This document shows, in pieces, positions 1-64,000 of a DNA stretch of 64,000 nt; position 1 is the first letter of the stretch; the number at the start of each line of letters is the position of its first letter. The notes under the pieces are model-generated. The model did no database searches. It was not told the origin of the DNA and saw only the letters and a list, made by a program, of their open reading frames with translations. The DNA is from Squalus acanthias. Taxonomy: Eukaryota. Where the stretch lies: contig CM059443.1 in the NCBI GenBank assembly GCA_030390025.1, positions 66,588,001 through 66,652,000 on the forward strand, in the 5' to 3' direction. The translations under genes and the position numbers were made by a program.

Positions 1-44
1 CAGAGCCATACTTTGTCAAGTGTATTCGATCAAATGCAGAAAAG
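1..44 (+). CDS. myo9a: Myosin IXa exon (5'-partial), motor domain EPYFVKCIRSNAEK
   Basis: Myosin PxFVRCI-type motif; donor AAG|gtaact at 45; phase 0. Confidence 0.95.
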
Positions 45-91
45 GTAACTGACTTTTAGTATCTGTTGCTGTACTTGAAAATGTTTTTTTA

Positions 92-400
92 AATTCGTTT
101 ATGGGATGTGGGCGTCGCTGGCAAGGCCAGCATTTATTGCCCATCCCTAATTGCCCTTGAGAAGGTGGTGGTGAGCCGCCGCCTTGACCTGCTGCAGTCC
201 GTGTGGTGAAGGTGCTCCCACAGTGCTGTTAGGGAGGGAGTTCCAGGATTTTGACCCAGTGACGATGAAGGATTGGCGAAATACTTCCAAGTCAGGATGG
301 TGTGTGGCTTGGAGGGGAACTTGGAGGTGGTGGTGTTCCCATGCGCCTGCTGCCCTTGTCCTTCTAGGTGAAAGAGGTCGTGGGTTTGGGAGGTGCTGCA
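92..400 (-). mobile_element. 3' end of CR1-like LINE (tail type ...GCCAGCGACGCCCACATCCC)
   Basis: Minus ORF ends SFIVTGSKSWNSLP...AAHHHLLKGN, a LINE ORF2 C-terminus; near-identical copies at 35130-35310 and 58190-58600. Confidence 0.8.
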
Positions 401-464
401 ATTAATTGGTTGAGAAACCAGGGTCCATAGCGTAGGCTAAATTGCAAGAGTAGGCCAAGGAGAC

Positions 465-1915
465 AACAACAATTTGCATTTATATAATGCCTTTAAAGTC
501 CAAAGTCCATTCACAAAGGAGCAAACAGGGCTGGACGAGGTTATAGAGCTAGGGAGGTGCGAGGCTATGATGGGTTTTAAACAGGAGGATGAGAATTTAA
601 AATTTTGGGCGTTGGGCGCAGGATGCCAATGTTGGTCATTGAGGTCAGGGGTGGTGGTTGAATGGGGCTTGGTGCGGGATAGGATGCGGGAACAGAGTTT
701 TGGCATCAGCTGAAGTTTTGACAGTGGAGAAAGGGAGGCGGGCCATGAAAGCTTTGGAATAGTTAAGTTTACAGGTGACAAATGGGCAGAGGTGGGCAAC
801 GTTAGAGCTGGACGTAGGCCGTTTTTGTGATGGAGAGGAGATGGGGTCTGAAGCTCTGCTCAGCTCAGGGTCAATGCTGAGATTGTGAACAGTCTGTTTT
901 AGCCTTAGGCAATACCAGGGAGGGGGATGAAATGGTAGCGAAGTTATAAAGTTTGTGCTGGGGATTAAAGACGATACCTTCAGTCTTCCCAATGTTTAAC
1001 TAGAGTTAATTGCAGCTCATCCATGACTGGATATTAGACAAGTATTCTGACAATACAGAGGCAGTAGAGGGGTTGAGAGAAGTGGCGGCATAGTAGAGCT
1101 GGGTGTTGCTGAGGAAGATGTCGCTAGGGGACAGCATGTATATGAGGAAAAACAGGGGACCAAGGGTAGATCTTGGGGTGGACTCCAGAGATACTGTGCT
1201 GGGTCAGGAAGAGAAACCATTGTTGAAGATGCTACAATAGGATAAAGTAAGAGTGGAACTAAGCAAGGGCAACCCACTGTGTTGGACAACGGAGGAGAAG
1301 TGTTGGATGAGGATGGTGTGGTCAGCTGTGTAAAAGGCTGCAGAGAAGACAAGGAGGGATAATGCAACACAGTCAAGGTCACAGAGGATATCATTTATGA
1401 TTTTGGTTATCGTTTCTGTGCTGTGCCAGAGACAGAAACCTGATTGGAGAGATTCAAGTATGGATTTCAGAGAAGGATGAGCATGGATTTTGGGAGGTGA
1501 CAACACGTTCAAGGACTTTGGAGAGGGAAGGAAGTTGGAGATGGGAGCGGTAGTTTGTAAGGACAGAGGGGTCAAGGGTGAGATTTTTGAGGAGTGGTGC
1601 GATGTGGGCGGTTTTGAAATGGAGGGGGACAGTACCTGAGGAGAGGGAATCATGTCAGCTAGCGTGGGGGCCAGGAAGGGAAGATGGTTGGTCAGTGATT
1701 TAGTGTGAATGGGGGCAAGGGAGCAGGAGTGGGTCTCGAGGACAAGATGAGCACGGAGAGGGCATGAGGGGGAGACAGGAGGGAAACTCGAGAATGATGC
1801 AGGTTCAGCAGTGAGCCTGGGAGGAGGTTTGGCTTGGTGGGCAGAGGCAGCTGAACGGTTGGTCTCCGTCTTAGCGACTAAGAAGCTCGTGAGATCCTCA
1901 GATTTAAGACTCATG
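465..1915 (-). mobile_element. Degenerate L2-clade LINE (RT fragments)
   Basis: Minus ORF 1204-1914 has LESLQSGF..HSTET..KIINDIL..LLVFSAAF.T.DHTIL (L2 RT motifs) with frameshifts; L2-type tail TATATAAATGCAAATTGTTGTTG on the minus strand at about 465-490. Confidence 0.85.
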
Positions 1916-2523
1916 TCGGGTTCAAATTGGTAAAATATAAATAGTCAGGAAGTTCATCAGTGAAGGTAGAAACTCTAGAATTATTTAAAAAACAGTTGGA
2001 TGCCACAATGGGTGGGGTGCAGGGTCTTCCTCATCCGTATTTATCTTAAAATACCATGAAGACTGAATAGGGTAGGAGAAGAAGAGATAAATTTCAGCAG
2101 TTGTGGTTAGTTGACATCATGTTTGGATTTTTGTAGATTGTAAGGAGGTAAGCCTGATTGTCGTGGGAAAGAATCAGTGTTGGAGATAGTATGGTGAATC
2201 TTGATTTCAGTGGCGATGTCGGGAAGAGGAGGAGCACGCGCAACAGTGCATTTGCTTCATGGGAGGAATAAGAGAGGAAAGTTCAGAGGAACAATTGCCA
2301 TAGAAGTTAGCAATGAAATGGTGGTGGGGTGCAGGGTTGAAGGGAAGATATAGAGTTTATGTTTATGTTTAGAAGTGAGAGAGAGGTCACCTGTCAAATG
2401 ACAAGTGTTTTTCTTGTATTCTCTCCAGGAGTGTGCTTCATACAATTTGTCCTGTGTGAATTGCTACGTTGAGAACATTGCTCCTTGCAAATCTCTCTGA
2501 CCTTTCTTTTGTCAACATTGCAG

Positions 2524-2634
2524 CTTCCATTGCGCTTCAATGATCACCTGGTCCTGAGACAGCTGCGGTACACAGGCATGCTGGAAACGGTCAGGATACG
2601 ACAATCGGGCTACAGTATTAAGTACACCTTCCAG
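2524..2634 (+). CDS. myo9a: Myosin IXa exon, motor [37 protein letters not shown]
   Basis: ttgcag| and CAG|gtgaga; 111 nt, phase 0-0; SH1/SH2-helix motif [14 protein letters not shown]. Confidence 0.97.
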
Positions 2635-3697
2635 GTGAGAACCTCTGGTTACTTGGGGGCATGGGATTTTCAATGCACTGCTCAGTTCTGCTTTGATTTA
2701 GACTTATGGATGGTATCAATTTAAAAAGTGCAATATAAACATTGTAGGTCAATCGATTTTAATTTGAACTGAATTAACAATAATTGAGGCATGTGCTGAA
2801 AGGTCAAACATAGTTGAATTTGGCCCGGTTTAAGGGGGTTAATTTCTATCCAGACTTGAATTGGGTGGTTTACATTTTTAAAACTTTTTAACCAATGCAA
2901 ACTTGCATCTGATGATTAAAAAATGCAGAACTGAGTTGAGTTTTTGTCAGCATTAACACCTGTGGCTGCATACTTTCGAGTTTGATGGGCTGGGGTCAGT
3001 TCAGGGCAGACTGCCCAAAAATCCTAACCCAAATACGGTTGGCTCACTCCTGCCACCTTACCTTTTGTGGAGTGATTTAAAAAAAAAATGTTCTCGGGTT
3101 TTTCTCGTCTCTCCTGAAGGTGCTAACTCGTGCTGGGCTACATGTGTGTTGGCACCCTCTGGTACCACTCCAAAGTGGCCAATCTTCTCACAAAAACCCA
3201 GGCAGTGAGTGTCATCACACTGTTTGACTGTTGGTAATTCCATGATCAGGCAGTCCTCACTCAACATCCACATGCATGTTTCTAGCAGGATTCCTGGTTA
3301 GTGATCAGGAGTGGGGACCCTGGCTGAATTTTCTGTTCTCGCTCTCCTCCCTCGCCCTGCGGCACTAAGGCTCATTGTTGTGTACCAACTGCTCCCTTTG
3401 CTGAGATCAACTCATTCAGCATAGGCCGGGTTTGGAACCTGGGACCATCCTAGAGTGTATTTGTTTTGGTACTACATCTGATGATGATGTATTTTCCCAA
3501 TACTCCATAGGGGAGTGCATCCTGGTTGATTTGGAATGCAATCCTTATCTGATCTGTCCTCCCAGTTATTACAGGGTAATGCCTTCTTAGCGGTGGGATG
3601 CTTTATTTAAAGCACACTGGTGTCCAGCTGATGCGCTCGCTGCATCAATACAACTGAAGTGAAATGCATTTTGTAATGTTTCCGTATCATTTTTCAG

Positions 3698-3820
3698 GAA
3701 TTTGTGGCTCATTTCCATGTGCTTTTGCCACAAGGCACCGTCTCTTCTCAGTGCAGTATCAGGGAGTTTGTGAAAAATGTGAACCTCAATACAACCAGTT
3801 ATCAAGTAGGCGAAACAATG
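3698..3820 (+). CDS. myo9a: Myosin IXa exon, converter EFVAHFHVLLP...YQVGETM
   Basis: ttttcag| and ATG|gtaagt; 123 nt, phase 0-0. Confidence 0.95.
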
Positions 3821-4683
3821 GTAAGTTACAGTTTTACTTTCTGAAACAGCCAAAGCCCATGCTCATTCGAATCTGACATGCACAGAGAATAAAAGCTGCT
3901 ATGGAAATTCATATCAGTTGAAAAACATAAGGTGCACATCTGTGCCCTACTGTGTAGGGCTTACGGAAAGATCATATTGATTAGATTATGAAATTTCTTT
4001 TACAATCTTGATCTGTTTCATGTAACCTCTGCAAAAATGATGTTACTTTAAATTGCACTGAGGATTCTAAGAATATATATGGAAGGTCTTAAAAAAAAAT
4101 CCCTTCTCTTTTGGGTTTCTGAAGGCATTAATTCATGCTGGGCATGACAAAACCAGCTGCTTTCCTACACCAGTTTTAATTTTTGAGCCTGGATCGTGGC
4201 TGTTGGTAGGAGTTTGTACATTTGGGGCATTGCCCTTGAGTGTGATGCTGTCCCCACCCAATGTCCACACACACACATTCCAGCAGGGGTCACTGGATAG
4301 TGCGCAGGAGCCCTGGTCGAGATTTTTTCCCCCCTAAAAATTCCCATCTTTATTTACAATCCCCCATTGCCTTACCCCAGTTTACCTTGGCCTCTATCGC
4401 CAGCCCTCTGCCATGCTGCATCTCTCCCAACATTAAGAGTCTTTGACTATGCTTTAGTTCCCCTCCGCTGACTATTTTTTCCACTTCTGTTCGCTGTCCC
4501 CGTTCAAACCATTTTGTCCCCTTCTCTCTCACGGATGTTTTGCTACATTAAAGGCGCTGTGTGAGGGGAATCTGTTGTAATCTTTCACTTGACCGATGCC
4601 CTAGTGTAGTTACTTGTTCATACCTCTCTCTCTCTCTGTTACAAGCATCATTTACTGTTGCATTTGTGCCTGGTTCCCCATAG

Positions 4684-4833
4684 ATATTCATGAAGGAGAG
4701 TGAGCGTCAAAGACTGCAGGACATGCTGCACAAGGAGGTGCTGAGACGAATCATTTTGCTTCAGAGCTGGTTTCGTGCCGTGCTCGAGCGACGGCAGTTT
4801 CTCCAGATGAAGCGGGCAGCAGTTATAATACAG
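4684..4833 (+). CDS. myo9a: Myosin IXa exon, end of motor and first IQ motifs
   Basis: ccatag| and CAG|gtttgt; 150 nt; [31 protein letters not shown]. Confidence 0.95.
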
Positions 4834-5352
4834 GTTTGTACAGAACTGAAAGCTGCTGCGGTTCAGTTTTAAGCTAGGGGAACCCGTACACAAATCTAAC
4901 ACCAATCTTGGGAGGAAGCTTCTCTGAAGGCTACCAATAATAAATAGCCCTGAACTGCATAAGTTTCAGGAGTCCAAACTACAGCCTGTGTGCCAGATGC
5001 CGCTTGGGTAACTCGGTTCTGTTTGTGCTGTTATTTCTTACTCGCTGGTTTACCCTGCTGGTGTTTTGTGTGTCTGGAGGATTGATGAGAGCTGTTTTTA
5101 GGGTGGCTGCCCCATTACTGGAATTGCCAATTCAGTGCCAGGTTTACTGTGGGCTCTCGCTCACTAGAAACTGGGCTGAGACTGCCCAAACCGATATCAC
5201 ATGGGTCCAAATCCAGTTTGTGAAGAGTCCCAAGTCCCAGAGATGAAAGCCCAGTGATTAATCCATTGTGCCAACACGTTCCTTCTGACTGGTTATTCCA
5301 TGGGTCATGTTTTTTTAAAATCACATCATGAATTTTTTTTACATTTCTTCGA

Positions 5353-5690
5353 ATCATAGAAGTTTACGGCACAGAAGGAGGTCATTCAGCCCATCGTGTC
5401 CGTGCCGGCTGAAAAAGAGCTCTCCAGCCTAATCCCACTTTCCAGCTCTTGGTCCGTAGCCCTGTAGGTTACGGCACTTCAAGTGCATATCCAAGTACTT
5501 TTTAAATGCAGTGAGGGTTTCTGCCTCTACCACCTTTTCAGGCAGTGAGTCCCAGACCCCCACCACCCTCTGGGTGAAATAAGTTCTCCTCAAATACCCT
5601 CTAAACTTCTGACCAATTACTTTAAATCTATACCCCTAGTTATTGACCTCTCTGCTAAGGGAAATAGGTCCTTCCTATCCACTCTATCTA
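5353..5690 (-). mobile_element. CR1 (HER1-like) LINE 3' fragment
   Basis: Minus strand encodes DRVDRKDLFPLAE and ends ...CCTTCTGTGCCGTAAACTTCTATGATTC, the same tail as the long CR1 at 20366. Confidence 0.85.
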
Positions 5691-5817
5691 TGTTTTTAGA
5701 GATTATTTTGGGTACCCTTGTATAACCAACAGTTTGTGTTTCACTGATTTTCATGGCAGCAGTTACAGAAATCAGATATTCTAAATATAATTTTTTCTCT
5801 TCCATTTTACTTTGCAG

Positions 5818-6122
5818 AATTATTGGCAAAACTACAAAATGAAGCAGAGCCTCATTTGCACAGACCCCAGTGTCCTGAATGCAGCAGCAACCAGCATTCA
5901 GGCCACATGGAAAGGCTACAGACAGAGAAAGATGTTCTTGCAAATGCATGATGCAGCAATTGTCATACAGAGGTGCTGGCGTGATTACCGCAGACGCAGG
6001 CTGGCAGCGCTGTGCATTCAGACATACTGGCGACGGTACAAGGAGATGCAAACGTACAAAGCATTTAGGGACAGCATCATAAAGATTCAAGCAGCAAACA
6101 GAGGATTCGTAGTGCGCCGCAG
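5818..6122 (+). CDS. myo9a: Myosin IXa exon, IQ neck (IQATWKGY, IQRCWRDY, IQTYWRRY, IQAANRGF)
   Basis: tttgcag| and AG|gtaact; 305 nt, phase 0-2. Confidence 0.96.
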
Positions 6123-6518
6123 GTAACTGTTGTACAGAACTGGGTTTGTCCCCTGATTTGGCTTCCCTAGATTTGGATGGGATGTGTGGCCAGCCACAGA
6201 TACAGTCACTGTTATCTTGTATTTAGCATTAAAGAACTGATGTTCAGGTTAGAGTTGCTGGAAAGCAATCATTCACCTCACACCCCCTCCCCAACTCGGG
6301 TGCTGAGGTCATTGTAGCATCTCTGCAACCTCAGCTGTGGCAGCACATTCAACACAAACTTTGGATTGAACGTGAAACCTTCGAGTCTGAATGGGTGGTA
6401 TATTTATCCACCGAGCCATTAGATCACGTTATTGATCTTTCAGTGAATCAGAACAATTCACATAGATAGATTGCAGTCCCTTCAATGCTCAGAATTGAAT
6501 TCCTACCTTTCATTTCAG

Positions 6519-8222
6519 GTTTCAAGCATTGAGAAGGCAGAAACTCAAACAACAGAAAAAACAACTGGATGATGATGAAGAAAAAGGGACCTTGAACGAA
6601 AACCTTCCTGAAATCACCAGGACTGATCTAAACAAATTAGAAGACATACTAAATGAGAGCCACACTTCAAAGGAAAATGATAGTCAGCAAATCCATCCTG
6701 AATGTAACGATACCTCTGTAGATTTGCAGGGTGGAACTTCTGACTTTGCCAATAGTACGAGTGCACTGCAGGGTGTGATGGTGAGGGAAAGACCGAAGTC
6801 CCTCTCTGGAGACCCTGACAAACAGAAAGTGGTGCGTGCCAAGAGACACAGTCGGAGAATGCGAGAATTGGAGCAGGCCATATTCAGCCTTGAACTGCTG
6901 AAGGTGCGATCAGGAGGAGTGTCTCCCTCAGAGGAAGGGCGCTGGTCCGCTGAGCTGGTATCTGATAGCGTGAACTCCTTGTCTCCTCAGGGAACACCAG
7001 ACAGCGAGAGCTCAAGGGGTAGTTTTGAGGTACCCAGCTGTGATGACGGACAGAAGAGAAAACAGTCTTTAACTGTTTCTGATGAACTAGTCTCTGATTC
7101 CAGCCAACATACTGCTCAGGATAATCTTTCAACAAGTCCCAAGCTAAATGATCATATGTCCACTAGCCTGAAACTTAATGAAAAGAACCTGTCTTCCAGT
7201 CCTTCTCATACAAACACTAATTACCGTAGTCTTATTTCCACAAGTCCGGGACCAGCCAATAATGAGTCCAATTTTCAGAGATCAAATTCTGAAGATCGAT
7301 CTCCTAGTCCTAGACCAATAGACAGTCTGTCTTCTGGTCCTAAACCGGATTGCAGTCTCTCTAGCCTAATGCCAAATCATGACAGTCTGTCCAGTAGCTC
7401 TAAGCCAAATGACACTACAATTGAAGACACTATTGCTGGACCCAAAACAGACAGAGCAGAAGCGGACAAAGCCTCGCTCATTCAGCCACTCGATGGTGAA
7501 TTTTCTCAAAATGAACTACCGAGCTTAGTGGATGATGCAGGCACAGACCCGTTCCCTCGTACTGCAATTCTGGAAAAACTTGAACAGTTAAATGTACAGC
7601 AGGCAGAGAGACAAAAGCAGAAACGGCAGCAGAACGAGAAGGAGATGATGGAACAGATAAGGCAGCAGACTGAAATCCTGGAGAAACAACGTAAAGTCTT
7701 TGAAAAGCAAGAGAAGGACATGTTTGAGAGGCAGCGAGGGGAAGCACTGCAAAAGATAGAGCAGAGCAGACAGAATGATTCCCCTCCGGTTCCTTTCAGA
7801 TCGCCAAACAAGCAAGCAGACAGGCCTCAGTCTTATCTTGTCTTGCACCCAGACAGAAAATGGGATCCAAGTATCAATTCAGATTCTCTTTCAATATCAA
7901 ACATTGAGTCTAAAATGTTGAGCACTCCAGAATCTTCTGAAAATGTCTATACTTCAAGTCGCTCTGGAGTGAAAGATAGACCGATCAGCATGTTTTTTGA
8001 AAAGAAGGAGCTGCAACCAAGTGGCCAACAGGAAATCAATAAGCTAGATGGCTGGACTCCTAAACTCAGCTTGGAGTCCCGTGAACCTGTCCCTGGTGCA
8101 GAGCGACCACGACAGGCTAAACCTCAGAAAGGAACTGCAAGCACAAGAGAAGAGTCCACAGATGGCACTGCCAAGGACAGGGCCAATGTCTTGTTCTTTT
8201 TGCCCAAAGACAAACTAAGCAA
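6519..8222 (+). CDS. myo9a: Myosin IXa large tail exon (1,704 nt; low complexity plus coiled coil)
   Basis: catttcag| and AA|gtaagt; phase 2-2; SRRMRELEQAIFSLELLKVR and ENEKEMMEQIRQQT-like blocks recalled from MYO9A. Confidence 0.96.
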
Positions 8223-9559
8223 GTAAGTCGTTTTCCTTTAATATTCAGGTTATCCAAGTTAACAGCCAAGCAATGGTGTTGGTGTATTAATACACAGCGC
8301 CACTGGAATGATAGGGCACCGATTTGTCACCAATGACTACTTGAGGGTTTGGCTGTGCGGCAAAGCTTCCCCAGAGAGCGATGAAGAAACTCGCTTTGGA
8401 GCAGGCCATCTGTTGATCAAGAGCTGGTGTGGAATGGGGTGAACCTACAAATGCAGGAAAAATAATTTACAAATGGCTCAGGACAGAGTACTGTACAAAA
8501 TGCAGGCGTTCTTTAAAGGCATTGGAGGTCTCACACCCAGGTTGATTGTGTTCTTTTTACAATATTGAAAAACTTGGGTGAAAGGCCTAGGCCCATAGTG
8601 CAGGACAACACCAAGGTTGAAAATCGGAGGGAAGATTAAATAAATCAGTGACACGAAGTTTGGGTTTTTGAAGCCTGTAGGTGGTAGAAGGCAGGTAAGG
8701 AGTTCAACAATTTTGAGGTCCTGGGAAAAATGCATCAACGTAAGATAGAATGCGACGAGTCTCTGTTCCACCACATCGAGGATGCAGGATGGAATCTGCA
8801 CGGCATTAATTCAATTATATGGCTTCAAAAGAGTTTGCAAGTAATTTTATATTCAGACTTGATGGTAGAGAACAAGTGTGTTGCAGCCCTTTTACATCTT
8901 TCTTATTTTTTATACTTGCATTCGTTGGTCTGTATCAGAACAATTTGTTTTGGAATATTTTGGTAGATTTATTTTCTGGATTTGTGTTTGCATTTATCAG
9001 TGTAAAGTATTTTCAAATATGCAAAAAGAAAAGTGAGGAAAGGCCATGAGGCCTACACATGCTGATCCTATCCATTCGGCGGTGCAGCCTTGTGCACCAT
9101 CCTCCCCAACCACGAGTAAAGCTACTTTCTGGGGTAGCAAAAACAATGGACTAATTTCAGGAAACACTCTGGGAGATTCCTCCCTGACTCCCTAATGCAA
9201 CCAAGCAATTTCCAGGCCATTATTACCCATCGCACGTCGCTACGGTGTAACTATTTGTGTTCGTGTGACACTATATGTGTGACGCTGTGTCCATGTGACA
9301 CTTTGTCCAAAATGGTGTTTAATAAAGATGGAACTGATGTAAATTTAACTCCATGTCGATCAAGTAATTAAATTTGTTAACTCCCAAAATGATAACCCGC
9401 AATTTATAATATTAATTGAAGCTTGAAATCGATGTCTTGGGCAGTCTCTTGGACGTGAGCCCACAAAATTTCTGCTAATTTGTCAATAAATTTTCAGACT
9501 CAGTCAGAAAGGCTACAAGATAGTTATCGTGAGAAATGGGAAAATGGTGAGCGTAGCTT

Positions 9560-9960
9560 GCTCTTCTGATGGGGGGACTTACGCACATTGGGACAGTGTA
9601 GAAGGAGTTTTGCATCTAACTGTCCTCTGCCTGACCTGAGAGTGTTTGATGGTGCAGTGTAGAGGGAGCTTTACTCTAAACTACGCCCTCTTCTCCACGC
9701 CCCCCCACCCACCCCCCCGACATTCTGGTTTCTTGTGCACTTGTGTATCCGCCCTCCTTTCGCACTATACTATACCATACTGTACTTGACCTTGAAGTGC
9801 TTTACTTTGTGTCCAGCTTGCTCTGTATCTGACCTGGGAATGTTTGATGCGTCAGTGTAGAGATAGCTTTACTTTGCTGGGACGTGACGGTGCTTAATGC
9901 TGTCACTGTGTGCCTGAAATGGAAAGTGTGTCATTCCTCAGGGTGACGAGCATAAAATTC
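9560..9960 (+). repeat. Degenerate ~65-bp unit repeats (CAGTGTAGAGGGAGCTTTACT...GACCTGGGAGTGTTTGAT)
   Basis: Unit cores recur at about 9590, 9655 and 9850, with a partial at about 9780; related segments at 26750-26830 and 32400-32475. Confidence 0.6.
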
Positions 9961-10164
9961 ACTCTTTTAATATAAATCCTTTTTAAACATTTTATACTGC
10001 CTGTATATGACTGCTTAATAGCCAATATTCTTATAAACACAGGACAGTAAACAACCGATATTGTGTTACCACATTGAGTGGATTTTTATGCTTCCATGTT
10101 GGTTATCTGGTGCAATGTCGCACCTAGCAGGGAAAGTCGATAGTTACATGCACAGTCAGAGGTA

Positions 10165-10520
10165 CAGAATTGCAGTCCTATAGAATTACAGAGAAAGGGA
10201 GAGATGCACGCAGCACAAGTGTGGAGCTGCAGTCTTGCAGAATTAGAGAAAGGGAGAGACGTGAGCAGGACTGTGGGACTGGATTCTTGCAGAATTGGAG
10301 AAACTGATAGAGGCAGGGAGTGCATGTAAAGCTGGAGCCTAAACAGAAATGAAGAAAGACAGAGAGATGCAGAGAGAGAATGGAGTGGAACTGGAGTCTA
10401 ACAGAATTAGAGATATAGAAAGAGAGAAGGGGGTATGGAGTGGAATTGTGCAGAATTAGGAAAACAGAGTGACACACAGAGGATGAGTGTGGAACTGGAA
10501 TCACAGAACTAGAGCAGTGC
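10165..10520 (+). repeat. Degenerate purine-rich minisatellite, ~54-bp unit, ~7 copies
   Basis: CAGAATT/TAGAATT/CAGAAAT anchors at about 10181, 10238, 10290, 10344, 10402, 10451 and 10504. Confidence 0.7.
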
Positions 10521-11451
10521 TGATAGTGTCCAGCTCTCGATTTAAAAAGCACTGTATCCGGAGTGTTTATCATCATGGAGTCTGTTGATAGCTAATCAGA
10601 GTTTTGAGACTACATAAAGTTTCAGAGGCTTTGCTTTATTCAAATTTAAACAGATTGCATTTCTGAAATGGTACATTAAGGATTTTTGCCCTTTCGTGGT
10701 TCCCTGTTACCTCTTGCGAGTGGCAATTGTCAATATCATAGTACTATTTTCTAATAGCTCATTGATGTCGAAAGTGACTGAGAGAGAATGCTGGCAGTTT
10801 AATTACGGCAGCTAGGTTATCTTGAGGGCGGGTTGCAGTGCCAGGGATATATTGATGGTCCTGGACATTCAGGCTGGTCAGACCTCAACTAACAGAAAGC
10901 AGCCTGGTATATGCACGATTAACTAGAGACTGTCCGTCCCCTGTTAATATTTTTCTTCAAAGTTTTGTGGCTTCTGAGCTGCTGACTCATACTTTCACCT
11001 GCTTGTGGAAACAAATTTACAGGATTCAATATATGGCGTAAATTGTTAAGTGGAAGTTGTTGTAAGAGTGCTGGTTAATGAACTCTTTACAGCACAAAGG
11101 AGGTGAGAGTGTAATTTAACAGCTATTTATCAAAACAAAATGACCAGTGGTCAGAGGTACTTAACTCCATGTTCCCAATGCCTTTGTGGGTCTATATGAG
11201 CTGTTGGCTAAGCAGTTACTCGACATGGGGGGACATCTTGTGAAGCAATTCTCAAAGTGGAGGTGAGTGATATCCTGGAGTTACCTTTTCGAGTTAGTGA
11301 AACCTTGTTCTCCTATTCTCTCAGTTCCAAGGGTGCAGGCAGCCCTCTGATAGCATGTCTAAGTGGCCATTCTTCATGTGAGCCTTGATAGTGAGTGTTG
11401 GCAGGCTTTTCAACCGTGGCAGCTTCACAACCAAGCTTGATCATGTTCTTG

Positions 11452-11810
11452 TCCAACGCATTTATACAGCACCTTTCACAACGTCAGGATGTCCCAAAGC
11501 GCTTCACAGCCAATGAAGTACTTCTGAAGTATAGTCACTGTTGTAATGCAGGGAACTGTGGCAGAAAGGTTCCACCACCAGCAAATGAGATAAAAGATCA
11601 GATAATCTGTTGTTACTGATATTGATGAGGGATAATTGTTGGCCAGGACAGCGGGAGAACTCCCCTGCTGTTCTTCGATTAGTGCTTTGGGATCTTTTTC
11701 ATCCACTTTACAGGACAGACGGGGCTTTGGTTTAACTTCCCTTCCGAAAGACGGCACCTCCGACAGTGCAGCACTCCTTCAGTGCCGCACTGAAATGCCA
11801 CTCTAGATTA
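11452..11810 (-). mobile_element. Deu-domain SINE (SacSINE1/AmnSINE1-like) with L2-type tail
   Basis: Reverse complement matches 56045-56415. Further copies at about 18870-19035(-), 23815-24245(-), 35750-35930(+), 36345-36545(+), 37930-38125(+) and 61185-61475(-). Family name from memory. Confidence 0.75.
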
Positions 11811-11811
11811 T

Positions 11812-12693
11812 GGGGCAGAAATTCAGTATCGCCCCATTTGGGGCGCAATTATCGGCCGGGCGCGAAGATTAGCGCCTGGCGCTAATTATCGCCACTGACT
11901 GCAAACTTGACTTTTATCGCCCCTGGAGGTGATTGGAGCGCTAAATTAGGCGCTTCACACCTGTCTTAAGGCGCAAAGGCCGAGGAGCGAGGCGCTACCT
12001 CAGAGCGCTGGCGAAGCTAATGTGATGTCAGTCAGCAATGGAACACACACACACTGGCGCGGGCCAGTTCTTAAAGGGGATGGTTGATCTTGCTTTCCAT
12101 CCACATCCTGCTCATTGCAGCCTTGAATCTCGGCCTGGAGAGACCTGCACATCAAATCTGCTGGAAAGAACAATGGAGAGTACCAGGGAAAGAGCTCAGA
12201 GTGCAGCCCACACAGTCTCTTCTAAATCGATACAAGGAAGGGCAAATCAAAATGAACCTGCAAAGTGTTGCTCAGTACCCAAAACTCCTTCACACAGCGT
12301 TGAATCTCTCCAGAAGTCTCTCTCTCTCTCTCTCAGAATGCGTGGTTCAAAAATGTCACCAACAATAAAAGGCAGGAAGCGGTCGCCTTTAAATAGCGCT
12401 CCCCCAGTCCCTTCCTGACTGCAAAACGCTCCCCTCAACCTGTCGTTGCTAGCGGCAGGCGGTAAGGCAGGGAGCGCCACTCAATATCCACTCCGGGGCG
12501 TTGCGCACTCGACTGACGTCACAATCTGCCGGCGCAGGAGATCGTGGCGGTAGTGTTTAGCGCCGCCGCAAAATGTCTAGTTAATTTCGCGAGCGGCGCA
12601 AACATTGCCGCGCCCGGGCGCTAGATGCTTTGCGCCCCATTAGCGCCCTCTTAAGGCGCTAACGGGAGGCGCAACCAACTGAATTTTCCCCCC
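11812..12693. mobile_element. CpG-rich non-autonomous TIR DNA transposon (PIF/Harbinger-like), nested in a Deu-SINE
   Basis: Imperfect TIRs GGGGCAGAAATTCAG and CTGAATTTTCCCCCC (12/15); repeated subterminal TTAGCGCC/GGCGCTAA; abrupt GC/CpG shift; no transposase ORF. Confidence 0.7.
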
Positions 12694-13036
12694 GAAATGT
12701 TCAATTTGATACACTGCTGAGCTTGATTCACTGGATAGAGGGATAGAGATCAGGAGCGGGAAACCTTGGCTCTTCTCCCTCTTCGCCTTCCCCCACCCCC
12801 GCAACCTAACCCAGGACGAGGACAAGAATTGTAGTGCCAAAACTGCTGCTGCAGCTTAGACATGACGCACACCAGGAATTGATTCTAGCTCTGTATGGGT
12901 CAGCATTACCATGGTCAATATATTTACCCACTAGGCCATTGAAGAGTCCCAGTGGGCATAGTTATACCATTCAATCCTGGGAAATCTGCCATTGATGCAG
13001 TTGAATATTGCTCATTATTAATACTGCATTTTACAG

Positions 13037-13142
13037 GTTTGACAAGGATTCTGTGAATCTGGAAAGATCTCCTGCAATTTCCAAAGAAGAACAAGCTTTC
13101 AGAGAAAAGATGGTGAAAACATCGCGACTAAAAGTAACTGAT
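13037..13142 (+). CDS. myo9a: Myosin IXa tail exon FDKDSVNLERSP...SRLKVTD
   Basis: ttttacag| and GAT|gtaagc; 106 nt, phase 2-0, bridges the flanking exons in frame. Confidence 0.85.
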
Positions 13143-13981
13143 GTAAGCAATTTAATCCTATTTCCTTAGTAGTTTGTGAAGGAGGCCAGTGAGCAGAGCA
13201 CGGGGGAGAAGTAGTTTCTAAAGAGAGCACGAGCCTGTGGTGAATGAGGTTTGTTTAAAGTAAATCTTGAACTGCATCCAGCTGTGGAACCTAACAAGAC
13301 CACAGCTTCAAACCAGAGTTTGCAATACGTAAGCAGGGTTTGCACTTTACAAAATTTTCATAAAAACCATAAAATGTCTCAATCTTGCATTTTTTCCTTA
13401 AATTTTTCACCCCCCCCCCCCCCCAACTCCTGAATATGCTGACTGTTTCAGGTTACGATTCCACAGGTGTCAGCAGCCCTCCAGTATCTCGTCCAAGTGG
13501 TTGTTCTTCATGAGTAAGCCTGGGCACTGGGTGTTAGCAGTCAATTTGACTACGGGGGGCATCACATCTAAGCACGATCCTGCCCTCACCTGGCATCTAC
13601 ACGTGCACTTACCAGCAGGAGCCACTGGATAGTGACCAGGGGCAGGAACCCTCACTAATTCAGCAGAGACTGGGTACGGAGCGCGAAACCTTCTGGCCTG
13701 TGCAGCTTAGTGCTACACCAGGGTGATGCCACAATCACAAGGATCTTAGTACATTGTTGTTAAATGTATAGAAAGCATTGACCTCTTGAAATTTTTACTG
13801 TCATGTTCTTCACGTCTGTAAGCTGCTTTTCCTTTTTATCATTGCTTTGTTTTTTTTCCAGCTGTGCTTTTGTAGATGAGGATAGTTTTATTTTGGCTCA
13901 GGCCGATCCAACTTGTCGTTTGGGCACTTTTCATTTAGTTACATGTGTTTTGATTTTTTTGTGTGTTATTCGGTCAATCAG

Positions 13982-14194
13982 GTTGCAAGACCAGCGCACA
14001 AAAAGAAAGCCCGCATGGCGCGGACCCGCTCTGATTTCTTGACTAGAGGCTCTAACGCTGAAGGGGAGGGAGAGACTGAGGAAGAGGAGTATGATGACCC
14101 CTCCGTTGAGCCCCCTCTCTCCCCCGACCAACCTAGGCCTGAGCTGAGACCCAACGACAGTGCCGGACAGGCCTGTTACAGTGACTCAGAAATG
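13982..14194 (+). CDS. myo9a: Myosin IXa exon VARPAHKKKARMARTRSDFLTRG...SDSEM (71 aa, probable cassette)
   Basis: aatcag| and ATG|gtaaat; 213 nt, phase 0-0; matches a recalled MYO9A long-isoform insert. Confidence 0.93.
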
Positions 14195-17100
14195 GTAAAT
14201 AAAACATGGCCAATTGGGTGCAAGTCAAATCTGGAAGCATCTCTTTGCTAACCCTTAATGTGGGGTAGAAAGCAATACTGACATCTGGAACTGCTTAACC
14301 TCCCCTGCCTTTCAGATTTTAGAAGGCAACACTCTATGCACAAGCACGGTACCTTTCTCTTTAGATTTCTGTGTCCTTTTCGCAGTGTACTGCAGTAAGT
14401 TTTGCTGCTGTATACAGGGGCCATAGACAATGATACCCTCCTTACCGCACAAAAGTTTTTCCAATTTGTTTCCTGTATACAACATTAGTTGCATGAATTA
14501 TTGACAATGGCAGCACTTTAACCAGTTAAAGCATTGGTTACACTTTAACAAACTACATACGGCATAACGTGCATTTCCCTGCTAGCTGCATTGTAACTAT
14601 GGGGTAGGATTTTTAAATAATGAGCTGCAGACTTCCCTGCCTTTTCATTCGAGATCACTGAATTCAGTAACCAAATGACCAGTGTTGAGCTGGTTTCACT
14701 GCAGAATGCGTTGTGTTGCAGGGTCATTTTCTCAGTTTCTGTGCCACCTCAGTAACTTGTGGTGTCACTCCAACAATTCCAGTCACACTATTGCACATAT
14801 ATGTTCAGTATGTTCCGCTGACTGAGAATCAATGCATTTTGTATTCAGTAGATTTTACCAATTCGGCACTACAAGCCTGCATAAAAATATTTTTACACAT
14901 TCCCATTTCGACCCTCATCTCCTGAAGGCATTCACTTTCTGCAGTATAGTTCCATGGGTGCCACCAGCTAAAACAGTAACTCAGTACAGATCGGGGGCCT
15001 CTGATGATCGGGGGCCTCTGATCTTACTGGAACATGTGGTGAAGCTTGGAATGAGCTCAACTGCGATGACCCCCATTGGTTAAATATGGGTCAAAACTAG
15101 CTGTCTAGGCTCGAACATGAAGAACAGAGTAAGGTACAGGAGTACTGCCACAACCCATGGAACTTTACCCCAACAAGAGTTGGCACCTTCAGGAGATGGA
15201 GATAAGATAGGAAAATTGAAGACAATCCCCATTAAATTAAGAGTATATTGAGTAAGGTGCTTTTGAATGTGTTTGAGTGTTTCCTTTTAAAACAGCCAAA
15301 TATTTGGGACTTCGACCACCACTGTCCTGCACTGGAAATCTCTGCTAAACTCTCGGAGATCTGGTCACACTCTTCCTGGACTGGGTATGGGCCATTCTGT
15401 TACTAAGCCAATCTTCTTCACTAGCCCCTACTACTTCCCTGACTGTGTCGGCCATCACAGTATTCACCTCCCACTTGTAGTGGACTCGATTTAGCAAATT
15501 ACTGCATGCCATAGCTTAGCTAACTGCGCTGCTCGGTTTGTACTTGCACATCTGTTTTCCCCCTTTCACTTTTAACACCTGAAACTCGATCTATATTCTA
15601 ACCGGTGGGTTTTATTAACAGCACAGCAGGTAGCTTATCAGCTAAATGCCACTACCTCTTCTGGTTTTTTTTTCTTCACTGGCTTCATTTTGGTGTGTCC
15701 TTTACAAACTAGCCAAAAAGAGTGCTGGAAATTTTAGTTTTAACTTGTGAGTACATGTGAAGTGAATTGTCGACTTTAGCTGTATGCATGTCTGTTAACT
15801 GAATACTTTATAAAGTATATTATGCGGATATTTTTCACCCTAGTTGCATTTTTAAGTTGCAGCCCAAAGGTTATAAAGTGATTTCTCACCAAGTGTGTTG
15901 CAGTTGCACTAAGAATTATATTTTACGAGTCACCAGATTTGATCACAAAGATCTTGCACCGCCTGTGTCCGACCCCCAATACTGATGTTGTCGATAATCG
16001 TCCCAACTACACTGTTTGTTGTCTTGTATGGAGCAGTGAGGTTGGACAAACTGCAATGTGGGGGCCGGCACAGATACTGACCAAGGATTCTTCCAGTCGA
16101 CATAAGATTTTTCACACGTTAAAAGATCGATCCTCGCTATGTACTCTATTCATTATTGTGTGCTGCCTCAGAGTTCAACTTTAGTGGATTTCAGTTGCTC
16201 TGAAGCCAAAGTCTGACTTGCCATTTGAACAATTAGAATCTGATTTCCTTTCTCGGCAGCCGAATGCTAGTATCCTGATAGCGGTGCAAAAGAGTCCGTG
16301 TTTGGACCAGTCTTGAGCTGATCCTAGTGAGACAGTGCCACCTACAGGCCTCTATAGGCACCAACTGTGTTCTTTCATTACGTCATGGCTAGCCCTTGTG
16401 CAGGGTGTCACTGCTACTGTTAGTCCTTTGTTCAGTCAGTGAGAGTTCTCAATCTGTGGTATGGTTTATATAAATGGGATGAGGAATTAGATGCCTGTCG
16501 AGGAAGACTTTTAACAGTTATTTAAATTTTCAGTCTTTTTTTAAAAAGTTAAAGTGTTAAGACTTAATTTCGCTCCAGTCAAGACTGTGTTCTGAGCCTT
16601 ATAGTAAGTATCTGATCCTGGGAGTGATGAAGAAATTAATCTCAGCAGAACGAGCAGTACTGAGCAATAAGGTGCGTGCAGGCTATTTGACTTGGGGTCA
16701 GTATACACACATGCACACGCGCTCTCAATTTCCAGGAAGAGTCACTAGAGAGCGATCCAGAGCAGCAATATTGTTTTTTTCCCCCCTCCGTAGCTCAGGG
16801 ACACCGCGGCCAGTTGTGGTGCCTCCATCGTTGCCCAGGCTGAGATCAGTTGACTCGGTACAGACCTGAGATCAAATCTGGGACCTTACTGCTGTACCAT
16901 GCCGGGTGATGCATCTAACTACTGAGGTATTTCAGTACCCCAGGGACTCACTCTTGGTCATAAGCTCAGGAGACCATACCTTTTCACTACCTGATATTTC
17001 TGTGTCTTATCCTTGCTTCACTCTGTTAAATGTTAACTTGAGCTAAATGTTTTGATTAGTTTTTTTATGCACATTCTTATAAAAAAGTGTGAATTCCTCT

Positions 17101-19733
17101 CGACTGCAAACTAGATTCACAACGCGCAAATGAGTCTCACTTTGGTCCTTTAATACATGTTGGGAATCTGTTTGCATAACTTGTCCAATAAGAATTAATT
17201 TTGCATGTTTTCGGTTTTCTCTCTCGTGTCAGCTGGCTTCCTCAACCATTACTGAAGAGCCTGCGTGCCAATGGTCTGGAAATGGTTATTCTTGCATTAT
17301 GGTACCATACGCTAAATTGATTTCTCCTTGCCTGTTATCTTCACATGCACATAAGCTGGGCCCATTGTCAAACGTGGGTGAGTCATGGGGACAGTCATTT
17401 CAAAAGCTTGATTTGCTGTAGCCATGCTAGAGTCACCTGTTCTTCCGATCTCTTTCTCTTCCCCCTCCCAACACCCAGTATTAGAACACACTCATTTCTG
17501 TGCTGCAGACAAACTTCAACTTTGAAGTGAAGAAGAGTTTCAGTGCATCAAGCCTTTTCTGTGCATAGCCTATGTCCAGCTTGGGCTATTGTGGACTCTG
17601 CGGCCAAGCCTTGATTATTTATCAGCTTGGTGGCAGGATTGAACGTATTTATACCATAAAAGGAGAAAAAGAACCCAAGAAAAACAAGTATATACCCAAG
17701 GAAAGGAAAAAGTTTGAGTTATTTTTCTTTTTGAACGAGTTAGAAGTCTCTCAGACTCTCAGCTTTGTAATATCTCTGGTAAAGGAGCATTTTCTCGCTT
17801 TGTCAAGGTGAGCATGTAGTTTAACCATAGCACATCTTTCATCCATGACCAAACCAGCCTTCAGATTCTGTAAGTAGCCATAACCTTTGCCCTTGTTGCC
17901 TTCCTTCATAACTTCAAAGAGTGTGAAACTTTCTCAATCTTTCCAATTGGACCTGGACCTGTTGGAAGATTTGGGGATAAGATGACTTTGTTCAGCACAC
18001 AACGTGACTCAGTAACTAAATGTAAGAAGAACAAGTGCTCCAGGTGAGAGAGGGATTTGGCTGCTAAGTTAGGATGGCACAGCAGGTCTTGGAACTGAGC
18101 TAGTCAGTACAGGCCTCATGCCAGATTATTACATTAAGATAACAGCCCTGAATAGGCAGCAAAGAAATTGTAGGTGTGTTCAAATAATTCTGCAAATAGA
18201 TTCATGAATGAAGGCTGTGAACACATTCTGGATATGAACAAACTGACTTGAAAATCTATTACGTGTATATGGAGGTCAATAAAATGTGTTCTGAGGAAAC
18301 TAAGTGTTAAATCTCCACGAGCATCCAGACCCAATGAGAACACACCAGCATCCTTAAGAAATTGACCATGACACCTGAATCAAGGAATTTTGCAGCTGTT
18401 AGTCCTGCATTGTTAATTTCCTATGTCCTGGATTCACCTTTGTTGCACTTCTCTGACTCTCTCCAGTCCATTGATGTCCTTTTGAAGGAAGGCTGCCCAA
18501 AGCTACACACTATATTCTACATGTGGCCTTGCCAATGAGTTATAAAGGCTTAATGTAACTGGTTTTGATTAGTAGCCAAATGACCTTAACATGATTGCCA
18601 ATGCTTGAGTAGTCTTCTTGACAAGAGCCTTGCATTGACTGGATGCAGTCTACTGTGAGTACACATTTCATGTGCCAGTGTTAATTTTTCCACATTAAAT
18701 TCCGTGTACCGTTCCTTAGCCGGTTTACTTAATCCCAAATGGTTTACATAATCCTTAATGACCAAATCCCATTGAACACTATTGGTCTCACCTACATTGG
18801 ACATGTTACTGTTATCAACAGATTTGATGATAATAGAAGTTTCCTTCTCTAAATGTGAAGGAAAGGTGCAAAAGCACTTGCATTCTTACAGTAGCTCATC
18901 ACATCTCAGAAATGTCGCAAAGCACTTCGTATACAATGAATTACTGTTCAATGTAGTGACTGTTATGTGGGCAGTACAATCCCACAAACAGCAAGAGTAG
19001 TTTATAGCTTGCAGAGTGACTAATCTCTGATTTATCACGTGCATATCTAAGATATTTTTGTGATTGAGCATAAAATTACTATTTGCATAGAAACCATAAA
19101 CACCGCAGAATCCAAGTAAAAACCCAACAAAAGTACTGCTGGAAACTTTGTTCCACTCGCCTGTTACACAGTTCATTCAACAATGTTGCATCATAACTCA
19201 TCAGATGAGACAAGCCCTTATTACTTGTTTAGAAAGTATTGTATAATAAAAATGTTTACTGGGTGAGTCATATAAACTCTCAAAGGACTACTGTTCCTTT
19301 TTCATATTCATGTTCCAATGCATGTCCTGCACGATCTTCCATCCTTTCTGTTAATAGAATGATGTTTCAGTGATGCAACTGAACAAGTCATTGTTGAACA
19401 AAAGTACCTTTGATTGGTATCCATTTTTTTTTGAATTACAGTCCAATTACTTTTATTCCAGTGAGCAAAATGCCTTTGAATGTAAAATTCTGCAGCTGAA
19501 ATATGGACAAAGCTTAGACCTGTTTTATAGTCTTGTAACGGCAATGCAATTAAACATTGTTGCCTCCTCATTTTATTGACACTTCAAGTAGTTATCCAGT
19601 TAGTTTTATAAAGCTCTGTTATCTTGGCCATAAATAGGTTTTCTAAACTATTGTATCAGTGAGCCATCAGCTCAACAGTAAGGTAAGGATTGGCGATGAT
19701 CTCGATGGTGCTAGCTTGTACTCTGTCTTGCAG

Positions 19734-19837
19734 ATGCAGTCTACGAGAAATGAAGACCAAAAGAAACTGCACAAGGCACAGTCGCAAGATGAACTGGGCA
19801 GGTTGGACCCTGTACAGAAGAGTACTACGGATGGCAG
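19734..19837 (+). CDS. myo9a: Myosin IXa tail exon MQSTRNEDQKKLHKAQSQDE...
   Basis: tcttgcag| and AG|gtaatg; 104 nt, phase 0-2. Confidence 0.9.
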
Positions 19838-20365
19838 GTAATGAGAGATGAGACCTTTTACAGCTGGTGTCAGCACCTGGGTGGGCTGGAGAGTGGAACA
19901 ATTAGCCAGAGTTCCTGCTGCTTGGCGCTATTCAGTGACCTATGCTGGAAAGTGTTTGTCTGTGCATGGTGGGTGAGAATGGGATTTGAATTGGCTGTGA
20001 TGACCTACATGAGAGAATAGCTTGCTGGCACTCGCTGACACATGAAAAGTAACCACCTGGGTGAGATGACGGCGAACAGCTGGTGCTCGATGAACCATTG
20101 GTAGACAAAGGAAGAAAATTGAAACCAAAAATATATATTTTTTTGAAGTATTGTGTAGACTGATTCTCTAAATAGTATGAATAATAATATGAACCATGTT
20201 TTGGAAATCCTGCAGTTTTAAGAGCACACCCTGCATTTCCTCTAATGGTCCTAACAGTAATGTTAACAAAAAATATATAAATATATGCTGGGTTTTAAAT
20301 TTGCATACATTCTGAAACTTGCTGCCACTTGGCCGTGACTGTAATATGGATATTCTCTCGTATTT

Positions 20366-22963
20366 AGAGTCATGGAGTCATAACGGCACAGAAGGAGGCC
20401 ATTCGGCCCATCGAGTCCGTGACAGCTCTCTGTAGAGCAATCCAGGCAGTCCCATTCCCCCGCTCTATCCCCATAGCCCTGCAAGTTTATTTCCCTCAAG
20501 TGCCTATCCAGTCTCCCCTTGAAAACATTGAGTGTGTCCGCTTCCACCACTTCTATCGGCAGCGAGTTCCAGGTCCTCAGCACTCGCTGCGTAAAGAAGT
20601 TTTTCCTCACATGCCCCCGTATCTCTTGCCCAAAACCTTAAATCTGTGTCCCCTAGTCCTAATACCATCAATCATTGGGAACAGCCTTTCCCCATCTAGC
20701 CTATCCAAACCCGTCATAATCTTGTACACCTCTATCAAATCACCCCTCAACCTCCTTTGCTCTAATGAAAACAAATCCAGCTCTCCAACCTGTCCATGTA
20801 GCTAAGATTCCCCCATCCCCAGAACCATTCTGGTAAATCTCCTCTGCACCCTCTCAAATGCCTTCACATCCTTCCTAAAGTGTGGTGACCAGAACTGGAC
20901 GCAATACTCCAGTTGTGGCCTAACCAGCGCTTTTTAAAGGTTCAGCATAACTTCTCTACTTTTGTACTCAATACCTCTATTTATGAAGCCCAAGATCCCA
21001 TATGCTTTGCTAACCACTCTCAATATGTCCTGCCACCTTCAGGGACTTATGCACATTAACTCCCAGGTCCCTCTGTCCCTGCACACTCTTTAAAACTGTG
21101 CCATTAAGTGTATATTGCCTCTCCCTGTTCCTTCTGCAAAAATGCATCACCTCACACTTCTCTGTATTAAATTCCATCTGCCACTTGTCTGCCCATTCTC
21201 CTAGCCTTTCTATGTCCTGTTGCAGTCGATTGTTATCATCCTCACTGTTTGCCACACCCCCAACTTTGGTGTCATCGGCAAATTTAGAAATTCTACTCTG
21301 TATTCTAATATCCAGGTCATTAATATCAAAAAAAAGCAGTGGCCACCGCACTGACCCTTCGGGAACACCACTGTCTACCATCCTCCAGTCTGAAAAACAG
21401 CCATTTACCACAACTCACTGTTTTCTGTCCTTAAGCCAATTCCTTATCCAAGATGCCACTGACCCACCTATTCCACGATCCTCAATTTTGTTAACCAGCC
21501 TTCTATGTGGTACTTTGTCAAACGCCTTGCGAAAATCCATGTAGACAACATCCATTGCATTCCCTTCATCAATCCTCCCTGTTACTTCATCAAAAAATTC
21601 AATTAGATTAGTCAAACACGATCTGCCTTTCACAAATCCGTGTTGACTCTCCTTAATTAGCTTAAACCTCTCCAAGTGCCTGTTAATTTTTTCCTTGATT
21701 ATTGTTTCTAAAACTTTACCCACCATTGATGTTAAACTGACTGGCCTGTAGTTACTAGGATTGTCCTTACACCCTTTCTTGAACAATGGTGTCACATTTG
21801 CCACTTTCCAATCCTCAGGCACCTCCCCCGCATCTAGGGAAGATTGGAAAATTATGGCAAGCCCTTCCGTTATCTCCTCCCCCAATTCCCTTAACAACCT
21901 GGGATGCAAGCCATCTGGACCAGTCGACTTATCCACTCTAAGCATACCCAGCCTTTCTAGTACATCTTGTCTATCAATTTTCACCCCTTCCATTGCTTCT
22001 ACCTTTTCCACTTCTACCAATATTTTGTCAGCATCCACCTCCTTAGTAAACACCGATACAAAGTACTCATCGAGTATTCTAGCCTTGCCCAGCACCTCTA
22101 AGCATATATCACCTCCTTTTGTCCCTAATTGGCCCCACCCCGCCTCTTACTACCCGCTTACTGTTTACATGCCGGTAGAAGATTTTTGGGTTCCCTTTTA
22201 TGTTAACTGCCATTCTACTCTCATATTCTCCCTTTGCTAATCTTATTTTCATCTTCACTTCCCCTCTAAACTTATTGTATTTGGTCTGGTTCTCCCTTGA
22301 AGAATTCACCTGACATTCGTCATACACCTTTTTTTTGTTTCATCATCTTCTCTATCTCCCTCGTCATCCAAGGAGCCCTTGCTTTGGTTCCCTTACCCTT
22401 CCCTCTTGTTGGAATGTACCTAGCCTGAACTTGGAACACCTCCTCCTTAAAGATCACCCATTGTTCCGTTACAGTTTTTCCTGTCAGTCTTTGGTTCCAT
22501 TTTACCTCAGCTAGATCCTTTCGCATCCCATTGAAGTTGGCCCTATTCCAGTTTAGAAGTTCCACTCTAGATTGATCCTTGCTCCTCTCCATTGCTAATC
22601 TAAATCTTATGATACGATGATCACTCGTACCCAAGTGTTCTCCCACAGACACTTGGTCGACCTTGCCCACCTCATTCCCCAGCACCAGATCCAGCAATGC
22701 CTCCTTCCTAGTTGGGCCAAGAACATACTGGTCAAGGAAAGTCTCCTGAACACATTTCAGAAATTCCTCCCCCTCCTTTCCCTTTACCCTAGCATTATCC
22801 CAATCGATATTTGGGTAATTAAAAGTCCCTCAAACTCTCTAGCTCTTGCATATCTCTGTGATTTCCCTGCAGATTTGCTCCTCTACCTCCCTCTCACTAT
22901 TTGGAGGCCTGTAGAATACCCCCAATTGCGTGATCATACCCTTTTTGCTCCTCACCTCTAACA
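20366..22963 (-). mobile_element. 5'-truncated CR1 LINE (HER1-like), 2.6 kb, frameshifted ORF2 (EN end plus RT)
   Basis: Motifs LDLVL, DHRII, KSTGPDGLHP, NYRPVSLTS, QHGFVKGRSCLTNL, DFRKAFDKV, SGVP.GSV, FADDTK; 3' GACTC-type tail; GTATTT at 20360-20365 and 22964-22969 (possible TSD). Confidence 0.95.
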
Positions 22964-23568
22964 GTATTTCAAGGAAAATCCAGAACTTGAGATTCAGGCA
23001 ATTAAAGGAGATGTAAGGTTCCTTTACAAAGCTGATTTCCTACTGCTTCTGTCTATGGAGAGAGAGTTTTGCACACCCACTACCTCTTAGTTTCCAGTCA
23101 GGTGCCAGTCATGCTCGACTCCTCGGTTTAATTTGGAAGGCCAATTGTTCAATTCTAAATGAGGACCAGCTCCCCATGTTTACTTCACTGAAACTGGCCT
23201 TCTTAATGTGATGATAGACTCATAGACCCACGTTTTCACAACAGTATTTAAAATATGGAGCGCAGCTAATGGAGGGAGCAAGGCTGTAATATAAAAGCAC
23301 CTATGAAAAGCCAGCAGGGCTGATTGAAGCACATTGCATTTTTTGATGCCTCTAATTGATCACAGGTGTGCTTCCTGTGTTTGATCTGCAGGCACGACCT
23401 GCTTTTTCGTTCAGAAACGTGTATGGGAAATAAAAGCTAATTGGAAAGCTGAAAATTCTGAATGGGGAAAAAACAAATAATTCCTATTTGCAGTATGCTG
23501 TTAATATCTGTGTGATCCAAGTTAGACTGAACCCATTTTTTAAACTAACTTATGATTTCCACCCGTAG

Positions 23569-23777
23569 AGCTCCTCTGAAGGGTCGCATGAGATTCTGGG
23601 GAAATAGAAAACAAGGAGAAAAGAAGCTGTCGAGAGAGAAACTGGCTACTCAGTCGGAGCTCCAGGAGCTCAGTATGGATCAGGAAGTACAGGGACTACC
23701 GTGGAGGAGAGAGCTCAAAGCCAGCGAGACCTCGCTCAGTCTACCGCTGACAGAAGGCAGGGAGAGTGCATTTAAAG
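23569..23777 (+). CDS. myo9a: Myosin IXa tail exon APLKGRMRFWGNRKQGEKK...
   Basis: cccgtag| and G|gtaaat; 209 nt, phase 2-1. Confidence 0.93.
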
Positions 23778-23973
23778 GTAAATAACATGATTAGCCATTA
23801 AACATTTAAAAAATAGCAGTTTGCATTTATCTAGCACTTCATCGCATCTTTCAGAAACCTCTCAAACGCTTCACGTACAGTGAATTACTTTGGAGTGTGA
23901 CCACTGTTATGTGGGTAATCGCAGAAGCCATTTTGTGCGCAAATAGGAATGAGGTGAATACCATCTCATCTGT

Positions 23974-24067
23974 AATAAAAACAGAAAATGCTGGAGATAC
24001 TCAGCAGGTCAGGCAGCATCTGTGAAGAGAGAAACAGAGTTAACGTTTCAGGTCGATGACCGTTCGT
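23974..24067 (-). mobile_element. 94-bp Penelope-like terminal fragment with 12-bp TSD
   Basis: CATCTCATCTGT at 23962-23973 and 24068-24079; insert nearly identical to 43815-43908. Confidence 0.8.
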
Positions 24068-26215
24068 CATCTCATCTGTGTTTGATGATGTTGGGAAGAA
24101 TATTGGTCAGGACATGGGATAAACCCCTGCTCCTCTTCGAATAGTACTATAGAAGCTACACATCCAACTCAATCATTGGAGCAAGCAGACGTTTAACATC
24201 TCATTTGAAGGACACGGCCTCTAACACTGCAGCTTATCAGCCCAGATCAGAGTCTTGAAGCTTTTGTTATTTTCAGCCGCATACGCTCATACCATGAAGC
24301 CTCAAAGACCACCTGTGAAGTCTGAATCAATTTTTCCATCAGTTTGCATATATCTCAGGCTGCAGATTTAAACTGATCTTGTTCTGATTTAGGATTTACC
24401 CACAATGAGGCAAAAGTGGTTAAAAATGGTCCTTTACAAACCTCTCGGGACTGCGAAATTCAAATAGGACAAACTAGCGAGTAAAAAATAAAGCACAAAG
24501 AGGGCCAAGTTGCCTGGGCTTTAACGGCTGGAATGCGAGGGACTCGGGGTTACATCTGGCCCTCGGCTTAGAATTACGCCTTTGTTATGTAGTAAAGCTT
24601 AAACTCATAGCCTTCTGACTCCTTTCATTCAAACTTGACCCAAAATGTTATAACTTTGTCATATCCACTAGAGTAACAAACACATTTATGATTTTTTTTC
24701 CCCCCCCTTTATTGGAATACCATTGGCCGGGACACAGGGCGAGCATATGAAAAAGCGTAGGACAAGAAAAATGTCATTCACGCCATCAAGCTCATCCTTT
24801 CAGTACTCCCAACTCACCCAGCCCAGCATTCAGCTGCATTTTGGACTCCCCAAATGTCTTTAACTCCACTGCCTTTAGGCACTACAATCCTAGTAAAATC
24901 TCTGCTGCTAATTTCAAGACAGAATTTGCATGCTCAGGCACTAAAGTGCCTTAATTTGAATGCAGAGGATAATCTTGGAGTGGACATTAATGCTGTGATA
25001 TGCTCCGGTGCAAATACGCAGAGAAAGGGAAGGAGCGGAAGAACTATGGAAAGGCCAATTTAAAAGGGTGTGTAGGTTGGAGATGAGAACCAAATGGAGG
25101 CCACGCCCACAATGACTGAGCGCACCATATAAGTCAAATTTCAGGTTTGTCCAGATACACCTAAGATTAGTCAAATGCATTCTCACTCTCTCACTTGCTC
25201 TCACTTAGCTGCAGTGTCAGAGCATGCAGGTTGTCTTGAAATACGCAGCAGGATTATTGAAACTGAAGCCACATTTTTTAGGAGAGTTCAGAATGCTGCC
25301 AAATACTGTGCTGGGTGAGTTGGAGTACTCGTGGGATGTCCCGAAAGGCATTTTCTCATCCTAGACTTGTGTTCTTACAGATTTTCTACTGAACTAGGGG
25401 TCTGAGGACCGACTGAAGGACTAGGCAATAGCTGAGTGGTTTGGTATTTTCAAGTTCCTTGGTTTCAGAATAGAACTCACCTGCCTGAACAACACGGCTG
25501 TGCACAACAGCAGGTGAATTTGAAATGGAGCACAGCACATGGGTGCGTGTGTATGTAAAGTCTCAAACTCTGGTTTAACTAATGCACCTGATTGATCTGA
25601 AATGTGAATCAAGGTGGGATTCCAATTTAAATGCTGAAAATTTGTGAGAAAATGGACTGCAGGTCTGTCTGGGTCTGGTTACGTTGTATGTTGAACTGAA
25701 AAAGGAAGGCAGGAGAGTGCTTTCAAAGGACTGGCGAAAACTGAGTGGGAAGGGGAGAACAGCAATTCAAAGGTCAAGGGTCGAATATGCTAAATACTAG
25801 AATGAAGCAGCAACTGGGCGTCGGTCTCTTTTCCTTGGTCTCCACATCAAAAGCAGGCATTGGAATGCCTTTAGGAGGCAGGGCTATCCCCACTCGGATG
25901 CAGCAGGTGAAAGGACTATTAAAATTTTACTATTTAATAAACATGTATATCCCACAGCTTTTTCTTTCTCTTCCTGGGGAAAAGTGCTTGGCCTCCACTT
26001 CGCAACTTCTCCAAAGTCACATGATTAAAATTGGGGGCTGACCTACTTCCCAAAACTCTGTGGTGCAACATTCCTGAGCGAGATCTTGGGATTGTAGCTT
26101 TCCATAAATGCTGAGTAACATTGCATTGAAATGTAGTTTGATGATGAAGATTCTAACGGGTAGCTCTATCTCTGTGCAGAGATTGCTTTGTTGATGCTAT
26201 TTCTGTTCTCCCCAG

Positions 26216-26445
26216 GTCAGGATCCCATACTTCCTAACCTGACTCCTCCCAGGAGTCCTGATTTAGGATTAGAGCGAGGGAAAGAGTTTAAGGAGAACAA
26301 AGAGCCGTCACCAAAGGTAAAGAGAAGGAGGAGTGTGAAAATCAGTAACGTGGGCCTGGAGCCCATACAGTGGCAGCACGACGCCTTACAGATCATTACC
26401 AGTGCCAATGATTTCAAGTGTATGAACGAATTCCTGCAAAAGAAG
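26216..26445 (+). CDS. myo9a: Myosin IXa exon ...KEFKENKEPSPKVKRRRSVKISNV...EFLQKK
   Basis: ccccag| and AAG|gtaagt; 230 nt, phase 1-0. Confidence 0.96.
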
Positions 26446-26514
26446 GTAAGTGTGAAGCTATAAGTTCATCCAGTCGCGGGTCCCGGTGGACAAAGCTGTA
26501 AAATGAATTATCAG

Positions 26515-26880
26515 AGGACTGGGTGATGCAATGAGTTGGGGCATGGCCTTTTGTCTCTGAGGCACAGATTCACATCCACACCAGACTTATGCAATGAAAC
26601 TTTTGCTGTCCTACAGTATAGTGCCTACATTAAATGAGTTTGGGACAATCCAATTCCTACTGGACAGAGGCTGGTCTGAGAGAAATGGGGAAAATGTAAC
26701 ACTGCCATAGCAAATGGCAATCTTCTGAGGTTAGGGAGGAAGTATGTTGTTTAGACAGGATGGAGAAAGTTTTACTTTGCAACTAACTGCTACACTGATA
26801 TGAGGGTGTTTAATACCAATACTTGGGCGTGAAATTGAAAAGTGTTCTATTTGCATCCCAAATATCCGTCACCTTGTTGT
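26515..26880 (+). mobile_element. Diverged LF-SINE-like element
   Basis: GCCTACATTAAATGAGTTTGGGACAATCCAATTCCTACTGGACAG resembles the recalled LF-SINE core; 5' part homologous to 46460-46612(-). Confidence 0.5.
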
Positions 26881-26992
26881 GCACAAAATTTACAAAATTT
26901 ATTTTAACAAACAGTGGGTATTCTCATGTTAACCAGTGCTCGCATTCATACTTAACGGATTATTCTATTTTTTTTTTGTGTTGCCTTTGCAG

Positions 26993-27109
26993 ATCACTGA
27001 CCTGGACACTGATGACTGCAAGAAAGATACATTTGTGGATGTTGTTTTTAAGAAATCTCTTAAGGAGTTCCGCTTAAATATCTTCAACTCTTACTCAACG
27101 GCTTTAGCG
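26993..27109 (+). CDS. myo9a: Myosin IXa exon ITDLDTDDCKKDTFVDVVFKKSLKEFR...
   Basis: tttgcag| and GCG|gtgagt; 117 nt, phase 0-0. Confidence 0.96.
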
Positions 27110-27451
27110 GTGAGTGCAGGTTCAGATTGGCCAGGGTTTTGGCATATGTTACATGGGGTGGGCAGTGCAGTGAAACATTCACAGTAAGCAGTAAATTGCA
27201 CAATGAGTAGTTCTCATTGGTTTTTTTTCTGGGATGAATATTTCTGCTCTGGTTCTGCAGAATTGCCCTAAGTTGGCCAAGCTGATGATGATTCATCACT
27301 GTGTTCCAGGATGGAGCAACTTGTTCTTAACTTTTGTGCGAGGGATGTAGGATTGATTGTACAAAGCTCCCACCATGAGAGGGGGTCTTGCCGGAACGTA
27401 ACCATGACAGTCTGTCCTTTTTGTTCAGTTGTAACGCCGTTTCTGTTGCAG

Positions 27452-27640
27452 ATGGACGATGGGAAGAGCATCCGGTACAAAGATCTGTATGCACTGTTTG
27501 AGCAGATTCTGGAGAAGACGATGAGGCAGGAGCGACGGGATTGGAACGAGTCACCTGTCAAAGTATGGGTCAACACCTTTAAGGTGTTCCTGGATGAGTT
27601 TATGATAGAATACAAAACTCTGGATGGCAACACTGGAAAG
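27452..27640 (+). CDS. myo9a: Myosin IXa exon MDDGKSIRYKDLYALFEQILEK...
   Basis: gttgcag| and AAG|gtgaga; 189 nt, phase 0-0. Confidence 0.97.
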
Positions 27641-28483
27641 GTGAGATGTTTAAAACATTCCACCCATACACTGAACAAACCTTTTTTTTTTGAGAGAAGC
27701 CGAGGTGAAAATCCAAGATCCACAATGTAGGGCACCACTAAGATTGAAATGGTTAACACAGAAAGTGAGGTAAATTGATAACTAGTGATTGGGTGACACC
27801 AAGCTTGGATTTCAACTGACCGTGGGAAGGGAAAACTGATGGAGGTAAGGAGTTTGGCTGAAAGTCCAAAAAAGAATGAGTTAAAGTAGCAGACGGCATG
27901 AGTTGAGGATACAGGGTGGAGAAAATTTGTGTAGCGGAGAGTTCAAAAAAGGCACAAACCAGAACTACATCTCCCCCGATTACCTAATGGGTATAGGCGT
28001 CATTCAGTCTCGAAAGTCCTGTGTTCAACTCCACGTTTGTGCCGAGTTAGTTGAAATGGGATGACGTTGGTGTGTGATGGGGAAATCATGCAGAAATCCT
28101 GTTCCTGATTGTTATCCAGTGACGCCGCCTGCGGATGTTGGTTGAGGACAGGTTTCAGCTCATCTGGCATTCTCTCCATGGTTGCATAGCCTGCCAACAC
28201 AGACTGTCTGGGCTGGCGTGTGAAGAATACCTATTTGGATGACTGCTGGCATCTGTGAAACCAAACCTCAGGAGCCAACCTGTTCCAGAAGGAGAGAAAA
28301 TTGGGGAAAAACAAGAGTGCTAAGAAGCCCTAGATTGATCAGATTTATTATTTCTAACAGCATGTGTTTAAATGTACGTACTAGCTTTTGTGTTTTCCTA
28401 GACATCTGTTGCTTAGAAACATGGGTGTGGGTGCATGCATGTACACACATGTTCACGCGCTTCAAAATTCAATTCTTTTTCAG

Positions 28484-28531
28484 GTGCAAAAAATCGAAAG
28501 AAAGAAGAGACGGAAAAAGGAAACTGATATT
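28484..28531 (+). CDS. myo9a: Myosin IXa exon VQKIERKKRRKKETDI
   Basis: tttttcag| and ATT|gtaagt; 48 nt, phase 0-0; basic stretch before C1. Confidence 0.93.
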
Positions 28532-28790
28532 GTAAGTAATTAATTATTGTCTGATTTCCCCCGGTCACATTCTGCGCTCGTTTTTTATGCAAAGCTCTTG
28601 TGTTCTGTTAGCATTCTCCGACTGCACCTATTTCCAGCCTGAGCTGGCTGCCCTCCTCCAGGTACTTCTGGGTCAGGCATCTGAAATTATTTTGTGGGGA
28701 TTGATTGTATCCTTCAGTTGGGATCATCCTTTACATATCACGATACCAGCCATTGTGTGTGTGTCTCTCGCGCTCTGCCCCTCGCGCTCT

Positions 28791-28825
<35 letters not shown>

Positions 28826-30687
28826 ATACTTTTTTTGAACTATTGCTACCTTATCAATAGACTGTTTTTCCTCCTTTGGGGGAAAAAAATGTGTAGCGAA
28901 AAATTCACATAAGCAACATCGTAGCATCAAAAACATGTTAGAAACTATAATTTGAATGATAGTGGTATTTTCAAAATATCAAGTATATTTCTGTGCAAAT
29001 TCAGGGCATCTCCTTCTGTCTGTGCTTTCTTCAAACTACTTGCCCCTGCCACCCCTATTAAGAGATGACCAAATAATTTACATAATTTTAGAGTAATCAA
29101 AAGTGCTGATAATGAAGTTTCAGATTTCTAATACTCCCAGGCGGCAGTGTCCCTAGCTACAGTAAACATTGCTGTTTTGAGCATTGTTGCCTGATTCCCA
29201 GACTGACTTCTAGCATTGGCGCCTAGTGTGTGACTATATGTAGTGCTATAATCCTTGTCCCCAGGGAGGTTTACATAGCTCTTGTAACATGTCCACTTAG
29301 TAACATAGAAACTTTTAAAGTGGTGTATAATCATATTTTTTGACTGGTGTTCTCAAAACATTAATTGCTTCTGAGACATGTTTGTTTGAGTGCATGTAAA
29401 ACACCAACTGCACATGGGCGCTACACAGAACGTACCCGACAGCTCAACGAGTTTAATTGAAGGTTGACCTTGATTGTTGGTTTTCTTGTCTTACGGCTGT
29501 ATTCTCTCTACAGTCCCTCACCTGTATTGCATCTTGTTACTTACAGTTCATCATCTGTGACGTTCATTTTGCTGCTGCCTTGGGAAATGTTGACACATTC
29601 TGCTGTGTAGTAGCACATGCCTTGTTCAGCTGGTTGTGATGCACCAAGAATAGTTTAGCTCATTCTACTGGTGCTACAGTCACTTTGTATCCAATATGCA
29701 AAGGTTTCCTTTGGCACTGTCTACAGGGCAGCTATAGAGTAATTTACGTGCTTTCACAAAGGATTAATGTCTTGATTTAACAACTCAAGCCAACAGGCAT
29801 TCTTGGTGCTGTATTGCTTGCAGCTGCTCTCAATGTTAAGTCCCCTCCACTCTGCTTTTTTGTATTATTTTGGGATAGTTTATTTCTGAGGAAGAATGTT
29901 AGATTAATTGCCTTACATAGGGTCTTTCTCATTTGAATGTAGTGCAGCCTCCACATACGAAGGTCCGTCCCTACGTGCCCCATGGCTCGCTCTGACTTGC
30001 TGTACTTTCAGCTTATTTTGTGTGTATTTAATTCATTACATCAACTGGTCTCTTTGGCACCTCTTTCCAAAAGAACATTGTATGCTCGCAGTTCGAGGCA
30101 CTGTATATGATGTGTTGGGTGGATTGTGTGACTGATACAGCTCCTATTATCATCTAAGGGGTCAGTGCCCTGGTGGATTCTATTCTGCTCTCACCCTGCC
30201 GGTTTGGATAACAGCCTTTTTATTGATGTTGTTGAATAAAGTATTGTCAAAGATTAAAGAAGGTCATATCTATAACATGTAATCTAACATGAACCTGTGG
30301 GTTAACTTTAAAACTCCATTGTCTGTTATCTGAGCATTGTATTTGTGGAGCAGCAACCCCTGAACAATATCTTAGACTCATTTCTCACCTGTAGAATTTC
30401 AGTATTTTTTAAATCCAATTTGATAATGTGTTTGAACATTCAAATTATGTTGAAATAATACAAATGTGAAGTTTATTTTAACGGTTAAGGGTATCTATTT
30501 TAGGGAATCCTCCTGCTCCATCTCTCTACAGTTTGTGTAACCATAGTTCCAGTGCAGTAGGTGTGCTGGGGTTGATTTTCTATTGCGGTAATAGGAATGA
30601 TGCATGCAATTTCTTTTTTTGACCTATACTTTATCGCTGGCCCTTAAATATGAATGATTTTATGGACCCGAGTATGTCTGATTACAG

Positions 30688-30799
30688 GTGGAAGAGTACA
30701 ATGGTCACATTTTCAAATCGACACAGTACAGTATCCCCACCTACTGCGAGTGCTGCTCCTCCCTTATCTGGATGATGGACAGAGCCTGTGTCTGCAAGT
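30688..30799 (+). CDS. myo9a: Myosin IXa C1 zinc finger, part 1 (HIFKSTQYSIPTYCECC...CVCK)
   Basis: attacag| and T|gtaagt; 112 nt, phase 0-1. Confidence 0.97.
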
Positions 30800-30884
30800 G
30801 TAAGTTCCTAGAGATATTGCAGCAGAATTTAAGAGCAGGGAAAGATTTTTGGGTCCAACAAATTCATACTTTTTAATAGATCCC

Positions 30885-31145
30885 TCCTTTCTCGCCGTAT
30901 CCCCGGTCCCTTCTCGCCGTATCCCCGGTCCCTTCTCGCCGTATCCCCGGTCCCTTCTCGCCGTATCCCCGGTCCCTTCTCGCCGTATCCCCGGTCCCTT
31001 CTCGCCGTATCCCCGGTCCCTTCTCGCCGTATCCCCGGTCCCTTCTCGCCGTATCCCCGGTCCCTTCTCGCCGTATCCCCGGTCCTTTCTCGCCGTATCC
31101 CCGGTCCCTTCTCGCCGTATCCCCGGTCCCTTCTCGTCGTATCCC
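30885..31145. repeat. 22-bp minisatellite (TCCCTTCTCGCCGTATCCCCGG) x12 inside an old CR1 3' end
   Basis: CTCGCCGTAT recurs every 22 nt from 30891 to 31133; the flank 31146-31270(-) encodes IIELWNKLP...QLNAFLE. Confidence 0.95.
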
Positions 31146-31276
31146 ACGATCTGCTGTCTCTCCAGAAATGCATTTAATTGTCTCCATAGGACCATTTGTA
31201 CTATCCACCTCAATGGCCTATTGTCCTTCCCTGGCAACTTATTCCATAATTCTATTATAGTTTGGGTTAAAAAATA

Positions 31277-31740
31277 GGGGTACGGTAGCACAGTGATTAT
31301 GTTACTGGACTAATGATCCGGAGACGCGAGTTCAAATCCCACCACGGCAGCTAGGGGAGTTTAAATTCAGTTAATTAAATAAATCTGGAATTAAAAAGCT
31401 TGTATCCGTAATGGTGAGCATGAAACTACCAGATTGTCGTAAAAACCCAACTGGTTCACTAATGTCCTTTAGGGAAGGAAATCTGCCGTCCTTACCTGGT
31501 CTGGCCTATATGTGACTCCAGACCCACAGCTATGTGGTTGACTCTTAACCGCCCTCTGAAATGGCCCAGCAAGCCACTCAGTTGTACCAAACAGCTACGA
31601 CAAAGTCAGCTCCTTCACCACAAGGACTGCAGTGGTTCAAGAAGGCGGCTCACCACCACCTTCTCGAGGGCAATTTGGGATGGGCAATAAATGTCGACCT
31701 TGCCAGCGACGCCCACATCCCGTGAACAAATAAATTAAAA
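31277..31740 (+). mobile_element. Near full-length tRNA-derived SINE with CR1-like 3' tail
   Basis: A/B-box-like GGTAGCACAGTG...GAGTTCAAATCC; 3' ~110 nt matches the LINE tail at 92-200(-); A-rich end; diverged relative at about 32840-33070. Confidence 0.8.
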
Positions 31741-31998
31741 AATTCCACCAGTCTTCCCTCACACAACTTTCTAATTTTTAATTGTGCCCAATTTATCTGT
31801 ACAGTTGCATGTGTGATAATGGGGCAGCCTCTTATCAGATGTTGATGTTTGGAGTATTACACCACCGTTTGTACTGCATCTAAGCACGGTCTAGTCAAAT
31901 GAGTGACAGACCTTTCAGTGTTAAATTTTAATAGCAATCTCTCTATGCATGTTCACATGAAATAATTTTGTAACTTTGTCCACCCTTTTTTTCCTCAG

Positions 31999-32060
31999 TG
32001 TGTAGGTATGCCTGCCATAGGAAGTGCTGCTTGAAAACTACCATCAAATGCTCCAAAAAG
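31999..32060 (+). CDS. myo9a: Myosin IXa C1 zinc finger, part 2 (LCRYACHRKCCLKTTIKCSKK)
   Basis: ttcctcag| and AAG|gtagga; 62 nt, phase 1-0; completes the His/Cys ligands. Confidence 0.97.
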
Positions 32061-34722
32061 GTAGGAATTAGCATCACTCTTGATCCATTTTATGGAGTGC
32101 TATGTGAATGACGAGTTTGCATTTTTAAATCAACTTTTTTGTTCAGACTTTACCAGGGTGTGCTCACTGACCTGATGGGGTCATGCACATCAACTTCAAA
32201 CCAACTGCAGTTTCAAAAAAAAACTGACAACTCAAAAGAAACAGCCCTGAACATAGCCAATTACATGTAGATACATTGAAAGTGCAGGGGGTCATGGGTT
32301 TGTTGTAATATAAGCTGTAGGTATACCTCTAAGTCTAATTACAGCACATTTAAGGCGCAGTAGAAATAATTTTAGTTTCCCTCCTACCTGAATGCAGAGT
32401 GTGACAGTCTAGAGGAAGCTTTACTCGGTATCTAACCTGCGCTGGTAGTGGCTGATGAGGACACTGGAAGTGTTTGCTGAGGCATTTATAAAAAAAAAAA
32501 AAAAAAAATTTACAAATTAAAATTTGAGACAAAGTTAATGCTGGAACAGAATCCAACAACATCGTAAATGTAGAGTAGTAGGTCAATATGCATCTGAAAG
32601 TTTTGGGTATAATCCTCGATCAGATGCTGATTGATTGGTAATGTGCTTTGAACATTTTCTGGAAATAAGATTTCTTTTTGCTAAAGGTAATGTTGCTGCT
32701 CGAGGTTTTGGGGACTCTTCACTATTGTGTAAGCCTTGTTTATGAAAATAGTCCTGTCCCCAAATAGGTAGTGTAATGGCAAGGTAAGGCCATTTGATAT
32801 TTGCCAAGGAGGCCCTGATTATGCGATAATTTATGAGCTGGCACCAGGAACAATATAGCTCTGAAAGCTGCTGGATCATTGTTAAAACCCAACTGGTTCA
32901 TTCATTTCCTTCAGGGAAGGCCACCTGCCACCCCCACCCAGTCTGGCCTACACATAACAAGTTCCACACTACGTGTGCTCTCTGAAGTAGCCTAGCAAGC
33001 CACTCAGTTATAAAAACATTGCAGTGATACAGAAGATCCACCATCACCTTTCCACGGTAACTGGGAACATTTTTTTAAAGGGTTGTGGGGGCGCAGTGCT
33101 CAATGCAGGCCTGGGAGTTCAGTGCTTCCTGGTTCCCACTGATATGAGTAAGAGAATCTAGCTCTGTGTTTTTTACTTTTAGACAGAAACATGATATCTT
33201 ATGAGAAACACAAATAAAAATGGTTTCTGCTGCCATTGGAATAAAGATGGGGTAGTTCACAAGCACAGCTGAGTGGGAGAATCTCGCCTTTGCTGTGACC
33301 GAGCATCTTGTGGAATGCTGGCACCTTTCCTACACTGCAATTAAGAAGCAGATGTACGGAGAGTGCAGGTACTTTCAGGCTTCAATTCTGCACCACATAC
33401 TCTGCAAACAAATTCTAAATCCCATTTAGCACAGCAATAAAATTAGCAGCTTCCTGTGGTAATTAATTGGTTTTACTCAAGGGTGTTGAATTTTAACAAT
33501 CTAAATGCAAAAGATACAGAGGGAACCCTGTAAAAGTCAGTAAAGCAGTCAAGTAAGTGGCCCTACATTGAAAATATTAGTAAATGCCCAGAACATAAAA
33601 TTCCCTATCTGGGTTTTATTGGGGATTTTACAGCCTTTTTCCTCAGTGTAAATTGTCAAAGCTTCATAGCTGTAAATTGGTTTGTGAACGATGCATAATA
33701 CCCTACTTGTTTGATGTAGGTGTTTGATTTAGTGCTGAACATACACTTCCTCTGCTTATGGTACACATCGAAAAGGCTGCAGCAAACAATGTTGATTTTG
33801 AAGTGGCTGCTTTACCACAATAATATTGGTCAGTTCTTTAAAAAAGACTGATTTAAACATGTTACCCTGTTTGTAGTACAATGCAGAACCAAACTGGGTA
33901 TGAGAAGAAAGCACCGAGGGTGACAGGCACATGGGGAATCGAGTGTGAGTTGACACCACCAGTAGAGGAAGTTAGGAAATTGGAGTGTGGTTTATGAAGG
34001 ATGCCTATTATCCTATGTGTGTGACATTTAAGAGGACAATAGTTCTGATATAGTCCAATCTACACCCGCTTTAGGGGCAAATTGATGTGTAAGTGGAGCT
34101 AAACTTGGATGAGTCCAATTCTGATGAACCAAACCGAAGCAGATTCTGTCTGCTGTATGCGGAGAGGTATAACTCAAAGCAGTGAGTGCTTCCCTGTGAG
34201 TAGACTTGTGTTTCACGCTGGGTTGTGTGTGTGGCCCTTGCTTGGGACGCAAGAGTTTTCTGTCCACTCCACCGATGCCATTTTCTCCATTCCTGCCCTG
34301 AAGGTGCTGACTCTTGCTAACATGTAGTTCTATGGTACTGCTGTCCATCAGTACTTTGCCCAAATCGCTGTTGTTCACATGGAGCCTTAGATGTTGAGCA
34401 TTGGCAGTCAGTTTAGTTGTGCACCCAATCTAATCTTTACCCAGCGTCTGTATGCACACAGGTGCACTTTACAGGAGGAATTACTCCATAATTATCAGAA
34501 CCTGTGGCTAATTATATTTTCCTCCATCCCCGAGTGCTGAGGCTAATTATAGTGCTCCTGCTGCCAGCTAACTCAACAGACGAGATGAAATCTGGGGCCT
34601 CCTGTTCTTTATTACTCACTCCATACTGGGCAGCACGATCTACCAGCTGAGACATGGGAGGAATTTGGACTAATTATATTTGGCTGCCACTGTCTCACAC
34701 TTGTCTTCTCATTGACTTACAG

Positions 34723-34915
34723 TATGACCCTGAGCTATCGTCTCGGCAGTTTGGAGTGGAGGTCTCCCGATTAACCAACGACGAAAGGACAGTTCCGCTG
34801 GTGGTGGAGAAACTGATCAACTACATTGAAATGCATGGCCTGTATACCGAGGGAATCTATCGAAAGTCAGGATCGACCAACAAAATCAAGGAGCTCAAAC
34901 AGGGCCTGGACACGG
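34723..34915 (+). CDS. myo9a: Myosin IXa RhoGAP exon 1 (arginine finger EGIYRKSG)
   Basis: cttacag| and G|gtaagg; 193 nt, phase 0-1. Confidence 0.98.
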
Positions 34916-35425
34916 GTAAGGAAGATTTACAAATGGAGCTGGGCACATTGACAGGTTCCCGCAGCTCAGTAACATGGAATCTGTTCTGCGGCGGTCATTG
35001 GGTATCCGTAAACTTAAAACTGAATCCTACAAAACTTAATACCGTGCAATGCACATCTCTGTACTAGAGTTTTGTAAATATTATCAAGGGTTATAACTAA
35101 AGTTATAATGATGATGGGGTATATTTCTATATTTCATCGTTGCTGGGTCAAAATTCTGGAACGCCCTACCTAACAGCACTGTGGGAGCACCTTCACCACA
35201 CGGACTGCATGTTCAAAAAGAAAGCTCACCACCACCTTCTCAGTGACAACTAGGGATGTGCAATAAATACCGGCCTCGCCAGCGACGCCCACATCCCGAG
35301 AATGATTTTTTTTTTAAATATGCGACTTGGGTGGTTCACATTTCTAGTTGTAGAAGGTTGAGGGGGAGAGTCAAAGCCATCTGCTATTTCTTTGTTTCTG
35401 GACTGACTGGAATTTCTTCCTGCAG

Positions 35426-35554
35426 ATATTAACAGCATGAATCTGGACGAGTATAACATTCACGTTATCGCCAGTGTTTTCAAACAGTGGCTGAGGGACC
35501 TTCCTAATCCGCTGATGACCTTTGAACTCTACGATGAGGTTCTGCGAGCAATGG
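35426..35554 (+). CDS. myo9a: Myosin IXa RhoGAP exon 2 (NIHVIASVFKQWLRDLPNPLMTF)
   Basis: cctgcag| and G|gtaagc; 129 nt, phase 1-1. Confidence 0.97.
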
Positions 35555-37300
35555 GTAAGCAGGAGTTGTAACCCCAGTTCTCTGAATCATAGAAATGGAT
35601 TCAGTCATTTCAGCAGAACACAAAATAAGCAAAAAAAACAAAGCATTCAACTGGTCACTGGCCTTTTCTTGTAGTGTAATATTTAGCTGCAGTGATCAAT
35701 TTCCTATGTATCCAGTAAAATAAGTTTGTTTCTGGCCTAATCTGAAGTGTCATTTTGGCTCAATTAGTTGCTCTTCCCTCCGAGTCAGAAGGTTGTGGTT
35801 TTCTAAGGCCCACTCCCAAGATTTGAGCACTCCAGTGTTGTACTGAGGGAGTGCTGCATTGTTGGATGAGATGTTAAGCTAAGGTTCCATCTGGTGGTTC
35901 AGGATGTTATAATCCCATGACATTGTACTACAATATCAGCTTGCACTTTATAGCGCCTTTCGTTCACAAAATTTTGCACAGTGCTTTATTTGGGCTTGGG
36001 GGTGGGGGTGGGGGGAAGCAAGGAATCTGAGCAGGAGAAGAGAAGGAATTGAGAGGGGGGGGTTGGTGAGGTGTCCAAAAGCACAGTTAGAGGTAGGTTT
36101 TGAAGAAGCTTTTGGAGGTGGGGAGTTTAAGAAGTTAATTCGTGGAAGATTTGTAAACAAGGATGAGGTTTTTGAAGCCAATGTGCTGTGGAATGACGAG
36201 GCATTATTAAGGATGGGAAGTGATGATTCAGGTTAGGGTAAGAGTGGCAGAGTGCTGAACAAGTTTGACTTTTTCTACGATTGGACTTGGGAAGCCAGTG
36301 AGCTGAGCATTGGAGAAATCAACCTGGAAGTAGGCAGCTCCCAACAAAAACAGGGAGGTCTCCCAATATCCTGGCCAACGTTTCTCCTTCAATCAATTTT
36401 GCCAAGAGACAGATTAACTGAACGCATCTCATTACTGTTAATAAGATCTTGCTGTGAGCAAAATGGCTCCCACGTTTGTCAAGCAAAGAACAGTCACTGA
36501 ATTTCAAAGTAATTCATTGTACTTTTGAGACACCTCCTGAAGGCTCCAGATATATGTCACTTTTCAGTCACATGATATGCAAGCAGTAGTCACCTGTCCG
36601 TTGCCCATCAAGACATCTCGCCAAAAAAATGCATATTGCAGTCTCTGTTGCATTGTAACAGTTGTTAAGGTCGGGTTGAGGTAACGGTAGTAAACTGCTC
36701 AAAATTTGAGTTGCTGTCTTGCAACATGTTCCAGCCTACGTGCTACCCTGCAGATCTGATGTAATCCATCTGATGTTTCTTCCCTCCCCCTGTGTCTCCA
36801 TCCTTTCTGAAAGGGCTTATTGTTGCTGGGGTATAGTTTTACTAGTGCCAGCAGCCCTCTTGTGCCTCACCACCTCAAGTGGCCATTCCTCATATGAGTG
36901 TCAGCAGGTTATTCAATACGAGTGGTCGGGGAACCACTCCTGCTCCTAGTTTCCACTGAACTCGATCCTCTCCTCACTCAAGGTCCACATGTGCACTTTC
37001 TAGCTGAAGTTGCATGATAATGATCAGGAACGGGACTTTTGGCTCATTTTCCTCTTCCCCAACCCAGAGGTGCTGAAGCTAATTGTAACATCCTACTGCC
37101 GCATTGACGAATTAGCTAACTCGCCACAGAACAGGACTGGGACCTGGAACTTTCTTGTTCTGTATGATGAAGCATTTCACAATATAAGTAAATGATGTTT
37201 ACCAGAATTACAGCCTGGCATTCAGTCTTGGTATGATTTTCCATCACATGATTGAAATGCAGCTTCTGATGAGATAAAAAATTATTTTGTGTAATCACAG

Positions 37301-37406
37301 GTCTACAGGACAGAAAGGAAATAATTCGGGGTGTGTACTCTATAATTGATCAGTTGTCACGGACTCACATCAACACATTAGAACGACTCATCTTTCATCT
37401 CGTAAG
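37301..37406 (+). CDS. myo9a: Myosin IXa RhoGAP exon 3 (...THINTLERLIFHLVR)
   Basis: atcacag| and AG|gtaaat; 106 nt, phase 1-2. Confidence 0.97.
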
Positions 37407-37660
37407 GTAAATATTTGACTGATATGCATTAGGATGCAGATAAACTTAATTATGCAGTACAGGACTGGTCTAACATTTCATTATTACAAATAAAGTGTGA
37501 GTGAAAGACATTTCTTTGACACTGCTCAATTGCAAAAAGGAAATTTTGCACAGTAAATTTCCCTACTACTGGAACTGTAGTAATCTTGTGCCAGAAACAC
37601 ACTATCTGCAGGGATGATTCTCTTCCCCCACTTACCCTGCTAATTTGTCCCACTTTCTAG

Positions 37661-37792
37661 AATCGCACTACAAGAAGATACCAACCGGATGTCCTCGAAC
37701 GCTCTGGCCATCGTCTTTGCTCCGTGTATTCTTCGATGTCCGGATACCACAGACCCATTACAAAGTGTTCAAGATATTTCAAAAACCACTGC
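37661..37792 (+). CDS. myo9a: Myosin IXa RhoGAP exon 4 ([18 protein letters not shown])
   Basis: tttctag| and GC|gtaaga; 132 nt, phase 2-2. Confidence 0.97.
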
Positions 37793-38259
37793 GTAAGAAT
37801 GCTTTCATTTCTTAATGTAAACTGTGATTGATATCAAAAAAAGTTATAACGGTGCAACGCTGGGCGAAGAAAACAAGCTAGTGATTGGAGAAAATTTAGT
37901 GGTAATTACTCAGGTTGTCCCCTTGTGCTGGTAACTGGTGCTGTGGGATCTTTGTTAAATCGCAGGACAGGCAGATTGATCCTGGATTCAGTGACTTGTC
38001 TGAAAATGGCTGCCACGTTTCCCTACATCATAACAGTCACTATACTTCAAAAAATATTTCCAATGTATATGAAGCAGTTTGTGATGCTTGAGAAATGCGA
38101 TAATGTGCTATGTAAATGCAAATCAGTGTGTCCTTCATTTCTCCAGGACTACTTCACTTGAGATGTCTGTTTTAAGTGATGTTTGAACTCGTAGCTTTCC
38201 TGGTGTAAAGGTGAGATCACTACCAGTGGAAGCAACTGTTACAGGTCAATAGTAGTCAT

Positions 38260-38865
38260 AAATAGTGGCATAGAGTACAAAAGCAAGGAAGTTATGATGA
38301 ACCTTTATAAAACACTGGTTCGGCCTCAACTGGAGTATTGTGTCCAATTCTGGGCACCGCACTTTAGGAAGGATGTAAAGGCCTTAGAGAGGGTGCAGAA
38401 AAGATTTACGAGAATGGTTCCAGGGATGAGGGACTTCAGTTACGTGGATAGACTGGAGAAGCTGGGGTTGTTCTCCTTAGAGCAGAGAAGGTTGAGAGGA
38501 GATTTGATGGAGGTGTTCAAAGTCAGGAGGGGTCTGGACAGAGTAGATAGAGAGAAACTGTTCCCATTGGCGGAAGGGTCGAGAACCAGAGGACACAGAT
38601 GTAAGGTGATTGGCAGAAGGACCAAAGGCGACATGAGGAAGAACTTTTTTACTCAGCGAGTGGTTAGGATCTGGAATGCACTGCCTGAAAGGGTGGTGGA
38701 GGCAGACTCAATCATAACTTTCAAAAGGGAATTGGATAAGTACCTGAAGGAAAAAAAATAGCAGGGCTACGGGGAAGGGGCGGGGGAGTGGGACTAGCTG
38801 AAGTGCTCTTGCAGAGAGCCTGCACGTGCCGAATGCCTCCTTCTGTGCTGTAACCATTCTATGAT
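38260..38865 (+). mobile_element. CR1 LINE 3' fragment (well preserved)
   Basis: ORF 38294-38761 [19 protein letters not shown]...LEQRRLRGDL...WNALP; tail CCTTCTGTGCTGTAACCATTCTATGA. Confidence 0.92.
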
Positions 38866-39627
38866 ATCCTACTGGTTATGCACTTCTAAAACCTGGATAG
38901 GGACAAGTTCATGTCCCAGCAGTTTCTGATGCTTGAATTCACCAGTAGGTTTTATGTTCATCTTAGACATTGGGTGCAACGACTCTGGAGGCCAAAGTCC
39001 GAAAATAATCCAGGTGGTGACATCATCTGAAGGAAGCAAACCAAAGGCTGTTTTGAATCCATTAATTTTTGGTTGCTGAAATAGAAAAAGAGAAGTTTCA
39101 GTGAATTGGCCAAATGCAGCAAAGCGCCCCCATGGATGTAATTTGCTTAGTCAGCTCATTTTCCTTCCCAACATCAAGGTCATTTTTTGCCAGTTCAATT
39201 TCTTCTGTGCCTTTTCGGGAGGGTGCGGGCAAGGAGACACCTTGAAGTGAATTGACAAAATGAATCCAGGGAAATTTACTGTGGTGAAAGATTCAAATAC
39301 TAAGGGGCACAAGTTTGAAAATGAAGTAAGGAATAAGAAAGAAAGTCGGGCAGAGCTTTTTCGCCCAAAAGTCGAGTTGTGGAATAAGTTCCCAGGGAAG
39401 GCCAGTGAAGAAGGCAGTATAAATGGGTTCTTCAGTAAGTTAATTGTGTTTCTGGAGCAAGAGAAGGGGTTGAGAGATCTGGTGAAAAGATATGGAGTTG
39501 ATCTGATTAAATGAAATGGGTTGTTGATCTTAATGGCCTTTTCCTGTTCCTAAAAGGTCTTGTGTTCTTTTACCACAGGTATATTAAAAATAGAATACTT
39601 TAGCAAGTCTGTTTATCATCCTTGCAG

Positions 39628-39751
39628 GTGTGTGGAGTTGATTATTGTGGAGCAAATGAACAAGTACCGAGCACGGCTGAAGGACATCAACAGCCTGGAG
39701 TTTGCAGAGAACAAAGCCAAGAATAGACTGTCGCTCATCCGACGCTCAATA
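39628..39751 (+). CDS. myo9a: Myosin IXa exon CVELIIVEQMNKYRARLKDINSLEFAENKAKNRLSLIRRSI
   Basis: cttgcag| and ATA|gtaaga; 124 nt, phase 2-0. Confidence 0.97.
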
Positions 39752-41984
39752 GTAAGATCTTTTTACTTGAATTTTATCCGGATCTGTGACACTGCAATCT
39801 TGTTTCTTGTTCTTCATGTATTGAATGGAGACAGGTATTGCATTATAATATAGCAACATATTTGCATTTACACAGAATCCCAGTATCATTAGAGTCTTGT
39901 CCATTCAGGTTGTCTGTCTGGGTGGTGCGTTGTTCTCATTCTGTCTGTCTGTCTGAATGCTAGGAGTCTTTGCTGCATCCCACCATGGTGCTGATTCAGC
40001 ATGTATGTTTATGCTCGCTGTTCTGAGAGGTTGTAGCACACTGTTTGCTGTTCATGTGAATTGGTCGTTGTGCTTAAGGCCATCAAAGATTGAGTGACTG
40101 TCTGGTTTAGTCTAATGCAGCTTCGTGGTGATTTTTATCTGTGTGTGGGAAGGGGCACTGTTGGCAGAGGGCGACAGTGAATGCTGCTGTGTGACCCTGA
40201 GTAAACAGGTCGTATGTCTAAGGCTGCAGTTATAGTTACTGTTTCACAGCGATGTTGTAATATGGGATTAGATCCCAATCTGACTTCTGGCACAGAGCAA
40301 TGCGAGACCACCTTGGGTAGGCAAACTCACACCATGTGGAGTATAAATCCAGTGTATGGTGTGCACTGTTTAAAAAGTTATCAAGGGATCTGTAGAGCCT
40401 CTTGGACACTTTCTAAACATTACAGGAATTTGGGCACTACCGCCTGCACTCTCTAAAATGTTCAGAATTTACTGACTAGGTGTGGTGTGCTGGGCACATG
40501 CACTGAGCTCTTTTTCAGCTGTTAGTCTGGAAGTGGAAATAAAGAATGTTGGAGGGCATTCTTGCCACATTGAACAGCGTTTTCGATAGCCTCGCTTCCA
40601 GGAATAGTCTGTTCCGACAGATCCCCATAGACAGCAGTCTGCATCGTGACACCAGCTGTTGCAGAGGAAACTTGTGCAAAGCTTTTTCTTTAATTTAAAT
40701 TTATTTTCGCAGTAAAACTCACACATCTGTAGTGGCAATCATGACTGTAGGCACACTGTGGCACAGTGTTCAGGGTAAAAGCTCCTATTTCCATGGCTCT
40801 CATTTACTTGGTGCCAGGAAACTGCACGCAGTGTTTTTTCTGTTATATCCTCGAGATAAATTTTTAAAACTGGAAACTTTTACTGTTCATCTCTTGTTTT
40901 TTGCCAGGCTTTACCCGTACCCTTGAATCTGTGATTTTGGCAGGCAGTCAGCTGTCTTCTGTTACTGGATAATGCTAATTAACGAGGTAGCAGAAATTAA
41001 ATTGGTTCAACAGCCTATACGGGCACAGTACAAGGTCAGATGAAAAGGAAATTTCAGGGGTGCCTGTTGCTTAAAAAGACCTCATCTTGTTGCTGTGTGA
41101 CTTCCCATCCCCAAAATGTAGAAGAAATGATCCCTGAAAGATTGAGAAATACATCATCAAAGAAAGGATCCAACATTCTTTTTCCCACCTCTAGTGATTC
41201 TCGTCAGGTAGTCTGCCCTTTCCTTGTATTATCCAATCCATTCAGTTTCTTTTATGTTCCAGTATGAGTTGGAGTGACCAGCCACTTTGTTTTCAACTGG
41301 TCTGTCCAATAATTCTGCAAAATGAAAACCGGACTGAAAAGTGCAATTCCCATGTTGAGTGTTTAAAAAGGCCGCAAGCTAGTGGGGAGATAAAGGGTTT
41401 GATCTCTCGTGTGTGAGCCTGGGGCTGATCGTGGAAGTATAAAGCAGTTTGTTGGTGCATGCGTAAAGAAGTATGTGTAAATGTGGGGTGGGTAATTTTA
41501 CATTCGTATATCCTTATTCAGTCCCATTTGACATGTGTGCACAGTCTCTTTTAAATGTCCTGCTTGATCCAGTTCTGGACTTGGAGAAAGGCAGCCACCT
41601 TTGTCCAAGCGTGCAGCGAGGCCAACAGTCTTTTTTGAGCCAGATGTTCAATCTCTTGACCAGTTCTGTAATATGTAATATTCTGCAACTGCTTGATCTG
41701 AAGATGGAATCATTCTATCCATGTGCCTTGTTGTTGGGGATGGTAATTCTTGTACTGCCAATCTGTTTTAATTGTGTGAAATCACCCATTACATCGCTGT
41801 CCTTGCACATTACCTGTTAATTTGTGTCTCTGTCTGTCTGTTGCGAGCTTATCATTCTTATCATGAGGTGCACTTAACTTTTGGAGGGCTGAATAATGAT
41901 TATTTGCAAAACATTACGGAAATTCTTAAAAATTGGGTTACTAATCCAAATAAATTTTAAGTTTAATAATAGTGAAGAGTTTAT

Positions 41985-42370
41985 CTCCCCCAATGGCCTA
42001 TTGCGTAAAGGCTCTGCCCTGCAGTCCCTGGTCTGTGTATGAGATAGTTGATCTCAGCTGGGGTGGTGTTGGGGAGCTACAATTGGCTTCAGCACCTCTG
42101 GGTTAGGTATGTTAAAAATCAGCGAGAGTTCCCACTCCTGATTGCTGCCCAGTGACTTCTGTTGATCAGTGAGTGTGTGTGAATATCAGGTGAAGCCAGA
42201 ATCGTGCTCGGCTGAGATGCCCTCCACAGTTAAGTAGCCTATTGACAGTCCTGGTCTGTGCTCACACATGAAGATTGGCCACTTGGGTGAGCTGCCAGAG
42301 GGCAGCCAGTGGCTGTGGAATTGCACTCCAACAAATGTTATTATCTTCAGAGAGAGGAGGAGATAACGTG
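41985..42370 (+). mobile_element. MER131-like ancient SINE (one of ~18 copies in the window)
   Basis: Shared blocks GATCTCAGC, CTACAATTGGC, CCAGTGAC, CACACATGAAGA.TGGCCACTTGGG and TTCAG.AGAGGAG recur across copies. Name from recalled consensus. Confidence 0.7.
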
Positions 42371-42610
42371 GGGATGGGGAAGGATGAAAAGTAAAACTGT
42401 TGTGTGCAAATTATAGAATGAAAGCAACTGATACTTAAATTTAGTTGAGAAATGATTATACGAACAAGAAATTATTTTTTTCTTTCTTTACTAACTGTTA
42501 ACTAACACAGAACAAAAAAAACATTCCTTTTCCTGCAGTCTGCATGTTCCTGTTGAATGCACGGTCACACTAACCTGATCCTCTACTTTTCGTGTTCTTT
42601 TCCACTATAG

Positions 42611-42664
42611 AAACCGGTTATAATAGCAGTTAGATTCATGAGCATGAATCGCAGTTCGATTCCG
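42611..42664 (+). CDS. myo9a: Myosin IXa 54-nt cassette exon KPVIIAVRFMSMNRSSIP
   Basis: Branch point CACTAAC (about 42568), long pyrimidine tract, tatag| and CCG|gtaggt; phase 0-0; resembles the recalled mammalian insert KPVLIAVRFMSITRSSVS. Confidence 0.88.
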
Positions 42665-43782
42665 GTAGGTATTTCTCCCACCATGTCACCGCTTCGTGTC
42701 CATGATCCCATTCATTACATGATGGTCTACCCCAAGCCTAGGGCGTGACCCAGTTGTGTGTTGACTTGGAACAGAATGGGGGTTATGCTGATTGGAGTTA
42801 TTGATCTTCAGTTTTAGTTGACTGAATTACCTGATTCTGTTGGCTGTTGTAAGCGTTGCTTTTTGTGATTGTTTGAGCATTGGAGTTTGGTTCTGCTATC
42901 GTGTGAAGGGGCTATAAAATGGTGTCTAAATTCTGGTATCGTTCAGTACATCCCTTGGGCGATGGTACTACACAAAAACTACTGGAGCATTCTCGCTCTA
43001 CCATTCATCACAAATGATAACTTTCCACATGTAAAATCCACTCAAGAAAGAGCAAGAAGCCACTGCAGCACCAAAGAGGCCAGAGAAGGTCACCAGCATG
43101 AGTATATTCAAGACAGAGATCGATAGATTTTTGGATACTAGGGGAACCAAGGGATATGGGGATAGTGCGGGAAGGGGAACTTGAGGTTGAAGATCAGCCA
43201 TGATCTTATTGAATGGCGGAGCAGGCTCGAAGGGCCGAATGGCCGACTCCTGCTCCTATTTCTTATGTTCTTATTTCCTGTAAACTATGAATATCAAATA
43301 TTATAAATCAGAAATGTGTGAACACCGAAAATGTTTAACTTGAGTGGGTTAGAGGGGAAACCTGTACTTTTCATAGTGGTTTCACCATAGAAACTAGCTG
43401 TCCTTCATACTGTGAACACCATCCTTTGTACAGTGATCAGTAATTCATACTTCGTTCCTTTGAATCGTTGCACAAAGTTCTTAAAGTAAAGGAAATTTAT
43501 TATATGTGAAATAGTTGTGCTCTTCAGCAAAAGTGTTTTTTTTAAAGAATTTTTTTCAAGAACATGTGCATTTAGTGTTGGAAAGCTTACACCAATTCAT
43601 GCCACCTTTTCATTGATCAGTGATCTTCTAGGTTTATGCTGCTGGTATTTGTACAGTTGATATTGTTTGTTAGGTGCCACTTAATTCACTGTATAGGTAC
43701 TTTGTACAGCCTGTGTTTGCTTACTTGTCACATCTACGTTGCTGTGACACAGCGGTGACAAGTAAGTGTGTATAGATGGTAC

Positions 43783-44131
43783 AAAAGCAAAATACTACGG
43801 ATGCTGGAAATCTGAAATAAAAACAGAAAATGCTGGAAATACTCCGGGCCAGGCAGCATCTGTGGAGCGAGAAACAGAGTTAACGTTTCAGGTCGATGGC
43901 CCTTCGTCAGAACTGGAAAAAGCTGGAGATGGAACAGGTTTTTAAGCAAATGTAGGGGCAGGGAAAGGGGGGAGGAGAGGAAAGAACAAAAGGGAAGGTC
44001 AGTGATAGGATGGAAGGCAGGAGAGATTAAGAGATGGTGCAAGGCAAAAGGAGATGGTAATGGGACAAGTTAAGAAACAAAAAATGGCTCTAGATGGAAG
44101 GTAGGAGAGATTAAGAGACATTAAGAGACAT
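43783..44131 (-). mobile_element. Penelope-like element terminal fragment (349 bp) with 16-bp TSD
   Basis: TGTGTATAGATGGTAC at 43767-43782 and 44132-44147; carries a minimal hammerhead. Confidence 0.85.
43878..43914 (-). ncRNA. Minimal type I hammerhead ribozyme motif (Penelope-type)
   Basis: Minus strand AGUU-CUGACGA-AGG(gccaucga)CCU-GAAA-CGUU-AACU: intact CUGANGA/GAAA core, stems I and II, palindromic ACGU stem III. Confidence 0.75.
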
Positions 44132-45994
44132 TGTGTATAGATGGTACTAAGTAGTTATCTACACACTGGATTAAGTGGCACCTAAAAGTAGTCAGTACAT
44201 TCCAGAATAGATAGTTCCTATAACTACACACTTTGTCTGTACATTTTATTGCTTAAATGAGAGCGATGTTATGGGGCCGGCACTGACACACAGAATGAGC
44301 TTATAATATTTAAATTTATTTCCAACTTTATGGCTTGGTAAGAATAAAATGTCCTTTAAATGCAGAGGCAGTGTGTAGCTGAGCTGGACAGACCAGGAGG
44401 ACACCAGGTTCAAGTTCCAGTCTGCGTTGAGTTCGCTGATCTCAGCTGGGGTGTTACAATTGGCCTGGACACCCCTGCGATAGAGACACGAAAACGTGGC
44501 CAGGGTTCCCACTCCTCATCGTGATCCTGACACTTCTGCTGGAAAGTGCCTGTATGTGATCTGCTTTTATATCAGCTCTGTCCCTCGCGAAAACAGAGTG
44601 CTGAGGCCGCTGGCTCCTGACTTGCGGGTCCTGCACGGACTGACAACAACCCCAAGATCTGTTTGGGTCTTCCCAGCTTCCTTCCTAGATGAGTCTGACA
44701 TGTTTACCTTCGAGCTGTTGCTGGCTGTACAAAACATGCAGGTCACAGCCAGCAGTGGTAATACGCCAGAAAACCAATATAGAAGCTGCTAGTGTTGGAA
44801 CAGTCCTGTCAAATTTGCTCAGAGTACAAGGCCAGTCAGTGTGTCCCAGTCGACTTTTTTTATATTTTAGCAGGGATAGTCTTTATTTAAAGGTTTGTTT
44901 TGTGGCAGATTTCTTTGCATGGAGAGCTATTACATAGCATTGTTGTGGATCTTTGAATGACATGTTTCTGTTTCACTTTATCGGGGCTTAAAGCATTAGC
45001 ACTCTCAGTACCTGGTGTAATCAAGTGGATAAAATGCATCATTGAATTTAAGTGGCCTTCCCTTTTAAATAAAAGGCAAGCTTCTGTGGTTCAATTGCCA
45101 ACCAACGACTCTCTGAAAATCCAACTAGCATTAAATTTAAACATTGTTGATTGGAGGCAACCTTGGGTCTTAGCAGGTTCTGAATGTGTCTAGTGTTGCT
45201 TTGCAGTAAATGAACTCCACCCTCCCCCCCCACCCCCCACCCCAGCAGAGGAGCCACATTAACGCTTGTAATTCTCGGAATACTGTTCTGTAGCAGGTTG
45301 CTCAAAGTCATTGTTGCATTGCTGTAGGATGGCCACCGCTCTATCCACTTTACAACTAAACACTCGGCTTTGGGATGGGATCTCCGTTAATCAGCCCATT
45401 AAAATTGGACCATAAATTTCCAGTTTTTGAGAGATACGAGAAGTTTTTTGAAAAAAATGTGGTCTCGCATGCACTGTGTAAAAATGTTTGTCAAGTTGCA
45501 GCATTAATTTCTGCTCCTGGAAGTTAATTCCACAAATTGTCTCAAACACGTTCACACTGTGGGTGTGAGTAAGGCTCAGGTGATTGTGTTTTTCTTAAAA
45601 CGCCACAAGCCTAGCCTTGTCCATTTTTGGATTGGGCAAAAAGGAGCACAGTGCACTTATGTAATAGGTTAAATATTAGGCAGCCCTGTATCACGCCAGC
45701 GTGTTGTGGTGTGCTGTAATAAGATGCATAGTATTGAAGCACTGTATCTGTGACAGGCAATAAGAGCTGATTACTTGGCCTGATGGCATACATGTGTAAG
45801 GATGAGCAGTAGTAACGTAAATGACCACCATTGCATATCTCTAAAGTATGAGTGGGTGGAATTGAATTGATTAAAGCTAGCAGTGAATCATCTTGGTCCA
45901 CACCATTTCACGATCACTCTCCGTCTTTCTGGAAATGAGTTCAGTAAGAGAGTTGCTGAAACTTTTTCATGTTTTCTCTTTGCCGCCCATGCAG

Positions 45995-46012
45995 CCGAAT
46001 GGTAATAAAAAG
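45995..46012 (+). CDS. Candidate 18-nt myo9a microexon (PNGNKK)
   Basis: Strong pyrimidine tract, atgcag| and AAG|gtaatc; phase 0-0; no transcript evidence available. Confidence 0.55.
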
Positions 46013-46459
46013 GTAATCTCTCAGCGAATGGTTTATCTGTGTTATGTGCTTGTAGTGATCTCCTTTTCCTGGTGATGGCTCTTCAAAAAGATTGTGTCAG
46101 CACTGCAACCACTCCAGCGCATGAGGGATGCCCACCACATGTGATTTTAAAATGCAACAAAACCTGCTTATCACATAGTGCTGAATAATGTAGAAAACAA
46201 TTCTAAAACCATTTTCTAATCACTTCTTTATGGTTTAGCCTGAAAATTGGGTGTCAGGTTTTATATCATGCAGTTAAATTTAATCTGGTAACTGCATCCT
46301 ATCACAATTTGACGGAGACTGAGCTGTACATTTCCCTACCTTGGTCTGATGTGATTTGCTCTGGAATACGCCACAGGTATAGGATATGTGAGCAGCACTG
46401 AGCTTTGATCTCACCATTTTGTCTTCCAATTTAACACCAAATTAGATGCATTCTTTGAC

Positions 46460-46612
46460 TGTGGCCTGTTCCCAATAGAAACTGGAGTGAGATGAACTCT
46501 TTTCATGTAGACCCTTAAAGCCAGAGGCAGATTTCATCTCATCAGTCTGGGCTGGAGTTGAGCCAGTGTCCCAGAGGTGAAAGGCTGTTGTACTAATCTG
46601 CCGCACCACTCA
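46460..46612 (-). mobile_element. LF-SINE-like 5' (tRNA-derived) fragment
   Basis: Minus strand GCCTTTCACCTCTGGGACACTGGCTCAACTCCAGCCCAG closely resembles the recalled LF-SINE head GCCTTTCACCTCTAGGTCACTGGTTCAAATCCAGCCCAG. Confidence 0.6.
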
Positions 46613-47235
46613 ATTAAATGAAGAGAGGTCACTAATTAAAAGAACAGGTAAATGGGATTAGAGCTGATGGCTCCAATTTGGAGCTAGCACCATTGCAAGC
46701 CCCATGGGCTGAACAGTCTCCTTCTGTGCTAAAAATGTCAATGATTAAAAAAATATCAGATTACTTTTTTCGGGTTGTTATGAAGTGTGTTAATCTCGTC
46801 TTGTGTTTATTACCTTTGATGCTGCTGGTTTGGAGTAAGGTATTGATGAGAGGCAGGCCATTTGCTGGAGTGGAAGCAGGCTGGGGTTTGGCTCTGATGT
46901 GTGTTCAGATTTTGTTGCTGAATGTTCTGTGGTTTCCGTGTGTAAGTCTGTGTCATGCTGGTGTTTTCCTTTGCATAACTGTGACTGGTACTACAGCTGT
47001 TGATTATCTCGATATGAATTAAAAAGCAACGTTGCTTTCAAAATCTTCAAATTATGTTGGAAAATCACATTCTCTCAACTCCTGATTCAAGAAAAGCTTC
47101 CGGAGACCAAGAAACCTTCCACCTCTGGTGCCTGCTTGTCACAGCAGTGACCCAGTGCCACTCCCCAGCTGAAGAACTTGGCCCTGTCTCTTGTATTTAG
47201 GTTTGCTGATTTGCAGCTATTTTTCCTGCATTCAG

Positions 47236-47247
47236 ATGAAATCAACT
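47236..47247 (+). CDS. Candidate 12-nt myo9a microexon (MKST)
   Basis: tttttcctgcattcag| and ACT|gtaagc; phase 0-0; no transcript evidence available. Confidence 0.45.
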
Positions 47248-48718
47248 GTAAGCCAATCTCTCAGCTTTCTGAGACCAAAAACAAAACTGCTGGTCATCAA
47301 AAAACTAATTAACAATTTTGGAAGAAACAAATAAAATGTTTGAAATAATATCAGTGCAATTGTCTTCACAAATTGCAACACTATAAAGAGGTGCCATGCA
47401 TCATTTGCTGCATCCTCAGTGCCTACCCCCATCCCGCCCCGCACGCCATTCAGCTGTCTGCATGTGACCCAGGTCAAGGTGCTCTCTGTGCTTTGCTGCC
47501 CTTCAGTACTGAGAGAAGATGAAGTGCTTTCTGTGCCAAACAGAAAGTGGACGAGTGCTTCACAACAGGACGGCATTGTACAGACATTGACGTTACTGGG
47601 GTTTAACCCTAATTTTGGAATTAATGTTTGGCAAGGGGAGGGGAACTATCAGACTTAATTAAGTTTAAATCTAAAATCAAAGAGCTTAATCAAGATACAG
47701 TATAAATTAAGAAGCAAACTTATTGCCAAGAAACGTAAGAGTAAATAGAAAGCTTGTGTAATTGTGAGCTGCAAGTTACCCTGTCCAAAATGAAACCCTC
47801 TCTGTGTCCTGAGCTTGTGAATTTGAAACTTTTTGATTAGTTTCTTTGTACTGGTGATTGTGCTGTAGAATGTCAGAGACAGCTGCGGAATTACTGCACA
47901 ACCAATCAATATCTGCGTTGCAAGGAAAGTGGAGGGAGCTGTGAGTCTGTAGATTTAGAGGTGATTGTGGAAGGAGCAACATTGGATTTACTCTACCACG
48001 TACAGTCTACAGGCTTTTAAAAACAAAGCTGGCCATCGCCCACTTCATGATTTACCTTCTCTCCTCTCCAATTTTTTTTTGCCAATTTTCCCCTCTAATT
48101 TTTCTCCCCTTTTCTTCTGAAAGAGATAACTCCCCACTGAGGTACAGTCCTGGCACTGGGTACTTTTGGGTACGTGAAGTGGCTGCTGTTCTGCGTGAGC
48201 CATAACTGCAGGCTATTTAACTATGGGGGCATCACAGCAGAGTCCAGTCCTATTCTCACCCAATGCTCACGTGTGCTTCGATCAGCGACCAGTGGATTGC
48301 AATCGGGAGCAGGAACCCTGCCAAGATCAGCTCAATCAGCACAGACTGGGGATCGAACTTTAGATCTTTCTGATCTGTATGGCTCGGATACTCACGGGAT
48401 AGACACTGAGCCATTGGGAAACCTTTCCTAGTCTTATCAACCTTCATGGCATCCTGTATCATGACCTTGATCCTTTGCCTAGTTTTCTCAATTTAAAATA
48501 ATCCAACACCGCAAGTGCGAAAAAAAAGGTGAATTTGTGACTGATTCATAAATAAAGGTTTTGTATTATTGTAAAGTAAATTGCCATTAATGCCCATAGA
48601 GCACTTGATTGAAGTCACTTGTCCTGAACACACTTTCTACTTTGTGGACAAACTCTTCAGTTGGTTTTATTTCCTTTCATATTGTGACTGAATAGCTTGT
48701 TCTTTGTGACTTTTATAG

Positions 48719-48921
48719 GGAAAAGGTCGTCTTCGCCGCTCAAATTACAGCAGCCCCGCCTCTCCAGTGGGAATGCGACTGCCATCCGTCGCAGACGTTC
48801 CCGAAGAAACGGCGAGTGCTGATGAGTCGACTGACATGGATCTGACTGAGCAGCAGCAGGTGGCCATGCAGCAGGAGGAGAGGGCACTAACTGAGCAAAT
48901 AGAGACCCTGCAAAAAGAAAA
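48719..48921 (+). CDS. myo9a: Myosin IXa exon GKGRLRRSNYSSPASP...QQEERALTEQIETLQKEK
   Basis: ttttatag| and AA|gtaaga; 203 nt, phase 0-2. Confidence 0.96.
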
Positions 48922-49789
48922 GTAAGAGGCTCGAAACATTTGGGGCATCGGACTGGTGCTAGGCCAGGCTGAGAGGCATGTGAGCTGTGGTTCCTGGCAG
49001 CTCACGCTATGGGCAGAGTTCAAGCAGCCAGACACGGTACAACAACTATGTATGCTCAAGATAAAACCAGGAAATAGTGCCTGGTTCAGTGATTTCAGCT
49101 TCAGTGCTTTCTTTGAATTTGTATTATTGAATCTTAAATACAGTGAGTCAGGTACGTTAATAAATACATGGCATTATGTGCAAGGGTATCGCTATTACGC
49201 ATAATCAAGTTATATTCCTGAGTGCAGGTACTAGAGCTTTTCCGCCGCCAGGAATGTTGGGTTATTGTATGGAACCTCCAAAAAAAACCCTTCCTCCCCA
49301 CTTCCATTCCTTTCAGCTAGGGTCCTTTCCTTGCCTGCAGTTATATCCTGTACTGAGGAGACACACTCTTCTAAATCAAGGCCACGGTCCTCAGTAGCAT
49401 ATAGCCAACCTCCCTACTTTGGGCTACTGAAGCTCCTTTATATTAATCGTATGATGCTAGCTCCCGAAGTGCATGTCACGTGCAATAAACCAACCACATT
49501 TGTTAAGTTCCGACTGTTGCCTTTCTGCTTGGCTCTGGTAAAAGTGCTGTTTCGAATGCGTGAGTCCCTTGTTATGACATCAGACAGATGCATGTAGCTC
49601 GCTGCAAGTGCCCTGATGTTATGGTGTTAGCACCTAGTGCATGCGTACAGGCTAAATGATCACAGCCAGTCTGCGTATGCACTGAGTGTTCTGATTACTG
49701 TTCTATGTGGAGACTGGCTGTACTGTTCAAGTATAAACACAGGAGAGTGATGCAGTTGGGTTGCTAGGCCACGACTCTTCAAGCACTGA

Positions 49790-50180
49790 AGGGATCTTAT
49801 TGAAACATATAAGATTCTGAAGGGGCTTGACAGGGTAGATGCAGAGAGGATGTTTCCCCTCATGGGGGAATCTAGAACTCGGGGGCATAATTTCAGAATA
49901 AGGGGGCACCCTTTTAAATTGGAAATGAGGAGGAATTTCTTCTCTGAGGGTCGTGAATCTTTGGAATTCTCTTCCCCAGAGAGCTGTGGAGGCTGGGTCA
50001 TTGAATATATTTAAGGTGGCGATAGACAGATTTTTGAATGATAAGGGAGTCGAGGGTTATGGGGAGCGGGCAGGGAAGTGGAGTTGAGGCCAAGATCAGA
50101 TCAGCCCTGATCTTATTGAATGTTCTGTGGTTCGAGGGGCCAAATGACCTCCTCCTGCTCCTACGTCTTATGTTCTTATG
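49790..50180 (+). mobile_element. CR1 LINE 3' fragment
   Basis: DLIETYKILKGLDRVDAERMFP; tail CTCCTGCTCCTA.GTCTTATGTTCTTATG; similar fragment at 43055-43272. Confidence 0.88.
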
Positions 50181-50333
50181 AAAAGTAGCTTTAATCTCCT
50201 GGCAGAATGAATTGACTAGTATTATTTGTTTATTATCATTTTCAAACATTTCTATTTCAGTGCATGGCTTCAATATTTGGGTAGGTGTCTCATTTAAAAA
50301 AAATTTTTTTTTTTAAATTGTACCTTACTTTAG

Positions 50334-50476
50334 GGAGGAGCTGACATTCGAAATGCTTGCTCTGGAGCCACGAGCCTCGGATGATGAAAATCTTGAGTCA
50401 GAAGCATCTATTGGAACAGCAGACAGCTTTGAAAACTTAAACATGGACTCTGAGGGAGCAGCATCAGAACGTTCCG
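50334..50476 (+). CDS. myo9a: Myosin IXa exon EELTFEMLALEPRASDDENLESEASIGTADS...
   Basis: ctttag| and G|gtaact; 143 nt, phase 2-1. Confidence 0.97.
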
Positions 50477-51156
50477 GTAACTGATCCAGTGACATTTCCT
50501 CAAAATCGTGCAACTTGTTAGCAGTATAATGCATAAAGATGTTTTCAGTATCTTATTGCATTTGGATGGTGGAGAGAATATTGCCGAATTTAACAGCAGG
50601 ACCTCATTTAAATTTTTGGATTCTGGGGGTGGGGGGTGGTGGGACGGGGTTGGTGTGGATAGATTATGGGCCGGAGAGATGGCCGGATAGATCGGGGTGG
50701 TGGCGGAGAGTTCAGTCAGGGGCCGGAGAGATGGGGGAGGGTGAGGGCCTTGGATAGATCACGGGGGAGTGGGAAACAGGTTAGCTTGAGGGGCAGTGCA
50801 GGAAAGGCACTTACTCTGTTCAAACCATTGGGGTTGGGATTTCTGTTTTTGAACTTTTTGCTGCCCCTCTCCGTCCATCCTGAGGATTGAGTTCCCCACA
50901 TTGTCGAGGATTGTACAGCAGGAATAATAGCAATTTGGATGAGGTACTAAAAAGTGCGTTGTACCCATCAATCGGTGCCCCAGCTAGAGTCAGTGTCTTC
51001 AGGGAGAAGATGGGAAAATACATTTACTGCTTCAGAATATTTAGAGATTAAATTGCGCAGTTGTTATAAGTAACAAAGCAGTAGCAGAATCAGTCCGACA
51101 GAGAACTGAACGAGTATTTGTTCGTACTAAAGTCTCCTTTTTTTGTTCATGGACAG

Positions 51157-51644
51157 AAAGAAGCTCAGTAATAAGCTCCATCAGCCAGCACCAATCTGAA
51201 GCAGTAAGCAGGCTGAGGAGGCCGCTGAGGAAGAAAACCGATTCTACAGAGTCGGCCGATTCAGCTATTCATTCTTCACCTACGATGCCACTATCGTCGT
51301 CTTGTTTACCTCAAGGAGGAAGGCGATTCCGTTTCCGCTCAAAATCACCCTCGCCGGCATTTTACCGCTCGCACAATGTCGCCAACAGCACCGAGCAAAG
51401 AGCAGATGGGGATGGAGCATACAGCCAGCCCAAAGGTCAAGAAGAGAGGCCGCAGTTTACGAGCAGAGGGACCTTCAACCCAGAAAAGGGCAAACAAAAA
51501 CTAAAGATGTTGAAGCGCTCAGCCCAGAAGCCCAAAGACACGACTGACGGGGCCTCAGGCACAGGGAAGAAGCGCAATGCTGAGCCTGACTTTGGTGCTC
51601 CCCAGCAGATGGTGGTATTTGGGAACAATGAGTTCATGGTGTGA
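51157..51644 (+). CDS. myo9a: Myosin IXa terminal coding exon ending ...RGTFNPEKGKQKLK...FGNNEFMV*
   Basis: ggacag|; phase 1; TGA at 51642-51644; the C-terminus identifies MYO9A rather than MYO9B. Confidence 0.97.
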
Positions 51645-54600
51645 GGCCAAGGATTTCGAAGGTTTCTATACTAATTGGGTAGAGGTCTTTCATCCATCCC
51701 TACACATCTCCTTCCTCCTGGTTGCTGCTATCTCAGTACACCACACGCAACACGTCCAATCCTCATAGATGGCATCACTGCCTCAAGGAATGACAAAGGG
51801 AAGCGATTTCTATCTATTTAAAAAAAAACAACCTGCCGGAAGGTTTGTACTGTGGCCTTAACCATTTAACCATTGAGAAAGCAAAATCTCTGCACTACCT
51901 GTTGGTGTGCCGAGAAGCATCTGGGCTGCAGATGCATTCGCTTAAACAGCTGCTGGTCGCTGTTCTCGAGGGTCGACAAGGGTATCTGCAGTCCAGAGGG
52001 TTGTGGCAGGGAGGCCGTACTTGAAGAAGCACTTGCTGTCCAGACAGTGATCCATCATCCAGAAAAGAGGGGACTGATGAATCTGCTCATTCCACAAGAC
52101 TGAAGGAATAAAGTGGATCTAAACTGTTATCCCACAGTCACACTCCATTGACACTTATAGACAAAGATCGTCGAGAGAGCTTATTTGAGAAATCGCAAAA
52201 GACTAGATGCTTACAATCAGACTCGACAGCACTTCTCACTAGCTTGGAGGCACTGCTGTCATACAAAGGATTTTTAAATGTTTCAGAAACAGCCAGTGGC
52301 CACTGGGAAATGTAAGCCAAAATGTCTGTGTACAAAAAAATGTATTAACCATGCGTCCTATATCTGACATTTTTACAGGGTTTCAGGAACCACTTTACCA
52401 GTCAAGTAATGCTGCTCCTACCTGGGTGTGTAGAATTTAGGAAGCCTGGAGAAAAGGGACCAACCTGACTAGTCACTGAGCTTGCAAATCCAACACCTGT
52501 CCGCGCAGCAGCGGATATGAGCAAAAGTGCAGTTACATTACACCTCATCGACTGCGATGCATGATGATAGCGTAGGTAAGCCAAAACCATATTTCGTCCG
52601 TTAAATTCAGCCCAGAGGAAAATCTTTTATTGAATTGTCAGTATTAAAAGCAAAGAGGACTTGAAGAATTTTTAGTCTGGTTTCTAAAGCTCGCTGTTAA
52701 GTCAAATGTTTTTGTTTTTAAACTTTTATTTGAACTTTTTTTTTCTAAAAATTTTATTTCCGTGATGGAAGATTGTAGCTTCCTGTCCAAAGGGAGTATA
52801 TGTGGAGTAGGTTAGGAATAAAACTGAATGTAACAATCACTGGAACGGGCATGCTGGGCTTCTCGTAACTTATAGTATGCTCATGACTGTATATTTCAAG
52901 AAATCTGTTTGTAAAGGATATATTATCCTGTGTCATATTCTATAATTACTCGTATAAACTGTTCAGTAAACACAGCCCAAAGTATGTGAGGTTTCTGTAC
53001 AGTTTCAACTCTGTATTTTTGACGTTAGCAGTTGGGGTGGCCATCTTATGTATAAAGTGCAATTTGTGTAATATTTCTTAAATATATCTGTGTATGGTTG
53101 TACAAACAAGTTTATGAACAAATAGCCCACAGCTTATTAAAGAACAAGAGCTGTAAAACTCACTTCCTGACTTTCTTCTTGTGCACAGAAGAGGAACCTG
53201 AAAGTACTATTGGTCAAATCTGTGGGGCCAAAAACAGTGAATGCAACGTAGCATTTAAAAAAAAAACGAAACCTTTAGACCCCACGCATGGGGACAGGTC
53301 GATAACGCTTGACTTCATGCCCTTTCTATGTGTGTATCTGTACGTGTGTATGTGTTAATTTTTCTTCATCCTAGAACTACTTTTGAACAACTGCAAGTTG
53401 ATGGAGATGCAAGCCCAGCTGACTCATACTACTCCCAACCAATGCCTTCTGATTCCGTCAGAAACAGTCAACAGTTACATCCTTAACTTTCCGTGCTTCA
53501 AGCCTTCTCTCTTCCAATCTACTCATTGCTCCACTGCAGCTAGGAAGTTGTAGTTTATCTTTGCCTGTCTCACTATGTCAGCTGGCATGCTTTGTGGGTT
53601 GGGAATGCTTTGAATTTCCCCATCTCGCCGAAATTCATTTCTCTCTCCCTGAGAGTGGTTTAGCCAGAGAAAATTGATTCTTAAAAGTAATAAAATTATT
53701 CCTTGGTACAGACGATTTTGTCAGTGAGATCAGGAGGGGATCAGAACCAGAAGAGTTCATCCAGGATAAGGTGCAAGAGGAGAGCAGATAAAGAGTTGGA
53801 GATAGAGGGATACATCCCTGTTTTGACGATCAGAAGTATTACTGCTGCCAGGCTAGTGGACATGTTTAGCTTGCTGTATTGAGCATGATAGTTCTGCAGT
53901 TCTCCTTGCTGGCTGTGATCTCCTCTGCCTCCCCGCCACACCCCCGCAGCCCAAAAAAATCTAAGCTGGAATCGACCAGCTTATTAAATATAGGCATTTA
54001 TTGATAAACTGTTGCACTGTTTGGGGTTGGTGGGTTATAGATGCTGTTACAGTAAGTCACTGCTTAATCCCTATCATGCACCCTTATTCAGTGACATGGA
54101 GTTGTAGGCCCAGTGGAATTTCAAGGAATTGCTCAGATACATGACAATTGCCACTTGTTGAGTCACAAGTTCTCCTGTTTGTAGTTTTCTTCCTCCAATT
54201 TGCTCTCCTGAAGGTGGTGGCACATGCTGGGGTACAGTTGCACGGGCGCTGGACGCCTCCAGTACGTCACCCAAGGGGCCATTTTTCATGTGCAAGCCCA
54301 GACCATGGGTGTTAGTAGGCTATTTGACAGTGGGCGGGCTTCACAGCTGAGCCTGATGCTGCCCTCACTCAACAACCAAACGCATGCACTTTCTTGCAAA
54401 GGTGACTGGATAGTGATAAAGAAGAGGGGCCCTTGCTAATTTTTCTCTTCTCTAGTCCAGGGGTGCTGTGTCCAATCGTTGCATCCCAACTACTATATCC
54501 AATGGTGGATCCGCTAACGAGTGTGAAGTACCCAACGTGCACTTGTGTTGCGCACGCGCACAATCTTTTGGCTTAATGTTTGGTTGAAAACTAAGAGCAA

Positions 54601-54982
54601 AACAGCATTTTTTTGGGAAGGAGTGGGTTGGGCAGTATTGAGTAACAGTGGAGAACGAGGAGGCAGTTGCAAGACTTATGAGAGTCCAGTGGGGAATAAC
54701 GTTACAAACCACAGGAGCACAAGACGTCTCCCTGAATCTTGAACTGCCTCCTTGTTTGTATTTGATGTGATAAGGACACAGAGTTGGGGAAATTTGTGCC
54801 CTTTCTGTATACACTATGCCAAATGGTATCAATGAAAGTGTAATACAAGAGTTTATAATGTAAGTAGATGGATTATGTCAACATCATGTGGCTGGTATAA
54901 AGGTATTACAGGGTTGGTTTTTGGAATACATTGCTGGGTTACTGTGTATCTTGTATGCTAATTTAATAATTTGCCATGATCT

Positions 54983-54988
54983 AATAAA
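54983..54988 (+). promoter_or_regulatory. Probable distal myo9a polyadenylation signal (3'UTR ~3.3 kb)
   Basis: AATAAA followed by U/GU-rich sequence, where the repeat-poor AT-rich region ends; proximal AATAAA also near 52108 and 52817. Confidence 0.5.
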
Positions 54989-56044
54989 GTACCTTCCTGT
55001 CTTTTTATGGAGTTGTATCCAATAATTTTTCTTTATATGCTTATTGAGAGAGCAATATTATGTCACTGTACACTTTAATTACCACGTCCAAAGCTTTCTT
55101 GATCTTAAATAACCTCTCGACCTCTTCTGAAGGTGCTTACTCCTTGATTCATACAGTTTCATTTGTGTTGGCTGAGCTCTTGTACTTCACCCAAGAGGCT
55201 ATTCTTGAATGTTTGACCCTCGACAGTGAGTTTGCAGGTTGTTTGACTGGCTGGTGTCAAAGCTGAACCACGATCCTATAGAATCATAGAATGATGCAGC
55301 ACATCAGATCATCATAACTCGTATAAAAAAAATTCTCCCCATCTCGCCTCTGGTTCTTTTGTCAATTACCTTAAATCTGAGTCCTCTGGTTACTGACACT
55401 TCTGCCACTGGAAACAGTTTCTACTTATTTACTCTATCAAAACCCTTCATGATTTTGAACACCTCTATTAAATCTCCCCTTAACCTGCTCTGCTTTAAGG
55501 AGAACAGCTTGGCGTCCACTCGCGCACTTTCCAGCAGGAGTCATTAGGTTGCAGTTAAGAGCAGAAACTCTTCCTGAATTTCCAAGCCCTTGCCTAGTCC
55601 AGGGCACGAAGGCCAAATGTAGCATGATCTACTGCTGCCCCAGCCGAGATTGGCTAACATGATGACACCACTCCACGTGCTGTGATATGAGTAAATTATA
55701 TGGTAGATAATTCAAAAAAGTGAAAGAGAGGGGAATGAGTGATTCACCTTGGTTATATTTGACAAAATGTAATCAGTCCTTGCTGTGCTTCCTGTTGTTT
55801 ACATTCTCCTCACTGAAGACTGATTGCTGCAGATTGAGTGCATTGGGAGATAGCAAGGCTGAGTGCAGCCACTTGACCCGATTCCCCCAACAAGTTCAGT
55901 TCAAACAGATTATTTAGCTCAATTTACGGTATGTCTGAGGGCCTTGGCTAACTGCCAAAAGCTGAACAATCATGTGGCCTTCTGTTTAATACCTTGTTTA
56001 CACAGGAAAAAAATCGAACATGTTTCCACTGTAAACACCAAAAA

Positions 56045-56415
56045 ATCTAGGCTGACACTCCCAGTGCAGTACTGAGGGAGTGCTGCACTGTCAGAGGCAC
56101 CATCTTTCAGATGAGATGTTAAACCAAGGCCCTGTCTGCCCTCTCAGGTGGACGGAAAAGATCCCATGGCACTATTTCAAAGAAGAGCAGGAGAGTTCTC
56201 AACTGTGTTTTGGCCAATATTTATCTCTCAACCAACACTGAATAACAGGTTATTTGGTCATTATCACATTGCTGTTTTGGGGATCTTGCTGTGTGCAAAT
56301 TGGCTGTCGTGTATCCTAGATTACAACAGTGACTACACTTCAAAAGTACTTCATTGGCTGTAAAGTGCTTTGGGACGTCCTGAGATCGTGAAAGGAACTA
56401 TATAACTGCAACTCT
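56045..56415 (+). mobile_element. Deu-domain SINE (SacSINE1-like), well preserved
   Basis: CCCAGTGCAGTACTGAGGGAGTGCTGCACTGTC...AAAAGATCCCATGGCACTATTT...AAAGTACTTCATTGGCTGTAAAG; L2-like tail. Confidence 0.8.
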
Positions 56416-58189
56416 TTCCAAACGAAAGGTGATTCCAAACACTTGATGTGAACTAAGACTGCATTTACATGACAGCTGGAGCGTTGGTGTGAAGCAATTT
56501 TCTGTCCCATCCGGAGTTCTGCTGTCTCATTGCCTCTGCCTACACTCACTCGCACATGTCCCCCCAATGTATTGATTTTAAACTCTTCATCTTCATAACC
56601 TGTCCCACCCTAACTCCACAACCTCCCCCAGCTTCATGTCCCCTATGCTCTCCTGCGCATTTTGGTTTTCTGACGCTGGCCTTTTGTGCATTATTCTCCC
56701 TTCACCTCACCATTGGTAGCAGAGACACCTTGGTTCCACTCTCCAGAACTCCCTCCCTAAACCTTTCCACCGCCACCCCCCGCCCCACTTCTTTCTTCTA
56801 TAAAGGCCTTCTTAAAATCCATCTTTTCAACCAAGCTTTCATTCTTCCATCATGGCTCAGCATCTATTTCCATTTTGCGATTTGCATTAAAGATGCAAGT
56901 TATTGTAACAATTCAGAAATCCCATGTGTTAAAAGTGGAATTTTAATAAAGTCACCATTAATGTACTGGTCCCGACTATGGGCCATAGTCTTTGCCTGAA
57001 CATCTCACCAATACAAATGATAAAATGGAAAGCCTTATTTTCAGAGTACATGCCGGCTGTGAGGAGTCTCGTTTGCCTCCAGCGTTTCTTGGAAACTGAT
57101 CCCCTAGATATTTTCTTCAGGACAACAGTAAAATACCACAACCATACAAACAGTGATGAAGCAATTTTGTTTTTAATGAAGCTGGGACTCTCAATTACCA
57201 CAGTTGCACGAGAGGGAAAGAAACAAAAAAATTTAACTAATGGATAACATGCAGACCAGAAGGTCCCAGGTTTGATTCTGATTTTTGTGCTGAGGTAGCT
57301 CATTGCAGCTAGCTGGGAATTCGGGCAGGGTTCCTGCTCCTGATCGGTAGCCAGTGTTCCCTGCTGGTAGATGCTCTCTTGTGGGCATTAACTGAAGATA
57401 GCACTAGGCTTGGCTGTGATGCTCCTATTATGGTTGAATAGTCTGCAGACAAACACTCGGCTTACACATGACAAAAGGCCACTGGGAGTGAGGTACTGGA
57501 AGCAGCCAGTGCCTGTGGAACCGCAACCAACTAAAGTCGCTGCCTTGGGGGAGCTGGAGAGAAAATAGGGAGAAGTGTTTTGAAGTAGAAGTGAGTGACA
57601 TAAAACAGGGATTTTGGATGATATAAAAACATTTGAATGTAAAGTACAGAAAGAGGATTATGTGGCTTTCATCAAGGACTTTGAAACAAGGTTCAATAGT
57701 AAACAAATCATCACTGCTAAAGCCTTTAACAGGGATGGCAATCCAGGAGGCCATTCACTCCCTGGCCTCTGAAAAATCTTCTGGCTGGTTTTGGGACTAG
57801 ATTGCATAAATCATTCTGTACTGACACCAAGAACACTGGTCACATGAGAAGATGATAAATTGGCAACATCTTGCTAATGTTAAACCTAGCACTAATCTCT
57901 GCTTTTAATTTTTTTTGTTCAGCTGTGTGTCATATGAACGCAGAAACCTATCTCTGTTTTTGTCTCCAAACTAAGCTCCTGAGAAATCCACACTGGTAAC
58001 ATTTCTGTTTTTTTTGACATGGAGCTCCCTGCCCATAGGGACACACCTCACTTACCGAAGAGAGCTTAGGTGCATGTTGGAAAGAGCCATGGCTTGGGCA
58101 CCACAAGCATGCACCAAGGTACTACTGGAGTTTAACCAGCTAAAACCACGCAACCTACTAGCATAGAGAACTGTTAAGCTTTGCTTTTA

Positions 58190-58600
58190 ATTTATTCGTT
58201 CATGGGATGTGGGTGTCGCTGGCAAGGCCAGCATTTATTGCCCATCCCTAATTGCCCTTGAGAAGGTGGTGGTGAGCCGCCGCCTTGAACCGCTGCAGCC
58301 CGTGTGGTGAGATTACTCTTGTTAGGGAGGGCATTCCAGAATTTTGGCCCAGCGATGATGAAGTAATGGCGATATAATTCCAAGTCAGGATGGTGTGTGA
58401 CTTGGAGGGGAACTTGGAGGTGATGGTGTTCCCATGTGCCTGCTGCTCTTGTCCTTCTAGGTGGTAAAGGTTGCGGGTTTGGGAGGTGCTGTCGAAGAAG
58501 CCTTGGTGAGTTGTTGCAGTGCATCTTGTAGATTTTGCTCACTGCAGCCATGTTGCACCAGAGGGAGTGAATGTTTAAGGTGGTGGACGGGGTGCCTGTC
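58190..58600 (-). mobile_element. CR1-like LINE 3' fragment (same family as 92-400)
   Basis: Near identity to 92-400; KIYKMHCNNSPRLLRQHLPNP. Confidence 0.85.
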
Positions 58601-58699
58601 TAACCATGACTGACGTATTTTCTGTGTGTGATGAAAGGAGCTGCGCAGTACAGCTTGCAGCGTGCCAGCCACATTAATGTTCTAGGTGTCCAAGTCCAA

Positions 58700-59160
58700 G
58701 GCTGTGTACCAGGCTTACACAGCTGCTTAATTCTGGCGCTCCTATGAGTAGCTTTGAAGAACAGATATGCCTATTGTTGGGCTAACTCTCCCTCCTGATG
58801 TCGGCCAGTAGCCGCTCAAGCTCCCTGCAATTGTTTCTTCCTCTTTGCCACAAATCAACCTCATAGCTTGGTCCTAGATTTTGCATGTAGTTGAAGCAAA
58901 CCCTTCTGTTGAACGCTGATGAGTTCTAAACCATGAAGGAGAGCTGTTTGCACAAATGTCATAAGTTTGACTTGTGTTGGGATTTTGCTGTCATCGAAGA
59001 AAGGCCAGAGTTGCATTTGCTCCTTCTCCACAAGGTTCTGAAGAAATGTGTCCAGACTAAAGTTGGCATCCACTGGGACTGCCAGGAAGCAATACAAATT
59101 GATAGATGCTTCTTATATCTTCCAAGCAATACCTTCAAGATTCCCTCTTGAAGGCACAGA
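58700..59160 (-). mobile_element. Ancient RTE-like LINE relic
   Basis: Minus frame YCFLAV..NFSLDT...KIPTQVKLMTFVQTALLHGLE resembles the RTE post-RT motif (TKLxVYxxxVxxxLLYGxE); upstream in-frame TAA. Confidence 0.45.
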
Positions 59161-60611
59161 ACCTTCTTTATATGCACTTTCAAATATTGGCTAAAACTGT
59201 TGATCAGACTAGAAGGCATTGTGTCACCAATAGGCTATTGGGTTTAACAAATCAATTCCTTTTTGTTATATTAACCCCACCGCCTCACTTTCTTACTATG
59301 TCCCTTAATCATTTCCCTCTTCAGAAACTCAACTAATTTTCCCAAGAATCCATTTTTACTGTCTGCTTAAGTGATCTTTCATCAATAGTTCCATTTAATT
59401 TAACAATCTTCCCTTCTTACTGCTAGATTTCTTTGTCTGCTGTGCAGTGAACAATTTGACAGATCAATTTTGCTGCTTTGGTTCGTAATGTCCAAACTTC
59501 AATTAGCTTACTTCAATGTCTCCTCGTTTCCCAAAGAAAATGAGGCCAATTCCTCATAATGTGAATACCTGGTAGCCAAAATCATCTTTTTACTTCTTCT
59601 CGAGGCCAATGATTTTTCTGTAATTCCGTCTCAATTTTCTTTGAATTATAAGTCACTACCGAGTCCCAGGCCTGCCTGCCTTGTATTTACAGAGCTTCTA
59701 AAAATATTAACCAGACCCTCAAATATTTCATGTTTCATTCCCTTCAGGATTCTAGGGCATATCTTGATGGTTCCCAAGAACATTGTAAATATTTAATTCT
59801 TTGACTTCCTTCAGAGAACAACTTTGAATGAACTTGGAATCAGACCACAGACTTTTCTCATGAGGAATTGATTTAATTACGCTCGCTCATTCTTTCTCAG
59901 GACCTTAAAACTGTAGAACTCCTTACCTTCTTTTAGTTTTCCAGCTATAATGGACAAGGTTTTAAAACTCAAGCTTGATGTCAAATTACACAACTTCTTG
60001 ATTTACCACATCTTCTGTTCTTTTCAACGTTGGCGGTGTCCTGGACTAAAGACTTTGGCCCTTCACATAGGTTATCAAATTTAAAAAAATAAAAAATTTC
60101 TATTCCCTGTTTTTCCCTATCTGCTTGTCGAAATAATCTCTTAAAAGGTCTGCATGTAGCAAAAAAGTTTTTTGATGCCTTTTGCTGCGATTCAACTCTT
60201 GCCCTTTGCAATACTCATGTTAGTTATTGTCACTGAGTTTCTCATGTCTCTGTCCTCAATCCTCTGCCATTCCCTGTGCCTATAAAATAGTTCTTGGCCT
60301 CACTAACCTGCAGTGGTTTTGCTATTTGCCTTGTAAGGATATGCATCCTTTCCACATTCCTTAAGCAATTTTTGTTTTTCTTGCACTGTTTTTTTTTCTA
60401 GAGTCACCTGTCACTCAATCCTCCCAGGAACCTTCCTCATAACTATATAGTTTGCTCCTCTTGAAATTCTTGTATACCACTATTTTTTTTGCATTGTTGG
60501 TTAATCAATATGTAAGCAGGCAATAGTTAAGTCTTCTCACGCTCCACAGTAACATTTCCATATTGAAGCAACACAGGTGAACAACAAGAACTTAGGTAAC
60601 CAGATTCCAGT

Positions 60612-60617
60612 TTTATT
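60612..60617 (-). promoter_or_regulatory. Candidate nr2e3 polyadenylation signal
   Basis: AATAAA on the minus strand about 320 nt after the nr2e3 stop. Confidence 0.4.
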
Positions 60618-60938
60618 CTTATATAGAAATATATTCAGTCTTCATACATTTAAAAATTATCAGGATTTGAAGCGTTAATTGTTTGGGAGAACTGACGGTG
60701 TAAAATGTTGGGGTAAAATGGCATAACAGTCAGTGCGATGTGTGAGGAGACAATAAATAGGCAGGGTGACATGTTGGGGAGACAGGGAAAGACATGGTGT
60801 GGTGTCTTAGTGGCGATTGCAGGGACAGAGGGCATAGCATTTTTGGGGAGATAGTAAGGGCACGCTAGGAATTACGACAACGAAACAGACAGAGAGAAGG
60901 GCGGGACAGAATGTGGTAGGGAATGCTGCTTGGGAGGT

Positions 60939-61071
60939 TCAGCTCTTAAACATGTCACAGAGAAGCTTTTCCATGGGAGTGTTGCCGATGGTTCTGTGGA
61001 AGAACAGCAGCTCAATTCGTTCTGAAGAGACAAAGCGGAGTGAGGGCAGGAGGAGAAGCAACTTCCCAAAT
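60939..61071 (-). CDS. nr2e3: Photoreceptor nuclear receptor NR2E3, last coding exon ([14 protein letters not shown]...[16 protein letters not shown])
   Basis: Minus acceptor tttttctcag|; 133 nt, phase 2; AF-2 helix EKLLCDMF typical of NR2E3. Confidence 0.95.
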
Positions 61072-61984
61072 CTGAGAAAAAGATGGACAAGAAGAAATTC
61101 AGACAACTGACCCCCTGAGCATAAAAGTTTTTGAAAATATAAATCAGCAGTAGAACTGCCAATCAACAAAGCAAATAGAAAGATAGAACTTGCATTTAAA
61201 TAGAGTCTTATCATATCTTAGAAACATCCGAAGCACTTGACATATAATGAATTACATTGTGCAGTTACTGTTGTTAGATGGGTGAATGTGGAAGGCATTT
61301 CACACTCAGCAAGGTCCTACAACCAGTAATGAGGTGAATAAACAGTTAGTCTCTTTTTGGTGGTATTGGTTGAGGTAGGAACTCCCTGCTTCTCTTCGAA
61401 AAGTGCCATGGCATCTTTAATGTCCACCTGAGCAGGTAGATAGACTCCCAGTTTAACATTTCATCTGAAGGAACCCGATACTCAAAATAGTGGAGTACAA
61501 GTCAGAGGGGTTTATGGTTAAACTATGCAATGCTTCGGTCAGACTACACCTTGAGTACTGAGTCCAGTTGGTTACAGAGACAGAAGGGATACATTTAAGC
61601 TCTGGAGGCCATTCAGAGAAGTGATATGAGGTTTATCCCCAGTATCAAATGATAGAACTATAAGGAAAGATTGGAGAAACTTGAGCTATTCAGCGCAATA
61701 GGAAGTGGCTGGGAGGGTACTTTATACAGGTATATAGGACAGTAAGCAGTATAGAAAAAGTAAATAGGGAGCACTACTTCAAACTAAACAATGACAGTAG
61801 GACAAGAGAATACAGGTTCAAACTGGCAAAAGGCTAATTTAGAACTGATGTTAGGAAGATCTTAACGCAAAGTGACTAACACATGGAATGGACTTTTGGG
61901 GTTGGGTGGGGTAGTGGAGGTAAAATTGTACATGACTGAGCTAGAATGGGCCCAGTGACCACCTTCATTCATATTGATCTTAGA

Positions 61985-62500
61985 ATCATAGAATCTTACA
62001 GCACAGAAGGGGGCGATTCGGCCCATTGTGCCAGTGTCTCTTTGAAAGAGCTATCCAATTAGTTCCTCTCCCCAGAGCCCTGCAAATTTTTCCTTTCAAG
62101 TATTTATCCAATTCCCTTTTGAAAGTTACTATAGAATCTGCTTCCGCTGCCCTTTCAGGCAGCGCATTCCAGATCACAACAACTCGCTGTGTAGAGAAAA
62201 AAAAAATTCTCATCACCCCTCTGGTTCTTATCTTAAATCTGTATCCTCTGGTTACCGACCCTCCCACCAGTGGAATCAGTTTCTCCTTATTTACTCTATT
62301 GAAACCCCATAACATTTGAAAACCTCTATTAAATCTCCCCTTAGCCTTCTCTGCTCTAAGGAGAACAACCCCAGTGTCTCCACATAACTGAAGTCCCTCA
62401 TCCCCGGTATAATTCTGGTAAATCTCCTCTGCATCCTCTTGAAGGTCTTAACATCCTTCCTAAAAGTGTGGTGCCCAGAATTGGTCACAATACTCCAGTT
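61985..62500 (-). mobile_element. CR1 LINE 3' fragment (adjacent older CR1 relic 61480-61980, +)
   Basis: MQRRFTRIIPGMRDFSY...LEQRRLRGDLIEVFK; WNALPE. Confidence 0.88.
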
Positions 62501-63208
62501 AAGTGAAAGGCTTTAAAAGGTTAGAATAAGAGCGTATTAGTTTAAAAGTAAAATTCAAGTTGAAGGTTTTTTTTAGGGTGGTAGGGGGAAAATAGAATAA
62601 GTTGTTGAAGGGGTCACTGGCCTGAAGTTGTAAGTTGTCACTTTGAGGGCATTCATTCATGACATGTTTTGAGCCTGATATTTGACGCAGTGTATTGATC
62701 CATCCTATGTTTAAGATGGTGACTGATATTTTTTTGGTGGGCAAGGCTATTGAAAAGTTTGAGAATAGAGTGCAGTGGAAGTCATTGACCTTTGTTACCA
62801 GCCAGATGGTTGGAAAAGACCTTTAGCTGTCGTGTTACAGTCCAATGTTCCTAATCATGGGTAACTATTGCCTGCTGGAGCTTGCTTTATTACTATAGGA
62901 AATCGGCAAGAAGTTTCCAAAATTAGTCTTTTTTTTTGCATCCCCCAGGAGTTAACATTACTCGTGATTGAAGGACAAGGTTGCGCTGTCTAACGTTAAG
63001 GTGAGTACTAATGGATGGTCTGTTTCCCTCTTTTGTTTTTATGTTTTGTATCTAATAGTTGTGCAGTGAAATAATACATTCCACGTTTTGTATCTGACAC
63101 TAGCATAGTCTGATATGAGCAAGTGACCTGCAAGAACCATTTGGTATTGGTCAAGGCGTGGAGGTTGTTTTCGGCAGTAGACTTGGTTTGAGATCTGCCT
63201 CTCCTTAC

Positions 63209-63314
63209 CTGACTGGCTGGATTGGGTAGTGCGTCCTGCTGTGCTGACCCAGCATCACTTGCGACTGATCCTGGAGATTCTCCACTTGCTCGGGGTCCTT
63301 CAAGCCTCGTGTTT
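63209..63314 (-). CDS. nr2e3: NR2E3 penultimate coding exon ([36 protein letters not shown])
   Basis: Minus ctccctcag| and AG|gtaagg; 106 nt, phase 1-2; joins the last exon in frame. Confidence 0.95.
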
Positions 63315-63404
63315 CTGAGGGAGAACACAGTATAGGTGAGTGTCTATTTCACTGATGCAGGAAAATCTTCCTAAGATTCCATTAAAAATACACTCATACA
63401 TCTC

Positions 63405-63800
63405 TCTTCCTCACCCCCCCAATGGCCTAGTTGTTAATCTTGCTGAGGCACACACACACGGAGAGTCCCAGATCCCTAGTCTGTGTTAAGATAGCTGATG
63501 TCAGCCTGGGATGGGATTTGGTGCTGTACATTTGATCTCAGTATCCTTGAGTTAGGGAGAAGAAAAGTGGCCAGGGTTGAAGCTGTAGCTAGCTATCCAG
63601 TGACCTCTGCTGGAAGTGCATGTGTGGGCATCAGGTGAGGACTGGCTCTATAGCTACAGTCAAATCGCTTGCGTGCTCACTATCTGGGATGACACATGAA
63701 GAATACCCACTTGGGCGAGGTACTGGAAATAGGTCAGTGGCCATGGACCTGTATCCTCGGATGAGTCAGCACCTTCAGGAGAGGAAGGGAAGAAACTGGA
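63405..63800 (+). mobile_element. MER131-like SINE, near full length
   Basis: CCTCACCCCCCCAATGGCCTAG...AGCTGATGTCAGC...TATCCAGTGACC.CTGCTGG...CACATGAAGAAT.CCCACTTGGGCGAGGTACTGG...CTTCAGGAGAGG. Confidence 0.72.
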
Positions 63801-64000
63801 TAAAGAAAATGAATGGAAAGAAAACAAATGGCCCAGAGCATAGCCATCCCCACTGAATAGTCCCAGTCTTCAGCTGAACTGTGGCACAGGCCTCACTGAA
63901 TGCATCTGTGCACATGGCCATGACCAAAAGTTGCTCATGACCACAAGTACAGTGCATCATAAAAGAATTGGGGCTTCTTTCTGTGTAACATCCACATAAA

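Follow-up and report, generated by a model that had tools for sequence, protein, structure and literature searches.

Two in-frame alternative exons, one of them an 18-nt microexon likely controlled by SRRM3/4, in the MYO9A tail linker of Squalus acanthias

INTRODUCTION

Alternative exons in the tail of MYO9A have been catalogued in fish and mammals, and both of the real exons treated here are already known: public gene models include them, and one has a likely zebrafish counterpart that is catalogued as an Srrm3-dependent retinal microexon. That counterpart, the 18-nt exon DreEX0048798 of zebrafish myo9aa, is listed as a retina-enriched microexon (RetMIC) in the consulted part of PMC9303857, from which we also take the definition of a microexon (3-27 nt). 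Its PSI is 75.3 in retina, 15.6 in neural samples, and 1.1 in other tissues, drops from 35.9 to 0.6 in srrm3 mutant eyes, and the myo9aa 18-nt exon is lost in srrm3 mutants at four stages. The consulted part of the supplement of PMC9303857 has no MYO9A row for human, mouse, or chicken, and that of its main text mentions neither myo9 nor sharks.

In mouse, a 54-nt Myo9a cassette near the 3' end of the gene (peptide KPVLIAVRFMSITRSSVS; CA-270163-162534-164363-164417-173549, PMC5989265) is placed in module M2+, with PSI in developing cortex rising from 0.50 to 0.68-0.82, and the consulted part of Dataset S9 of that study gives it a score of 0 as a target of Rbfox, Nova, Mbnl, and Ptbp. A further cassette in the Myo9a tail is the ESRP1-enhanced one, as seen in part of PMC9550651 (bioRxiv 10.1101/2021.05.18.444719). 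The rat Myo9a C-terminal fragment (last 297 residues) is reported in the consulted part of PMC4719083 to bind the AMPA-receptor subunit GluA2. A full-text literature search, covering listings and abstracts, returned no paper that treats this microexon of MYO9A, what it does, or its disappearance in tetrapods; no functional test of the 54-nt or 18-nt insert was found in the literature, and no myo9a rows were found in the supplements of PMC12626424 (12 files), PMC13281805 (2 files), and PMC12626420 (12 of 13 files).

In the shark Stegostoma tigrinum, RefSeq myosin-IXAa isoform X1 (XP_059496158.1) carries both the 54-nt and the 18-nt exon, X2 (XP_059496160.1) the 18-nt exon only, and X3 (XP_059496161.1) neither. 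The 18-aa and 6-aa inserts are identical to those encoded in the Squalus acanthias DNA described below and lie at the same junction, with no essential difference between the two.

RESULTS

The host intron in MYO9A

The analyzed DNA, here called the window, is a stretch of 64,000 nt of Squalus acanthias contig CM059443.1, and the host gene is MYO9A/myo9aa. The region of interest is framed as follows.

39628..39751, + strand: constitutive MYO9A exon, coding for the long post-RhoGAP helix that ends in LSLIRRSI
39752..48718, + strand: phase-0 intron, GT..AG, 8967 nt, defined by the skip joint 39751 to 48719
48719..48921, + strand: constitutive exon, coding for the disordered linker GKGRLRRS... and then the start of the C-terminal helix

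The upstream exon is 100% identical over 41 aa to Pristiophorus myosin-IXAa and is covered by contigs with 0 differences, and the skip joint was recovered in all four of the runs examined, which are presumed to be RNA. The 9-kb phase-0 intron that a preliminary description had placed between LIRRSI and GKGR is thus borne out, whereas its characterization as repeat-poor holds in part only, with high-copy repeats at approximately 43099-43275 and 43780-44140 and lower-copy ones elsewhere. No Rfam families were found within the intron. The ESRP1-enhanced exon is a different one: it is 213 nt long, corresponds to positions 13982-14194 of the window, and lies outside this intron, for which ESRP1 control was therefore rejected.

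Two real alternative exons

Within the intron, we identified two supported exons and several motifs in their vicinity.

42541..42546, + strand: TGCATG 70 nt upstream of the 54-nt exon, a motif match at background density and a candidate only
42570..42574, + strand: branch-point-like CTAAC at -41 of the 54-nt exon, a consensus match only
42611..42664, + strand: in-frame 54-nt cassette exon, peptide KPVIIAVRFMSMNRSSIP, supported by a contig joint to the 18-nt exon and by a recurring peptide
45981..45992, + strand: UGC at -14 and -5 behind a pyrimidine tract, a likely SRRM3/4 element read from sequence
45995..46012, + strand: in-frame 18-nt microexon, PNGNKK, supported by a run X1 contig and by 6-aa inserts at the same junction in fishes

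Both are real in-frame alternative exons, and the 18-nt one is a microexon. The inclusion evidence is one transcript-like contig from one of the four runs (X1, RNA status presumed), which leads from 42664 into the first 16 bases of the 18-nt exon and, through a shared AG, into the downstream exon at a depth of 17.4. Among the joints listed, none leads from the upstream exon into the 54-nt one. In the same run, the skip contig has a depth of 21.9 and the downstream exon one of 40.3, close to the sum of the two forms; this is suggestive only, contig depth being a poor measure.

The 18-nt exon, single copy in G000, falls within the 3-27 nt range, preserves the frame, is spliced in the X1 contig, and is present in models of 13 fish species. 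A 6-aa insert at its junction occurs in 9 of 22 cartilaginous-fish species as well as in sturgeon, gar, bichir, and Gymnodraco, in the variants PNGNKK, PNGGKK, PNATKK, PNNTRK, PNATRK, PNSSRK, and TIAAKK. The exon is thus deeply conserved, spanning sharks, rays, chimaera, bichir, sturgeon, gar, and one teleost, and at no other place do isoforms show a 6-aa difference recurring from one fish species to another. None of 343 non-fish MYO9A records contains a 6-aa insert. The 18-nt model is lacking in the other 13 of the 22 cartilaginous-fish species, including the window's nearest relatives in the set, Pristiophorus (87.9%) and Heptranchias (85.7%), from whose listed models the microexon is absent.

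Among the 22 cartilaginous-fish species, 11 have the peptide of the 54-nt exon in identical or near-identical form, as do gar, bichir, frog, turtles, birds, and mammals; gene models contain the exon from chimaera through human. We take the mouse cassette as its likely orthologue by gene, exon length, and position; the mouse exon shares junction and length with that of the shark, and the N-terminal 11 residues are near-identical. DreEX0048798 is taken as the likely orthologue of the 18-nt exon on the same three grounds, gene and 18-nt length being as in the shark, and models of other ray-finned fishes carry a 6-aa insert here.

Isoform states

The 107 full-length cartilaginous-fish MYO9A records (22 species) comprise 67 skip forms, 31 with both exons, 4 with the 18-nt exon only, 4 with the 54-nt exon only (all Pristiophorus), and 1 read-through in which the 54-nt exon continues into the intron. 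These are gene-model counts, not independent of one another, with three clusters represented in part (15 of 18, 23, and 31 members). The 343 non-fish records, in which mammals, birds, and turtles predominate (coelacanth is represented by a single record and lungfish by no named one), comprise 251 skip forms, 86 with the 54-nt exon only, and 6 from corvids with a 22-aa insert plus the 54-nt exon. The 54-nt exon therefore stands alone in tetrapods, whereas in microexon-bearing fishes it is modelled only together with the microexon: none of the nine cartilaginous-fish species with an annotated microexon has it alone. The models are hinting at a coupled inclusion of the two exons in fishes.

The linker has up to four splice states, not sixteen, as follows from there being just two supported exons. 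The preliminary description had envisaged a combinatorial cluster of four exons with up to 16 variants, of which two exons and, in cartilaginous-fish models, four states are supported. Its underlying proposal of an alternatively spliced linker with a true microexon stands, the 18-nt microexon being found beside the 54-nt exon rather than skip and 54-nt products alone.

Regulation of the two exons

The TGC and TGCATG motifs noted earlier near the candidate acceptors do occur. Of the 585 AGs in total, 20% have a TGC at -15..-3, as have 8 of 20 constitutive acceptors; UGC at -15..-6 is found for 15% of random AGs, making it a weak criterion alone. TGCATG occurs 4 times in the intron (0.45/kb) versus 27 times in the rest of the window (0.49/kb), which is background. 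Rbfox is also not scored as a regulator of the 54-nt exon in mouse, and Rbfox control is unsupported. The idea of SRRM3/4-dependent neural microexons is supported for the 18-nt exon alone, since its likely zebrafish orthologue is Srrm3-dependent; the 54-nt exon exceeds 27 nt and has no TGC within 25 nt of its acceptor. From the UGC at -14 and -5 and the fall in zebrafish PSI, the 18-nt microexon is likely under SRRM3/4 control, and likely nerve- or retina-specific.

The two likely orthologues behave differently, as the zebrafish exon is retina-enriched and low elsewhere in neural samples, whereas shark models suggest co-inclusion with the 54-nt exon, broadly included in mouse brain. An alternative, which we regard as improbable, is that the 18-nt exon, though real, is broadly neural or muscular in sharks and shares its regulators, not SRRM3/4 in this case, with the 54-nt exon, the retinal Srrm3 dependence being teleost-specific or belonging to another exon. 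The X1 depth of the form with both exons near that of the skip form would fit this (though depth measures poorly), as would a GCATG 107 nt downstream of the 18-nt exon, upstream YCAY at about twice the background (9 per 250 nt versus 4.0), and the teleost peptide TIAAKK, the most diverged. Against it stand the 18-nt length with UGC at -14 behind a pyrimidine tract, the loss of the zebrafish exon at four stages in the mutants (PMC9303857, in part), and the uniqueness of this junction among recurring 6-aa isoform differences in fishes.

Candidates at chance level

Four further candidates were considered.

39964..40002, + strand: 39-nt candidate, likely a decoy; acceptor score -0.7, with about 3 units of this strength expected by chance in 9 kb
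40908..40946, + strand: strong acceptor-like site lacking a usable donor, likely a decoy; acceptor 9.4, 3n-length donors -2.5 or lower
43753..43761, + strand: 9-nt stop-bearing candidate within a palindrome, unsupported as an exon; donor 5.5, acceptor -0.5
47236..47247, + strand: 12-nt candidate MKST, likely a decoy; other introns contain about 1 unit of this strength per 9 kb

In the intron there are 794 AG..GT units whose length is a multiple of 3 and at most 60 nt, and 509 of these lack a stop. Scored with a generic splice-site frequency table, the other introns of the gene contain units matching the 12-nt and 39-nt ones in strength about 1.0 and 3.0 times per 9 kb, respectively; none in 35,614 bp is as strong as the 54-nt or the 18-nt exon. 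Of the in-frame units described previously, those of 54, 18, and 12 nt are present as stated; the 39-nt unit had come without coordinates, and we chose the best-scoring stop-free one. Both stop-bearing candidates, at 40908 and 43753, are also present, the former with an in-frame stop in its 39-nt form, the latter with the best donor of the intron (5.5) and both splice sites in a predicted stem. Neither a 13-aa nor a 4-aa insert was found at the junction in 465 scorable proteins. None of the joints listed involves 40908 or the units of 39, 12, and 9 nt, which is not evidence of absence, as a further 52 joints lie beyond the listing and contigs drop rare forms. The four candidates are likely chance splice-site pairs, as the preliminary description had allowed for some.

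It is very improbable that at least four in-frame exons combine freely into up to 16 variants, the 12- and 39-nt units being restricted exons that annotation overlooks. Annotation does overlook microexons, given the 13 of 22 species without a model of the 18-nt exon, and for the 12-nt unit the acceptor is decent (5.2), with UGC at -9 and CTGAT, which resembles a branch point, at -30. However, both units score at chance level and match no insert in any of the 465 proteins, and even the real exons do not combine freely, as the lack of 54-nt-only forms in the nine microexon-bearing species indicates.

Just as improbable is a reading of the 9-nt unit at 43753 as a poison microexon held in an RNA hairpin whose opening would lead to nonsense-mediated decay: it combines the intron's top donor score with UGC at -13, a perfect 12-bp stem over the donor (the only such non-AT stem in 64 kb), and, minus a later repeat insertion, a 161-nt hairpin fold (z -7.3), but the acceptor is weak (-0.5), the donor-like word may arise from the palindrome itself, and an old palindromic transposon remnant would account for the hairpin equally well.

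Two further ideas on the origin of these units were rejected: that of the palindrome as a young multi-copy element, its arms being single copy in G000 at the sensitivity used, and that of the 12-nt unit as a decayed copy of the 18-nt exon, the local score of 44 being reached by 7 of 174 acceptor-like sites and thus not significant. An 11-mer is common to the positions behind the 12-nt and 18-nt donors.

DISCUSSION

We consider it highly probable that two real in-frame alternative exons lengthen the MYO9A hinge, the 18-nt one likely switched on by SRRM3/4 in retina and neurons, and that the other four candidates are likely chance. The hinge would lie between the post-RhoGAP helix and the C-terminal helix: a structure model of the squirrel skip form (mean pLDDT 43.6, poor overall) predicts helices at 138-192 and 235-269 flanking a low-confidence coil at 193-234, with the junction after residue 191. 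With the inserts, this hinge, predicted to be disordered over 42 residues, would grow to 48, 60, or 66 and gain basic charge (+2, +3) beside GKGRLRR. Such a change would leave the GAP fold as it is and instead tune how the tail binds its partners or how far it reaches. SRRM3/4, presumably acting via the UGC at -14, would turn on the 18-nt exon in retina and neurons. The 54-nt exon of fishes would mostly be co-included with it, giving the states skip, 18 only, and 54+18.

Judging from its distribution, the microexon is at least as old as the divergence of cartilaginous from bony fishes and appears to be absent from tetrapods, suggesting an origin in the jawed-vertebrate ancestor and a loss on the way to tetrapods. 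A more far-reaching reading, offered tentatively and on balance doubtful, is that an SRRM3-driven photoreceptor microexon has been kept since that ancestor in sharks, rays, chimaeras, and ray-finned fishes, that it gates the 54-nt exon 3.3 kb upstream, and that its loss in tetrapods freed the latter as a general brain exon.

The insertion junction lies 261-279 residues from the protein end, within the rat GluA2-binding fragment, and the isoforms thereby give a direct test of a splicing-tuned RhoGAP-myosin tail. The locus adds a dated example of a microexon, whose apparent loss in tetrapods we did not find in print. Provided that inclusion of the 54-nt exon in fishes does depend on the microexon, MYO9A would offer a simple model for coupled exon inclusion and evolutionary loss and, should the reading of coupling and loss be true, a natural case of coupled exons uncoupled by the loss of a microexon.

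Two exons in the linker intron of MYO9A

In this 3.7-Gb genome, the window covers two-thirds of MYO9A on its 3′ side, beginning where the motor domain ends and running to the stop codon. Its exons are closest to those of Pristiophorus (87.9%), then Heptranchias (85.7%), among 18 cartilaginous-fish proteins compared, which makes a squalomorph shark the probable source. The phase-0 intron 39752-48718 is preceded by LSLIRRSI and followed by GKGR. A preliminary description proposed at least four in-frame units here (39, 54, 18 and 12 nt), giving up to 16 variants, plus stop-bearing candidates at 40908 and 43753. Two of these are real exons, of 54 and 18 nt, and four candidates, the two stop-bearing ones included, are unsupported. 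Both real exons are annotated in gene models of other species.

The intron contains 794 AG..GT units whose length is a multiple of three and no more than 60 nt, and 509 of these lack a stop codon, so the mere existence of such a unit is uninformative. Splice sites were scored with a generic vertebrate frequency table.

In-frame units of the intron (forward strand), with acceptor score, donor score and rank in the intron, followed by the number of units meeting both scores per intron in fourth-order Markov resamples (n=200) and per 9 kb of MYO9A's other introns (35,614 bp)
42611-42664, 54-nt unit: 5.7, 4.6, first; 0.02; 0
45995-46012, 18-nt unit: 5.2, 3.2, second; 0.13; 0
47236-47247, 12-nt unit: 5.2, 1.2, fourth; 0.37; 1.0
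39964-40002, best stop-free 39-nt unit: -0.7, 2.0, twentieth; 3.2; 3.0

Scores like those of the 39- and 12-nt units are expected by chance, and no 13-aa or 4-aa insert was present in 465 scorable proteins (600 records in the set). A 16-variant cluster is very improbable. Other introns also hold high-scoring in-frame candidates (3 nt, 5542-5544; 9 nt, 14386-14394), for which no matching insert was found in the cartilaginous-fish records readable by patterns (63 and 76 records).

Splice joints were read from 4 of 10 sequence runs, presumed to be RNA although none is recorded as such. The skip joint (39751 to 48719) appears in all four runs examined. Among the joints listed, one run (X1) has a contig of depth 17.4 that exits at 42664, continues with 16 bases matching the first part of the 18-nt unit, and re-enters at an AG common with the downstream acceptor. 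Here the 54- and 18-nt exons are spliced together, and the 18-nt exon, seen as a 6-aa insert in other fishes, is the true microexon that had been anticipated. The exon pieces listed show no differences from the window.

Conservation across vertebrates

Cartilaginous-fish proteins were reached by profile search, with ten clusters expanded, three of them in part. The 107 full-length records listed, from 22 species, comprise 67 skip, 31 with both exons, 4 with the 18-nt exon only, 4 with the 54-nt exon only (all Pristiophorus) and one reading through the 54-nt exon into the intron. Fragments were not counted, nor were P0562 (a protein record stopping short of the junction) and P0001, a partial model in which the tail of the 54-nt exon joins GKGR directly. 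Among the records listed, nine cartilaginous-fish species have the microexon, four with a model that includes the 18-nt exon only and none with a full-length model that includes the 54-nt exon only. Because gene models do not count as independent observations, this is a hint that inclusion of the 54-nt exon is coupled to the microexon.

Among the records listed, five sharks have PNGNKK as the 6-aa insert, three rays PNGGKK and a chimaera PNATKK; ray-finned fishes have PNNTRK (sturgeon), PNATRK (gar), PNSSRK (bichir) and TIAAKK (Gymnodraco). No 6-aa insert was present in 343 non-fish records. The 54-nt exon occurs in mammalian isoforms: in a first protein set, mostly mammalian, 253 records could be scored and 46 of these carry it.

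Other variation was observed at this junction. Six Corvus proteins (P0461, P0464, P0466, P0467, P0487 and P0490), and crows only, carry a 22-aa insert immediately before the 54-nt exon peptide, likely a lineage-specific additional exon of the same intron. Two teleost-like proteins (P0270 and P0272) lack GKG and continue directly with RV, which suggests that the acceptor has moved in certain teleost copies. Read-through of the 54-nt exon in the window (42665-42748) stays open up to a stop, and the Amblyraja model P0584 (isoform X8) ends by the same read-through, its first ~15 read-through residues resembling the window's; this likeness points to a conserved intron flank and perhaps a truncated isoform.

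The 9-nt unit lies within a palindrome.

43670-44185: palindrome housing the stop-bearing 9-nt unit at 43753, with outer arms of 30 nt each, one at 43670 and the other at 44156

Its inner stem is a perfect 12 bp, and the 64-kb window has no other such stem that is non-AT. A high-copy repeat of ~350 bp, with a target-site duplication at 43767 and 44132, breaks the right arm. When this repeat is removed, the palindrome forms a 161-nt hairpin (-71.1 kcal/mol; z -7.3 vs 200 shuffles), and its arms are single-copy in the shark genome at the search sensitivity applied. We favour an old palindromic transposon remnant. Both of the unit's splice sites fall within the predicted stem, as a poison exon concealed in a hairpin would have it, a reading we consider very improbable.

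Regulation

An 18-nt zebrafish myo9aa exon, DreEX0048798, is reported among retina-enriched microexons, with a PSI of 75.3 for retina against 15.6 for neural tissues and 1.1 for others; in eyes at 5 dpf it is 35.9 in the wild type and 0.6 in srrm3 mutants (PMC9303857); the 18 files of that supplement hold no MYO9A row for human, mouse or chicken. DreEX0048798 is probably the orthologue of the shark 18-nt exon, given its gene and length and given that, in the records listed, no junction but this one has isoforms that differ by 6 aa in fish species after fish species. By analogy, the proposed SRRM3/4 control is probably right for the 18-nt exon, and would act via the UGC at -14; TGC within -15 to -3 is found at 20% of all AGs. 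A literature search at the level of listings and abstracts found no publication on this microexon.

Rbfox control, also proposed, is probably wrong: TGCATG density is 0.45 per kb in the intron vs 0.49 elsewhere, and the 54-nt mouse Myo9a cassette near the gene's 3′ end (module M2+; cortex PSI 0.50, climbing to 0.68-0.82) is not among the targets called for Rbfox, Nova, Mbnl or Ptbp (PMC5989265).

Elsewhere in the gene, the exon at 13982-14194 (213 nt) matches a mouse Myo9a cassette that is enhanced by ESRP1 and reported as 213 nt (PMC9550651; bioRxiv 10.1101/2021.05.18.444719). One Pristiophorus isoform skips it, and an ESRP1-type switch may therefore date back to sharks.

Position in the protein

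In the Stegostoma protein, Pfam places RhoGAP at 2219-2365 and the exon junction follows residue 2422. An AlphaFold model for a squirrel fragment of the skip form has low confidence as a whole (mean pLDDT 43.6) but two confident helices: the first stops at the junction and the second begins 43 residues on, with low-confidence coil between. Because of this predicted helix-coil-helix layout, the exons appear to enter the protein where a flexible hinge begins; they would lengthen this hinge by 6, 18 or 24 residues, bringing basic charge (+2, +3) and a conserved hydrophobic stretch. In the RhoGAP domain region, two Scyliorhinus torazame proteins (P0547 and P0556) carry a separate 21-aa insert after VLRAMG, at the junction that corresponds to window intron 35555-37300.

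A rat Myo9a C-terminal fragment is reported to bind GluA2 (PMC4719083), and the insertion site falls within the region of this fragment. In neurons and photoreceptors, the inserts would adjust the binding of partners or the geometry of the tail.
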